Assembly (NCBI GenBank): GCA_053919585.1
Contig: CM132800.1
Length of the DNA: 64,000 nt
Strand: one strand, 5' to 3'
Source of the DNA: Euprymna scolopes
Lineage: Eukaryota
The position numbers and the translations under genes are program-made. This document shows, piece after piece, positions 1 through 64,000 of this stretch. Positions within the stretch are counted from its first letter, which is position 1. Each line of letters begins with the position of its first letter. The notes under the pieces were generated by a model. The model saw only the letters and a program-made list of their open reading frames with translations, did no database searches and was not told the DNA's origin.

Positions 1-1031
1 ATAATTGATTTTTGACACTTTATCATCAATGGCTTTTAACTGTTTTTTTTTTTACACAGGGAAGTATTTAGGGTAGAATTGTCATACATGGTCTCCAGGC
101 TATTAAAGTGCATTGTTACTTTTCTTTTATGTGTAGCCCGGTTTCGTTTAAATGACAGTAATTTTTCTCGTATCATTTCAATATTCATATCCTCGGGTTT
201 TTCTTCTCCCAGAAGGTTTTTAAGAGTTCCCTCCATGGTGACGTCTTCCTTAGCCATTTATTTTAGTAGGTATGAATAAGTACCGAAATTTGAATACAAA
301 GAAATAATTAATTTTAATATCCACGCGGGTAGAGTTTCGTCAAAACTCTTCTTTTTTTTTTTTACAAGTGCAATGAAATAACTTTGTTTTAATCCACGCG
401 GGTAGAGTTTCCTCAAAACACTTTTCTTTTTCTTTTTTACAAGTGCAAAGAAATAATTAATTTAATATCCCCGCGGGTAGAGTTTTTGTACGTTTTGAGC
501 GTCCCAAATTCACGTTTTATAAAACTCGAGTAAGTATGTTCCATAAAAGTTTTTTGAATATGTCATAGTATACCGTTAGTTTGGATCCAGAATAATAATT
601 TCTCTCTTGTGGAGTATCCATCCTTGAGGTAACTTGAGGTAATATCACTTGGAGAAGGTTCATTCCTCGTTGGTTATCCATATAAAATGCTATAGACGCG
701 AATACCACGATGTTAACTGTTTTGGAAATATGTTAGAAAAATTTTTTTTTTAACGCACCTCTCTTTTCTTGGTTCCTTGTTATCCGAACAACTTGGTTAA
801 TTTTGAGAAAGAATAACACAGTTGTTCTGGAGGAGTTTCTGATTGTTGCAGAAAAAGAGAGTAATTTCTGAGAAGTGCTCGCTGTAAATCTTTCTTTCTT
901 TTTTATTGTTGCAAGCAACTCCAGGTAATAGTGGGTAATTTGCATAAGTGGCTTTATGCAAATTACCTTACAAAGTTTGAGTACAAATAATTCTAACACC
1001 AAAACCCGTGGACCCCAACTGGATACCCGTC
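1..1031 (-). mobile_element. Possible 5' part of a BEL/Pao-type LTR retrotransposon (LTR 3' half ~712-1031, leader, start of gag), running off the window
   Basis: Minus-strand ORF 257->36 (..KLLSFKRNRATHKRKVTMHFNSLE..) resembles BEL/Pao Gag N-termini and stops next to a homopolymer run, so it is probably frameshifted. Upstream are a repeat-containing leader, a ...TAACA end followed within 3 nt by TGG (PBS-like, ~700-715), and AATAAA at ~903-908. Confidence 0.35.
290..490. repeat. ~74-bp tandem repeat, ~3 copies
   Basis: Core atcc(a/c)cgcgggtagagttt at ~319, ~392 and ~467, with shared flanks tttacaagtgcaa.gaaataa. Confidence 0.9.
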
Positions 1032-1196
1032 NNNNNNNNNNNNNNNNNNNNNNNNNNNNNNNNNNNNNNNNNNNNNNNNNNNNNNNNNNNNNNNNNNNNN
1101 NNNNNNNNNNNNNNNNNNNNNNNNNNNNNNNNNNNNNNNNNNNNNNNNNNNNNNNNNNNNNNNNNNNNNNNNNNNNNNNNNNNNNNNNNNNNNNNN
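1032..1196. other. Assembly gap
   Basis: Run of N. Confidence 1.
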
Positions 1197-1480
1197 AAGC
1201 ACACATACATATATACACATATACATACACACATACATACACACATACATACACACACGCGCACCAGCATACACACAATACATACACATTCAGACCATCC
1301 GCAGGCGCAGACAACATCCCCATCTACTCGTGTCTCCACATCTCCCCAAACGTATACAAGACACATACACATATAGATACCAACACAGACCACCGCATAC
1401 ACCCACATACACACACGCGCGCAGGGACACACAGAAACCCGCTCACTCACAACGCAGGAAAACCCAGCAATACATGCACA
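1197..1480. repeat. Degenerate CA/ACAT-rich microsatellite
   Basis: acacatacat-type low-complexity tract. Confidence 0.9.
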
Positions 1481-2260
1481 AATGCAAATACCTTTTTCAA
1501 TCAGGCACCTTATTATTATTGAGCACCTTAACTTTAATCTTAATTCACGTAAGCTTTTATTTATATTTTTAGATGAATCATATTGTGTCGAATAAATTCA
1601 CCTCATTAATTCACATTCTTATTAAAGTGAAAGCCTAAAAAAGTCGGAACTTTACATAATTATTGACACAAACTTTGCATAACTCGGTTTTTTTCTCCTC
1701 CACTTGCATGTGATACTCTTTCGAAAATAGATAAATAGATAAATAATAAAAAATAAGAACATTACTTGTTACTGTGTTAAAAGAAGAAAAAATCCTGCTA
1801 CCGTGATTACGTGTCTTTTTAAAAAAACATTTACACATCCTTTTTATTTTTATTCATATATCTATTTAAGCTTTTTTGTCAGTGTACTAGAAGGAATTCA
1901 GTTAATCACACCCCTTTCTGTGTGTTCTTTACATTACAATAGTACAACCGTGAATCCGACGGCGCAATACTATACCGTTGAATACTGTAAAACTGAAACG
2001 AAGCTGTTCTGCTTGAAAATGGCGCCATTTTCTTCTTATTCATATTCATATCGATTCCTTTCTTTAAAAAACTAAAGTATTACGTGTTTACTTTTTTAAT
2101 ATCCCATTTTGCTGTTTCGGATTATTTTACTAAAGTAAGTAAAGCTTCATTATTTTTCCAAACTGATTTTGTTTCTTTGTTTTTCGATATCTCGTCGATA
2201 TTATTAAGTAAGAGTGTTTAGCAGAAAAGCCAACAAACGACTACCTGAAAATTTAATATA

Positions 2261-2707
2261 CAAGAAATAAATGTTACCATAGTCAATAAAAGTTTAGTTC
2301 ATTTTTTTTTGTTTTGAAATAGTTTTTAATGCTCTTTACTTGAAATAATTTCAGCGAACCGAAATTAAAACGAAATTTAAGACGATAACTACTTAAATGA
2401 ATGTTTATATAAACTACACATGCCAAAATCGAATATTGCTCAAGCACAAAATACCGGAAAACATGAAAATATGTTTATAAACATTCCTTACGTTGACGGA
2501 ACTCTCTCAAATTGTTAACACGGAATGCTCAGGCGCCCTTCCTTCAAATTGAAAACGGGGCTCTCCATTTCAAAGTCACTGCTGTTTTATGTTTTTTAAA
2601 CCGGTTCATGAATTAAAAAAAAAATTACAAACTACTTAAAATACAAACCAATGAAATTTTCTACAACAAAAGTAACTTTTATTGACTATGGTAACATTTG
2701 TTTCTTG
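2261..2707. mobile_element. MITE with ~35-bp TIRs and TA flanks (Tc1/mariner-like target site)
   Basis: caagaaataaatgttaccatagtcaataaaa (from 2261) is the near-perfect reverse complement of ttttattgactatggtaacatttgtttcttg (ending 2707). TA lies on both sides and the interior is non-coding. Confidence 0.85.
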
Positions 2708-2991
2708 TATATTTATAATATTATATATATAACATTTTCTATTTGTAAGCAAACATTATTTTATTGGTCACTCTTGGCTAAGAATTGAAACAAAGTTTGT
2801 ATAAAAAATATATTTTCCCGAAAATTATCTTGACTTTCATCATATTTTGTTCAGGGTAAAATTTTTTGAGTATCAAAACCTATCTCTTTACAACCCCCCC
2901 TTTTACTAACATATTATACTTTCATCAATCGAAGTCCATTTTCTGTAGGTTGTTTTTGAATCCAGTTAACGACGGACACTTCTGCTTATAA

Positions 2992-3022
<31 letters not shown>

Positions 3023-4937
3023 CTGATCCAAAAAAAATGCAAAATTAACTGTCTAAACACTACAAGTTAGAATAAAATAAGTATTTCTATATCAAAACAA
3101 AATCATAAGTACAATAATACAAATATAGTATGATGAATGCCGTCGTGTTTACTGATCCATAAGGGTAGTCCTATGTGGTTCCGATTTCTGAACATCCAAG
3201 AAAGTTTAATGGTGTTTAATTGGTCGGTTCTACGATGACGTAGTTGATGCAAATCTCCTGTGTTTTCTGTCTCAACAGTGGCTCGCAGGTAAGAACACAA
3301 ATAAAAATAACGAATTAAAAACAAAGTGAACAACTCAAGTCTGGCTGGGTTGGTTGTCAGCTTCTCCTGCTTGTTGTTTCCTAATAAAAGTTACTCCAAT
3401 TAATAAATTATGTATACTAAACATGTTATTTCACAGCAAAAATATGGAATGTCCTGTTTTATCTTTCAACAAGCAGCCTGCCAAGACGGTGACTCAAAAG
3501 GGGCTTTTTCCCGACAACCTATCGTCTTCCTTCCATCACTTTATCTGCCGGTCATTGAACGGGGTGAAGGCGTAGCGAGGGTGATGGAGTCAACAGACAC
3601 GACTCTCAAATGTAAATGGAATTTTCTGTTCTTGATTTTGATGCACTGAGCATCATTTTCTTGAAAAAGGTGGCGGCGTAGGGTTTTACTAGTTTGGGTT
3701 CCTCGGTTATTCATCTTTATTAGGTAAAACTCGGATTTGCCCTGATTGGCTAAATTAGCCATATAAATTGTGCGTATTGAGTAAGTAATTTTCCACACAA
3801 ATTTTCTAGACACGCGAAATCCTGAAAATCTTAACCCAGAGCTTATATCTCAAACGAAACAACACTATCCGACACTATGTAACGGTTCTCGTCAGAAAAC
3901 AATATCATTATTAGTCATTTTTATTCTTGTATTTTGCGATTCCAACTAACAATTTGGAGCAACAAATCCGTTGCCTGTTACCCATGAGAGTTCACGTAAG
4001 AAAATTTCTAATTCAGCTCTAATTCATCCGTTACTGATATAATTTCTGATAATCATAAATGGATGGGTCATCAAAATGTAAGGAAACTGAACTTCCCATG
4101 AAAACAATGGTATCTTCGTGTCCCTCGCAGTTTTAAGATGAGTATATCCAAAAATTACGAAAATCGATTGAGTAGAAAATTATTTATTAAAGAAAATAAA
4201 AAAAATATAATTTGATGTAAACGACCGTAAGACACAGCAGAGTTTAAAAGGGAGGTGACCGAAATTTTTCAACTTTACACGATTAAAGTTTTTTGTTTTA
4301 TAGTTCAATAATATTCAGGTAATTGCATAATTTGAGAACTGCTATTGTACCTTATAAGGATTGATAAAAATGTTTTTTGTTAATCTGAAAACTCCATTTA
4401 TCGACTACAAAATCTCGACCCGATTCTGTAGAAGCGCCAAAAGTTATGCTAATTGTGATAGAAATAAATTGCATAATTTTTCTTCTGTAAAATACCCAAC
4501 GACAACATTTAAAGCTAAAAGGTCTTATGCACTAAATGTATTTTAGAGAATCATTATTAGGGATGAAATTCAACGTAAATCGTATATATTTAAGTTTTAA
4601 AATGTACTGGTTGCTTCTATAATATGTTCACTATACCTTTTTGAAATCTATCAACAACTATAGACTGGAAATGTACTTAATGGCAACTATTACACTAATT
4701 ATTCAACAATTTTAGTTATTAGTAACTAAAACTCATAAGGATCAGTTATTAGTTTTGTAGTGAATCATGTACATAGTAAAATAGAAATGCATACTTGTAC
4801 CTGTTTTTACATGATATATATATATATATATGTGTGTGTGTGTATGCGTGCGTGCATGTGTGTGTTTGTCTGTGTCTGTGGGTCTTTGTGTGTGTCTTTA
4901 TGTGTATGTATAAACATACAAATTACAAATGTATATT

Positions 4938-4975
<38 letters not shown>

Positions 4976-7900
4976 CTGTATATTATATAATTTCATATAA
5001 CGCATTAGAATGTTATAGCTAAAACCCACATATACTAAAACAAAAAGGCAAACCGTTCAATAGCCTGTTGCATTGTTCTTGACTTTGTGTTTATATTTTC
5101 CACTTATAAAGTGTAGTGTATTATTTAAGAAGTTTACAGAATAATATACATAATAATTAATCTAAAGATTGATCTGTTCTTTTAAAATAATTTAAATCCT
5201 ATATTGCGGCAGTGGTATTTCAGTTTAGTTAAATGGGAAATTGCTTTGAGCATTCTGCAATGGAGTGTACTAATCACGCAGTTAACATGCAGAGCTGATT
5301 TTATCATAGCAAGATCGATCAACCGAAATGAAGAAGGTGCTTGGCAGTGATTGCTTCAGGGTCGTTAATTATAGGTTTTGTTCTTTATGACAACGACTAA
5401 AAGTATATCTAGAACCAAAAATGGCAGAGTAAACTGGTCAGAAAATTTGCCTATTTCATAGATGTATTCAGTTGATACATCTATTTTCATTTAATAGTTT
5501 TTGCATGAATAACATATAAGTAGAAATAAACATTCAGTAGCGAAGCATGAGAATTAATTTTACATTTGATTCGTTGTAATAGTTTTTATATCTATTTCTG
5601 TGTTATTTCCATTTTGTGAATGTTTGTTCTAAGCCGTAATATTGGAATTTAACCATCTGTATCCGACGGGGACAATTTCTAGGGAATTCAAATCCATACG
5701 AGACCCTTTAATTGCATATATATCACGCGAGATAGTGTCGTTATATCACACAGGTTTTTAAAGGAACTGTTAATTAACGCTTTTCATCTCATGTATAACA
5801 GCTGTGATTTCCACATACACACACATATGGTACTGACTAGATTAAGTTCGTTTTGGGTGATCTAACATCATTGCATATGATTACGTAATTATATTATGTG
5901 TCGACGTAGTTTTGTCCAGTTGATTATTGAAATCAGACCACATCAGTCCTAGATATTGTTGTTGCCTGCAGATTTGCCAAGAGTGTCGTTTGCTTGTAAC
6001 AGTTCAAAAGCAAATTTTTTTGCAAGCAGAGCAATGATTCCTTATATATGTTGAGGATCTCTTGGATTGATTTTATAAATCGAAAGAAAACACCATTTTT
6101 AATTTACACAATCTTATTATATAATTTGTTATCACGTGGTTTATTTAAAGTGCACATCGTTGTACACAAGAGATATGTATATTTTCCTTTTTAATCTTAT
6201 GGAAGCATGATTTAGAAAGAAATGCTCACGTAATGAAAAAAAATAAAATGAATATATTTATTCTTGTTGAAATAAATAACTAATTAAGATACATATACAG
6301 CTACCACTAATGCAAAACTACCTTGCTAAATATTTTCTTCATCATTTTTAAAATCTCACCTCGTTTTATGCATTAAAGAGCTTCTATAACTGTGTTTTAC
6401 ACTCAAATTAAAAGTACTTGGTTGTAAATACACACCCATAAAGCTTAAATAAAACTATTTAATGTTCCTTTTAAAATAGTTTTAAATAAAATTCAAATAT
6501 TTGATTAAGCAATTAGTGAAAAGTGTAAACTTTAAACTTTAGAGTTCTTATATTTAAGATTGTTATTTTGAATTTTCACTCCTAATTTCCTTATTTTGTA
6601 CGCAAAGCAAAAATGTAAATATTTTTTTTTGTCATAAATTGCGTTTTTTATGTAGAATTATTGTTTAATTTGATGTGTTTTAATAGAATTTTTCAGGAAA
6701 GTTTTAGTAGGAAATAAACAATAATTTCTGGACGTACGTGTCAATGAGTTTACTGGAGGTCTAGACGTAATATATAGAGCATATATAAACTGAGCCGAAA
6801 TGTCGTCACGTACGAAGGTATCATAATTTAAAAATGAAAAATATACAGTTGAAAAAAGTGATCAAGCTGATAACTTAGCGAGGAATATAATTGAAAGATA
6901 ATTCTAAAATAATAAGCTACAAGCGTAACAAAAATAATATTTTCCCTTTCTCCTTTCCTGACGCATCTTTCACAGTATTGTCATAGTTTTTGGTGATATA
7001 AGTAGCAATCCATGATATTGTATTGTAAATTATCTATCCGTGCGACGCAAACATTTTTTATTACAAGTGTCGTTTGTCGAGGTGCTAATGTATATAATTC
7101 TGACAAAAGCATGTTTGATGATAGTAAGTCTGAGCTCTATCCTAACGGCTACTTGTGCAAGAGTGTACATGAAAAATTCCAATGCCATGGCGATAAAACA
7201 ATTAAAGGGCAACACGCATTCTAATGTATTGTCTTGCACAAATAGTTCGGATTTGCTAGAAGGATTGATACCAAAGTGTTAAATACAAGAGTAATATGTG
7301 TAAATACTGAATCATAAATTACAATTAATAAAGTGTCCCACCGGTACTTCCTATAAAGTTTATCAATTCTAGCTTTGTCCAATTCTTATTTAAAAATGAT
7401 TATTCCTGCCAATGCAAAATATCTCTAAAACCGAAAATGGCTGGAAATGTGTTTAATATCTAAAAAGAGTAATCTTTTTAGGAGATTGATACGTGTGCAT
7501 CAACGGGGGGAGTGTTCATCTATGAACTACTGGCGAACATATATACGTCCGTCCCAATAAAAATACGGTAGCAAAAGAAATACGTTAGCGAAGAGGAACA
7601 GAGAGAAATGTGTATTATATGATAGGCATGCTTTATATTACGTATTATTATTTTTGTCTTAATTGGGTTGTTCGTTAAATGAAACATTTCTCCATAATTT
7701 CTGACTTGTTAAAAAGTGAGACATCCGAAGTTTTCGATAGTTTTGTATTTTTTTTATGGATTATGTTCATTTCATTTATTTAATTATTTTTTATGTATGA
7801 TAATGGCAACAAATATCGATCGGAAAAGCCGGCTGGTTATGAATATTTTTAGATTGACAAATGTATCAAGTCATTCATATTGATGATCAATAAAACGAAA

Positions 7901-8558
7901 TTATTCAAACTTGCGTCCTACTGATTCTTTTCATTTTTCGGTTTTGCTCCATGCATGCAATGATTGCTTTAACATACAATTCATATTTAACATCAGTTTA
8001 TAATGTTCACAGGAGCTAGAATACCATTGCGAATGCCTGATCAATGCATAAGATAATTAGACAGAATTATATAGTTGTGCTTTTTTTAGTAGTACCCTGC
8101 AAAATATACATCCGTTGGCATTTATTGGGTTAAAATGTTTTCTTTAATTTTCAAGCATTATAAGTCGTTGAATTCTGGCATTCATTAATAGATATTTTAT
8201 GAGTGGTAATAAAAATGTGAGAGAAGAAATATATGTTTGAAGCCCAGTGGTCGTTGGTTTCCTTTTTTTTTAATTTTAACATAGTTACCGCCGAGGTGCA
8301 ATTTACGAAGAATATTAGCAGCATTAATCTCAATTCGTGAACATTAAGTCACACATTTAAATTTATTTCAATAATCTAAATATTATTAATGGTCTAATGA
8401 TCATAAGAAATCTGAAATTGCTAGCATCTTAAATATTAACCTGATACATTACTTACAGTTAAAAATCAATTATATTTAAACGAAAGTTTTACAACCACCA
8501 AGTAAATAACTTTCTAATACATTTACACTTCGGTCCTAAGTGAATCATTTTTAATATA

Positions 8559-8644
8559 TCATCATCATCATCATCATCATTATAAGCAGCAGTTACAGCA
8601 GCAGAAACAGCAGCAGAAGCAGCAGCAGAAGCAGCAGCAGCAGA
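8559..8644. repeat. Compound microsatellite (ATC)n + (GCA)n with GCAGAA interruptions
   Basis: Read directly from the sequence. Confidence 0.95.
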
Positions 8645-10063
8645 CTAAACCGTTCATCATGTCTGTATGCGTTATACTGTTTGTAGACATTTATTTACAA
8701 ATTAACGTCGACGCAGAAAACTATACGACTCTCCCTTCATGTTTTCATTGGTTACCCAACTCTGAACTGAATTTTATACGTCAAATACATTTTTTTATCA
8801 TAGAAATACAATTTAAATATTTTGTTTTTTTATCTTTTGTTTTGAACAATTCTGAGTCCAATTCTGAACTCGAATTAATGACTCAGGGCAAAAAATCGCC
8901 TTCTCACGATATCTGGATAGGAATCATCAATTCGACTCCAATATTTATAAGACTGGTATACTGGCTGGATGTCGATTTGAGTTCGACTATCAGCGTGATT
9001 AGACTCGAATATGTCCGAATTAACTATATAGTTCAGCTGATATTTGTCAAACTGATATTTTTTCTGCGATGATACGGGCATTTGCTGTGCGAAATAGACA
9101 TATTCACGGCGGTTAGATTAAAGATGAAAACCACTTTAAAAACAAACTAAAAGACAGCTAAAAAATAGAAGCCACTCACGAACATCATCTTAAACGTTGA
9201 ATTAATTTCAGCTTTTGAGAAAAAAAAGTATATAGAAAATATATTAAATTTAAAATGAAAATGGAGAAGCACAAAGAATATTAAAATGTAAGGTAATGAC
9301 CTGCTTCGTTACGTTTGAGAATCCTTTGGTGCGCATTATCAACGTTGTCTCGTCATAATAGTCATTAATCTGAACTGTTGCGAATATAAGTCTTTAATTA
9401 CATTTTATATTTGCATTCGAAGCTATTCATCTTCAACCATGTTTATAAATAAAGTGGGTTTTCATCATTCAAATTTAGAGAGCGTCTATATATGTAGGTA
9501 AATATTCTAATTGATTAAAATTGAAAGCATAAATAAATTGGTCATGAATAAAAGAATACATCTTTTGATGATAACAATTGTCTAGTATCAGCATCGCAAT
9601 ATTTTTACTCCACTTTTATTATAGTATATTTCAGATACAATTTCTTAAAACGTGACTAGCTTAAGTTCAGAATAAAATCACGATTTTCTTTTCACGGTTA
9701 ATTTAAAAAAATGTTTTGAACGCTGCTAACTCAATTTCTTTCACTACAGTTTGCAATTTGGAGACGGAATTGTTTTTGTTGAGATAAGTGATTTCAATTT
9801 TAATCATGCTTTTTATTTTAGATTTAAAATATTAATAACTCCATTTTATTTCTGTATTTAATTTGTGTATTTCTGTTTTATTAAATGCTAGCTTTTTTTT
9901 TCTCGTACATAAATGTTTATTTATCTACCGAGTTGATTGCAAAAATAGATTACGTATTGTACTCATTTTTAGTTCGTGTGAGGGGAATCTATCACCATAC
10001 TTTCCCTTAAACACGTCTGTTGGACTTTTATTAAGTACAATACATAATATTTTTTTTTAAATG

Positions 10064-13000
10064 GAGAGTAGAAAACGCATTGTGGATGCGTTATCGGCAG
10101 CTCCTGTTACTCTCGCTTCTTCTTATTTGTCCCTCAGTCCTCATTTTTTAATGAGTGATTTTTCTGACAAAGGGAGAAGAAAAAGCTGTTTTCTAGGTTG
10201 GCAGTATTTTGTGCGAACAGTTGGCAGAGATGGCGGAAATTTTCTGTTTCTATGTCTATCCTTGTAGCCATGTCACTAGTAAGGGTGCTGGAGGTAAACG
10301 TTTTGTCTGGGCTGACGTTATCCGCCTGATAGTCAGGGACCCGAACCTTGGATTAACCACCAAGGAGGCTGTCCTATCAGCAGGTGCAAAGTACTGGGGC
10401 TGCTATATTGCCATTTGGTGAATGGATTCTGGACCATGCAGTAGCTTCTGGTGGGGCCTCTCGATGCCATACTAGTGGGTAATTGTTACGGCTTTACCTT
10501 ATCATTAGCTACAAATAATAAAAAAAATTCTTCGTTTCTTTTTCTCTCTTAATTTCCCCTCTCTGTCCTGCTCTAAGTAAATCTGACGACCTAGTCCACA
10601 AATTTCAAAATTTCATCATGACAAGTTTCAAGAAAAAATACACGATTAAACCCGGTTCTCCAACTTCCAACGTAGACCCCTACTACCATGTCTCCTTCTC
10701 CAACATCAGGGGTCGACGTTCTAACCTTCCAGAGGTTGACACCCAATTACAGGAGACTAAACCAGACCTTTTATTTTTAAGTGAAACTGGCATTGGACAG
10801 GCTATTTCCCTAGAAGAGTTTGCAATTAAAGGATACTCTAACTTAACTTCTAAATCTGACCCCCAAATCGCCATGGGCATGGAATATGTGCCTATATTAA
10901 AAATAGCTTTCCATGTGGTAGGGACATCTCCAGGGAAGATTCTAACTTACCCTATATGTGCTTCCGGGTTGCTTTAGCTCACACTACGGCATTTTTATTT
11001 ACTCTCTATCCCCCACAAAGCGGAGTTACTATCTTTTAAAGCATATCTGAGAAAGTTGACCAAGTTCTATCTGCTTATCCTTCAGCTAACATTTACGTAT
11101 GTGGAGACTTCAATGTTCACAACGTCGAATGGTTGACCCACTCAAACAAGACCGATGATGAGGGGAGGTTCTGTGATGATTTCTCCATTGCCTATGACCT
11201 CACTCAGATTGTTCAGGAACCCACCCGTGTGCCCGACAATGACGGCCAGTATGCGAGCCTACTAGACCTTTTTCTCACAACTTGCCCTGAACTATGTTCA
11301 GTTTCTGTTCTGTCGCCTCTTGGATCTTCCGACCACTCTGTTGTATCAATTAAGATAAAAATGAAATGCAATACGTCCCCAGACGTACCTCTCCATCGTA
11401 CAGTATATCGATACACTAAGGCTGACTGGGATAGCTTCCGTACATTTATAACTGATCTACCTCTGCATTCCATATTTTAAAAGGATGTGTCCTCTATAGT
11501 ATTAGACCTTACGGAATGGTTAATTGTAGGTATTGATCGTTTCATACCCTCGAAAAAGTTTCAGCAAAAACCTAACAGCCAGCCATAGTTCTCTCCAGAA
11601 TGTGCTGCTGCCATTGCGCACAGAAATCACTTTTTCCACTGTTTCCAACGTAATAGATGTATGGAAACTAAAGCCGCTTTCAGGACGGCCAGCAAACACT
11701 GTAAGCAAGTAATAAAGAGCTCAAGATGGTTGTATGCTCAATCTGTTAAGTCCAAAGTAGCTGAACAGCGGCTTGGTTCCCACCAGTTTTGGCAAATAGC
11801 AAACAGAATTCTGAACAGAAGCGTGTGCTCAATCCCAACTATCATCAATGGACCTGAGGTAATCTCGTCAGCATCAGACAAAGCCAAACTCTTTGTCAAG
11901 AACTTTGCAGCTAATTCTACCTTTTGCGATCAAGGCCGCTAACCCCCAATATTTCCTCCTGTATCTGAAAACACACTATGTGATATACGGATATCTGTAC
12001 GTGATGTTGCCAAGCTAAGCAAAAACCTTGATTCCAGTAAAGCAACTGGCCCGGACGGTATTCCAATTATAGTACTCAAAAAACTTCAACCTGAACTAGC
12101 GCCCATACTTACAAAACTATTTAAACGTTGTCTTAAGGAGAATAGTTTCCCATCTCCCTGGAAAATTTCATCAGTATGCCCTGTATTTAAGAATTCAGGT
12201 GATCGCTCATCCCCCTCTCAGTACAGGCCAATAAGTCTCCTGTGCGTCATGAGTAAGTTGCTGGAATTTGTGTTAAATACAGAAGTAATCAACCATCTCA
12301 ACAAAAATAACCTTCTTAGTGAAACTCAATATGGTTTCCGTTCTGCTAGATCTACAGCAGATGTGCTTACAGTTATATCTCATAGGATTAGCAAATCGCT
12401 CGACGGAGGCAACCTTTCCAGGGCAATTGCTCTTGACATATCTAAGGCCTTTGATAGGGTTTGGCATAAAGGTTTACTTCATAAGATCTCTAGCTATGGT
12501 ATAGCTGGAAATGTCTTCTCAATTATTAAACCATTTCTTTCTGATAGGTTCATAAGAGTAGTAGTTGAGGGGCAAAAATCAGAAGCCCACAGTATTAATG
12601 CCGGTGTCCCGCAGGGGTCCATCCTGGGCCCAACTCTTTTTCTGATCTACATTAATGATCTTCCAAATCACATCCTTACATCAGTTGTAGACATTTATGC
12701 TGACGACACTACCATTTATAGTAGCACATCTAAGACAGTAAACGACCAAGTTCTCTCCAATTCTCTCTCCTCTGATCTTGAGCATGTAGTACAATGGGGA
12801 AAGGAGTGGCTGGTTACTTTTTATGCATCTAAAACCAAGCTTCTCTCTTTACGTCATCAACATTCTGATCCCCATCTAGCATCAATTGAAATGAATGGCT
12901 CTCGTCTTCAGGAGGCCTCAAGTTTTGACAAGCTTCTGGGCTTGACCATTACTCCTGATCTGAAATGGAACACGTACATCAAATCTGTTGCTAAGGCCGC

Positions 13001-13655
13001 TGGAAAAATGGTGGGATCTTTCTATCGATCCAGTAGATATCTCACTGCTGATACAATTCTCTATTTATATAAGAGCCAGGCACGTCCAAGGATGGAATAC
13101 TGTTGCCACATCTGGGCAGGAGCTGCTAAAGGACTTGTCCTGCCTTGATAGAGTTCAAAATAGACTTCGTAGCCTCGTAGGAGATGTCCTTTTCTCTTCC
13201 TTGCAACCTCTATCTCACAGAAGAGATGTTGCGAGTTTGTCTCTGATGTATCGTTATTTTTATGGAAAGTGTTCGACTGAGCTTCAATCTATGGCCCCCC
13301 TTGCAAAACTTTCACAAGAAACACTCGTCTAGCTGTAAACACTATCAATAATTCCCCCCACTCTTTATCTGTGCCTAAACCTAAACGTAGATTCCATGAA
13401 CAAAGCTTTTTTATTAGAACTGCACGCCTGTGGAATTGTCTTCCGTTTTCCTGGTTTCCGGCTGACTACAATATGGTTGTCTTCAAGTCTAACGTAAATA
13501 AGTTCTTGATGAGTCGTTCCATATAAGTTATCAAATTTAACAAATTTTTATTACTAATGATTATGATATGTTCCAATTTCTACTGTACACTCTTTAACCC
13601 TTATCATTGAGTGGCCTCTTGGCCTTGATAATGAGTTGATACCTATGAAAAAAAA
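10064..13655 (+). mobile_element. Near full-length CR1-group non-LTR retrotransposon (LINE A): structured leader, EN-RT ORF, 3' stem-loop, A-tail
   Basis: APE endonuclease motifs (SNIRG, LSET, GDFN, LLDLFL, SDHS) and RT motifs (QYGFR, ALDISKAFDRVWH, GVPQGSILGP, IYADD, MEYCCHIW). A-tail at 13648-13655. The 5' boundary is inferred from the start of structured, GC-richer sequence. Confidence 0.92.
10618..13526 (+). pseudogene. Disrupted APE endonuclease-reverse transcriptase ORF of LINE A
   Basis: Collinear ORF fragments 10618-10977, 11133-11480, 11661-11942, 12249-13148 and 12988-13332, separated by stops and frameshifts. Confidence 0.93.
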
Positions 13656-13819
13656 GTCCAATGTGAACAAGTTCTAATTGAATCGTCCCCCTAAGTAATC
13701 CAAGTTACAAAATTCCCACTTTTTACTATGCTAAAATCACAATGACTAATGTATACCTATACACCCTTATCCTTGAGTGGCCTCTGGGCCTTGATAAGTG
13801 GTGACACCCATGTAAAAAA
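13654..13819 (+). mobile_element. ~165-bp 3'-terminal fragment of a sister LINE fused to the A-tail of LINE A
   Basis: aagtccaatgtgaacaagttct parallels the ORF end aagtctaacgtaaataagttct (~13485). It carries a second copy of the cccttatc..agtggcc..ggccttgataag motif and a short A-tail. Confidence 0.85.
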
Positions 13820-14410
13820 CATATATAACTTTAGCCGTTTTCACTTAACTTATATAATCTGAAGTTTTAGATTTTACAATTATTGCTTAGCAAATATGGC
13901 TTCATAAAATAACAAGGGATAAAATATAGATGGAATCTGTAGTATTGCATTCAGACCTGTTTTTGATACATGTTTAACAAATTGCTGTCGTTTGAATCGA
14001 TCGGGGTTTATATTTTATGCAATCAGCGACGTTCTCATATACTAGTAATTTCAATTAGAGTGTAAGTGGTAATCTCCCGTCGTTGTATTGTGTTTTACTT
14101 TTAAAGCCAAAGGTCCTGTAAAATAAGTAAACCAATACTTGTATAACGAGCATTCTTTCTTCAATATTTCTCTACAATCGAACATTGTTATGGAATATGT
14201 ATGTTTATGTTTATACATTTGTACAGTGATATTCTATTGTTTACTTAGTTAGAGTGCATTATCCAAGTTTCTAACACGAATTAATTCATATATTTTATAG
14301 GGGGCTTGGCTAAAGATTAAAATGAAGTATACACTTTATAAGTGTTAGACACTTGGGGAATGGCCCTTAATCAACTAAATTACAGAATCGTACATTACAA
14401 ATGTAATATA

Positions 14411-14461
<51 letters not shown>

Positions 14462-14632
14462 TCCCCGAAACAGTGTTTCATAGTAAACAAATGATGATCC
14501 CTTCAAAAATAAATTATTAGTACTATAGTAAATTCGAGAGTGAGTTGATGCAGTGATTGCAGGTGATTAAATGACTTACTGACTAGATGGTTTTCTAACG
14601 AATGATAAAAAATATTTGTTTGTATAGTTTTA

Positions 14633-14771
14633 NNNNNNNNNNNNNNNNNNNNNNNNNNNNNNNNNNNNNNNNNNNNNNNNNNNNNNNNNNNNNNNNNNNN
14701 NNNNNNNNNNNNNNNNNNNNNNNNNNNNNNNNNNNNNNNNNNNNNNNNNNNNNNNNNNNNNNNNNNNNNNN
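14633..14771. other. Assembly gap
   Basis: Run of N. Confidence 1.
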
Positions 14772-14927
14772 GGAGACATATTGAAAAAGGAGTATTCGTA
14801 GTACAAGTATCGATTTACTCGATGGCCTGGAGTTCTTTAAATACACGTTCATACAAATGATGTCTATAACTCGGAAAGTAGTCAACTAAAAAATATATGA
14901 AATAATAAGGAACAAACCGAGTTATTT

Positions 14928-14970
14928 GTCATCAACGTTTCGTCTTTATTTCAAGACGTTCTCTGTATGA
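14928..14970 (-). ncRNA. Degenerate minimal type-I hammerhead-like motif (Penelope pLTR type)
   Basis: Minus strand reads tcatac-agagaa-cgtctt-gaaata-aagac-GAAAC-GTT-gatga. Stem II, GAAAC GTT and stem I (tcat/atga) are present; the CUGANGA core is mutated. Confidence 0.4.
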
Positions 14971-15221
14971 ATGAAATTAAGAAAACAAAAATACCAGCAT
15001 AAATATTTGAAAAAAAATTTTCTGAAAACAATGACGCTGTTTCATTTCAGCAACGGAAAAATCGTTGGAGATTCAAAAAAGGTGAAGGTGCGTTGTTAAA
15101 GAGAGGGGGACTTTTAATAACGTCATATAGGCGTTAAATGTTTTTATAAGATTTGATGCAGTTTATATTTTTCCGGAAGAAATAATTCTGTTAAAATTCA
15201 GATGTAAGTGTCTCACTGAAA

Positions 15222-15339
15222 TGTAATGAGTGTGTATTTGTTTTGTAAAATATATATATAAATATATGTAATAGGTGGGTATTTATGTAAAAAATATATC
15301 TAAATATATTTAATAGGTGGGTATTTATTATGTAAAAAA

Positions 15340-15350
<11 letters not shown>
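15222..15350. repeat. ~43-bp AT-rich tandem repeat, ~3 copies
   Basis: taataggtgggtattt..tgtaaaaaatatat occurs twice, preceded by a diverged first copy. Confidence 0.75.
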
Positions 15351-15373
<23 letters not shown>

Positions 15374-18300
15374 TATAAAATATTTAATAAAATATACACA
15401 TCTTACTTTAAATCTGATGTATAAATTAAAGTTAATATTACTTGTCTTCATTTATCATGCGTTTTAACTATGCTCTCATGTGCTTCATTCTCTGTATAAA
15501 ACTTTAGATTGTTTCGTCTTTTTCTATTAGTAATTGTTGTGTGAAATGATTATATGAAAGATTTCGAAAGTGATCAAATTACATCTTTTTCTTATTAGGA
15601 ATGTATTTATTTGCCTTATCTAGAATTGATTATTTAAAGTTATAAATAATGTAATTATGACTGATTTCTAAATTATCTAGCGAAACAATAGGAAACTTTT
15701 TGATATGTGTATCCATATCATAACATTATTTGTGTAATTTTCTAAATGTTTTTATTTTCGATGAATGGAATTAACAGCTACCTACGTATTTTCTTGGAAT
15801 GTTAATTTTTAAATAAAACCTACTAGTAACATTTAGTATGCGCCTCCTTTTTTCAATAATATTCAAAAATGTTTTTGTGTTGTGAAGACAACGTATTTGC
15901 GAAAAAACTGAAGGATATGGCGTTGTACAAGAGTGCATTTAACAAGATGATACGTTAATGAAGCAAAACATTTTTAGGTTTATTTCTTTTAGTTTACAAT
16001 TTTTATTCTTTTGTGAAATTTAGTTTTAACGCTGTGACACATGAGAAAACGAATTTTTGTTGACTCTGTGTAAAATGGAAATATTATTCACTTTTCCAAT
16101 AATGTGTTCAATTCTATGATTTTTAACTATACGAATCTGTCCGGCGGGCGATTTCCCGAACTTTTGTTGATTACTGTTATAATGATCTTCTTTAGTTTGA
16201 ACGTTAATGTCCGCTGCATTAAATAATGAGTACAATTCACGAATACACTTTTTGATAGTTTCAAGTACAGCTGGCATTCTGGATCATGAAGTTCAACGCC
16301 TCAGACTGGATCAAATGAAAAATTGAGAGGATGCTTGACATTTTTACATTTTGTTAAGGAGGTTGTGTCAGATATGATATTTAAAGAGTGAGCCGGTCAT
16401 TCTCTTCGATAACAATATCTTCTAAACACCAGTTTAAATTATTACCCAAGGCTCTCTATCTCTTTCTCTCTTCTCTGTTAAATTTAAACATTTATCCACG
16501 TTTTTCAGTAGCCACTGTTATTATTGTAATATCAGGTTTAGCACAGAAGATTATTATGACCATAGCTAAAATATCGTCAAAAAATAAAGCTGTTTTCAAG
16601 TAAAATTGTTTTATACTCTATTGTAAGACAGGTTAGAAGTTAATAACTTACGGCTAATTAAAGATGGTTTTTATTTCAAAAATGAGTGTCGAAATGCCAT
16701 ATTTGATTAATCTCAACGTTTTATTTTGCGTCCCATTGTTACTGATCTTACTTATTGATTTTTCTACGCGTCCATTCATCTCTGTAGGTGCTTAGTCAAT
16801 CAAACAATATTTCGTAATAGAATGTCTGTATATTTCACACACTGGTTGCCTTCAGCGGATATTAATTATCAATGTGATGTGATGTGCTTAATTAGGATGG
16901 TGTATTATTGTGAGCTATTCTGCATTATTAATCAAAAGCATGCCTAACAGATGCCTTCATTCATATCGATGTGTGTCGACTGAAATTCCATTTTGAACTA
17001 AATTGCCAGTAAATAAAATATCAAGAAGGGCCGAACAGAACCGTTTATACTGGTTCTTTGATGCATACTAAAAGTAGAAAGCTTTCGTGAAGCAAATATT
17101 TCGTAACAACGTCTTTCTTAAACCTACACCGCTTGAAGTTTGTGGCAAACAAAAGTTCAAGACGGCTAGGTTTAGCTGAGAGCTAATCTACGTAGCATTA
17201 ATTATAGTTTTAATTGATATTGATTTGGTACTCACCGGCTGAATGTCGTTTTACTTAGGTGACTTCATGGGAACTTACATAGGGATGTCGTGTATCCATT
17301 TTAAATATTATTAGTGTTCAGTGTTATTGATATAGTATTAGAGTCTATTAAAAGATAATTAGTTTAAACTTACACCTATTAGTCATTAACCTCGTTTTTT
17401 GCGTATTATAAAAATATCGCTAAATTTAAAATACAAATTTATATAACGTTTTTATGTCATCGTATTATTTGAATATATTTGACTTTAAAAAAAACTATTC
17501 AGTTTAAAAAATATTTTAGCGTACGTTGAATTTGAATCTATTTGTGGCGATAGTATATAGGTCGTGCTTTACTTATAGTAATGTTGTATAGTATTTTTTT
17601 ATTATTTTGTATAGTAAATTATTATTATTTGTATAATAAATTATTATTATCCTAGTATAAAGGCAGTCAAACTAAAACATAACTTTTTAATAGGATATAG
17701 ATAGAATTGAAAATGAATCTACTCATTACTATCTGTATTTTACGAATTGAAACACGGGTTCGATAAATTTAATACTTACAGTATGCGTCGCGGAAACTCT
17801 ATACATCACCCGTTTGCTTAACGTTAAGAAGTGGTTAGAAGTACAATTTAAACCCATACATGTCTGCTATGAATGGACAACGAACACATCTTAACAAGAC
17901 ATGCTTTTATGTAGAAATTATTAATAAAAAAAAAACTCATAAATACTGTAAAAAATTATAGTTTAACACACAGATCTGTATACATTGCATGCGCTGAAAC
18001 TGTACAATTGCTTCAAAGTGTCTGTTATTGTGTTATTTAATGTTATCTTGTAACATAGCTGTTTATTTCTGAAAAAAAATAAAGCTTGATTTTTCTCCAC
18101 TAACACCGTAAGTTTAGTAGGGTGTAGCATTTATATTATTTACACTTTCCAGGATTAAATGGCACTCAACATTGATCAACAAATGGCCATTATTTAAATA
18201 TATCTAAAACTAACATAAATGCACCAAAGGTTAAAATGTTTAAGTGCGCCGTATTGTTTTTAAAGCTCAGTACATATTTTCACTTTGCTGCATTTAGTAT

Positions 18301-18949
18301 TACTCATTTTCGATTGTTTATGCCTACGATTTCTTCTTTGTAAACTACTTGGAACATGCGTGGCTTTATATTAAATGTTTTGACTGCGGCGAATTAGTTT
18401 CATTTTCAGCTTTTTTATGCGTATTAAAATTGTTCTTACAAGTCAGAGAAAGGAATTCTATTTTTTATCTGGCAGCAGAGTTTGCTTATTATTGAATATG
18501 AAACGTTGCCACAATATGTCGGCATTTCCTACGAACGTTTAATTTAAATTATTATATTGTTATATTTTCCTGTGTGTTGACATGGAAAATCATAGTAATT
18601 ATAATTCGTTAATTACTCTGCTTTTTTATAATAAATTCTTCTTTTTCTTCAGGGATTAGGGAATATAAAATTCTGACGATTAGCTTTAGTCACAAATATG
18701 CATCTATCAAGAGTTGGCATCCACCAATAAAAATGCAAGGTCAAATCTGTCATTAATCTGCTGCTTTCTGAAGATGGAAAAAAGATATATCCAACTATGC
18801 TTTTTAGATATTTATGAATTTCAACTGAGAGCAGGAAAAGTGTATCAACACTTGAATGCTGATAATGTAAAAAAATACAGTTACGTTAAATTAATATAAT
18901 CATTATATAAAGACATAAAAGTCAGCACTAGAGCAAGTACGAGAAGGAA

Positions 18950-21545
18950 ACAGTGATGACAAAAAAATTGTAATTCTGGAAAATAAGTGCCACCAGGGAG
19001 AACATGTGTGGTGTTTTGATGCGCAAACCAGGGGTAAAGGTACAATTTAAATGTCAAATGCGGCTAAAGAAAAGAGATATGGTGTTCTTCAGTTTCAACA
19101 AGGTGGTCTTAAGAGAATTTAAAAGTTACAGCGATTCTATAATCCTTTGATGATCCTCCCCCCCTATCGAACGGATGTCCACAACAACTTAGCAAGAGGG
19201 AGCAATATTTGCAAAATAACGCAATTGCTGTTTTACTTTTTTATAGTATGGTCATGGAAGAGAATTAACTCTTGCTCGGAAGGCGGCTCTTACAGCAAGT
19301 TTTGGTAGATGCATACTGCAAAAATAGAAAATTTAAAATGACAGGTTTTGAGAAGGGAACAGCAGATATATGTGCTGAAAATTATTCACATTTATGTGAT
19401 AGCGCTAGATATTGGTATGCCAATGCCGAAAGATGAGTTTGTCGAGGATTATTTTTATCATTTTAATATTTATAAAAATGAAATGTTATCATAGATATTT
19501 GCAGAGAAGATTATTTATCTAAAGTTCTTTTTTTTAACAGAAAAGAATGTTAGAACACAAAACAATAATTTAAAAAAGGTTGATCTCTAGAGTCTGACGT
19601 AGTCTTACGTAGTAGTCATTTAAAGTCACGTAGACTTGGGATAGAGCTTCGAAAACACGTATACTTTTATGTCAAGTGTCTGGAATGAGATATAACAGAT
19701 CGAGCGGGAGTCGAGAGAGGACAACAGTCGGCGGTGTACCCCAAGCAAAGGGAGTCAGAAATGGCGATAGTCAATGAAAGCATTGGCGCTTTTAAATGCT
19801 GCATTAAATATATATCGAATGGATCAGATAATACAGTTTTTCAGTTACAAATATTCTTGCACAAATCTATGCTCAAGAATCATAGATAATTGAAGAACTC
19901 AGTTAATATTAAACCATGAGATTTGTGTCGTCACCAGAAAAACATGGCGGATCTTTTGGATATTTAAGACATGAGCGTTTCACTGTAATCGTTGGTTTTA
20001 TAGTTCACAATGACAATGGGCAAATAGTCCTCTTTAATCAGATAAATTCATTAGATGCTCGTTTTGCCCTGCAATATTTTTCTCAGCTTTGTAAAGATAT
20101 TATTTTGCAAAGAAATTAAAGTATGCTGAATTGCAAAACCATTACATTTGAAATAAATGTACAGACAAATGAAATCGTTGTGTTAGAGGCATTTATATAG
20201 ATGTAATTAATGTATGGCACAGTTTTAAAAGCTTACGTTGTTGTGGTATTTACGTCTTTTGGCTGCATGAAGGAACATGTTTTTCAGTACCTCCAATATA
20301 AGTATTTATTTTATTCTTTGTAAAGTTGTTATATTATTCATTCACCTTAGTTTACCTCACGTCTGTACTCACGACATTGCTGCTTATTATCAATGACATA
20401 GGGAAGACTTATATACAAAGATTTATTAAACATTAGGTCAAATGAAAACATTGCGATATCAATGACATGAAGTGGGACTGCGACAATGCGGTAGGAAGGA
20501 TGGCGTACTTTGCACATTACGTTCAAAATACCATTGAATACATATATGATACATGAGCTTACATGTATTTTTTACTCGAAACTCTAATCAAAATAATACC
20601 AGACACAAAATAATAAATTTTGATGAAACTCCAATGGCTTATATAATGATAATACCATTGTAAAAATGCCAATCGGCGGCATTCCAACACTATTATTACG
20701 GGATTTCCGTTAAAGTTTGCTTGTTGTAAAAATTGGAACAAAGAAAAACATTGTAAAGGCAAGTTTAAAGAAAATCTACCTTTGGAGAATTATATTTGTA
20801 AAGAACAAAACAATTATTAGGGATTTTAACGTCTTCTGCTTACAATTGGTGATAGCGGTCTTTCTTATATTGATTACTGGATGCAATTAAAATTAATGAA
20901 GAGCTAAATAAATGCTATGATAACCTTCAAGAGTTGACGAAGAGAGTGTATCCTGACTTTAACTTTAATGGAAAACATCCAGATTGACTGCTGAACAAAC
21001 GAATGTTTCACCACCGAGTTTTAATGTCATCAAGTATCAAGTATAGCTGAATTCCCAGAGTAGGAAAAACTGTACACATCTCCTGACAATACAGCGTATT
21101 AGGATGATGATGTGAAATATCTTACAGATTATTTGAATTCACGTGAGATTTCTGGAATGGCTTCCCAACTTTCTAAAAGATAAAGTTGATTGTCTTCTTA
21201 GGATTTTGAATTCAAGGGGCCAACGTAAAACAACAAATCGAACACGATGTGTTGTAAAAAGAACGCATGACAATTTGATTGAAGCAATGCATACAGTCAG
21301 GTTTTATAAAGGCTTATATGTTCTCATTCCCAGAATTCCAATTATTCCAATTTCGCGAGAGAACATGCTTTACCATAAGCATCAATAAGAGTCAAAGCCT
21401 AACCTAAAAGAAAAATATTGGGAATTATCTAACAAACTTTTTGTTTCAGGGCATGTTTTATGTGGTAAGTATAAAAACAGAAATTTCAACATATTAGCCA
21501 ATCAATAACAAACAAGGAATGAAATTTACCCAGACGTTTTTGTAA
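18950..21545 (+). mobile_element. Highly decayed, internally deleted Helitron (Rep-PIF1 helicase relic)
   Basis: Collinear translated motifs: LLGRRLLQQVLVDAYCK (~19270), RFVSSPE..RHERF..VH..NGQ (~19920), GKT and GWRTLHITFKIP (~20400-20532), VYPD (~20947), DYLNS..SG (~21130), VLIPRIPIIP (~21320), SINKSQ (~21378), TRNEIYPDV (~21512). Confidence 0.88.
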
Positions 21546-22393
21546 ATAACCTATAAGTACATGGATATATAATTTTAACATTCATATAATTACGCTTTGA
21601 ATAACTGCTTAGGTGATGGGGTTTTGAGGGAAAATTAATATAGATTCATAACATTTATCATAAAGATAAAATAATAGATCAAATTTGTAAGCTATTTTAA
21701 TAAGTTCAAATTCCTGTATGTGACCTTGTTTTTGATTTAATAAATCTATACACAATATACACAATATACACGTTCTATCGCTCGGTGTTACGTTCCTACA
21801 GAAAACAGGTAGCTGTAATGCACACTTGTAATTTTCATGTAATGTAAATTTCATAAATCTTGGATAAGCTATGTGTTTAAAGAAGGATACGTTTCCAAGT
21901 TACTTGTTCGTATATATTACATTAAAGAAAATTTATTTTATAATTATTATATTATTAGTTATTAATGATTTTCAGTAATGGAAGTGAACTATTGTGTAAG
22001 TTAAACAAAACGTAAAAAAAATATTAAAGATAATTTATTATTGTGTAAGTTTAATAATACGTAACACATACTTTAAAAAAGCTAATTACGATTGTCTAAA
22101 ATCATGTCCACAGCAGATAGTGATATTTAAAACTAAAACTAAAATAAATGGAGGGTTCACAAAATATGGTCAGAGTACCGTGAAAATCAATTGTAAAAGT
22201 GACATTTTCCTGAAGGTTGAATGTTCTATTTTAGTGTGATCGAAAAATACACTTGCGAATTACTTAAGACCTCTATCCAGTCACAGCTGACGAAACCTGA
22301 GAATGTTATCCCCTTGAAAAAAATAACCGTTCCCTTCGAAAGTCCGTTTTAATTCTCGCGTTCTGACAGAAACATTCCTGAAGCCAACAGTAT

Positions 22394-22436
22394 GCACTTG
22401 AAGGACGTCGAGGCTACATCGACCGAAATGTTGTAG
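22394..22436 (+). ncRNA. Degenerate minimal type-I hammerhead-like motif (Penelope pLTR type)
   Basis: gcac-ttgaagga-c-gtcga-ggctaca-tcgac-c-GAAA-tgtt-gtag: a 5-bp stem II between a TTGAAG core variant and GAAA(C>T)GTT. Confidence 0.45.
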
Positions 22437-23099
22437 AAATGACATCAAAGTTGAGAACAGTAGTTTGATGAATCCAAATATTATGGGTTGATATTATTGT
22501 TATTGAACTATTTTATTAATCAGATCTATTTCTTTTTAAAAACGCAATGATCCAAAGTTTCTAAAACATTTATAAACTATTACTAATTATCGACATATTT
22601 ACAGTTTAAAAGTGATACATAACTTTAAGAAAACTTATTCTAATTTTATTAGCATCTATAACACAATTGTTACTCCAAAGCTGTTTAAAATTGAAGGAAC
22701 ATCATCTGAAATTGATATTCAGTGAATTTCGCCTAATTTTTATTAAATGGCTATGAATGACATAAGTGCAATCTTAAAATAGGTGAAATTTCGAATTGAG
22801 GTGCGCTCTAAAATCATTTTTAATATTTACGAAAAAATACATTTTTTGGAAATATTTATAATTTTTAGCTCTATCGCTATTGTTAATATATAACAAAAAT
22901 ACGAAAAATCAAAATTATTTACAAGAAACTTATAACATCCATACTCTATATGTATGAAACAAAATTAAACTTGATATACGCGACTTTATAACAAAAAGCT
23001 TGAAGCTGCTTTTAAAATTCTAAAATTAAGTAAAAAACAAATTGTGCATATACTTGAATTCATGCATATAGAAGTTTTGAGATGATGGTTTTTACTAAG

Positions 23100-23600
23100 A
23101 CAGACATAGGCAAGCATAATGTCAGTAGAGTTATTGGATGGAAATCATTCATGGTGGTAGAAAAAGAAGGAAATAATGAGACTGCCGATACGTAACAATT
23201 CAATTAGTATATTAGTCCCTAAGGAGAATGGTAGTAAAGGAGATATCGCGGTAAATTTTAGAGAGATATTAATGTGGCGTGCACTTGTTTTATTTTTGGG
23301 CTCTGGTGGAGGTAAAATAAAAATCACACAGCTCCCCATGATTGTCATGGAATTAGGTGTACGCGTTGGGCGGCCTGGTACAAAGATAAAGTTGTTAAGA
23401 TAGTGATATTTTCCGGGATTTCTTTAGAGTTGTGAGAATCCAGGCTTATGAGATCCGAGTTAATCGGTATGTTCGAAGGTATCTTGTATAATTAAAAGCT
23501 GACCAGTACATATTGCAGGTAAACGTTTTTTTGCTTTGATTCAGAAAATGTAGTCTTAAACAAATAGAAAGGAGAAAAAGTGAAGTCACTAAAATATCGA
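23100..23600 (-). mobile_element. Possible very decayed Penelope-like RT fragment
   Basis: Only a VPGRP motif (~23385-23368) and C/A strand skew on the minus strand; a hammerhead-like motif lies nearby. Confidence 0.2.
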
Positions 23601-25606
23601 GGTAGAATCCTAAATATAAGAAATATTGTTGGAAAAAATCATATAACTGAGAGTAGTTAACTTGAAGTGAGGTTGCGAAAAAATACAATCTTCTCCGCGT
23701 TCTTTTTCTCAGGTCTTGTAACCACAGTAACATACAAAATAATGAAGTTACTCTTCACAAAGGGGGAAGATTTTTCATAAAAGTTATCTTACTCTATTAA
23801 TATAAAGAACCACAAGGCTATTGTTCTTCTTGGCTGTTGCAAAAGCATCCTCACCTCCGGCATCTACAACCAGGTAAGTTATGTATTATTTACTACAATA
23901 TCCAGAGAAGAGAGATTCAAGAAACCCCATCGGACGACGAGTCATGTAGTTTGGTGAAGAGGCAACTAGGGCCTCTATTGTTATGGAAGAAACACTGGCT
24001 GAAAATTCACAGTTGATATTCATCATAGGAGGTCTTACCGTACTCCCCAAAAAGAAATGTCATAAGATCGGTACGGATATCCGGTCTGAATAAAAATAAA
24101 GGAAAATCAGTTGGTAAAAGTCTGGACGAAAATACATTTTTTTAAATGATGTCTGACTATTCTTAGCCCGGCGATGTGTGAAAACTGAGAAGAAAACATG
24201 TAAAAATGTTCGAGCATTTTGAAAAACTCGTACATTTAAAAAAAAAATAGATGGTACAGTAGGCTAGATTATACTGGGCCGACTTTGGGTTACGTTGTTG
24301 AAAGTCGATTTAAGAAATGGAAAATTATTATTAAAAGTTAAAACGTTAGATAAAAAATATTATTTTTCAGTATCCAGGATAAATTTGTGTACAAAGACAA
24401 ATATGTGTGTTAGCTTTTGGAATTTGGAACGGGCTAGCAGAAGAATAACCTAATAGAAGAAGGAATGCGACTTTGACAAAATAATTGTTAAAATAACAAA
24501 CGAATAGGTGTAATGTATATGTGCAAACAGTAATATCCCCATCTACAAGGAATATTATAAAACACTAGATGACACAAAAAACTCATTATATATCCCCCAA
24601 CATTATATACACAGATTACATCGGAATAAATCCGCTAATTTACCACTGGCGATACGTAAAATATGGTTAATTAATACCGTGCTCCTCTTGAAAAGATTAA
24701 AATGCAAGAGTCCAACATCGGCCCGCCACTTGTTGTCAAAGAATTTGACAACAAAAAGAATGGGTGGATACCCATGCATTCAATTCCTCTCTAGAATATA
24801 TGCCATTCACCCTGAAGAGGGACATTCCTACATACGATATTCAACATTTTAGCTATTATTTTCATGTGAGAATGTTCCTAAGTTACCTAGTGTAAGGACA
24901 CTAGGTATGTGAGTAACTGGGCTCCTTTGCTTCCATCTTAAAGTGTTTCACTCATCTCAGATACCAACGCCTAACACTTGCGCCTCATTCTTTAACCGCT
25001 TAGGATCATTGGTTACAAAACTAAAGGATTAAAAAGTTAATGCTAACTGCATCTTCAGATATTATGTCCGTATTTACGTATATCTCCCCAACGTAAACGG
25101 AAGTAGATTTCATTGCGGACTCATCTTGCATCCAAACAGCTTAACGATAGCTGCGATTATAAAGGTTGCAGCGTTTAAGCCAAAACACAAGCGTGAAACG
25201 ACCACAAATAGTTAGGACCCGTTGATGCAGGTAGGCTATTTTAAAATGCAGCAACGTTACAATTATAGCCTTTCTGTGTTTTGGATAAGCCATTGATGGT
25301 CAAAACGTTCGCTCGTCGCTTTTTCGAACACCCCGTGTCTACAAGTGTTGAACACTGCACATCATTAGTTTTGACGCTAACAACATGCACTTTGCATTTA
25401 TTTCAAGGCTACGATATTTTCTGCCCGAATATGTTCCTCGAGCGGCGGCAACATATGTGACCTACCTAATCGCAGCGATAATATCGTAGTGTTTTTTTGT
25501 GCTCGTGAATAAACGTTACTTGTACCATTTTGAGATCCTACACTTGAGATCATTTTGAGATCCTGCGCTTGCTGCAAGCTGGGGAAAAATTCACATTGTC
25601 TCTATA

Positions 25607-25608
<2 letters not shown>

Positions 25609-25668
<60 letters not shown>

Positions 25669-25677
25669 ATATATATA
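25609..25677. repeat. (TA)n microsatellite. Similar tracts at ~2996-3022, 4943-4973, 14414-14457, 25916-25962, 30012-30046, 30095-30135, 41219-41262, 41697-41737, 45873-45954 and 49145-49218
   Basis: Read directly from the sequence. Confidence 0.95.
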
Positions 25678-25913
25678 TTTCTGTATATTAGCTTAAAGGT
25701 ATAACAACTTCGAATGCCGAGATTTCTCATTGCGTTCAGTCTTTTTTTCTTTCTTAGAAAATCATTTATTTATTTTATATTTATTTTTAAATCGCCTTTA
25801 TATTTTATTGGGTTTTTGCACCGTACATAACACTAAATCGCAATTATTTTGAGAATTATTTAAAAAAAAATTAATCCATCAAATTTCATAATCATAATAA
25901 TATCTAAATAGAT

Positions 25914-25964
<51 letters not shown>

Positions 25965-26715
25965 GCGATCGGGAGGTAAACTTGGTTGGTGGAAGATTTC
26001 GGAGACATGTTATATTCATGCATGCAACGACAACATCCTCGGTGTAACAACACAGTACGTAACTAAAATGCAAGAGCTCGTCGCTAAGCATGGCTTTTTT
26101 ATGGACTTTTTTTTCGGGTTGGAGTTCATAATAAATAATATATTCAGGAATCCTCAACTGAAATTGAACCTTTCTATAAATAGAGAAAAACGAGCAATAT
26201 TTTTTTAATATAAGATGTATTTAATGTATCTTTATATTTCAGCTTCCCAAGCAACATTATTAAAAACTCGAAAGTCAACAGAACTTTTTTTGCAATCGTG
26301 TATCACATATAAGGACGAAATTCAAATTACAAACATTTTCTCTCGTGTTTAGTAAAACAAAAGCAACGTATAAACAAAGGACGTTAATTGGAAATATTCA
26401 TATTTAGAAAAAAGAACATAACATAACTAAATATAATTACTGAATACCTTGCTCAACATATCCCATTCGACATTTGGTCGAACCTTTAATCCAGGCTGTG
26501 GCTCGTCTCATGATATTAAAACAATCTCCGGTTTTATGCTGTCCGGCGCAAAGCTTCAATGCATCGCCTCGATTTTACACATTTTATTACAAAAAATCAT
26601 AAACATCAGGCACAAAAGTTTTAAATGTGGAGATCTCTAGCTTATATAAAAGTGTTCTCATCTCGTGAAACAAAAAATTAAGTTACATTCGATATTGAGA
26701 AAGGTAGCATTTATA

Positions 26716-26734
26716 AAATAATAATAATAATAAC

Positions 26735-26771
<37 letters not shown>

Positions 26772-26792
26772 TATATATATATATATATATAT
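26716..26792. repeat. (AAT)n + (TA)n compound microsatellite
   Basis: Read directly from the sequence. Confidence 0.95.
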
Positions 26793-27329
26793 GAATACAG
26801 TAGAACTCCGGGATTATACATTAGTAACAAGATACATTACTGTATATAATACACATGTATATAATCAAATAACGTTATAAATAACATCGGAAGGCGGGGT
26901 AGATACTGCAACAACGGTCGGAAAACATCGTATTTCACATCGTAACCTGAAAAAAACTTATCCCAGGGCCACTGTATCGCGGGGTTATAATAAACACGTT
27001 AAACGTTTAAGAATTAGATATATTAATCGAAAGTTATAATGCAAGGGAGGTACGAACATGGCAATCTGTTTTGTAAGCCTACGCTAAAATGTTATTTTTC
27101 TTTCCTATAGCGTTTTTCCACTTCAGAACATTTTTCAGCCCTCTCTAAGTTATCATTTTTTCCTTATACCACATTTCTTTGTTCCCCACAAATTCACAGG
27201 AAGAAGCCGTCTAAAAACAAAAAGTGTCTCCCCTATTTGCATAGCATTAAGAGGAATTTCCATGGATATGTCTTCCTTCCAAAGAAGTCAAGCCATGGAT
27301 ATGCATTTTATTGATATTGCTTTAATCTT

Positions 27330-27590
27330 AATTACACTACTGTTATACTCACATCCAATCGCCACAGATTCTTGTTAATGACCCTCCCTTTCCCCCTAAA
27401 ATAATAGCATGGACTTTATACCATTGATCAATATTAGTACTCGGATAACGTATACTATTTTTTTCTGCTGGCTCTCATTCCTGATTAATTACCACTCATC
27501 CACAACAGTCTGTTGCTAATCTAACAATGATTAAGCTGTTAAATGCACACACTGATGACATAGGTGTGCCAAGTTTGAAGTCAGTGCGAC
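27330..27590 (+). repeat. Interspersed non-coding repeat, copy 1
   Basis: Shares taaaataatagcatg, tcaat.ttagtactcggata, tcattcctga, cacaac...ctgttg and ggtgtg.caagtttgaagtc, in the same order, with 29600-29835. Confidence 0.8.
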
Positions 27591-29599
27591 AGGAGTTCTG
27601 ATCTCGTCAAATAAAGAATAAAATATTCTCAGCTAATTGCTTTCCATATTTTGAATTGTCACATTGATAAAATAATTAGAGGAATATCACTTAAAATATA
27701 TAACATAGGTAATCAACGTTGAATCAGCAACAGAAGGAGTCCTCTAAACTTCAATTCTGCTGTACCGTAATAGGGTGAGAATGAGCAATCCCGTGTTGAT
27801 CCCATGTCCGTAGTTAGTCAGTTTGGAACCGGGCGGCATAGTCACAAACCAGACAGAGTTTGGTAGAAATCTAGGAGTAGTCAGCATCAACATTAATCGT
27901 CCTCTAATCGTATTCTTCTTTCCGAGTGTAAAACAAGATGTATTCCGCACATAATTGGAAACAAATAGAATGAAAGTGACAACGTTTCGATCTCAACATT
28001 TAAATGGCAACCAGCAATCTATCTAATAACTGCGACGATGTAGACCAAATTATTTTGGTGCAGGTTCTCGTGAACTCTATTAAGAGAATGCTTTCTTAAC
28101 AAAAAGGAAAAAAAGAACATCCCCAATTAATGGTTTAATATATAGGTTTAATCATAAAAATAGCTCCAATATATTTCTTTCCAATTTATATTATCTTCGT
28201 AATCAGTATTATTTTTTTTCATTTTCTTACTCGAACAATCAACTTAACTAATCTATTTCCTAATCTTGTTGCGATTATAAACACCTTTATATCAATCAGT
28301 GATAATACTAGTTTCATTTAGCTGCTATTGAATAACAGGATAGAACTGTAATAATAATTTAATCTTGATAACTCATTATGTCTGCTTGTTTGTTTTCGTT
28401 TGCTACACTAACCTCCTTCCTTGTACAAGGTTACAGAGCATCGTGAAGTAAATGATTTAAATTTTGTTGAATATTCCAGTTATGTATATGTAGGCGACCT
28501 CAGAAAAGCTAACTAATTTGCGTATTTCTTTATTATTTATCTTATGATTTTTCATTCGAAAATTGCCTTCAAGTATTACGGTTAATTCTGTATATGCATG
28601 ATTTTGGAGAATTTAGGATGAACACACTTTAGCATATGGGCAGGTTCAAACTGTCTGAATGTAAGTGTTTTTAAAGTATCTAGGCTCTGAGATTTTTTTA
28701 CTGCTTCACGACATTTAACTTCTTTTATGTGATGTTGTTCTATTCAGTCTAAATGCGGGAGCGTATCTATATTATTAATTCATTGCAGCTAAGAAATATA
28801 AATCAAATCTAATTACTGAACAAAAGATATTGCTTATTATATGAAATAATATTAGTTTAAATCATCATCTTGTGGTATTTTAATGCATTTAAGTTACATA
28901 GCGACAATTAAATCTGCTATTTAATGAATCAAAGATTTAAAATTTTATTGAATATAATGTATACTAATAAGACACAAATTAAACATTTCTCCCTGAACTT
29001 TCATTTTTTCATAAGTATAATAATGGTAAAACCTTTATTTCTGACATTAATATTTCAGAAGAAAATCAATCTCCGTCGCGATTATAGTATAAATTACTAA
29101 CAGAGTTTTATATGTTGATGATTATCATTGCAAATGAATATAAAAATGTTGTAAAACGTTGCATTTCGAGGAAATACTTTGAAAATATAGTCGGCTCATT
29201 CTAACACTTAAGAAAAACATGGTACTAGCATAAACATTAAACATATTTAAGAATCAGGCATGTCAACCAAAAGTAATAATGCTAAAGAGATACAAAGACG
29301 GCAATTTTTATTGTTATAAAAGAATACAAAACTGACTCTGAAATGTCCTATTCTCTTCCCTACTTGGTCACTCTCACAGCAAAACGTTTCTCACGCTTTT
29401 TTCAGTTATTGTTGGCTAAGTACGTGTTCGACTTTACCCAAATCTTTTGTCCACCCATGAATTCAAACCAAGATCTTGTCTTCTATAACAATGAAACAAA
29501 ATTCTCTCACTATTATTTCCATAAAACAAACCGAACTTTCCGAGAACATGGTTTATTTACAACAAATCAAGAGATTGCGTTACCGCTAATTACCTCATA

Positions 29600-29835
29600 G
29601 TTCTCCTCACATCAAATCACAGCTCATTCCTGCTGCTGACCTCCTTTCTTCATAAAATAATAGCATGCACATTATACTTTATATCAATGTTAGTACTCGG
29701 ATAGTGTTACTTACCTTTCTGTTGGTAGTCATTCCTGACGCATTGACAATCACACACAACGCCCTGTTGGGGGTGCATTTTTTAGGTGCTAAGTATACGG
29801 ACTGAGCATATGGGTGTGACAAGTTTGAAGTCCGT
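29600..29835 (+). repeat. Interspersed non-coding repeat, copy 2
   Basis: Diverged direct copy of 27330-27590. Confidence 0.8.
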
Positions 29836-30004
29836 CAATTCCATAAACATATTTTAAAGATGTTGGCAACTTCTTCGTAGTCTTTTCTGTCATTACTCAA
29901 ATGAAACACCAATACGCTTATTCGTAACAATCTAGTGACTATACAGTGCCTATTGATTTTGATAAGCTATGTAAACTGTATTAAAGAAAAACTATGAACA
30001 TGTA

Positions 30005-30048
<44 letters not shown>

Positions 30049-30091
30049 ATGTTGATTAAGTGTAAGTTTATACAGGCAACTGTTTAATATA

Positions 30092-30138
<47 letters not shown>

Positions 30139-31139
30139 ATATATTGATAGATATATATAGGGATTCACCCAACATTAAACAAGATACCGTACAAAGACAA
30201 ACCGAGTCTAGGATAGGTTTTCTTCCTGCATAATGTTTTGTCATGGCAGGCATACATTAAATCATTACTAAAATATTTTAAATGTATCAACCTACAAGGA
30301 AGTATAAAATACTAACTAAAATTAAGGCGGTCCTATTGACATGGTGTAGACAAAATTCACCAACAGACAAATTTGCGCATGTAATCTTGGTGTCGTGATG
30401 CTATTATTAAATCAGAAGCGCATATGGTATGAACATCCAATTATTTGGAAATGTGAAATGAATTAAAAATAATTTATTACACTTTTTGGTATGTCTATGT
30501 TTTTTTTCTATACATAGAAATTAGTTAACATAAAACATGTCTGTGGATAACCGGTATATGTTTCTGAAACGTAATAATCGATGCATCCTTCGATGGTAAC
30601 GATTTGGGAAAAATATGAGTTTAATTCGGAAAGAATTCTAACACTTTCACAATGGTGTATATTTACTACAACTTATTATAATACATATATGGCCATATTA
30701 TAGTTATTGAAAGTAATGTGAGCATACTAATAAATTTATTTCTACCATCAATCATTATGTATGTGTTTACTACAAGAATACTCGTCTTATGAAAAGTAAA
30801 AATTTATTCGCCGGGAATAACAAATTGTACTATTTTAATGTATCTCTATGTTGATTAATGCATTATATAATACTATTATTGGAATATTCCGCCTAATAAT
30901 TTAATTAAAAGCTTAACATATAAAACACTAAATATTTTCTCAATAAAAATGTGTTTTAGTATTTTCTATGTCTGAAGCTTTATTTATATTAGTATGTAGT
31001 AGAATAGACCGATATATTAACATATGACGCAATCAAGATAACACGCATTTTTAGATAACTGTAAAAATATTCTCTAAATACTGACACTCAAAATGCTAAA
31101 ATAATTTATATGATATTCAATAAGTGGAGATAGATTGAT

Positions 31140-31470
31140 TGGTAAATAGTAAAACAAAATAAAATAAATACAATAACCAAATTTTCAGCTAGAATTCGTC
31201 ACTGTCAACTTTCTCTCTCAACTTCCAGCACGTGTTCTACCCACCACCTCTGCCACAGGCATTTTATTAGAAAATTGAACCCATTTTATTTGCATACGTG
31301 TGCAGTAGAAAATGAGATCTCGTGAGATTCAACGAGACTACACCTTATAAATCCACGGCTGCCATTTTTAATTTCTCTCTCTCAAATCACATTCGAAGGT
31401 AAGTTGTCTAACCGCACAATACACAAACACGCGGGCGCTTTCTTCATTGATTATTACATTCAACTCTACA
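31140..31470 (-). repeat. 3' LTR of the Gypsy element
   Basis: Minus strand runs TGTAGAG...TTTACCA and aligns with 35815-36151; TATA-like ggatttataagg is followed by AATAAA. Confidence 0.93.
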
Positions 31471-31479
31471 TTCCACCCT

Positions 31480-34400
31480 GGCATGGTGGACGCGGGCGTT
31501 TGTTGCGGTCACTCTTCGTTGGAGCTCTCAGAAGAGGCGTCGGAACCATTGGCATCAGCGTTAGGGCGTCCAGTCATACCATCAGACTGAACTTCTTCAT
31601 CTTCATCGGAGCTCTCAGAAGGGGTGCTGGAACTATCGTCGGCAGCGTCAGGGTTCGCAGTTGTATCATCACGGGGAATAGGTCGGATGCACAGATGATC
31701 GTTGGATTATTCACCATTACTGCTACTCGCCAACTGGTTCATATTTACGGCATGCCGGATATCCTTCACATGGCGTGGGGTACCATCGACTAGCACGGTT
31801 TGCTTACTGATGATATCAGTTATTCGCCCTCTTTGAACGCTGTTGGTTCATCGATTATTGGGAGGCTTCACCCAGACACTGTCCCCTAACTCATACGGCC
31901 CTCGGGTTTCCTGCCAATCAGGCACACGGGCGTCTGTGTCCTTGATGCGCACTCGATAGCAATGGACCGCCTTGTTGGGTGCGCTTGCAGCAGTCATGCC
32001 ATCCTTTAGTGTTGCATTATATCTCTTGACCGCTTCTGCCATCGTGCATTGTTTTCTTGCCGCGATCCTCTTCACGCTTCGATTGCACCGCTCTGCTATG
32101 CCATTGCTACTCGACACACGTGCACATCTGTATCTGAGCTGGATCACCCACTTGTCTACGAAACGTCTGGAATCCCCACTGCAGAAGGCCGTGTCTTTGT
32201 CTGTGAGGATCTCTTCAGGTGGGCCCTTTAATAAAATATGGACTCCAATTCACAGATGACAATGGAGGAATCCTGTCTTATAAACGGGCGCCAGATCGCG
32301 AACCTTGTCGGTCCACAATCGATCAGAGTGAGGAAGTACTGGTTGCTGTAGTCAATTATGCCCATACCTGGACTATACTGAAAAAAAAATGGTCGGGTCC
32401 TTCTATCGATCCAGTAGATATCTCACTGCTGATGCAATTCTCTATCTATATAAGAGCTAGATACGTCCAAGGATGGAATACTGTTGCCACATATGGGCAG
32501 GAGCTGCTAGAAAAGACTTGTCCTGTCTTGATAGGGTTCAAAATAGACTTCGTGGCCTGGTGGGAGATGTCCTTTTCTCTTCTCTGCAACCTCTATCTCA
32601 CATAAGATATATTGCGAGTTTGTCTCTGCTTTATCGTTATTTTCATGGAAAGTGTTCGACTGAGCTTCAATCTATGCCCCCCTCGCCAAACTTTCACAAG
32701 AAAACCTCGTCTAGCTGAAAACACAATCAATAATTCCCCCCACTCTTTATCTGTGCCTAAACCTAAACATAGATTCCATGATCAAAGCTTATTTCTTAGA
32801 ACCGCACGACTGTGGAATTGTATTCCGTTTTCCTGCTTTCCAGCCATCTATAATATGGTTGTAATCAAGTCCAGCGTGAACAAGTTTCTGGTGAGCCGTT
32901 CCACTTAAATTAACAAATTTACCGAACTTCCATTACTATCGATTACTACATTGTCCTTTTGACTACTGTACACTCTTTAACCCTTATCCTTGAGTGGCCT
33001 ATCGGCCTTGATAAGTGGTGACGCCTATGTAAAAAAAAAACTAGTCGGCTCCAAGTCGTGTCTACTCTCAGCTGACCTTTCCGCCATCTGGCCGGGTTGG
33101 GGTCAATTGACTTGCATGTTTGTCAATCCTTGAATACCGCATTCACTACACATTTGGACACCGACGGATTGGACAACTGCACAAAATAACATGCCCATCT
33201 CACTTCGGGGTGTCCACTGAGGTAGTTTATCTTCCGGATTTCATCCTCCAACTCAATAGAGGCGGCACATAATGGCACTAGCTCGGTGTTCTTCATGGTG
33301 TCATCCCATCTCTGTGACACCCGAGTGAGCCTATACGCAAGGTTGCAATTTGAAGTGACCACTACCGCATCCGCAGACAGTTTGTAGTCTGTTACTTACC
33401 TTTTTACGGTCTCTGAGTTCCTTCTGATGAGCATCTCGCTGGCTGGCATAGTGCGCACGCTGGTCTTGCCTATTCGTGTATATGCTATCCAGTAGTACAC
33501 ACATGAATCCGTGTGTATCCGTAATATCCTGACTTTCCACTGCAGTGCCAGGTTGACACCTTTTATCACAGCATCGAGCTCTGCCAGGTTGATATGAGCA
33601 GCATCATTCACCGGTCGCAACAAGCAGGCGTCCTCAATCGCAGCCTCATACTTTTTCAACAGCATACCAATTGCCAGAGAGCTCGCATCCACCCACACGT
33701 TCAGTTTGTCTCCCTGCACGCACCAGTCTTCTTTGGCGGCGTCATCCTGCTTTAGCCTTGCGATGGTCTCCTTCACTATGCAAACCAACAGATCGTCGGC
33801 TGTTTCATCATCCCAGACTTTGGTGACTGCGCCTCACCTCCTTTTTATGATGCCTGTTGCAACACGATTTAATCCACACACTGGTAGGTGCCCCACAAGT
33901 TTTCCAAACAGGGAGAATACTGTTCGCCTCGTGAAGACATCGGGCACTGCAGGAACTGCAGTTCCGCGCCTCCCTTTCAAAATCCCTCCCTCCTGTCGAA
34001 CTTCAAAATCAAGACACGGACGCCATTCTCCAAACGGTCTGGGTCCTTGGACGTCAAACCGAACTCATCCAGTTTGGACCTTACACGTGATAATGACACA
34101 GTGTCTTCGTTCACATATATGTCATCAAGGTACGCCGATGTCTTATCTTTTATTGTTTCTTCCTGTGACAACACAGCGTTAATGATGGTCTTCATTATTT
34201 GGGGTGCGACGTTCAGCCCGAACCCTAGTCTAATACGGCAGTACCTCCTGCAAGCAAACATCACCGTCTGAAATTGCCATATTGTTTCCCTGATTCGGAC
34301 CTGCAGGTATGCTTTTCTTAGATTCAGCAGGGACACATTGCAACCCTGCTGGCGCCACTCTCGTAGCTTGCTGGAACAAATGCCAGCATCTGCCCTGATT

Positions 34401-35057
34401 GCATCAACATGCGCGTTCAGTTCACGGTAGACCATCACTGGCCTCACCTTTGCTTTGTTGTGCTGAGCAACCGCCATCAGCGGAATCAGGCCTCTAGGAG
34501 GTACAAGTTTCTCATAGGGGTAGGGAAATAACCAGCCATCCTTGATCCAATCACGAAGTTCCTCTTCGTATGCAGGACCCATTTGGTCGGGCACATGGTA
34601 CTCTGTTACCTCATTTCGCAGTTTGGCTGGTCTCTGGTTTTCCGACCACTTCCACGTGGCTGTCCAAGCCTTCTGCTGCTGGTCAAATTCGACAATAAAG
34701 TCTAAAGATTGATCAGCCAGACTGGGGCTTTCTTCTGAAACTGTACCGCCCCGTCTGCGTGAGCACCACCAAGAGCTCTGAGAGCATCATAGCCTAGAAG
34801 CAGGTCAAAGCTCAGCGGTTTCTCGAGTACTACCAGCGCTTGGACATTAGCTGAATTGCATGTTCTAGTGGGAATGTTCACAGCGCCCACCCCGCAACAT
34901 GTCCGCGTCGCTCCACTGAGGGTGGTTACTCTAGTAGTCTTCCTCGTCCACGTGCGGCAGAGATCCGCTCTCACTATGGTACGAGACAACCCCGAGTTGA
35001 AGAGAGCTGAGCACAATGTCTCATTGATTTAGACCTGAATGGACGGAAGCGCATCAT
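31480..35057 (-). pseudogene. pol: Gypsy pol (PR-RT-RH-IN), disrupted and interrupted by a LINE fragment
   Basis: ORF pieces 35016-34702 (protease, catalytic D mutated: ALFNSG), 34594-33977 (RT), 33788-33396 (RNase H), 33362-33123 (HHCC region) and 32147-31848 (integrase). Confidence 0.92.
32370..33040 (+). mobile_element. 5'-truncated LINE A-family copy nested in the Gypsy integrase
   Basis: Closely matches ~13000-13650 (MEYCCHIWAGA..., 3' motif, A10 tail). Removing it restores the integrase reading W-S-R-L-G-M. A 2-bp CT is repeated at the junctions. Confidence 0.95.
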
Positions 35058-35785
35058 CTAATTTCTGTCTGGGGAAGAGGTCGACGCTGGCACCTTGTCC
35101 CCGACCCCGTATTCCGAACAATCCCGGGCCATATGATTAGTATCATTACATCGGTAGCATCGAACGGCTGTCAATCGCCGCCGGCGGTTCCTCACAATGT
35201 GGCTCTGGCCATTGCACCTATAACAAACGACTTCACCACGCAGGCCGGGGCCTTGGTATGGTATATCATCACTGGATGCGGGATGTGCAGTAACAACTAC
35301 GGGTTCTCTTATCTCATAAGTATTCTTCATCACTGTCTGGCCCGGTCTACACTGTCATTAAGGGAAAATAAAGCTATGCTTGAGCTAGCCTGCAGGAGTT
35401 TCTTTGCTCCAGTTGGGAATCCTGCTAAAGATTTTCATGCCAAGACCCGCTCAGGCAGCCAACTAAACAACACCGTAAACTTCGTCAGCTCGGCAAAATA
35501 AACGGCGACAGTTTCGCCGGGATGTAAGCTTCTTGCCCCAAATCGCTCCCAAGCAGTGGCGGGGTCGATAGCAAACGCCTTGTATAATGCTACCTTGCTT
35601 TTTTCATACTCATATTTTTCCTCAGCTGTTGATATACCGTGAAAGCCCGCCGGACAGACGCAGAGGAACCACGTGTTCACTTCTCTTCACACTAGACAAC
35701 AGGCAATATAGTTCCACCTTCTCCACCCAGTCAAGTACTGGAGTCGAGACGTCGAATTCTGGTATTAATTTATTTGTCCCTCATT
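35058..35785 (-). pseudogene. gag: Gypsy gag (frameshifted) with zinc knuckles
   Basis: LIPEFDVSTPVLDWVEKVE; LHPGETVAVYFAEL; CYRCNGQSH.. and CYRCNDTNHMARDC. Confidence 0.88.
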
Positions 35786-35814
35786 ACGACGAAATAGCTT
35801 TCAGTTTAATGGGC

Positions 35815-36151
35815 TGGTAAACAGCAAAACAAAATAAAATAAATACAATAAGCAAAGGTTCAGCTAGAATTCGTCACTGTCAACTTTCTTTCTCCAGTTC
35901 CAGCACGTGTTCCCCCCCCAACGCCTCTGCCAACAGACATTTTATTAAAAAATTGATCCCATTCCATTTGCATACGTGTGCAGTAGAAGATGAGATCTCG
36001 TGAGATTCCACGACACTACATCATATAAATCCATGTCTGCCATTTTTAATTTCTTTCTCTCTCAGATCACATCCGAAGGTAAGTTGTATAACCGCACAAT
36101 AAACACACACGTGGGCGCGTTTTTCTTTGAGTATTACATGCAACTCTACCA
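35815..36151 (-). repeat. 5' LTR of the Gypsy element
   Basis: Minus strand runs TGGTAGAG...TTTACCA (5-bp terminal inverted repeat TGGTA/TACCA). Confidence 0.93.
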
Positions 36152-37749
36152 TAAGATAATAGTAATATAAGAGTTTTTCAATTCTTTAATGAAGAAGATA
36201 TGCTCCTTCTTTTTAGGTAGGAAAATTCTTACACCAACCGATATTTTATATAAAACTTTAGGAAGCAATTAACCTGAACATGGGGCATTCTCGTCATATC
36301 AAGTGTGACACATCAAACACTAGCATGTAGCTCTGGAAATAGATGTAAAGAGGAATTACATACATAATACGACATAAACTGTCTACCTATTTCCTAAAGT
36401 TGTCATATCACCTAAGCGTGGCATTATTATGAATCTTTTAACACACTTGTAAAATCACTACTATTGTTCTTAGGTAGCAGAAGATTATTTACTCTAATTC
36501 CATCTGTTTTCCAACATTCGTTTTAAGTTTTCTTTATGAATTTATATGACTAGGAAGAACAACCCCGAGGCCCATTACTATGGAGGAAAAGCACCCGAAA
36601 ATATATAACGACTTTGAAGAATGTTATATTTGTCACTCTGGATTAGTGTTTTTTATCAGGAAAAGGATTTACGTTTATGTCAGATTTGGTCATTTCAGAG
36701 AATATAAAATAGTAAATGAATTGTATTGTACCTGATAGGCTTATTCTGCCAAAAACTGGAACTGTAAATCATTTCGTATTACACACAGACGTGATATACA
36801 GTTTTGTAATGAACCTACAACAACCTGACTTCCAGTGCTTAGTCAGTCTTTCTGTTGCATTTACATAGCAGTCCTTATGTAATTTCAACGAAAATCCACA
36901 AGTAGAATTACTGCATTTTCACTGGGTCAACGTAAAGACCTACAAGCAATAAAATCAGATACATTCCATGTAGTAGTTCTAAGATGCGAGGAAAATAGTC
37001 TATTATTTTTCTTCGAGTAGTTTTCTTTAAGACTTTTCATTTCTACTCCATGTTTTCTGCCCAGTAAAACATACAAAACTTTAAATGTAATGTGAATAAA
37101 CATGTTACTGACGAGCTCTATATCAAACTCGACCCTGGGAATCAAGCCCCGAACAAAATAGTCTATCTTCTTTTTTGTCAATATATCTTGTTTTAAATGA
37201 ACATTAAAAAAGGTTGACATTATATTACATTAAAAACAGTTTGATCAAAATAACAAACGAGCAGAACCTTCTAATTTGCGCGCCCAAAATTTAATTGCTT
37301 TTGTTTAAATGTTGATCATGAACTTTTATAAGCATTATTCACACATAACTTTTACTTAACCATACTTGTGTCCGACGAACAGAAAATTGAACGCATCGTT
37401 TTATGAAGTTAGTATTATTTAAATGATCCTTTTATGGAAAAATCGATAACTAATGACTGTTCTTCCGATGATTTATTTTTTAAGACAAATCTTTATAATC
37501 AATGAAAAAAGGGCAGGTGTGTATTATCGCCCTTTCCTTTTCTGATAAGTAAAGCATATAATAAAATAGCTCACCGTGAAAATAAAGGCGATCTCGATTA
37601 TAAGGTGAACCAGCTATGCGAAAATCAATATCTTTAGTGCTTCCGCATTTAACTTTGTATGCTTGAATGTACAGTTTTGTGACATATTTTCAATCGATGA
37701 ACACAAAAAGAAGTCAAAGTAACCCCAAGAAACGTTTATCTTTTTTTAT

Positions 37750-40700
37750 GATCTAACTACGCTATGAAGCTAACTGGTTATTTCTACGACGTAATATCTT
37801 ATAATCGATAACTTTTGTCACCTTTTTCCTGTGTGAGTGTCCTTACAATTCTGTTGTGTTAAAACTATAACACCGTTTAAATATATTATCACTAAAAAGA
37901 TTAATAGAATTTTACCTACTTGAAGTTCGGCTGTATTGATGGAAGTGCAGTGTGGTTGCAGTTATTTATATCACAAGCTTATGCTCTTATTCTGCCTATC
38001 CTGTTCGACACGTCTGTGTGGCGGGCATTGTATTCTGAGTATTAATTTCTAAATTCGTCGAACATATTTTTAGCAGGTCTGTCATTGCTTGCATTTTTTT
38101 TGTTGTGTTAATGTTAAGTTTATGTCAGATTTGGTCATTGTCTATGGGGTTAAATTGCTTTTTGTGAGTGGTGAATATTGTTGACATTTTAATGTATATG
38201 TATTGTTTCATTTTCACAGAGATTAACCGAGGGAATCGTTAGACGTATATTGCTAAAAATAATTGAATCGAAAGTCATTCTTATTAATATGTTTCAGTAT
38301 GTGGGTAGGGTTGAGATTTGACTCATGGTTAATGAAAGTTTGTGTGTTTGTTCATCTTTATTAACTTTGTCTTGGTGAACTGCGAAAGAAACTTAGGCTT
38401 AATTAAAGGCAATGGTTATTAATTGTATGTATATTTGGTAAGCTGAGCGTGTAGCGCTGAAAGGAGAAACTCCATAATAAAGATTTCAACGCTTTCTTGT
38501 GATGTGAAATCTCTAGATTTTGTGCATGCTTTTGGTTTTCGATACTACTTTAATAATCTTATATATTTTGGACATTTGTTATTAAATATGTGCATTGAAA
38601 TTTGATTTATTGTCAAATTTTATGCCCAACTATCTTGTTGCTGGGGACATGGATAGTGTGTTTCCATTTATATTAACTTCTGGGCCAAGGAAATATGCTC
38701 GGCCTATATCGAAATGCAAGCACATTATTTTTGTTTCCAGGACTTGGCAGCCGTCTTTATTGGTCAATTTCTTAATCTTGTTGAGTGTATTTTATAGTTG
38801 TTGTTCAACTATAGACACATTTGATGAAGCGTGTGCGATGACGAGGTCAGCTATATTTAGTAATTTTTAGCTTTCTTTTATTCGTAACTTGTGTGATGCT
38901 ATTGATTTTAAGGATGAATAGAGTCAGTGAAAGGTGCTGCCTTGGGGGAGACCTGCTCTATGATATTACATTCTCATACTTGTATTTCTAAATTGCACTG
39001 TAGACTTTCGGCCTGAGAGTAATTTTTTTATATAAATGCATCCATGTTTACTTTTATTAAATTTTTTTAATATATTCTAGATTTCAAACTCCATATATTT
39101 TTCAAAATATTTTTCAAGACCAGAAAAGTCTGTACTCATGCCATTGCATAAGTCTCACAGATTGGTACATAAAATTTTTCGAAATCCACTTTTGTATCTA
39201 GATAAATGTTATTGTTTCCAGATGCTAGCTAAATAGTATCTATTCCTTTCGCCATTTTACTGATGCAGCTTGTTAAGGCATTGGGATGGTTGTTTGTTGG
39301 GTTGGAATAATCATTTTCTGCAGCCAGTATAAAGTATAACTGTTTAACCACCATACAGTGAATACTAAGGAGTCTGTAGGCTGTTTCTGGTAAATGTTTG
39401 AAGAATTAATAGTGGGTTTCATCTGGGTTCGTGGATATGTTTTTCCTTATTTTATTAATTAGGTGATTAAAAAAGAAGCTTGCCACATTTACTTTTGTTT
39501 GACGTGAAGTTAATTTTTTACTCTGTCATGTTTGTATACTTGTGGAATTTGGGGGGATCAGTGGTGCGATGAAGAGGTGTAGCGAAATTCTGATACTGCT
39601 TGTTGGCTAATAGCCAACAAACAGTATAAGAATGTCGGTTTTAGTCGGTCACTTTTTCTATATTTCGTGCGCTTAGGTAAGTCCTATGTGTTTTGTCGGT
39701 TTTTTTCTATTATTTACCATGCTTTATTTATTGCGCTGTTGTTGTTTAATTTTTACTTGTATTTTGCCAAATTCAATTTTTTATTTATTGTATATCAAGA
39801 TTTCGCGTTTGCTTGTGGGTATTTTCGAGGTTGCTTTTGGTATGGTTTTATTACAAGGATTCCGCTATTCTTGGGTTTATTGCATCTCTGAACTTATCTG
39901 TAAAGCAGTAATTTGCTTTTGGGTGAGGCTTGTATTGATGGTTAATTTTGCGACTTTGATTATTGTGTTTGTGAAGGCTAAGATTGAGTCTAGTTTATTG
40001 AGTATTTCCTCATCGAGTTTAACAGAGTAATTTTGTTTTGGTATAGTTTGTCTTTATTATATATTATTTTTTTACACGGGAATCACCACTTATCAAGGCC
40101 CGGAAGCAACTCCAGGATAAGGGTTAATGTGTATAGAATAAGCTGCTTGTAGCATGTTCTGCCCAGATGTTGCAAAAGTACTCCATTTTTACCCGTACCT
40201 GGTATTTATATAGGTACAAAATTTCAGCAGGAGTAAGATATCTACTAGAGCTGTAGAATGATCTCACTATTTTCCCAGCGACCATGGATTTGATATACGT
40301 GTTCCATTTCAGGCTAGGAGTAAAAGCCAAGCCCAGAAACATGAAGCGTCAATCAGACAAGAGCCATTCTGGTAGGGTTACTCTTAGGTAATGTTTTTGA
40401 TTAAAAAAATATTGGTGATTTGTCACTGTACCATTGATCATTTTAGGCATAGTAGAACTCCATAAAAGTTTAGGAAAAAATGTAAGGTGAATGGTTGATG
40501 AGGTTCCGTTGCTTAGATTAAGGTTAATGTATTATTGAAAATACGTAGTTTGGATTAGAGATTTTCCCAATTGTGTTGAATTGAATCGCTACGTCTTACT
40601 GTAGATATTGAAACTCCGATTAGTATGTTAATGGTATATAATTAACACGTTCTGTTTTGACTTAATTTTTAGTTATAGTTAGAGGAACTTAAATTGAACA

Positions 40701-41000
40701 GATATTAAGCGTTCTCTTGACTGAAACATTTATTGCTATTGCCTTGATGGTTTCCTGCTGTTATAGAATGACGTGATGTATTCGGTTTTTGATTTATATG
40801 CAGTTACCACCACTAGGTCCGTTATCTGTTATTTATGTGTTTCTTTGATTGTAAGTATTGTGTTCTTGAAAGTAATGTGATATGTTTTTTGAGGTAGAGT
40901 TTATATTAATACTTTTATGTCGGGGGTGCTGTGGTTGTTATGCATTTTATTTCTTCGCCGTAGTCTCTGCAATTCTATTGTATTATAGTTTGTTTTGATT
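37750..41000 (-). mobile_element. Old I-group (I/Nimb/Ingi-like) LINE: APE-RT-RNase H
   Basis: Minus-strand motifs in order: SGGNCI*IK and AIAINVSVKRTLNICSI (~40820-40690), DFNS-like (~40585), SDKSPI (~40420), GFR (~39185), GLPQGS..TLF (~38950), AD-LVIAH (~38850), LGIKFD..FNAHI (~38625), RNase H HTDVSN (~38020) and SINTAEL (~37935). Confidence 0.8.
40067..40370 (-). mobile_element. Internally deleted LINE A-family 3' fragment nested in the I-group LINE
   Basis: ORF 40342-40124 (LGLAFTPSLKWNTYIKS..MEYFCNIWA) jumps directly to the 3' stem-loop motif and A-tail (T-run 40067-40073). Confidence 0.88.
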
Positions 41001-41184
41001 TTTCGGTTTCCATTTGATACATGGTTTAGTGCTAGGTTACATACATTAGATTCTTCTACATGACCAAAATATAGAAAAAGGTTAATTAAATGTAATTATC
41101 ATTATTTCTCTAATTATTGTACCAAATTTTATTTTCTAAAATCTTGTTTACCCTCTCTCTCATTCTTTCTATTTACGCGCTCTC

Positions 41185-41263
<79 letters not shown>

Positions 41264-41278
41264 GTACCGAATGTCATA

Positions 41279-41486
41279 NNNNNNNNNNNNNNNNNNNNNN
41301 NNNNNNNNNNNNNNNNNNNNNNNNNNNNNNNNNNNNNNNNNNNNNNNNNNNNNNNNNNNNNNNNNNNNNNNNNNNNNNNNNNNNNNNNNNNNNNNNNNNN
41401 NNNNNNNNNNNNNNNNNNNNNNNNNNNNNNNNNNNNNNNNNNNNNNNNNNNNNNNNNNNNNNNNNNNNNNNNNNNNNNNNNNNNNN
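41279..41486. other. Assembly gap, preceded by (CT)n(TA)n
   Basis: Run of N. Confidence 1.
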
Positions 41487-41694
41487 CAATAAAGCATGGA
41501 TCGAACGTAAATACAAAGAGGACAAACTATCTGCTTTTCATAGTTTTTTGCCAAGAGTAATTCAAATACTTTTTTACATTTTTCTTGAAATAAAACTAAA
41601 ACGACATATACTGGCGGTCTCGTTTAACCCCTTACTTTCATCCGTGTACGGATATCTACATTAAAGATCAAACTTTGACATTTTGTGCATGTCT

Positions 41695-41741
<47 letters not shown>

Positions 41742-44700
41742 GAATTTTTTGCTTACCAATATGAATATCGGTAACGCATGAATCATCCTATATATTTCCA
41801 TCGATGTTTGTCAATATTGGTGCATAAGGTGTAGATAATCGATACTTTCTGCCTTATTCCTAAGTCAGTACACATTTTTCTTTGATCTCTTTATATCTAC
41901 TGAATATTCGCTATAAAACGGACACATCTGAAAACACTATAACGTCAAAAAATTGAAACAAAAAAGGTTTCCATTTACTATAAAGCTGCATATTTTTATT
42001 ACGGGTGAACGTCACTTCTATCGGGCTAAAATATAAATCATTATTATTAATTATTCGGAAAAAAAAACATGAAGCAATTTTCAAAGTATATTTTTCTAAG
42101 AGTCATTTATCAAAAAACGTAACTATATTACTTAATAGAATCGGAAAGCCAAGTTAAACATAAGTTGTGGCTTTTAGTTTTATTTGCGCCACAACATCAT
42201 TATTGGTGCGAGAATAACCACAAAAATAACTGACATGGGCTCAGTTTCACTTAGCTATAAAAGAATTGTGTAGACATTGTGTGGTTGTGTTTGATCATAG
42301 GGATTCAAAGTTTTCCAACAGTGATTTCACTATTGTCGGTTACTAATGATAATTTTGAGATTCATTGAACAATGTTCATCACCGGTTTGAAGCTATCGTT
42401 TTTATAGATAAAATAACGAAACCTTTCAATTAGGTATTACTTAGGATATACATATTTTTAAATAAAACGATACATTATTTTACGACTGTTCATCAACATT
42501 CATGAATTAAAGAAAACAACTCGATGTAATATTTATTTGACGCGCTTATAATTGCCGATAACGTAACACCATATTGAATCAATCTTTATTTAAAAAGTGT
42601 TTCCTTAAGAAAATTATTACATAATATCTAATAACTAGATTTTAGCTCCTTAAAAAAGGGGCAAAAATTAGAAGCTGTTTGAATAGAATAAACCCTTTAT
42701 GCTAAATAGATGTCTGTATATCGTTAAAATGTCGTCCTTTTCATAAATACCAATCACTAATAATGTCAGTTAATGCCTAACTGTGCAATAGGAAGATAAA
42801 ATAATACTTAGTTTTTTGTACTTTCTCATAAGAAACGTCTATAAAAAATGTCAGCGAGATGAGACCAGAAAAAGTAGAAAAGACAGACGTAATCATTATT
42901 TTGACGAGAAGAAATGCTATTATTATTCATAATGTTCTAACTTAGTAAATCTAACATTTTACCATATTTCCTCGCTTGTTTTACTTACGCTATGCTTATC
43001 GAACTTCTCATAAAATATTAGTTTAGCATATTTTCAGAACTCGGAGGTTACACTCTACGCATTCTATTATTCATATCTTAAAATATACTCATAAAATATC
43101 CGGTTATCTTTATCAGGAATAGATCTTTATCAGGAATGGACTAAAAGCTACAAAGTATTATGCATATTAAGCCAACTGCCAAATTTATGTCGTAGTGTAT
43201 GAAATTCTTTTGAATAAGAAAAACGATAACTTCCTTTGTCGGCATCTTTCGATCATTCTGAATATAATGTATACTTCTAATATGGTTTGAAATCATGACG
43301 CGTTAAATGGTATCTTCAGCTTGTATCTTGTCGCAAAATTACACAATTCCGGCGAGCCCTTCTTAATTATCTGTATAAATAGACAGCAAGATCTCCTAAA
43401 AAATGAGCAAGCATATCTGCCTTCAATTAATCGTTCAGCCCAGAAAAATTGTGTATAGTGACGGATTACAATTTAAAAATTAAATAAGTTGGTGTTGTGA
43501 CGCATAATACCATCAAATACATTTCGCAACATATATATTTCCTGGGAATAAACGTTTATCAAGTATGGAATATTGACTAAAAGAATATTGATGACACTAA
43601 ACTTAATTCATGGAGAACTAGATTGTGTACTTTGAGTTGAAACCATGTATGAGAGGAGAGAAAAACAAGATGAAAAGAACAAAAAATTAAAACGAAAGAA
43701 ACAAACGGGAGAAAAATATAATCTCATTCTTCAGTTGCTTTTTATCGATGCATTTTCGTATTCATGTCGGTTAGGTTAGTGTTCATTTATTTTACAATTA
43801 ATTGTTTATGATTCCAAACAATAAATAGCCAACGAGGCCCTTAATTTTAATCAAATGATCAATTTATATTTTATTCGTTAAAATTCATGAATTGGTACAC
43901 TGTATGGATTCATACATACAGTTTCCAATAAATTATGCTCCATTTCTAAAAAAAAAATGCATTCGAAACATTGTATTAAACTTTTCAAAACAGAATACTA
44001 CCCTACTTCACTTGCTGCATAACTAACTGGTAATGGAAAACACGGAAGAACAATAGCGAACCGAAGGTAGAATTACTCTGTTACGCTCTGTCAGAATAAG
44101 GAAGTAAGACATGCAATGAGGCGTTTATGGCAACAGATAACATACCAACCTTCAAAACATAAATTTAATTTCAAAAAAGATAATCTACATGTCTACAACA
44201 CATATACTACACTAAGTTTGTTTTAAGAGAGAGAGAGAGAAGAATACTTAATATAAGGTAATCACAAAGACACAACACACATTAAACTATTCATTTCGCA
44301 TTACTTAGCATTACTATTTTATACGTTAGTCTAAAGTAGTTTAGGAAACATGATTGAGCATCATATAATTCTAAAATAACAAAAGGTTTAATTACAGTTT
44401 CAGAGAAACTTATAATAAATTCTTATTCGTAATAAATTTAAGTGCTTTCATTCTTGCCTCCCACGATAATGTTATCTCTTCTAGTATCGATGTGTATAAG
44501 TGTGTCTGTTGCCTCTTTATCACTTAAGCATTATTATGTTATTTACGATTACATACACATTAGAAAGTAAAGCTGTGTTTACAATAATATCTCCTTTTAG
44601 ATACTATTAAACATAAATTGATTAAAAGATACAAATTACCACATTGTATTTTGCTTTATTCGTCACATAAAAAAAACAATACGTGTTAAGTTTTTTCGTG

Positions 44701-45522
44701 AGACAATTGCACCCACAAATTCACAGAATTGGAATAGTGCTAAATGTCGGATAGGCGAGTTTAAAATTCTGCTTAGAGACTGATAAACTTTGAAAGATCA
44801 CTTTTCCATATTTCTTTTTTCTTGTTTCGTCTCTCAAGCAATAGTCGATTTTATACCATTCTCTATTGTTCTATGAATTTAATTCACAAACCATTATTTG
44901 CTAAGTTGAATGTAATCAGTGTTTCATTTTGTTAACTTAAAATTTTCGCTACGAATTAATTTTCTATATCGCTAACTCATATGGAACCGTGTTGCATCCT
45001 CTACGTTTTTTTCTGGCAGTGTAAATAGCTGCTTCACAAAGAGATGCACTTGCAATCAAATTGAAAATATATAGGTTAAGTCTATTTATCTTCATCATTG
45101 TAGAAATTTCCATCTGGATCAAAGTACACGAGGTTTTTACACACAGATACAACATGCAAATTTATTATTTACTATTACCAACCATCTTATATAACTTTAG
45201 AACGCCGTTTTAGATATATTTGTTCGTTATAATAAAATCCAATATTTAATCCTAGGAGAGATATCATCACGATTGCCAATTTCTTTATCGAAATACTTCG
45301 CATTTAACCTCTAAATTAAAGTTCTCATGCTGCCACAAGTCTACACTGGGAACTATTGTACACATTAGACATGCACCGCCCTGTGTACCTTCATAACTGA
45401 CGAATAAACTCACACACACACCATTACTTTTCCTTTTCCAGTTACAAAAAAATTAATTCATTTGTCAATCACTAATCTTATTGGCTGCGAGTTAAAAAAA
45501 ATCGCTTATTCAGGAATGCATA

Positions 45523-45806
45523 TCTTCCTAATACGCTGGATATTAAAAAAAGTAGTCGCTATTCCTGACATAAATAGACAGAGCGATATGACCGTTGGGA
45601 AGCCGTAATACGCTTTCTCATTCACGCATACCGATAAGTATGCGTGTATGAGAAAAGGTGAATGACGTTACAGCCGTGAATGACTTTACGACCGTTACGA
45701 CCTTTAAGGCAATATTTCGAACTATTGTAACGTCAGAACTTCTACGTGTCCAAATCGACTAGAGTGTTTAATTTTTCTTCAACCTGGCAGTCACGGGCAA
45801 TAACTA
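45523..45806 (+). mobile_element. Possible short non-autonomous Helitron-like element
   Basis: Starts A|TCTTCCTAATA, has an internal 18-bp hairpin and short direct repeats, and ends with a GC-rich cctggcagtcacggg a few nt before CTAA (CTRR). Confidence 0.3.
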
Positions 45807-45870
45807 ACATTATATATTTTGTTTCTATTTTTCAACACAATTAGATAAAAACACCCACTATTGTAAATTG

Positions 45871-45955
<85 letters not shown>

Positions 45956-47499
45956 TGGACAATTCTTGTATGTACTTTAAATACTTAAATAATTAAAAAC
46001 AAACAGATCACAAACTAAATTTACTTGCTGTGCACAATATTTCTTTCAAACAAAACATAACATTTTTGTTTCGGTGGTCTAAAATTTACATTTAATTGGT
46101 ATACATAGTTTCTATTAATAAACTCTTCAATTAATATTGTGTGTACTGTACACCCAATACTGTATATATTATTTACTATAAAAATTTCGTCGCATCTTTC
46201 TCTTCATGTTTGAATCCAGCGTCCTATATTATGCGATGATAAAATGAACTGATGTTATAGTAAACGAAGGCAATCACCGAACCAACTATACTTTCAGTAC
46301 ATGAAAACATTTACACAGGAGGCGGCGGTACATTATACTTTGATTTAACTTTAAGTGATATAGTACGGTTATTAAAAAAAACGAAACAACAATATTTCAA
46401 TTAGATGAAAACATCTACAAAATGAGCTGCGACAACTATTTACTTTTCTTTCTTTTCTTTCTTTAACAGTAAATGTTATGTTAACGTTTTTAAAACATTT
46501 GTCTTTGACGTGGAAAAAACTCGTCCCAAGTTTCTCCCTTTACTATTTCGATTTAATAAAACGATCGATCGAGTGTCCGAACTTATGACATTAAATTATA
46601 AATGAATCGCTTAATAAAAGACAGTTGTAATAGCGCCTAATCCAAATTTGCACTTAGATTGGGGTAATTAAGCTAAAATGCAAAAAACAATTATTTTTTT
46701 CGATTTTGGTGCATCTTCTAAATGCTTACACGATCCTATTTTCTTTTTTGTTCTGTTTTCCTTGTTTGCTGTGTTGTTTCTTTTTTTTTTAGTGGGGCGT
46801 TTTGAATTTTATTTTTCTGTCTTATTTATTTATTTCTAATACTAATACGTTTGTTGACAGAGGAACAATTCATTACAAAATATTTTTTATATCAAACACA
46901 TTTTTACACCCAGCGCCTTAATTATATCAAGAAAATTTTCATTTTCACATGCGAGCATTAGAAGATTTGTCGCTTGTAGCTGAAATATTAGTCACTGTAG
47001 AATGAAGAAATAATAACAATGGTGTTATTGATATTATTATTAATAGTCGTATAAGCAGTAGTAACATAGGCCGTTTCAGTAGAAATAGAATTAATATCAT
47101 TAAGGAAACAAGTGACGTTATGGTCGTCAGTTATTCTTGTTCCGTAAATAGAAGTATTAGAAAGTGTGGAATAATGTTATCGTACATTAAGTAGCACATT
47201 TATTATTGGCAGTAGTAAACTTGCACTAAGATATTAATTTTCATACCATAGATATCGTAAATAAACTAGTACTAGTAGTCAGTTTCATAGTAAATAAATC
47301 AGTAATCTCAAAAGTAATCTTAATGGTTTTGAGATAGTTTACGTAAGCACAGATCATGATTAGCTATGAATAATTTTAGAAATACCGGTGGTAATCATTT
47401 TGGTGTTATTGATATTAATCACTCAACAGTATAATTTTAACACGAGAAGTGTATAATTAAACTTAGTAGAAGTAGTAGAGGAAAGAAGTGTAAAAAGCG

Positions 47500-48465
47500 C
47501 AATTTGGTTTACAAAAACAAATTTTTGGTCTAGGGTAAGAATGGGAGTAGTTATTTTTGTTCATTTGGGTGTACTGAATTCAAATTCATAGATAGTTTTG
47601 CTCTCTCACCTCTAATATTCTGGCTTTTAAATAGTCTGATTTTAGTATAAACAGAGAATATATGTGAATATTTCAAGAGTGGCAGCAGCTTATATCAGAT
47701 AAATCAGGATAGATAAAGAACACTGATTGAATTAATATACTTGAATGACACAATTACACAATTCAATGTACTAAACACAGTCAAAATGTATTTTCTTAGA
47801 AGGTCTGGTGGAGTTTGCCTCTTCAATGTCACGCAAGTCTATCCAACAGAAGTCTCCCACCTGCCGGGGTTTCATTTGCCTTAACAGTTGATCGCCGTAT
47901 TCGTAATGTCTTAGTGGACTCTTTCCCCATTCTCATCACTTACTGCTCCAAGGTTTGGCAGGACCAAGTTGAAGTGGAAATAGAGAAAATGAATCTTGAG
48001 TGACATTAAACACTCCATATACTCATAATATTTTAGCAACTTGTCAAGACAGACGTGATAATCAGGTACACGTATTTTACCAAGGAATCCACTACAGTCC
48101 GACTTGAATGCTTCCCATGCTCTCAGTTCCGTTTCCTTAAGTTTAGAAGCTCCTCAAAAAAAGCACTTTTCAGATCTGAAAAAAAAAGATAGTTTAGGGA
48201 CACCAACCTCCAGCGTCGCCTGCGAGTGAGACAAAATCTTCCAATGACTTTCAGAACACTACTGAGTGTTGATTGAGACCTGCAGCCTCAACTGTATGAT
48301 TTTATGTATCGTATATGCAGAAAATGCACAAAATGCACACTAGGCATATATAAAAAAAATCTAGAGGTGATGAGAAAAAACGGATTTCTAATTTGAATTC
48401 AGCAACCCTAAATTAGGTAAAGACGGGTATTTTTGTGCTCGCCTAAATTTCTTTGTAAACCAGTG
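47500..48465 (-). mobile_element. Chapaev3-like (CMC superfamily) DNA transposon, internal-deletion derivative
   Basis: Imperfect ~115-bp TIRs (ca.t.tggtttacaaa..tgaattcaaatt..tcacctcta vs the reverse complement ending cagtg). Minus-strand transposase C-terminus LRAWEAFKSDCSGFLGK..MSLKIHFLYFHFNLVLPNLGAVSDENGERVH*DI (~48130-47820). Confidence 0.8.
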
Positions 48466-48700
48466 TACTCAATAAATTCTGCGACTCTGGTGGCAAATTT
48501 TGAATTGTAAAATATCAGTCGTAAATGCAGTATTTGCTAAAGTAGATGCGCTGGTGTAATTAAAACTGATAGTGTGTTTCGTTATGTCTGAGGTGACAGT
48601 CGCGTCTATCCTATCAAGAGTAGAACAGGTCGTGTGTTTGGTAGTGTTTATTATTAAAGCGCGATTGGTAAGAGACCAATCATATATATGTGTGTTTAAG

Positions 48701-48752
48701 TAAAAGTGGTTTTATTTTCATATTAAAAAGTGGTTTTATTTTCATATTAAAA
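48701..48752. repeat. Short 25-bp tandem duplication. Similar: 28-bp x2 at ~51227-51277 and 17-bp x2 at ~43107-43140
   Basis: aaaagtggttttattttcatatta occurs twice. Confidence 0.9.
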
Positions 48753-49143
48753 ATTTCCAGCGTAAGCCGATTTCAACTATATATTTTTTCCTATAAATCG
48801 AAAATCAAAGATATTTTACCTGTGATAATATAACACCACTATTTATTTTGTTAAGATATATGCCTCTTAATTCGAAACTGTGTTCGTGAAGGAATAAATC
48901 AATAACACAAATTGGATATCTAATTTATAAATAAATATAGAAGTTATAGATATATTATGAGATAATTATTTGTATCAGTTCATATGTAGACAACAAAATA
49001 TATTATGTAATCAGCGTAGAAAATAAACAAGTTAAGTATTTGGGATAATTGCTTTCCAGGATGTTTTTTCATTGAGCGTTTATCTTATATCTTAAAACAT
49101 CCGTGGAGTTTGTAAAAAGATCAACATCAATAAAAATACACTG

Positions 49144-49202
<59 letters not shown>

Positions 49203-52200
49203 TACATATATATATATAAAAACCGAGTCTTCAAATTATATGCAAATTATGAATTGCTGAAAAGAGTTAAATTTTGAATGTTTAAAAACAGTATCATGTT
49301 GTTTAGATTTTCTTAAAAGTATTCATGCAAATATATTATGATGCAGAAAGCTATTGTTATTTTGGGATACTAAGTTAAAAAAACAGACTAATTGTGCTGT
49401 TATCATTTATTTTCAATTATATATTTTCATAATATTTAATTATTAAAGTTTATAAAACTAATATAAAACGTGCTATAAAAACATTTTAAAAGCAATCCGA
49501 AACTTTTCTTAAAGAAAACATAATAACAATATATTTTCAAAATAATAAATACATTAACAGAAAATAGGAACCTTCAAAATGTAGAGCACATACGCGATTT
49601 TCGTTTCAATAAGGCGTAGGTTCCTATTCTCAACATTTGATATTAGATTTTAAATTTTATCGCTGGATAGTTCATTGCAGTCTTTTGAAATGACACAAAT
49701 ATGCTATTGAATTGTTTTTCATAACAGTGCATGTTTTTCTTGATGGTATACCAAACGTTCACCATATGATTCAAGTCACAGCTATTTAAAAGCCGGTCCA
49801 TAAGTGAATATTTCACAAATCATTGTTAAAACAATGTTTTGTAAACTTTAATGCATGACTGAATTGTTTGATGCATAAATACTATCGATGAACGCTTAGA
49901 TAAATACTAGTCATAAAGTACTGAAGAGATTTAGCTCGACAGTAACATTTGGAATTCATAAAAAACCCCACCTGTTACTGTAAATTAACCTATGAAATAA
50001 TAAACAAAAATCTCACCTCATACCATGCGACCCCCTCGTTTACTGATTTGTTAAGCTAGTGTAAGGCATGCATCTACCTATTTTACCGTCCTCCTAGGGT
50101 CGAAGACTGACTGGAGGAATAATCTAATTCTAAGAAACACGGGATTTGAATTGAGTCACTAATGAAAAGTATACAAATAAAATGAATGTGAATATATATT
50201 TATCAGCAGATGGTATAGATTATTATAGATATATATTCATATCAGATGGTATAGATTACACATTTATAATTGAAAATACTCACATTTCAAATAATTACCT
50301 ATCAATTGTCCAAATTGTGACGAGTAAAGTTGTCTAACAAATGAAACGAATAATAATATACATTACTGAGCATGTTTTAATGTATTTTCTACGACAAGCA
50401 GAAATTCAATAAATGTAAATTTACTCTGTAGATGTGTTTTTAGCAATCCTAGAATAAACACATGTGAGAAAATAAACATATGGTAAATCAAATAACATAT
50501 CTTACTTAAATAAAACAGTTCGTTTATACGTGAGTTAGGTTTAGTCAAGAAGTGAACTAAGTTAAATGTTAAATATTTTAATTACATTTCAAATAAAAAA
50601 TTTAGATCCTTTTTAACGCTAACAAAACGACACGTAATTTATTAGCAGCTGCATTTGAAATGGAAAACAGTACGTTTTTTTTTGTTGTAATTGTCGATAC
50701 TGAAGCCGATTCATAAAATATTTCAAAGAAAACTTTTGAATATTTTGAATGGAATGTATTAATTCTATATGAATATTTAATGACGCAAATTGGGCCTTTT
50801 TCATCGCCGTTTTTGCATTTTTTATAAAATACGACGAGAAACTGAATAAAAATTTCAAAATGCAAAAATACAGGCTCTGTTGCTGAAATCAATACGCTGG
50901 CCACTGGAATATTCGTAAAGATTATACTCTTATTAATAACACCCTTTTCATAATGCATTTGGGAACAATATAGTCGGGTTTATATTTCAGTCTACAATAT
51001 TGTCGCTTCAATATAATAATATTAAATACGAACCCCTACTGCACAAGCATTGATAGTCCCTCGAGTTGTAAACTACAACGGTTATAATATGATAATCTAG
51101 GCTTTTATATATAAAAGCATTGCCGGTCGTAAATACGCATTAATATTTTCGGATGTGTGTGTTTGTGTGTGTGTGTGTGTGTGTGTATGTGTGTGTGTGA
51201 GAACTTGCTTCTGTCGTTTAGGATTTTATGTTGACAATATTATATCAAACATTCTATGTTGACAATATTATATCAACCATCTTAGTCGGGTTTTTGCTCA
51301 TCACGTGGGTAACAAATATACGTAGGAAATACAGGTATATGTCGTTATTGTTTTATATGAATTGTGTAAAATACAAACCGACTCGTTGTTGGATTCAGGT
51401 TGCATATGTCTAGTGTAAATGAGTGTAATTCTTCCACTAACCGTTTTAGATTAGTTAGTCAGCATATATACTATATGTTTTTTTTTCATTCATAAAATAT
51501 TACTGTTATTTTGTTAATTTTTGAAAAATAGATGTAACAATAGAACAGCATTAGAAACAACTAAAAAGACTGAGCAAAATATATTATTTGTTTCAGTTTA
51601 GCTAAGCTTAATGAAAACATTGTATTTATACAACTAGTTCTGATACAGCTTATCTAATCTCATTTTACTTTTATTTATCCCAAATATTTCAGTTCTCCAT
51701 CTGAAGCCAACGCTATATTATTCACTACATATGTCTAATATTTAACGTTAGATATTTTAATGAAAAAAGGGTCTTTCTAAATATTAGCGCGTTATTGTTT
51801 ATTTATGTTGTGCCAGCGTAAACGGAAACATATTCTGTTATCATCCCTTTAGGTGTATTATTATACTAAACTAAGTAGGCCTTCATGTGATATGCCATTG
51901 ATTCACTTAATTCTTTATAAAATAAGTTTAATAGATTTAAGTGATTGAAATAAGCAGAGAAGCATACTCCCGAATACAATTGAGTTTTATCCATTTCTTT
52001 ACACAATAAATTTACTTTTTGTAGTTTTTTCACGTTCTTAATTCTTACATTGCAACATGGAACTATTGTTACACTTATAATAACAAAATTTCAGTGCCTT
52101 GATCATAATACCATAAGATGACTAGGTTATATACTTTCTAGCACCATCATACACATTCAGAAAATGATGATCTTTCCAGCGAGATCACATGCTACGAAAA

Positions 52201-54155
52201 TGCCGATTCATAGTCCACAACATATTAAGAAATTGATTTTCTTAGTTTCCTTCTCCTATTTCTTTCACGAATGTTATTTTGTAAATATGAAATGATACAT
52301 AAGTCATCATAAACACAATCATTATTATAATCATCATCATTATCATAGTCATCACTATTTTGTCTTATTTTCTGTATTTTATTGAGCTTTTAGCAAATGC
52401 GTCAAGTAATATTTATACTTACTTTAAAAATCGAAAGTATATGCATACACATACCGGGTACCGGCATAGCTTTTACGAGGAATGATACACCTTCTCGAAG
52501 TGATGTTACGTCAAGTAACAACACGAAACTGGATACTCCACCAGACTAGATAAATTCTTGTCCTGGAATCCAGTTAGACCAAGAGAGGTATGGAAGCATG
52601 AATTTTTTGCTCGATTTCGCCTTTTTCCAAACAACTGCTGTGGACAAGTCTGGTTATTCTCAAATTAACACTACTGTAAATACATACACATCAAAGAGCA
52701 GAACACATTTGTTACAATGTAAAGTCTCTTTACGGAGATTAAAATCACGATATTCTACATTATATCTATAATGTTTTTCAACATTTTTATTATAGAAAAC
52801 ACGTGAAATGTGAGACTTCATTTGAATTTTCAGAAATAAACTTTGCTCTCATATGATTCTCCGTAAGTCGGATGAATGATACAAAAATTAGTTTGGAAAA
52901 AAAACCAATTAATAATTAATGTCTAATTCGCATTGTCAACAGTTTATAAAAAATTGAATGCATCCACATTTCACGGAGTGGTTCCGCACTTTTATCAGCC
53001 ATTTCCCCTGGAACAAAACTGAACTACATATAGTTGATATTTAGACTACTGAACCTAGAAGTTAAGTTTTATATGTATAATGCCCTGTTTAGTAGTTTAA
53101 GCGTGTACCATGTAATTACAAAAAATAAGCATATAAACATACGTAACTATATATAAATGTTTATATACTTATATTTGTTATTTATGTATATATTTATATC
53201 GATATCATTATGTTATATTATAATTTGAAGGACCGTGAACCGACATTGCCCGGTGGAAGCCTACTCTCCACTTCGCTAAAAAGTACACTACGGCCGTTGT
53301 TAGTGGCCACTGCACTCCCTCGACGATTGCGGACACTAGCGGCCATGGCCGGAATGAAATAATATGGGTTCTACTGTCGGTTAGTTCTGGTTTGGGGCGG
53401 TAACAATCAGCTTCTGTTTAAATTAAAAAAAAAACAATTATGGGAATGCATAAACCTAATGTACAAATTTTCCCTTCGACCCTTTCCCCCCAAAAGGTAA
53501 CGTGAGCGCAATCTCGGGAATCAGTTTCAAATCTATAACGATCGTCGCTGATCTAAAAATTAATGTTTCTGCAATATCATCTGACGGATTCGTACTTATT
53601 ATATTGTTTGAATGTAATTCTATTTTAGCATATGTTAAATATTCACAATTTAACACTATTTACTGTTGCATATTCACGTTTTTAACTGTTAAAGCTGTAA
53701 AAATGTGGCGCATTCATTGGTTTTTGTTCATATTTCTGTAAAGAATTTTACAGTTTGAAAAATACATAACACATACTTATCTGAAAAGATATGCGATAAA
53801 AAAGAATAAACTGATAAAAAATGTTCATGTATTTTAATAATTTTTTATTATAAGGGGGTGATAATAAGCATAAAATATAGTTTATTATAAAAACTGTTAA
53901 ACAGTTTTAAAATGTGACTATTTCACACACTTTAAGAAAACATTAAATTACAACAACAGAATAAGTACAAATTAAAAAATATGATGTTGCCGAAAGAGTT
54001 ATTGTTACAACGACGACGATCGTAATAGAATGTGCAAGTTAAATAAAGTATGTTAAAATAAATTACATTTAAAAAGAAAACGAGTAATGTTTGCAAAATA
54101 TAGTTACTGGAATAAAAGTACAAGCGAGCAAAAGATAGGTTTTTAAAAATATAAT

Positions 54156-55007
54156 TGTACGTCATAGAATTTAATGTACATCATAGAAATTAATGTACGT
54201 CATAGAAATTAATGTACGTCATAGAAATTAATGTACATCATAGAAATTAATGTACATCATAGAAATTAATGTACGTCATAGAAATTAATGTACGTCATAG
54301 AAATTAATGTACATCATAGAAATTAATATACATCATAGGAATTAATGTACATCATAAAAATTAATATATGTCATAGAAATTAATGTACATCATAGAAATT
54401 AATGTACGTCATAGAATTAATGTACGCCATAGAAATTAATGTACGTCATAGAAATAAATGTACGCCATGGAAATTAATGTACGTCATAGAAATTAATGTA
54501 CATCATAGAAATTAATGTACGTCATAGAAATTAATGTACGTCATAGAAATTAATGTGCGTCATAGAAATTAATGTACATCATAGAAAGTAATGTACACCA
54601 TAGAAATTAATGTACGTCATAAAAATAAATGTACATCATAGAAATTAATGTACATCATAGAAATTAATGTATGCCATATAAATTAATGCACGTCATAGAA
54701 ATTAATGTACGCCATAGAAATTACTGTACGTCATAGAAATTAATGTAGATCATAGAAATTAATGTAGATCATAGAAATTAATGCACATCATAGAAATTAA
54801 TGTATGTCAGAGAAATTAATGTAGATCATAGAAATTAATGTACGACATAGAAATTAATGTAGATCATAGAAATTAATGTACGACATAGAAATTCATGTAC
54901 ATCATAGAAATTAATGTACGTCATAGAAATTAATGTAGATCATAGAAATTGATGTACGACATAGAAATTACTGTACGTCATAGAAATTAATGTACATCAT
55001 AGAAATA
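54156..55007. repeat. 19-bp minisatellite, ~45 copies, consensus TGTAC(G/A)TCATAGAAATTAA
   Basis: Head-to-tail units with no spacers. Confidence 0.98.
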
Positions 55008-56574
55008 AAAATAAAAAATTGTATTTGGATTCATCAGATTACTGTTGTAATCTTTCGGTTGATGTAATCACTCCACCCCTCCTCCAAATATGGTTAGCCA
55101 TGTTACTGGAAGTGCTATGATACTAACTTTGTTATTTCTTCTCTTTTAAACTTCTTATTTCATTTTGTAATTTGTAATTATGTGTATTTTAATAATTTAT
55201 ATATGCATTTGTCTTTTTGTTTTCTTTGTTTAGTTTCAAATCCCCCCATCAAAACATCAACCACGTTCTCTTTCAGCTTAACTGATTAATTCTACGCTCT
55301 GTACTAAGGCGAGAGATAAAATACCTTAGGCAGGATAAATTTTCCGAAATTAGGACAAATGTGGATTTATTTTTTTCCTACCGTAGAAGCCAGAAGAACT
55401 TTATTTAAGTAATATACTTAATATCTACAATTGCCATATTCTTGCTGTATTAATAAAGAGGGATCGTTGATATCTCTACCAAACCTCTTGATATAGCTTA
55501 TAATTAACTGTTACTATACTTGTAACTGAAATCTACAGTGATCTTAGCTGCGTCACTAGGTTTTTTTTTCTGAATAGATACACTGTTTTGTCCTCAAACC
55601 TTTATGACTGCTAATAAATATGAATTCCGAATCACGACGAAATAATTGTTTCTCTTTACCTCCAAGACGACTGCCTATGTCTAACCTGCATGCAAAATAG
55701 GGGAAAAGAAGGGAAAATTTTATTTGTTTCTTCCAAGCTAAAACAATACTGTAAACTCTAAATCCTAATGAAACTTTACTGCATTCTGTAAGTTAATAAC
55801 CCCGACCCTTGAAATCTAACAATCTGCTCCCCCCTCTAGCTGTCACTAAAATCCTACATTACATATGCCTTAGTAGTAGAATCCTTAGCCTCCAGCTCCT
55901 AACTTTCACATGCTAACCGCCTAACAGTCATCACTAAACAGCTATACATTTCTACCTCTGACATGCATTAGGGTTCATTCCTATCCAGTTTGGTACTTAC
56001 CAGCCAAAATATGCTCTCGGATGCAAAGCGATCTTCATTACATAACAATGCCTCTTCCTCTTTTTGCAACAAACAATACTAAACCAAATCCGATACTCCC
56101 TGTTATGCAAAACGCTCGATGACTCTTAAAGGAAAACTTAATTTCTATTCCTTCAATAGTAGAAACACTAACACAACTTCTATCTATTTGCATCTACTAA
56201 AAACTTGCCCAAATATCTATTTACTTAATTATACATAGGAATACGCCATGACTTAAAATGTACCTCTAGTGATACCCTTACGGTACTGCACCTACATCTT
56301 TACCCTCCTAAATCTTAATATACAGTGACTGAGCAAAATTCTTAGCTAAATTCCTAATACATATTCACACTATAACGTTATCCTGTACCTAAACTAGCAT
56401 AAAGTTAAAAAAAATGGTAAAATCTAAAGGTAAAATTCTTAATCCGCACTAACGCCTTTTTAACAAGCCTGCTCATATAACTGCTTCCACTGCATGTCCC
56501 TAAATCACTTTGAGGAGTGTAACTATTCATTAGATATATAACCTCTACAAACAAACTCTGTAACATTAACTAAC

Positions 56575-59500
56575 CACGCGGGGTCGCAGAAATACCTAGA
56601 TTAGGACCCAGGCGCGGGGCAAACCCTCTCAGGGCTGATGGGACCAGTAGATCTTCCCAGATCCCCCATCTTGGAGAAGGAAAACGCTGAAACTAAACCA
56701 AAAGGGAGGGAGGCCTCTCCAGTCTTGGATGACAACCTTCCTAGAGCTGGTGACTCAATCAAATTACCGGCCTGCAAACCTAAATTGCTTAAGGAGTAGA
56801 TAGGCTCTGTCTATTGCCTGACTTCCATACTCCTTCTTTGCCTATTAGTCAGGCGCAGAGACACTATCACAGTGATTCGACAAAACACTTAGTGGTAGAT
56901 CTTGTTTCTTGTCTAGGGCAATGAATGCCGTTTCTTCACTCCCGACATATCGCACACCTTAAAACTGGGCATTTGGGAGTGCTTGAGTACCACACATGCC
57001 TGTGCAATTAGATTGGGGTGACCTTCTTCTGATTGGCTGAGGGTACCGTATTGACAGTTCATAACTGCTGTCTCCGACTGGTAGTACAATAGCCCTAACT
57101 CTTTGGAAGCGCTTAGAGCGGCTGCTCCATCAACAGTTGTATAATATCGGCATGTTTGTAATGCCATGTCGCGCATGGAAAGGGAGCCTGCACTCATCCC
57201 CGATGGGTTTTCCTGAGGCCATAGTCCTAGTTGAAGAAAGGTCAGCTAATGGGCTACTTGTGTTGCATGTCTGATACCCTGCATGACCTCTTGTTCAGCT
57301 CCCCCTTACCTAACTAAAACTCTTTAAAAACATGACAGTACAATAAAAAATAAGCTCATACCAGGCCTAGGGACAAACAAATCCAACTTGCCTCCTCCCT
57401 TGAGGCTTGCATTCACAAACATCCGTGGACGTAGAACTAATTAAGCTGATGTTGAAGCATTTCTCCTAACAAATACCCCGGATATCTTAGCACTATGCGA
57501 GACTAACCTACACTCCTCCATCCCCTCTAAAATGCCTGACTATCTCCCACTCTGCCGTAAGGACTCTGACAGACATATACACGGACTTTGAGTTTACATT
57601 CGTAACACCCTCCTCCTGATTAGAGAAAAAACCTAGAAACAGACGATCAAGCCTTATGTGATTTAGACTATACATACACCATAACATTAGCTACTTTTAT
57701 TTTCTCTACCGCTCTCCCTCTACCGAGGACTGCACTATAATAAACAAAGTCTCTGACGGCATAGACACATCACTCTTCCTCAACAATAGCGCACAAGTAC
57801 AGTATTTGGTGACTTTAATGTTCACCACAAAAAGTGGCTTGGATTCTCTACTCACACAGATGTAGCAGACAGCTCAACACATAGCTTTGCTATATCTCAC
57901 TCCCAATCACAAATGGTTACGTTTCCAACTCGTTTCCCTGACCAGCAAGAACAACTCGCATCACTTCTAGATCTGTTTCTGACATCGGTTCCCGAGGATG
58001 GTATAACAAATGCTTACATCTCACTCGGGAACGCTGACAATGCAGTGATAATGGTAGAAATCGCCCTAAATTCTAGACTCAAAACTGAAGAGCCATCACT
58101 CAAAACAACGAAATATTATACAAAGGCTGACTGGGAAAACATCATAGATCTTCATGGGGAAATCGTTTTTCTCTTCCTGCTGAACAGTGCGCAAATGAGA
58201 CCACTGAATTGTTCAAAACAGCAATTGAAGCACATGTTCCCATGCGGAAATTTTATAGCAAGCCCCACTCTCCCCAATGATTTACTTCTACTTGCGCAAC
58301 TGCCATTGCTCAAAGGCAGCATGCATACCACAAATTTAACCGACATAAGTCCAGTTCAAACAGACAGAAGTATATAGAAGTCAGAAGTTACGTTAAGAAA
58401 GAAATAGCAACAGCTAAGAGAGAATTTACTGAAACCACTAAAAACGCATCGAAACACAAAAATTAGGAACTTGTGACTTCTGGAAAATCTACGACGGTGT
58501 AGTAAATAATGGGCAATCAACAATTCCCCCCTAACGAACAATCACTAGGTTGTTTGTTCAGCAACCGACAAGGCTAATATGCTTACCAGCCGGTTTGCCT
58601 CAAACTCCCTACTGGACCCTTCCAACCACCCCTGCCTGACTTTCCTTTGCGGACAGACGGCACGCTAGACGATCTAAAAATCACCCCTTCTCAGGTGCAT
58701 GCTATCATAAAAAAACCTTGACACTTCAAAAGCATGTGGACCTGATCTCATCCCAGCTGTGCTATTAAAAAAGTGCTCAGCCGAAGTAGCTCCAGTTCTC
58801 TCCAAACTCTACAACAAAATGCCTTAATGAACCATGCTTTCCGGGCTTTTTAAAACTGCTGCTGTGGTACCAGTATTCAAGAATTCTGGCGAAAGAACTG
58901 ACCCATCAAATTATCGCCCCATTTGCCTCCTCCCGCCAAAATATTTTAGACCATAATGAACCATGCTCTAGTCCGTCACCTTACAGATGCTAAACTTCTG
59001 ACTGACAAAAAATATGGATTTAGACAAGCCCGTTCAACAGCAGACATCCTCACTGTAATCTCTGAACATATATACCATTCACTGGACAAAGCGGGAGAGG
59101 GCCGAGCGGTAGATCGAGATATATCTAAGGCTTTTGACAGGGTATGGCGTGAGGGTCTCCTCAGTAAAATTAGATCATACGGTATCACTGGTAAAATACT
59201 TAACATAATTAAATCCTTGTTAGATAAGAGAAAAATCCAGGTTGCCCTCGACGGTCGTACATCTAAACAATATGATATAAATGCGGGAGTGCCTCAGGTG
59301 TCTATCCTTTGACCTCTATTGTTCCTAATATTTATAAATGATATCCCTGTCAAAACTGCCTGAGATTGGTATATATGCTGATGACACCAGACTCTATATC
59401 AGACATGACAGGAAAAAAATAAACACATAACGAAAGAAATGACAAAAACACTAGAGGATGACCTCCAGTCTGTAGTGGAATGGAGACAAACATGGATGGT

Positions 59501-60290
59501 CACATCCAATGCTGCCAAGACTAAACTGGTTTCCTTCAATAATTACAAGAAACCTTATTTGTCACCAATAGCAATGGCCAGTGACTTTCTATCTGAGAGT
59601 ACATCTTTCAAACTGTTTGGCCTAACGTTCGCAGGAAACATGAGTTGGAACAATTATATTGAAAACATTGCCAGGGCCGCTGCGAAGAAGGTAGGCTTCT
59701 CTCTACCGTGCTAGAAAACTACTGACACCTCAAAGTATCATTTACCTCTATAAGGCCACAATTCGCCCATGTATGGAGTATTGCTGTCCCATTTGGGCTG
59801 GTGCACCTGCTACTAGTCTCTCGCTCCTAGACAAGGTTCAAAAGAAAGTCGCCAATCTGCTAGGCCCTGAACTGGCATCTAATCTTCAGCCTCTGCCCCA
59901 TCAGCGAAACGTTGCATCCCTCTGCCTTTTCTACAAGCATTTTAATGGTGAATGCTCTGTCGAACTGCAGACACTAGTGCCCCCACGACGTAGACACTCC
60001 CAACAAACCCGACAGGCAAATCCCACCCCCATGCAGTAGAGATCCCTAGATGTAAAAGATCTTTCTACTCCAGTAGTTTCTTCCCCAGAACCGCTAGACT
60101 CTGGAATTCCATCCCAGATCCCTGCTTCCCCAACTGTACTGACATGCAGAAGTTCAAGTGTAACGTGAAAAGACATCTTGCTCTCCAAATCCTAACGTAA
60201 TGCCCCAGTAGTTGCTGCCCCTGATAGTAGCCCCTACACCAAAGTGGCAATGTGCCTTGTTTGGGGTAAAAATTAAAAAAAAAATAAAAA
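56575..60290 (+). mobile_element. Near full-length CR1-group LINE (LINE B, a different family from LINE A) with a ~750-nt structured leader
   Basis: FTNIRG, LALCET, GDFNVHH, LLDLFL, KYGFRQARST, DISKAFDRVW, GVPQ, IYADD, MEYCCPIW. 3' stem-loop at 60231-60266, then an A-rich tail. Confidence 0.92.
57332..60200 (+). pseudogene. Disrupted EN-RT ORF of LINE B
   Basis: Fragments 57913-58377, 58956-59312, 59439-59714 and 59773-60039, plus intervening motifs. Confidence 0.9.
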
Positions 60291-61959
60291 GAAAATACTG
60301 GAAGAATTGTACAAAGCGAGCAAGCGAGCGAGAGATAGAGAGAGTAAATAAATGTCTGATGTTTTTCGTCAGAATAGTCATGTTCCATCAGCAATGTTCT
60401 GTTTTTGCAAGTGTAAGAGCTAGAGAGAGAGCGAGAGAGAGAAATAAAGAGTGAGGGTGATAGACACACAGAAAGAATTGAGAAGTGAATATACAGAAAG
60501 AGGTAGGTATGCAAAGAGATTATATATTAACTTACACCGTATATTGTGAAAAATAACCTCCCCAAAAACGATCAAGGTTTCGCCACAATAGACCTGCATG
60601 CGTGTTTGTTAGTGTCTGCCTTTTTGCGCAATTAACTATTTTTTAATTGTGCACGTTTGTTCCAGTAATTAAGAGTACCTGTATATAAGCGGCTGTGTAT
60701 GAGCGGTTAGTATGTATGTACATGTTTATTCTGTTAGCATTGATGTCTTCTGTAGAAAGCGACGCCATTTTGGTATGTTTTTAAAGTGTTCGTTTATATA
60801 TGCAGTATAATCATTTTGGAATATAAGAATGTCAAGACTGAACCAATGAGATTACGCGGAATCTGGCTAAGGAGACGTTATTATTTATGAGTTTGAGAAG
60901 CGAAAGCTAATGCTATGTCTATGTGTTTATAATCAAATTACGAAGGGTGGAACTTTTTATCTATTGAAAGTGCAACATTCTTCCCGATGCTTACTGCGGG
61001 CAGTAGTAGGACTTCATATTTTGAGAGAAAAGGAAGAACTACTTCTAAAGATCGTTGCGATTGTGGTGCTGCTCCTTGGATGTAAACAAAGGGTTTTATT
61101 ATAATGACTAAATGCGTCTGAAATCTCGTTCGAAAGTTACATATAGTAGTGGCTAATAGTCTAGACAAAATATGTTTGTATGTGGCATTCATTGTTGCAA
61201 AGTCATGGTAATTTTGTCGAGAAAGGATTTGTTTCAATCAAAATATTATATATGGGATTATATATATTATGTACATATGTATATGTATTATTTATGTATA
61301 TATATTACCAAATATATTGAGGGAGTATATATTTATGAATTTTAAAAGGTGATATAATGACGAAGGAATACATAAAAAAACTAAGAGACATTAGTTAAAC
61401 AAACGTAGCATAAGCACAGAGCACTACGGCGTACAACCAAAAGGAAAAACAAATGTTGATTATATATTGTTAAAAGAACATACACGTTTATGGAAATGCA
61501 TCGATAAAAGGAATTGCGTCACTTTATGTAATTAGCTAACGAGAAGCGGATATGATTTTTACAAGCACGGAAGATATCTAATGACCTTCATCCTGAAAAC
61601 AAAGCAAGGTTGTAGTTAGAAAGAAAAACAATAAACAATAAACTTGCAGTCATTGAAAATAAACTGCTATAATAAGAAGCTGTATTAAAGTGACTATGAA
61701 AATAGCGAATTCGCGCCAACATATCAAGCTAGCTTGAACAAAAGAAATAAAAAATAAATTACACAATTCTGTTGAGCACAGCTCCGTATTGTACCCGTAT
61801 AAATACTGAGACTAGCAATACTATGTCTTTTAGAGGGAGATTGCAATAAAGAAGAAACAGAAAAAATGCAACAAATATGTTTCTGCTATTTATCAAGAAA
61901 ATACAACTGAAATTCGTATTTACCGGTGAAAATGACAACAGTACTCCATTCATGGTCCG

Positions 61960-62960
61960 ATAGTAAGGTTGTAGAGACATAAAATTTTCTCCGGTGTGAA
62001 AAAAGATTAACGCCATATAGAGAATATATGTTACAAGAAGAAAAGATGGCAATTAGTTTACTGTGTAGACTCATAGAAAGATTTGATAAGAAAGAAGGAC
62101 GAAGAAGTTTTAGAGTCGATTATCGGAGCGCAACCATCCATAAGAATTTCATGAGGATAAGGGCAATCTTGCGAGTGAACGACAATAACTTAATCGAAAT
62201 ATGACTGGAAAAATACGCCAATCCATTGCTGATTCCAGGTCAACTTACAGATAAGCTGAATACTTCAAGCTGATCGGACAGAGATGGGCGAGAAACAATG
62301 CCAGAGTAGAGGGCAGTGTCTTCAGCATAAATTATTATTCTATGAATGGAAGTTTATTTATATAGATATCAAACAGTGCTGGACTTAGAATAGAGCTCTG
62401 CAAACCACTGGCATTTATAAGTACATAACTTATCAACTCTTCATTAAGAGTTAATTGTAAGCTTAGATTAGAATTAAAAGGCCTGACAATCACAAGAACC
62501 TTACAACCAATACCATGCCCTCGATTTTTATGTAGCACACCAGGATGCCATACGCTGCTGAATACCTTTAAAATGCCAAGCGCAATGTCTCTACGCTCGC
62601 CCTGAATATCAATAAACGTACATATTTGTTTAGTTACTCGAGTTAATAGATAAGATCTTGAACGAAAATCGTGAATAGCATATTGAACATCGCTAAAGGA
62701 GCTACGATTGTCTAGAAAATGAACAACCCTGTAGTTTACCAGTATCTCAAAGTCTTTTCTAATTACAGAGAGAACAAAAACATGACACTATTAAGTTGGA
62801 TCAGACCGATCCCAAGGATTTCCAAAGATAGAGACTCCTTCTAACAATAAGAGAAACAAGACTGAATTTGAGGTTTAAAGTTTAAAAAAACTCATAAAAC
62901 TCGAAGAATTTCAGATTGAATGACAGTAATTTAACAAGATTTTAGATTGGATCTTAGTCT
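61960..62960 (-). mobile_element. Old, deleted CR1-group LINE RT fragment
   Basis: Minus strand: IALGILKVFSSVWHPGVLHK (DISKAFDRVWH analog), SILSPALF, IYAEDTALY, then a C-terminal LP..F..N region. Confidence 0.8.
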
Positions 62961-64000
62961 TTTGACTGATATCAACGTACGCCCGCATAAAACACACCGG
63001 ATCACGCTTTTCTTAATGTTGTAAACTGCAATAGTACGAGAAATAGAAAACTACGCTGACACTTGCAGCGATCCTGAGTAAATTCTGCCGCTACAGTGCT
63101 GAGTAATCTACAACGTGGGAGCGCCATGAGATAAACGTAGATGATTGGTGTTTCTCGCGATCCTGTCGTAGCATGAATATTAGTATGCGCATCGATCTAA
63201 GTAATGAGTAATATGTTTCCTTTTTATTGATAAGAATTTTATCACTTTTCTCATGCACCAGTTCAATGTCAATATCGTATGTGATAAAAAAATATTACAT
63301 ACTCTGGCTCTGAAATGATGAACGAAAGTAGCGAGTTTTCGTGTACGAAATACTCACGTAAGAATACATGTTCCTTTACTTAGCATTGCGAACACGATTC
63401 CTGCTCCTGCCGGATACCAGCCTTTGGGGTAATTTTAGCCTCTTGTGTCGTATAGCGAATAACTTACCTTTTACTCTGCGAATTGCAATCATCACTTCGA
63501 AATTTGATTTCTAAGTTTTCAGTCTCTTTCTAGTTCACTTTTCCCGGAAGAACACCACTAATTATCATGACTTCAGTTTCCGTTATCATTTTCCTCCTAC
63601 TTTGATCTGGATATCATTTACAGATTAGCTTGTTTTTTTTTCAGTAAAACGATAGGCGTTCATATTTTAGAAAGTTTAAAATCACTTACTAATATTTTTT
63701 GTGATTCTTCCCTACTCATTGTTTTATTTCAATAAAATAGTTTTATAGACGAAAATATTTAATCATTTGTGGTTATCGTAATAGAACGCTACTAGTGTAA
63801 GTGTTATATTTATGAGACAAATTACTCTTGTATAGAATAGGATATCATTACTATCATTGTTAACCAGTAACGCCCAACGACACCAACTTTCCAACAATTT
63901 TTAGAGACTTGCCTTTAATGCATTTTAAATGTTTAAGTTATTAATTTCTGCAAATAATTTATTCAAAGATTATCGTTTCGTTATCAGCATCACAGCAAAT

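What the first reader, a model, noticed from the sequence alone, without database searches (positions are those of the whole stretch)
10064..10617. LINE A leader is also structured, has no recognisable ORF1, and shares ordered motifs with the LINE B leader
Seen: helices gagagta/tactctc enclosing aacgcat/atgcgtt, cactagta (10276) / tactagtg (10470) closing a ~200-nt domain, ctgatag/ctatcag and ccttgg/ccaagg. Motifs collinear with LINE B, despite strongly diverged ORFs: ggagaagaaaaagctg (10173) vs ggagaaggaaaacgctg (56673); gcagaga..tgtttctatgtcta (10224-58) vs gcagaga..tgtttcttgtcta (56855-915); ggctgct..tgccat..atgga in both. Inference: a homologous RNA module conserved across two LINE families. 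It either replaces ORF1 or is an inter-ORF element in copies that lost ORF1.
Basis: partly seen in the sequence, partly recalled or inferred. Interest (0 to 1): 0.7.

Follow-up and report, generated by a model that had tools for sequence, protein, structure and literature searches.

The report
Conserved folded leader RNA of ORF1-less LINEs
The stretch is the downstream part of the 5' untranslated leader of a young, abundant jumping gene (a LINE with a single protein gene), and it holds folded RNA modules that at least ten related LINE families keep by compensating base changes; what they do is untested, and helping the enzyme gene to be translated is my leading guess.

Summary

**Extent of LINE A.** It has thousands of copies at 98-99% identity. 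It does not start at 10064. Copies share sequence upstream to about 9642. That upstream AT-rich part is nearly as numerous in the genome as the leader.

**ORF1.** None exists in A, in B or in relatives. The single APE+RT ORF starts at 10618.

**Conserved structured modules.**
- Both lie upstream of ORF2, in the same order and spacing, in A, B and the fetched metagenome LINE families (ten families for M2, nine for M1).
- In M2, 94% of cells pair against about 40% in slid controls, and 30 of 49 pairs show double changes.
- A shared block lies between the modules, and a cUACGg hairpin follows M2.

**What failed.**
- ctgatag/ctatcag shows no covariation.

**What the modules are not.** M2 is not coding and matches no Rfam family.

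**Function.** Untested. I favour an IRES-like role; ORF2p binding is the main rival.

The parts
9642..13828 (+). LINE A, this copy (ORF2 broken by stops and frameshifts). Layout: 5' UTR 9642-10617, ORF2 from 10618, 3' UTR with stem-loop, poly(A).
   Evidence: Homology to other genomic copies spans 9639/9642 to 13819-13828. Contigs of polyA RNA-seq runs lie on it from about 9642 and none lies on 9400-9600. Poly(A) tail and the CTTATCA..TGATAAG stem-loop.
9642..9909 (+). AT-rich 5' unit ('monomer'), tandemly repeated in other copies
   Evidence: Extra upstream matches to 9642-9901/9909 in L005, L006, L015, L016, L019, L020, L022 and L024. The L064 flank is the end of a preceding unit.
9910..10062 (+). 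Unique AT-rich 5' UTR segment ending in a poly-T tract of variable length
   Evidence: Shared by 29 of 30 copies inspected. An exact 24-mer from it occurs 2345 times in the genome, against 2565 for M1.
10063..10115 (+). Module M1 of LINE A: helix GAGAGUA/UACUCUC enclosing hairpin AACGCAU/AUGCGUU
   Evidence: Covariation across 9 families. It lies 200-257 nt upstream of M2 in every family.
10153..10195 (+).
   Evidence: A 10137-10259 aligns with the L087 M1-M2 interval (z 11, 0 of 300 shuffles). B 56891-56935 aligns with the same L087 block (z 3.8). The hairpin is read from the sequence only.
10274..10477 (+). Module M2 of LINE A: ~204-nt multi-branched domain, 49 modelled base pairs
   Evidence: Covariance model R1 scores 198 bits, E 6e-58. 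Covariation. Profile homology to B: E about 1e-10.
10483..10495 (+). M3: small hairpin with UACG loop (motif UGCUACGGC in relatives; weaker stem in A)
   Evidence: Motif conserved just after M2 in 8 of the 9 families aligned (loop changed in L071, absent in L072). G-C and C-G pairs flank the loop in 8 of 9 sequences.
10528..10574 (+). 47-nt pyrimidine tract, ending 43 nt before the ORF2 AUG
   Evidence: Computed. Tracts of 12-75 nt end 3-49 nt before the AUG in 8 of 10 families.
10618..10620 (+). ORF2 start codon of LINE A (APE + RT protein, 965 aa in intact copy L065:1567-4461)
   Evidence: ORF lists. Pfam Exo_endo_phos, Exo_endo_phos_2 and RVT_1. The ORF2 N-terminus is homologous to B by tblastn.
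55120..57332 (+). 5' UTR of LINE B (an older family, copies 91-93% identical to the window's copy)
   Evidence: Homology among copies begins at 55120 in about 10 of 29 copies. Full-length copies have no + strand ORF of 75 aa or more there.
56792..56845 (+). Module M1 of LINE B: AGGAGUA/UACUCCU enclosing GAUAG/CUAUC
56891..56935 (+).
   Evidence: Aligns with the intervals of L072 (z 12-14), L067 and L088 (z about 7), and L087 and L086 (z about 4).
57032..57229 (+). Module M2 of LINE B
   Evidence: R1 scores 173 bits, E 1.5e-50. Also.

Best explanation
Positions 10064-10617 are the downstream, GC-richer half of the roughly 975-nt 5' UTR of a young poly(A)-tailed LINE with one ORF (APE endonuclease plus reverse transcriptase) and no ORF1.

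From 10063 to the ORF2 AUG the UTR is a collinear series of RNA elements:
- M1, a helix enclosing a hairpin;
- a conserved block;
- M2, a ~204-nt multi-branched domain;
- a small hairpin with a UACG loop;
- a pyrimidine tract;
- the AUG.

The LINE lineage inherits this series vertically and maintains it by selection on the sense-strand RNA fold. LINE B carries the same series.

Shown: homology, structure conservation, absence of coding, absence of ORF1, and presence in polyA RNA libraries.

Inferred: the modules act in cis on the LINE mRNA. Most likely they bring ribosomes to the ORF2 start codon (IRES-like or shunting), past a long, AUG-rich leader that scanning from the cap would handle poorly.
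For: **Family and extent**
- More than 2693 candidate copies at 98-99% identity.
- Homology among copies runs to 9642.
- Exact 24-mer counts: upstream 2345, M1 2565, M2 3166, ORF2 5' part 7845. This is the usual 5'-truncation gradient.

**Homology A vs B**
- Local alignment z 8.2.
- nhmmer E 1e-9 to 1e-11 in both directions.

**Breadth**
- M2 was found by HMM or covariance model upstream of ORF2 in L066, L067, L069/L070, L071, L072, L086, L087 and L088.

**Structure**
- MAFFT-only alignment: 89% of cells paired against 41-51% in slid controls, 24 of 45 pairs with double changes, 0 of 500 shuffles reach this.
- Model-fitted alignment: 94%, 30 of 49 pairs.
- M1: 90% against 47-58%, 8 of 11 pairs.
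- Near-invariant G-U pairs fix the strand.

**Vertical descent**
- M2 identity tracks ORF2 identity (Spearman 0.68).
- M2 averages 77% nucleotide identity while ORF2 proteins average 57%.
- In DNA searches of the genome with the relatives' leader plus ORF2 start, only M2 matched.

**Not coding**
- Open frames differ between families, indels are not multiples of 3, and the peptides are unrelated.
- tblastn of leader frames is insignificant; no Pfam hit.

**Fits a translational role**
- 3-12 AUGs lie between M1 (M2 in L071, whose contig starts there) and the start codon.
- A pyrimidine tract ends 3-49 nt before the AUG in 8 of 10 families.
- The spacer between M2 and the AUG is 41-232 nt.

**RNA**
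- Contigs of three polyA/oligo-dT RNA-seq runs from two studies cover 9642-11400.
Against: - No functional test exists, and M2 matches no Rfam IRES or other family.
- The domain alone is not more stable than shuffled sequence (z -0.1 and -0.4).
- The distance from M2 to the AUG varies five-fold. That is unlike the compact viral IRESs that place the AUG directly.
- Pyrimidine tracts are common in AT-rich genomes, and two families lack one.
- The RNA evidence is assembled contigs only. It gives no start site, no strand and no expression level, and DNA carry-over cannot be excluded.
- All relatives come from unnamed metagenome contigs, so the taxonomic breadth is unknown.
- The covariation rests on about 10 families, some of them close (L086 and L087 ORF2 are 82% identical).
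Confidence: 0.7

Rival explanations
1. The structured leader is a binding platform for the element's own ORF2 protein. It would nucleate the RNP, or control the second-strand steps of integration, in a LINE that has no ORF1 chaperone. This is what the 5' protein-binding RNA of the single-ORF element R2 does.
For: - The element has a single ORF and no ORF1.
- The loops and junctions of M2 are strongly conserved in sequence, not only the helices. Blocks such as AGGGUAC, GAUAGUACAG, CCCGAAC and GGAGGCUG are invariant, as expected for a specific protein or tertiary contact.
- The variable distance to the AUG is no problem for this model.
- Precedent from my own knowledge of the R2 literature (Christensen, Ye and Eickbush 2006; Kierzek et al. 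2009); I did not re-read these papers here.
Against: - Most genomic copies are 5'-truncated and lack the leader (7845 ORF2-5' words against 3166 M2 words). Integration itself therefore does not need the leader on the copied RNA.
- There is no excess of leader-bearing short derivatives, which a cis-acting mobilisation signal might produce.
- The R2 enzyme has a different endonuclease type (restriction-like, not APE), so the mechanism does not transfer directly.
Confidence: 0.2
2. One of the modules is a self-cleaving ribozyme, like the HDV-like ribozymes in the 5' UTRs of R2, RTE, L1Tc and other LINEs. It would trim read-through or co-transcripts and leave a 5' end that favours translation.
For: - Compact folds with nested helices are conserved in a LINE 5' UTR.
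- An A/T-rich tract directly precedes M1 in all families.
- HDV-like ribozymes are reported in several LINE clades (Ruminski et al. 2011, as cited in PMC5786205).
Against: - No Rfam ribozyme family matches, even at E up to 10.
- The region upstream of M1 is retrotransposed with it in about 91% of copies (2345 vs 2565), and M1 is almost as frequent as M2. Genomic 5' ends do not pile up at either module.
- RNA-seq contigs run through 9642-10100.
- No double-pseudoknot pairing was evident by eye, and I did not search for pseudoknots systematically.
Confidence: 0.06
3. The shared segment is a decayed remnant of an ORF1 (or another coding sequence), and the similarity between A and B is residual coding conservation.
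For: - One reading frame is poor in stops across M2 in several families. It is open for 102 aa in L067, 83 aa in L071 and 63 aa in A.
- Most A copies carry two small ORFs of 55 and 63 aa.
Against: - The open frames are not the same frame in alignment coordinates. Indels between families are not multiples of three, and the peptides share only RLIV.
- No Pfam hit, and tblastn of the leader frames gives E of 0.2 or more.
- The pattern of change is base-pair compensation with G-U pairs.
- The AUG of the 55-aa ORF is absent from the other families.
Confidence: 0.03

Closest known systems
[quoted passage not shown]
   Same: - A non-coding block in the middle, not at the end, of the 5' UTR of single-ORF LINEs, conserved across very distant hosts and of unknown function.
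- One relative here (L086:344-366, 30 nt before its M1) matches the only 23-nt piece of that domain printed in the paper at edit distance 3. None of 200 shuffled 23-mers came closer than 5.
   Different: - The 23-mer is absent from A and B.
- That paper reports sequence similarity only, with no secondary structure or covariation.
- The LINEs here have a poly(A) tail and a 3' stem-loop, and the only named homologue is annotated like Jockey/CR1-group elements. Their clade was not determined, and RTE membership is not shown.
- The full domain sequences (Repbase) were not available to compare.
R2 5' UTR: HDV-like ribozyme and conserved 5' pseudoknot / protein-binding RNA
   Same: A single-ORF LINE without ORF1 whose 5' RNA carries conserved structure acting in cis (processing, translation initiation, protein binding).
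   Different: - R2 is site-specific and co-transcribed with rRNA, has a restriction-like endonuclease, and its ribozyme sits at the very 5' end.
- Here the element is dispersed and APE-type, and the modules lie 420-630 nt inside the UTR.
- No ribozyme model matches.
- 5' ends do not pile up at the modules.
Viral and retroelement IRESs (picornavirus types I/II with a pyrimidine tract before the AUG; mouse L1 inter-ORF IRES reports)
   Same: A long multi-domain structured leader of about 550 nt with many upstream AUGs and a pyrimidine tract shortly before the authentic AUG.
   Different: No sequence or structure match to any Rfam IRES family. The spacer length is variable. Activity is untested.
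Single-ORF members of the L2/CR1 group (for example zebrafish ZfL2-2 and eel UnaL2; from my own knowledge)
   Same: APE+RT ORF only, no ORF1, and a 3' stem-loop near the tail.
   Different: I know of no conserved structured 5' UTR described for these, and my literature searches found none. The clade relationship to LINE A/B is not established here.

Membership tests
LINE with ORF1 (two-ORF architecture) | An ORF upstream of ORF2 encoding an RNA-binding or other ORF1 protein | tested here: not met
   - Intact A copies have only ORFs of 55 and 63 aa with no Pfam hit.
- Full-length B copies have no + strand ORF of 75 aa or more in 1.7 kb.
- Upstream ORFs of the relatives have no Pfam hit, and their frames are not conserved.
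HDV-like self-cleaving ribozymes of LINE 5' UTRs | Match to an HDV-like or CPEB3-type covariance model (nested double pseudoknot) | tested here: not met
   cmscan of 9600-10700 and 55100-57400 against Rfam 15 at E up to 10 gave only chance-level snoRNA, lncRNA and miRNA hits.
HDV-like self-cleaving ribozymes of LINE 5' UTRs | The ribozyme defines the 5' end of the retrotransposed RNA | tested here: not met
   A word 50-70 nt upstream of M1 occurs 2345 times against 2565 for M1. Copies extend to 9642.
HDV-like self-cleaving ribozymes of LINE 5' UTRs | Self-cleavage in vitro | not testable with these tools
   This needs transcription and a cleavage assay.
IRES | Cap-independent internal initiation conferred on a downstream cistron | not testable with these tools
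   Only circumstantial evidence: 3-12 upstream AUGs, a pyrimidine tract, and a structured domain before the AUG.
IRES | Similarity to a described IRES family | tested here: not met
   No Rfam IRES family matches at E up to 10.
RTE 5'-UTR conserved domain / Ceph-domain 3' half (Kojima 2018) | Sequence similarity to the conserved domain | tested here: inconclusive
   Only a 23-nt piece is printed in the paper. It is absent from the window at up to 3 mismatches, and the best edit distance is 8 in the A and B UTRs. L086:344-366 matches at distance 3, which 0 of 200 shuffles reach.
RTE 5'-UTR conserved domain / Ceph-domain 3' half (Kojima 2018) | The host LINE belongs to the RTE (or Vingi) clade | not tested
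   No reference RT set was available. The poly(A) tail, the 3' stem-loop and a Jockey/BS-type name on the only named homologue argue weakly against RTE.
Conserved structured RNA (general criterion) | Compensatory base changes beyond shuffled and slid controls, in an alignment not fitted to the structure | tested here: met
   - M2 on MAFFT alignment A2: covariation score 0.457 against 0.08-0.15 for slid controls, and 0 of 500 shuffles reach it.
- M1 on A7: 0.501 against 0.09-0.24.

The most novel reading that the evidence does not exclude
The M1-M2 leader is a new class of ribosome-recruiting RNA (a cellular or retroelement IRES) that lets an ORF1-less metazoan LINE lineage translate its only ORF from a leader of 1 kb or more, rich in AUGs. 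In that sense a folded RNA stands where other LINEs have ORF1 and termination-reinitiation. A less likely version is that one module is a self-cleaving ribozyme of an undescribed class.
Probability: 0.3. Interest if true: 0.75.

Novelty: new variant of a known kind. Interest (0 to 1): 0.55.

Why it matters
How LINEs without ORF1 get their long, AUG-rich mRNAs translated and packaged is poorly understood outside R2. This leader is a roughly 550-nt RNA whose fold is documented by natural covariation in at least ten families. It is better conserved at the nucleotide level than the enzyme gene behind it, and the element has thousands of young copies that appear in polyA RNA libraries.

That makes the question directly testable with reporters, probing and protein binding. 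It also gives a covariance model that can annotate this LINE group. It may connect to the unexplained conserved 5'-UTR and SINE-body domains noted by Kojima (2018).

The value is limited. The function is unknown, the host range is unknown, and other windows of this same genome have already raised the same kind of element.

Tried and rejected
- Plain blastn of the A against the B leader found nothing significant and would have wrongly dismissed the finding. Gapped local alignment and profile search were needed.
- Rfam at permissive thresholds gave only chance hits.
- MFE z-scores were uninformative for the domain.
- The coding or ORF1-remnant reading was rejected.
- Searching the genome with the relatives' leaders found only older A subfamilies, 91-97% identical to A.
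- The covariance-model scan of the genome returned only A copies among the 150 scored. Its '541,577 candidates' is labelled rough, and I do not use it.
- P0059 sits on a 4.3-Mb contig and gave no DNA.
- All RNA-seq runs were held as contigs, so no transcription start, strand or level could be read.
- The protein atlas gave no clade name or useful taxa.
- The TSD of the window copy could not be recognised by eye.
- The LINE clade (CR1/L2/Jockey-like vs RTE) was not resolved.
ORFs were read copy by copy. HMMs and the covariance model were built on non-coding leader segments only.
- The 512 N positions in the window were not touched.
Full report
**What is at the coordinates**

The window is AT-rich eukaryotic DNA (about 30% G+C) from a 5.9-Gb genome that other notes of this scan call molluscan. 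A G+C-richer block at about 10000-14000 holds a decayed LINE copy, LINE A. A second block at about 56500-60000 holds LINE B.

- An intact A copy encodes one 965-aa protein with AP-endonuclease and reverse-transcriptase domains (L065:1567-4461).
- In the window this ORF starts at 10618 and is broken.
- The element ends in a stem-loop (CTTATCA..TGATAAG) and a poly(A) tail at about 13828.

**The leader is longer than flagged**

- The genome holds more than 2693 candidate copies of 10040-10640 at 98-99% identity.
- In 29 of 30 inspected copies the similarity continues upstream of 10064, across a poly-T tract of variable length.
- Homology starts at scattered points between 9642 and 9963, as expected for 5' truncation. 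About half of the copies start at 9642.
- In several copies the ~265-nt unit 9642-9909 is repeated in tandem further upstream.
- Exact 24-mer counts give a normal truncation gradient: upstream unique part 2345, M1 2565, M2 3166, ORF2 5' part 7845.
- The AT-rich 9642-10062 therefore belongs to the retrotransposed RNA. 10064 is not a 5' end, and 5' ends do not pile up at the structured modules.
- LINE B is older (copies 91-93% identical to the window's copy; more than 5773 candidates). Its homology runs upstream to 55120, which is 1.7 kb before its structured part.

**Is the A/B similarity real?**

- blastn finds nothing significant.
- A gapped local alignment finds A 10287-10476 = B 57036-57231 with z=8.2 against dinucleotide shuffles.
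- Profiles built from 30 copies of each family find each other with E of 1e-9 to 1e-11 over the same core, roughly A 10308-10476 = B 57060-57229.
- At the protein level only the ORF2 N-terminus matches.

**Relatives**

A word search with the intact A ORF2 found many unnamed proteins of 45-68% identity on short ENA metagenome contigs. I fetched eleven contigs carrying ten of these proteins.

- The core, which I call M2, lies upstream of ORF2 in L066, L067, L069/L070, L071, L072, L086, L087 and L088.
- It is absent in L068 and L073.
- Counting A and B, that is ten families.
- Their ORF2 proteins average 57% identity, while M2 averages 77% nucleotide identity.
- The two measures are correlated (Spearman 0.68), which fits vertical descent with the element.
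- I searched the genome with the relatives' leader plus ORF2 start. Only the M2 part matched, and always in older A subfamilies.

**Structure of M2**

RNAalifold on a plain MAFFT alignment gives a multi-branched fold.

| Measure | MAFFT alignment | Model-fitted alignment, 12 sequences |
|---|---|---|
| Cells paired | 89% | 94% |
| Cells paired, partners slid by 1-3 columns | 41-51% | about 40% |
| Pairs with changes on both sides | 24 of 45 (slid: 4-9) | 30 of 49 |
| Shuffles reaching the observed score | 0 of 500 | 0 of 500 |

- Near-invariant G-U pairs mean the fold exists only on the sense strand.
The supported register is CGCCUG/CAGGUG.
- Minimum free energy alone would not have flagged the domain (z about 0).

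**A second module and the rest of the leader**

The sequence upstream of M2 in all families shows a shared design: a G-rich strand, then UAG, a hairpin, a linker, and the complementary strand.

- In B it is aggagta/tactcct around gatag/ctatc (56792-56845).
- This module, M1, lies 200-257 nt before M2 in all nine families with enough upstream sequence.
- It covaries: 90% paired against 47-58% slid, and 8 of 11 pairs have double changes.
- Between M1 and M2, A 10137-10259 aligns with the L087 interval (z=11).
- B 56891-56935 aligns with the same block of L087, L086, L067, L088 and L072 (z 3.6-14).
- Just after M2 most families have UGCUACGGC, a small hairpin with a UACG loop.

**Not a gene**

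- A copies carry ORFs of 55 and 63 aa, but neither the start codon nor the frame is kept in other families.
- The frames that happen to be open across M2 differ between families. Indels are not multiples of three, and the peptides share only four residues.
- Pfam finds nothing in any upstream ORF.
- Full-length B copies have no + strand ORF of 75 aa or more in the 1.7 kb before M1.

**Function (inferred)**

- The AUG of ORF2 lies 41-232 nt after M2.
- 3-12 AUGs lie between M1 and the start.
- A pyrimidine tract ends 3-49 nt before the AUG in 8 of 10 families. In A it is 47 nt long, at 10528-10574.
- The UTR before M1 adds 420 nt (A) to 1.7 kb (B) of AT-rich sequence.
- This suits internal or shunted initiation, which I rank first.
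- Binding of ORF2p, by analogy with the 5' RNA of R2, is the main rival.
- A ribozyme is unlikely, given the Rfam blanks and the copy-number profile.
- Contigs of three polyA/oligo-dT RNA-seq runs from two studies cover 9642-11400 and nothing before about 9600. Contigs cannot show start sites or exclude DNA.

**Known relatives of the idea**

- Kojima (2018) described a conserved domain in the middle of RTE-clade 5' UTRs that also forms the 3' half of the cephalopod Ceph-SINE domain. That paper has no structural analysis.
- Its only printed 23-mer is absent from A and B but matches L086:344-366 at edit distance 3, just upstream of that family's M1.
- The link is a lead. I could not obtain the domain sequences or name the clade of LINE A/B.
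- Literature searches found no description of this structured leader.
- Earlier notes of this scan on other windows of the same genome describe what is probably the same element. One follow-up reached the same conclusion. I treat these as leads and re-derived everything here.

**Verdict**

The finding is real and moderately interesting. It is a conserved, multi-module structured 5'-UTR RNA of an ORF1-less LINE lineage, shared by LINE A and LINE B. Its boundaries and motif correspondences are corrected above. Its function is still open.

Noticed in passing
window 9642-9909; L005, L006, L015, L016, L019, L020, L022, L024: The first ~265 nt of LINE A are tandemly repeated two or three times in other copies. 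This resembles the 'monomer' 5' repeats of mouse L1 and may be the promoter.
   Followed up: partly
window ~9895-9905 and ~10045-10058: Two poly-T tracts inside the 5' UTR vary from about 9 to 30 nt between copies, sometimes as (TTTA)n. One copy (L021) has lost everything between them.
   Followed up: partly
window ~13475-13828: The 3' UTR of LINE A holds two diverged (about 72%) copies of a ~180-nt unit. Each ends in the stem-loop CTTATCA..TGATAAG, and a poly(A) tail follows. Most full-length copies share this.
   Followed up: partly
L086:344-366: A relative's leader matches 20 of 23 letters of the Ceph-SINE/RTE 5'-UTR motif printed in PMC5786205, 30 nt before its M1. This hints that the leader is related to a SINE body domain.
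   Followed up: partly
L073:220-1121 and L068:1467-2391: The two relatives without the structured module (ORF2 45-54% identical to A) have upstream ORFs of 125-175 aa with no Pfam hit. These could be an ORF1 in sister lineages.
   Followed up: no
window ~32000-36000: A third G+C-rich block (47-49% G+C) with many short ORFs on both strands. It carries neither M1 nor M2, and I did not identify it.
   Followed up: no
window 55120-56790: LINE B has a 1.7-kb AT-rich, ORF-free 5' extension before its structured leader. This is four times longer than that of LINE A.
   Followed up: partly

What the first reader, a model, noticed from the sequence alone, without database searches (positions are those of the whole stretch)
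56575..57331. ~750-nt densely structured RNA with a candidate pseudoknot directly upstream of the LINE B EN-RT ORF
Seen: a GC-enriched stretch with no plus-strand ORF, built from successive helices: gggtc/gaccc, gatggg/cccatc enclosing gatct/agatc, ccag.tct..gga/tcc.aga.ctgg, cactccc/gggagtg, caattaga/tctgattg, gacag/ctgtc, and tccat/atgga enclosing ggcat/atgcc. At 56791-56860 the hairpin gcctgact (56816-23) / agtcaggc (56847-54) sits on ctctg/cagag. Its loop carries tactcctt (56828-35), complementary to upstream aaggagta (56791-98), and gcctat (56840-45), complementary to ataggc (56800-05). These crossing pairings imply a pseudoknot or a two-state switch. Known: R2/RTE-type LINE leaders carry HDV-like ribozymes that process transcripts and aid translation, but the helix order here does not fit HDV or hammerhead topology. 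Inference: an undescribed cis-acting RNA (IRES-like ORF2 translation element, new ribozyme or RNP scaffold). From memory, cnidarian CR1-type elements have similar motifs; this is unverified.
Basis: partly seen in the sequence, partly recalled or inferred. Interest (0 to 1): 0.8.

Follow-up and report, generated by a model that had tools for sequence, protein, structure and literature searches.

The report
Conserved folded RNA in LINE leader

Summary
Window 56575-57331 lies inside the 5' leader (56494-57331) of a ~3.8-kb ORF1-less EN-RT LINE (56494-60273), as two other copies at 83-88% identity show. Comparison does show structure. A ~195-nt core (57034-57227), about 100 nt upstream of the start codon, recurs in nine LINE lineages whose ORF2 proteins are about 50% identical or less. 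These include Hydra vulgaris, a second LINE in this window (10265-10488) and metagenome contigs. It folds as a four-way junction: 52 pairs, 32 with compensatory changes, 95% of cells paired against 78% shuffled, and 58 G.U against 5 A.C cells, which places the fold on the sense RNA. There is no Rfam match and no conserved ORF on either strand. At the proposed pseudoknot (56791-56860) only one helix holds. The "loop" segments pair downstream (56835-53 with 56908-24) in every lineage, including one that lacks the upstream partners. Function is inferred, not shown: a cis-acting element of the LINE transcript, most likely translational (IRES-like) or an RNP scaffold. It appears to be an undescribed RNA family.

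The parts
56494..60273 (+). Full-length copy of an ORF1-less EN-RT LINE ('LINE B'), decayed by frameshifts and stop codons
   Evidence: blastn aligns window 56494/56561-60273 with L002 (88%) and L001 (83%) end to end. Pfam finds Exo_endo_phos_2 and RVT_1 on the ORF pieces. The 5' ends of the three copies coincide at ATGTCC....
56494..57331 (+).
   Evidence: The leader is conserved in L001 and L002, with 83% mean column identity. No frame on the plus strand is open for more than 69 codons. It holds 13 upstream ATGs, which equals the random expectation of 13.0.
56637..56670 (+).
   Evidence: These helices are in the RNAalifold consensus of winB, L001, L002, L003 and L005, with changes on both sides at 5 of 11 pairs. 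Only three lineages contribute, so the support is moderate.
56792..56834 (+).
   Evidence: Helix A has one compensatory pair and the local hairpin has three, all from Hydra L005. It is in the MFE of the window, L002 and L005.
56835..56924 (+). Long helix H: 56835-53 pairs with 56908-24 (and 56858-62 with 56899-903).
   Evidence: Four compensatory pairs in the 56835-53/56908-24 stem, from L003 and L005, and three more in the 56858-62/56899-903 extension. CM R2 finds helix H in L004, which lacks the upstream partners. It is in the single-sequence MFE of all five lineages.
57034..57227 (+). Conserved core RNA domain, a four-way junction; the CM match is 57023-57240
   Evidence: nhmmer and CM hits in L001-L007, L009, L015 and window 10265-10488. 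There are 52 pairs, 32 of them compensatory, with 0 of 500 shuffles reaching the observed value on all five measures.
57034..57050 (+). Closing stem of the core, 5' strand; it pairs with 57211-57227
   Evidence: 13 pairs, 8 with changes on both sides, 95.7% of cells paired.
57053..57072 (+).
   Evidence: A hairpin forms at this position in all 8 lineages, each with a different stem sequence.
57075..57139 (+). Arm 1: stacked helices 57075-80/57134-39, 57089-95/57120-28 and 57099-102/57115-18
   Evidence: 9 of 17 pairs are compensatory. For example, CUCU/AGAG becomes CCUUGG/CCAAGG in the window's other LINE and CCUCU/GGAGG in L015.
57145..57205 (+). Arm 2: helices 57145-61/57188-205 capped by the hairpin 57164-69/57173-78
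   Evidence: 15 of 21 pairs are compensatory. The cap CCAUG/CAUGG becomes CCAAG/CUUGG (L004), CCAUU/AAUGG (second window LINE) and CCGG/CCGG (L015).
57241..57331 (+). Spacer between the core and the start codon; it contains a short uORF at 57267-57317
   Evidence: The spacer is 91-130 nt in six lineages (with the L003 start re-read by eye). The uORF is present in the three family copies.
57332..60200 (+). Remnant of the single EN-RT ORF (start ATG at 57332, stop at 60198-60200)
   Evidence: Open pieces and their frames; Pfam domains; homologous intact or near-intact ORFs in L001-L003.
60201..60297 (+). 3' UTR (to 60273) and a short A-rich tail (60268-60297)
   Evidence: Homology with L001 and L002 ends at 60273. 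The tail is seen.
56916..57245 (-). Antisense open frame of 110 codons, judged fortuitous
   Evidence: Homologs P0156-8 exist, but they shift frame relative to one another. Every frame on both strands has stop codons across the core in L003, L004, L005 and the window's other LINE.
10265..10488 (+). Second instance of the core domain, in the leader of the window's other LINE ('LINE A', ORF ATG at 10618)
   Evidence: nhmmer E = 2.7e-15. The CM gives 168 bits, but this sequence was in the training set.

Best explanation
Shown here: 56575-57331 is most of the 5' UTR of an ORF1-less LINE with an apurinic-type endonuclease and a reverse transcriptase. The sense transcript of this leader carries RNA structure that evolution preserves. 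The main element is a ~195-nt four-way junction (57034-57227) about 100 nt upstream of the start codon. It is shared by LINE lineages whose ORF2 proteins are about 50% identical or less, in this genome, in Hydra vulgaris and in environmental contigs. A second domain upstream (56792-56924) is nested and is shared by fewer lineages. Inferred, not shown: the core acts in cis on the LINE mRNA/template. The most likely role is to promote initiation at the single ORF from a long leader that is full of upstream AUGs, by IRES-like internal recruitment or shunting, so that the full-length RNA can serve both as messenger and as template for reverse transcription. I put about 0.9 on the claim that this is a selected, structured, sense-strand cis-RNA, and about 0.35-0.4 on the translational mechanism in particular.
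For: Element boundaries and family membership of the leader. Cross-lineage recurrence of the core: nhmmer E-values from 1e-14 to 1e-68; CM R1 finds the sequences it was not trained on, L009 (67 bits), L007 (51 bits) and L006 (63 bits). Covariation: 28 of 52 pairs are compensatory on a sequence-only MAFFT alignment. On 11 sequences, 95.0% of cells are paired against 78.0% when shuffled and 38-44% when slid, 32 pairs are compensatory against 15.9, and 0 of 500 shuffles reach the observed value on all measures. The held-out sequences keep 37/38 and 43/47 pairs at only 54% and 48% identity, with 15 and 16 compensatory pairs. Strand: 58 G.U cells against 5 A.C cells. Not coding: stop codons in all six frames in four lineages. 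For a role in translation: the spacer to the AUG is 91-130 nt in six lineages; there are 10-16 upstream ATGs per leader, at the random expectation and so not depleted; and there is no ORF1.
Against: There is no experimental evidence and no RNA data. The core is absent or undetectable in some relatives (L008, L011, L017, L086, L087). In L007, L009 and L015 the distance to the ORF looks longer or cannot be fixed. Upstream AUGs inside the spacer argue against simple scanning from the core. A fixed position near the 5' end of the ORF is equally compatible with binding of the nascent ORF2 protein. The A5 alignment was fitted to the model, which inflates the pairing counts somewhat. The effective number of independent lineages is about nine.
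Confidence: 0.5

Rival explanations
1. RNP scaffold. The core, or the whole leader, is the cis binding site for the element's own ORF2 protein or for a host chaperone. It would stand in for the missing ORF1 protein in cis-preference, packaging or second-strand steps, as the 5' protein-binding RNA of R2 does.
For: The element has no ORF1. The core sits next to the start of the ORF, where nascent protein emerges. Conserved unpaired motifs at the junctions (GUAGU, AAC, AUCA) are invariant across lineages, as protein contacts would be.
Against: LINEs of the CR1 group are generally held to be recognised by their RT through the 3' stem-loop (general knowledge; also stated in PMC6740152). No binding data exist. 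Some relatives lack the core.
Confidence: 0.25
2. Nuclear export or stability element for an intronless transcript, comparable in role to retroviral CTE or IAP RTE elements.
For: It is a sense-strand structured domain of about 200 nt with several stem-loops in an unspliced retroelement RNA.
Against: There is no sequence or Rfam similarity to known export elements. The fairly constant distance to the AUG is not expected for an export element.
Confidence: 0.1
3. One reading: crossing helices at 56791-56860 form a pseudoknot or a two-state switch.
For: All four complementary pairs exist. Hydra L005 keeps B-B' and C-C' complementarity through changes on both sides: 5 of 26 pairs are compensatory, a value that 15 of 500 shuffles reach. 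The upstream and downstream partners resemble each other, so alternative pairing is possible in principle.
Against: The nested model scores better on the same sequences: 94.7% against 85.9% paired, and 11 of 34 against 5 of 26 compensatory pairs. It is the MFE in all five lineages, including this copy. L003 breaks B-B' at two pairs. All copies except the window have a C.A mismatch inside C-C'. L004 keeps the 'loop' segments paired downstream although A, B and C are deleted.
Confidence: 0.12
4. Self-cleaving ribozyme that processes read-through transcripts, as HDV-like or twister ribozymes do in other LINEs.
For: There is precedent in R2, RTE and L1Tc elements (PMC3383444) and in Schistosoma LINEs (PMC8501958). 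The domain is a compact conserved fold with invariant junction nucleotides.
Against: There is no Rfam ribozyme match at E <= 10 in this window or at E <= 5 in four other lineages. The core lies about 540 nt inside the element, so cleavage there would remove a conserved leader from the template. The supported topology is a nested four-way junction, not a double pseudoknot.
Confidence: 0.04
5. Conservation reflects DNA-level function only (an internal promoter), or an antisense protein-coding ORF comparable to L1 ORF0.
For: LINE 5' UTRs carry internal promoters (general knowledge). Antisense frames of 139-160 codons are open in family copies and were called as genes.
Against: Compensatory changes and the 58:5 ratio of G.U to A.C cells point to a sense-strand RNA. 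The antisense frames differ between copies and are closed in other lineages. A promoter may still coexist with the RNA structure.
Confidence: 0.05

Closest known systems
5' RNA of R2 elements (a conserved pseudoknot / 5' protein-binding motif, and an HDV-like ribozyme at the 5' end)
   Same: Both are conserved, covariation-supported RNA structures in the 5' region of a single-ORF non-LTR retrotransposon transcript, and both act in cis.
   Different: R2 uses a restriction-like endonuclease and inserts at a specific rDNA site. Its ribozyme is a double pseudoknot at the extreme 5' end. Here the fold is a nested four-way junction about 540 nt inside the leader of an APE-type LINE, and it matches no HDV-family model. 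The comparison with the R2 pseudoknot rests on my own knowledge of the literature and was not aligned here.
Viral IRES domains (HCV/pestivirus domain III junctions; picornavirus type I/II)
   Same: Both are multi-helix junction domains in a long 5' UTR rich in upstream AUGs, placed at a roughly fixed distance upstream of the initiation codon.
   Different: No Rfam IRES family matches. Activity is untested. The 91-130 nt spacer with upstream AUGs differs from IRESs of the HCV or CrPV type, which place the AUG directly.
ORF1-less LINEs of the CR1 group (Zenon, Rex1, L2 clade B)
   Same: A single APE+RT ORF, no ORF1, a short A-rich tail and the C-terminal motif typical of CR1-group ORF2. Zenon is reported from insects, crustaceans, molluscs and hydra (PMC13343379).
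   Different: The papers I could read describe no conserved structured domain in the 5' UTR of these elements (PMC13343379, PMC6740152). Chicken CR1 subfamilies are reported to differ in their 5' UTRs (a title cited in PMC6740152). Here, by contrast, the leader core is the one non-coding part that is recognisable across lineages.
L1Tc Pr77/L1TcRz and twister-variant ribozymes of Schistosoma LINEs
   Same: Both are functional RNA or DNA modules in the 5' end of APE-type LINEs.
   Different: Those modules sit in the first ~77-100 nt and self-cleave. Nothing here suggests cleavage, and the position is internal.

Membership tests
HDV-like self-cleaving ribozymes | Match to the covariance models of the family, which encode a nested double pseudoknot (P1, P1.1, P2, P3, P4) | tested here: not met
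   No Rfam 15 hit at E <= 10 in window 55500-58500, nor at E <= 5 in L003, L004, L007 and L015. The covariation-supported fold is a nested four-way junction.
HDV-like self-cleaving ribozymes | Position at the extreme 5' end of the element, so that cleavage leaves the whole element intact | tested here: not met
   The core starts about 540 nt downstream of the family's 5' end at 56494.
HDV-like self-cleaving ribozymes | Site-specific self-cleavage | not testable with these tools
   This needs a transcription and cleavage assay.
Hammerhead, twister and other small ribozymes | Match to the Rfam models and their conserved catalytic cores | tested here: not met
   Searches give no match. No CUGANGA...GAAA core is arranged around three helices (read).
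Known IRES families (Rfam) | Match in sequence and structure to a described IRES model | tested here: not met
   none.
IRES (functional class) | Cap-independent internal initiation in a controlled reporter | not testable with these tools
   Only circumstantial evidence is available: a long leader with 10-16 upstream ATGs, and a 91-130 nt spacer.
Conserved structured RNA (general criterion) | Statistically supported covariation in several independent lineages | tested here: met
   32 of 52 pairs are compensatory and 0 of 500 shuffles reach the observed value on all five measures. Slid controls give 11-19 compensatory pairs and 38-44% of cells paired. Held-out sequences keep 91-100% of pairs.
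Conserved structured RNA (general criterion) | Thermodynamic stability beyond shuffled sequence | tested here: not met
The single-sequence MFE of the window's core contains 0 of the 52 consensus pairs. The signal is comparative, not energetic.
LINE ORF1 or antisense ORF0-like coding region | An open frame conserved across lineages | tested here: not met
   There are stop codons in all six frames across the core in L003, L004, L005 and the second window LINE. Family copies shift frame relative to one another. Pfam finds nothing.
CR1-group ORF1-less LINE (Zenon-like) | A single ORF with APE endonuclease and RT, and no ORF1 | tested here: met
   Pfam Exo_endo_phos_2 and RVT_1. There is one gene call per element and no leader ORF.
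CR1-group ORF1-less LINE (Zenon-like) | Poly-A tail | tested here: inconclusive
   The window has an A-rich run of about 30 nt and L003 has A12, but L001 and L002 end in GAAAAT followed by unrelated sequence.
CR1-group ORF1-less LINE (Zenon-like) | Phylogenetic placement of the RT within the clade | not tested
   No reference RT set (Repbase/Dfam) was available. The nearest named proteins are automatic NCBI names from Hydra vulgaris.

The most novel reading that the evidence does not exclude
The four-way-junction core is a new class of retrotransposon RNA module. In this reading it lets ORF1-less LINEs dispense with ORF1 protein, either by recruiting ribosomes internally or by nucleating the ORF2 RNP on its own template.
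Probability: 0.3. Interest if true: 0.8.

Novelty: new variant of a known kind. Interest (0 to 1): 0.6.

Why it matters
It is poorly understood how single-ORF LINEs translate their protein from long leaders full of upstream AUGs, and how they achieve cis-preference without ORF1 protein. This finding offers a defined RNA domain of about 195 nt, supported by covariation, at a nearly fixed distance from the start codon. It is shared by LINEs whose coding DNA is otherwise barely alignable, which makes the domain a concrete object for reporter, probing and binding experiments. It would also be a candidate new RNA family for Rfam, and a marker for annotating full-length copies of these abundant invertebrate LINEs. 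In addition, the antisense 'proteins' from this leader that sit in public databases (P0156-P0158) are best read as gene-calling artefacts.

Tried and rejected
Looking for other copies inside the window by blastn found none for the leader. An exact 28-mer from the invariant block was not found in the JGI metagenome contigs. The representative-library search with the 195-aa EN piece returned only distant relatives at 33-63% identity, and these did not lead to leaders. Five of twelve contig look-ups returned no DNA.

No core was found in L086 (a Hydra element named 'jockey' by NCBI), L087, L008, L011 or L017. L087 gave only a marginal R2 hit of 17.5 bits.

I rejected the antisense-ORF idea and a plus-strand ORF1 remnant, since stop codons occur there at the random rate. 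By-eye resemblances of the core to 7SL/Alu, 5S rRNA and tRNA promoter boxes were not backed by Rfam and I dropped them.

The source organism could not be established. The last protein search gave no named close relatives, and the window holds only transposable-element ORFs. Searches of the earlier findings by place and by sequence were blank.
Full report
WHAT IS AT THE COORDINATES

The interval 56575-57331 has G+C of 0.46, against flanks of 0.25-0.37. It lies directly upstream of a decayed endonuclease/reverse-transcriptase ORF. Pfam finds Exo_endo_phos_2 and RVT_1 on the open pieces. No plus-strand frame stays open for more than 69 codons.

IS IT MORE THAN CHANCE IN THIS SEQUENCE? NO.

- The 757-nt stretch folds with z = -1.29 on the plus strand and +1.23 on the minus strand, relative to dinucleotide shuffles.
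- The 81-nt pseudoknot site has z = -1.34.
- Inverted repeats of 5, 6, 7 and 8 nt within 60 nt number 50, 13, 5 and 2, against 45, 12, 3.0 and 0.7 in shuffles.
- In a sliding 120-nt scan only 56760-56879 reaches z = -2.7, and a window inside ORF2 does too.
- The low absolute energies reflect a balanced G/C content next to G-poor flanks.
- Rfam 15 gives no match at E <= 10.

WHAT THE STRETCH BELONGS TO

A minus-strand open frame of 110 codons (56916-57245) served as bait. It has three database 'proteins' at 62-85% identity. Each of them lies divergently next to EN-RT genes. The two contigs with available DNA, L001 and L002, align with the window from 56494/56561 to 60273 at 83% and 88%.

The element is therefore a ~3.8-kb single-ORF LINE with these parts:
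- an 838-nt leader (56494-57331);
- a start codon at 57332;
- a stop codon at 60198-60200;
- a 3' UTR of about 75 nt and a short A-rich tail.

The antisense frame is not a gene. The three 'proteins' change frame relative to one another. In four other lineages every frame on both strands across the homologous core contains stop codons.

THE MAIN RESULT: A CONSERVED CORE

ORF2 of this family is only about 50% identical in protein to its nearest relatives, among them Hydra vulgaris. Even so, a block of the leader is recognisable in those relatives: L003, L004 and Hydra L005, and also upstream of the second LINE in this window at 10283-10471 (nhmmer E from 1e-15 to 1e-57). A scan of JGI metagenome contigs with an ORF2 alignment added L015, L006, L009 and L007.

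Between L002 and L015, or L002 and the second window LINE, less than 90 nt of ORF2 DNA can be aligned, yet the core aligns along its whole length.

RNAalifold on a plain MAFFT alignment of eight sequences gives 52 pairs, 28 of them with compensatory changes. The fold is a four-way junction with these parts:
- a closing stem, 57034-50 with 57211-27;
- a sequence-variable hairpin, 57053-72, which forms in all eight lineages;
- arm 1, with helices 57075-80/57134-39, 57089-95/57120-28 and 57099-102/57115-18;
- arm 2, with 57145-61/57188-205 capped by the hairpin 57164-69/57173-78.

Examples of covariation:
- CCAUG/CAUGG becomes CCAAG/CUUGG, CCAUU/AAUGG or CCGG/CCGG.
- CUCU/AGAG becomes CCUUGG/CCAAGG or CCUCU/GGAGG.

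Statistics on 11 sequences:
- 95.0% of cells are paired, against 78.0 +/- 1.1% when shuffled and 38-44% when the partner is slid.
- 32 pairs carry double changes, against 15.9 +/- 2.7.
- 0 of 500 shuffles reach the observed value on all five measures.

Three sequences not used to build model R1 were found by it. They keep 37/38, 43/47 and 16/16 pairs at 54%, 48% and 72% identity to the consensus, with 15, 16 and 1 compensatory pairs.

G.U cells outnumber A.C cells by 58 to 5, so the folded strand is the LINE's sense RNA. No Rfam family matches the core in five lineages.

The comparative signal is not visible thermodynamically. The window's own MFE contains none of the 52 consensus pairs.

THE PROPOSED PSEUDOKNOT (56791-56860)

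This part of the leader is conserved in fewer lineages: the window's own family, L003, Hydra L005, and partly L004.

A nested alternative has three parts:
- a local hairpin, 56799-805 with 56809-15;
- a long helix, 56835-53 with 56908-24.

It is 94.7% paired with 11 of 34 compensatory pairs on the same sequences. It is the single-sequence MFE in the window, L002, L003, L005 and L004. In L004 the upstream partners are deleted, yet the long helix remains and covaries.

All other copies have a C.A mismatch there.

A switch cannot be excluded, because Hydra also keeps the alternative complementarity. I rate it at about 0.12.

- gatggg/cccatc enclosing gatct/agatc is in the three-lineage consensus and has double changes.
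- gacag/ctgtc is the variable hairpin of the core.
- tccat/atgga and ggcat/atgcc are replaced by better-supported pairings.
- cactccc/gggagtg and caattaga/tctgattg lie in a family-specific insert and could not be tested beyond the family.

HOW IT LIKELY WORKS (INFERENCE)

The facts that bear on function are these:
- The structure is on the sense strand.
- It sits 91-130 nt upstream of the start codon in six lineages.
- The leaders are 800-950 nt long and carry 10-16 upstream ATGs, exactly the random expectation.
- There is no ORF1.

These fit a cis-acting element of the mRNA/template. I favour a translational role by IRES-like recruitment or shunting, at about 0.35-0.4. An RNP-scaffold role for ORF2 protein comes next at about 0.25, followed by export or stability at about 0.1. 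A ribozyme is unlikely, because the position is internal, the fold is nested, and no model matches. A DNA-level promoter may coexist with the RNA structure but does not explain the compensatory changes.

COMPARISON WITH WHAT IS KNOWN

The element type fits ORF1-less LINEs of the CR1 group. Zenon elements are described as lacking ORF1, having a poly-A tail, and occurring in insects, crustaceans, molluscs and hydra (PMC13343379). Phylogenetic membership was not tested here.

Known 5' RNA modules of LINEs are the HDV-like ribozymes and Pr77 (PMC3383444), twister variants (PMC8501958), and the R2 5' pseudoknot (from my own knowledge). None matches in model, topology or position.

The papers I could search describe no structured 5' UTR domain for CR1-group elements.

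An earlier unverified note calls this genome a large mollusc. If that is so, the core spans at least two phyla.

VERDICT

Noticed in passing
window 10064-13400, core at 10265-10488, ORF ATG at 10618: The window's other LINE ('LINE A') carries the same four-way-junction core in its leader, although almost none of its ORF2 DNA aligns with LINE B. Its RT piece (12249-13148) is intact over 299 aa, and an 88%-identical relative exists in ENA (P0278).
   Followed up: partly
window 55750-56490: The ~740 nt directly upstream of the LINE's 5' end are strongly depleted in G on the plus strand (GC skew -0.29 to -0.44, G+C 0.35-0.37). This could be a different repeat or a mutationally biased sequence. It was not identified.
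   Followed up: no
window 60228-60268; same position in L001, L002 and L003: The 3' UTR ends in a conserved GCCCC...GUUUGGGG stem-loop just before the tail, and it is also kept in the divergent L003. It may be the RT recognition hairpin typical of 'stringent' LINEs.
   Followed up: no
window 57267-57317: A short uORF of 16 codons lies in the spacer between the core and the start codon. It ends 14 nt before the main ATG and is present, with variable ends, in L001 and L002. Other lineages also have short uORFs in the spacer.
   Followed up: partly
P0156, P0157, P0158 (ENA gene calls); window 56916-57245 minus strand: Public protein collections hold 139-148-aa 'proteins' translated from the antisense strand of this LINE leader. 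They shift frame between copies and look like gene-calling artefacts.
   Followed up: yes
window 33396-34594, minus strand: ORFs of 130 and 205 aa with the look of reverse transcriptase and RNase H suggest a fragment of an LTR-type retroelement. This is unrelated to the finding.
   Followed up: no
L004 301-407: A near-perfect long hairpin in the far-upstream part of the L004 contig hits several miRNA-precursor models on both strands, all below their gathering scores (best 54.5 bits against 100). It is probably an inverted repeat, not a miRNA.
   Followed up: no
L003 115-161 and 155-235: A weak second match of the d1 leader profile at L003 115-161 (E 0.58, 8.5 bits) overlaps the main match at 155-235, and nhmmer split the L003 leader match in two. 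That part of the L003 leader may carry an internal repeat of the hairpin-bearing segment.
   Followed up: no
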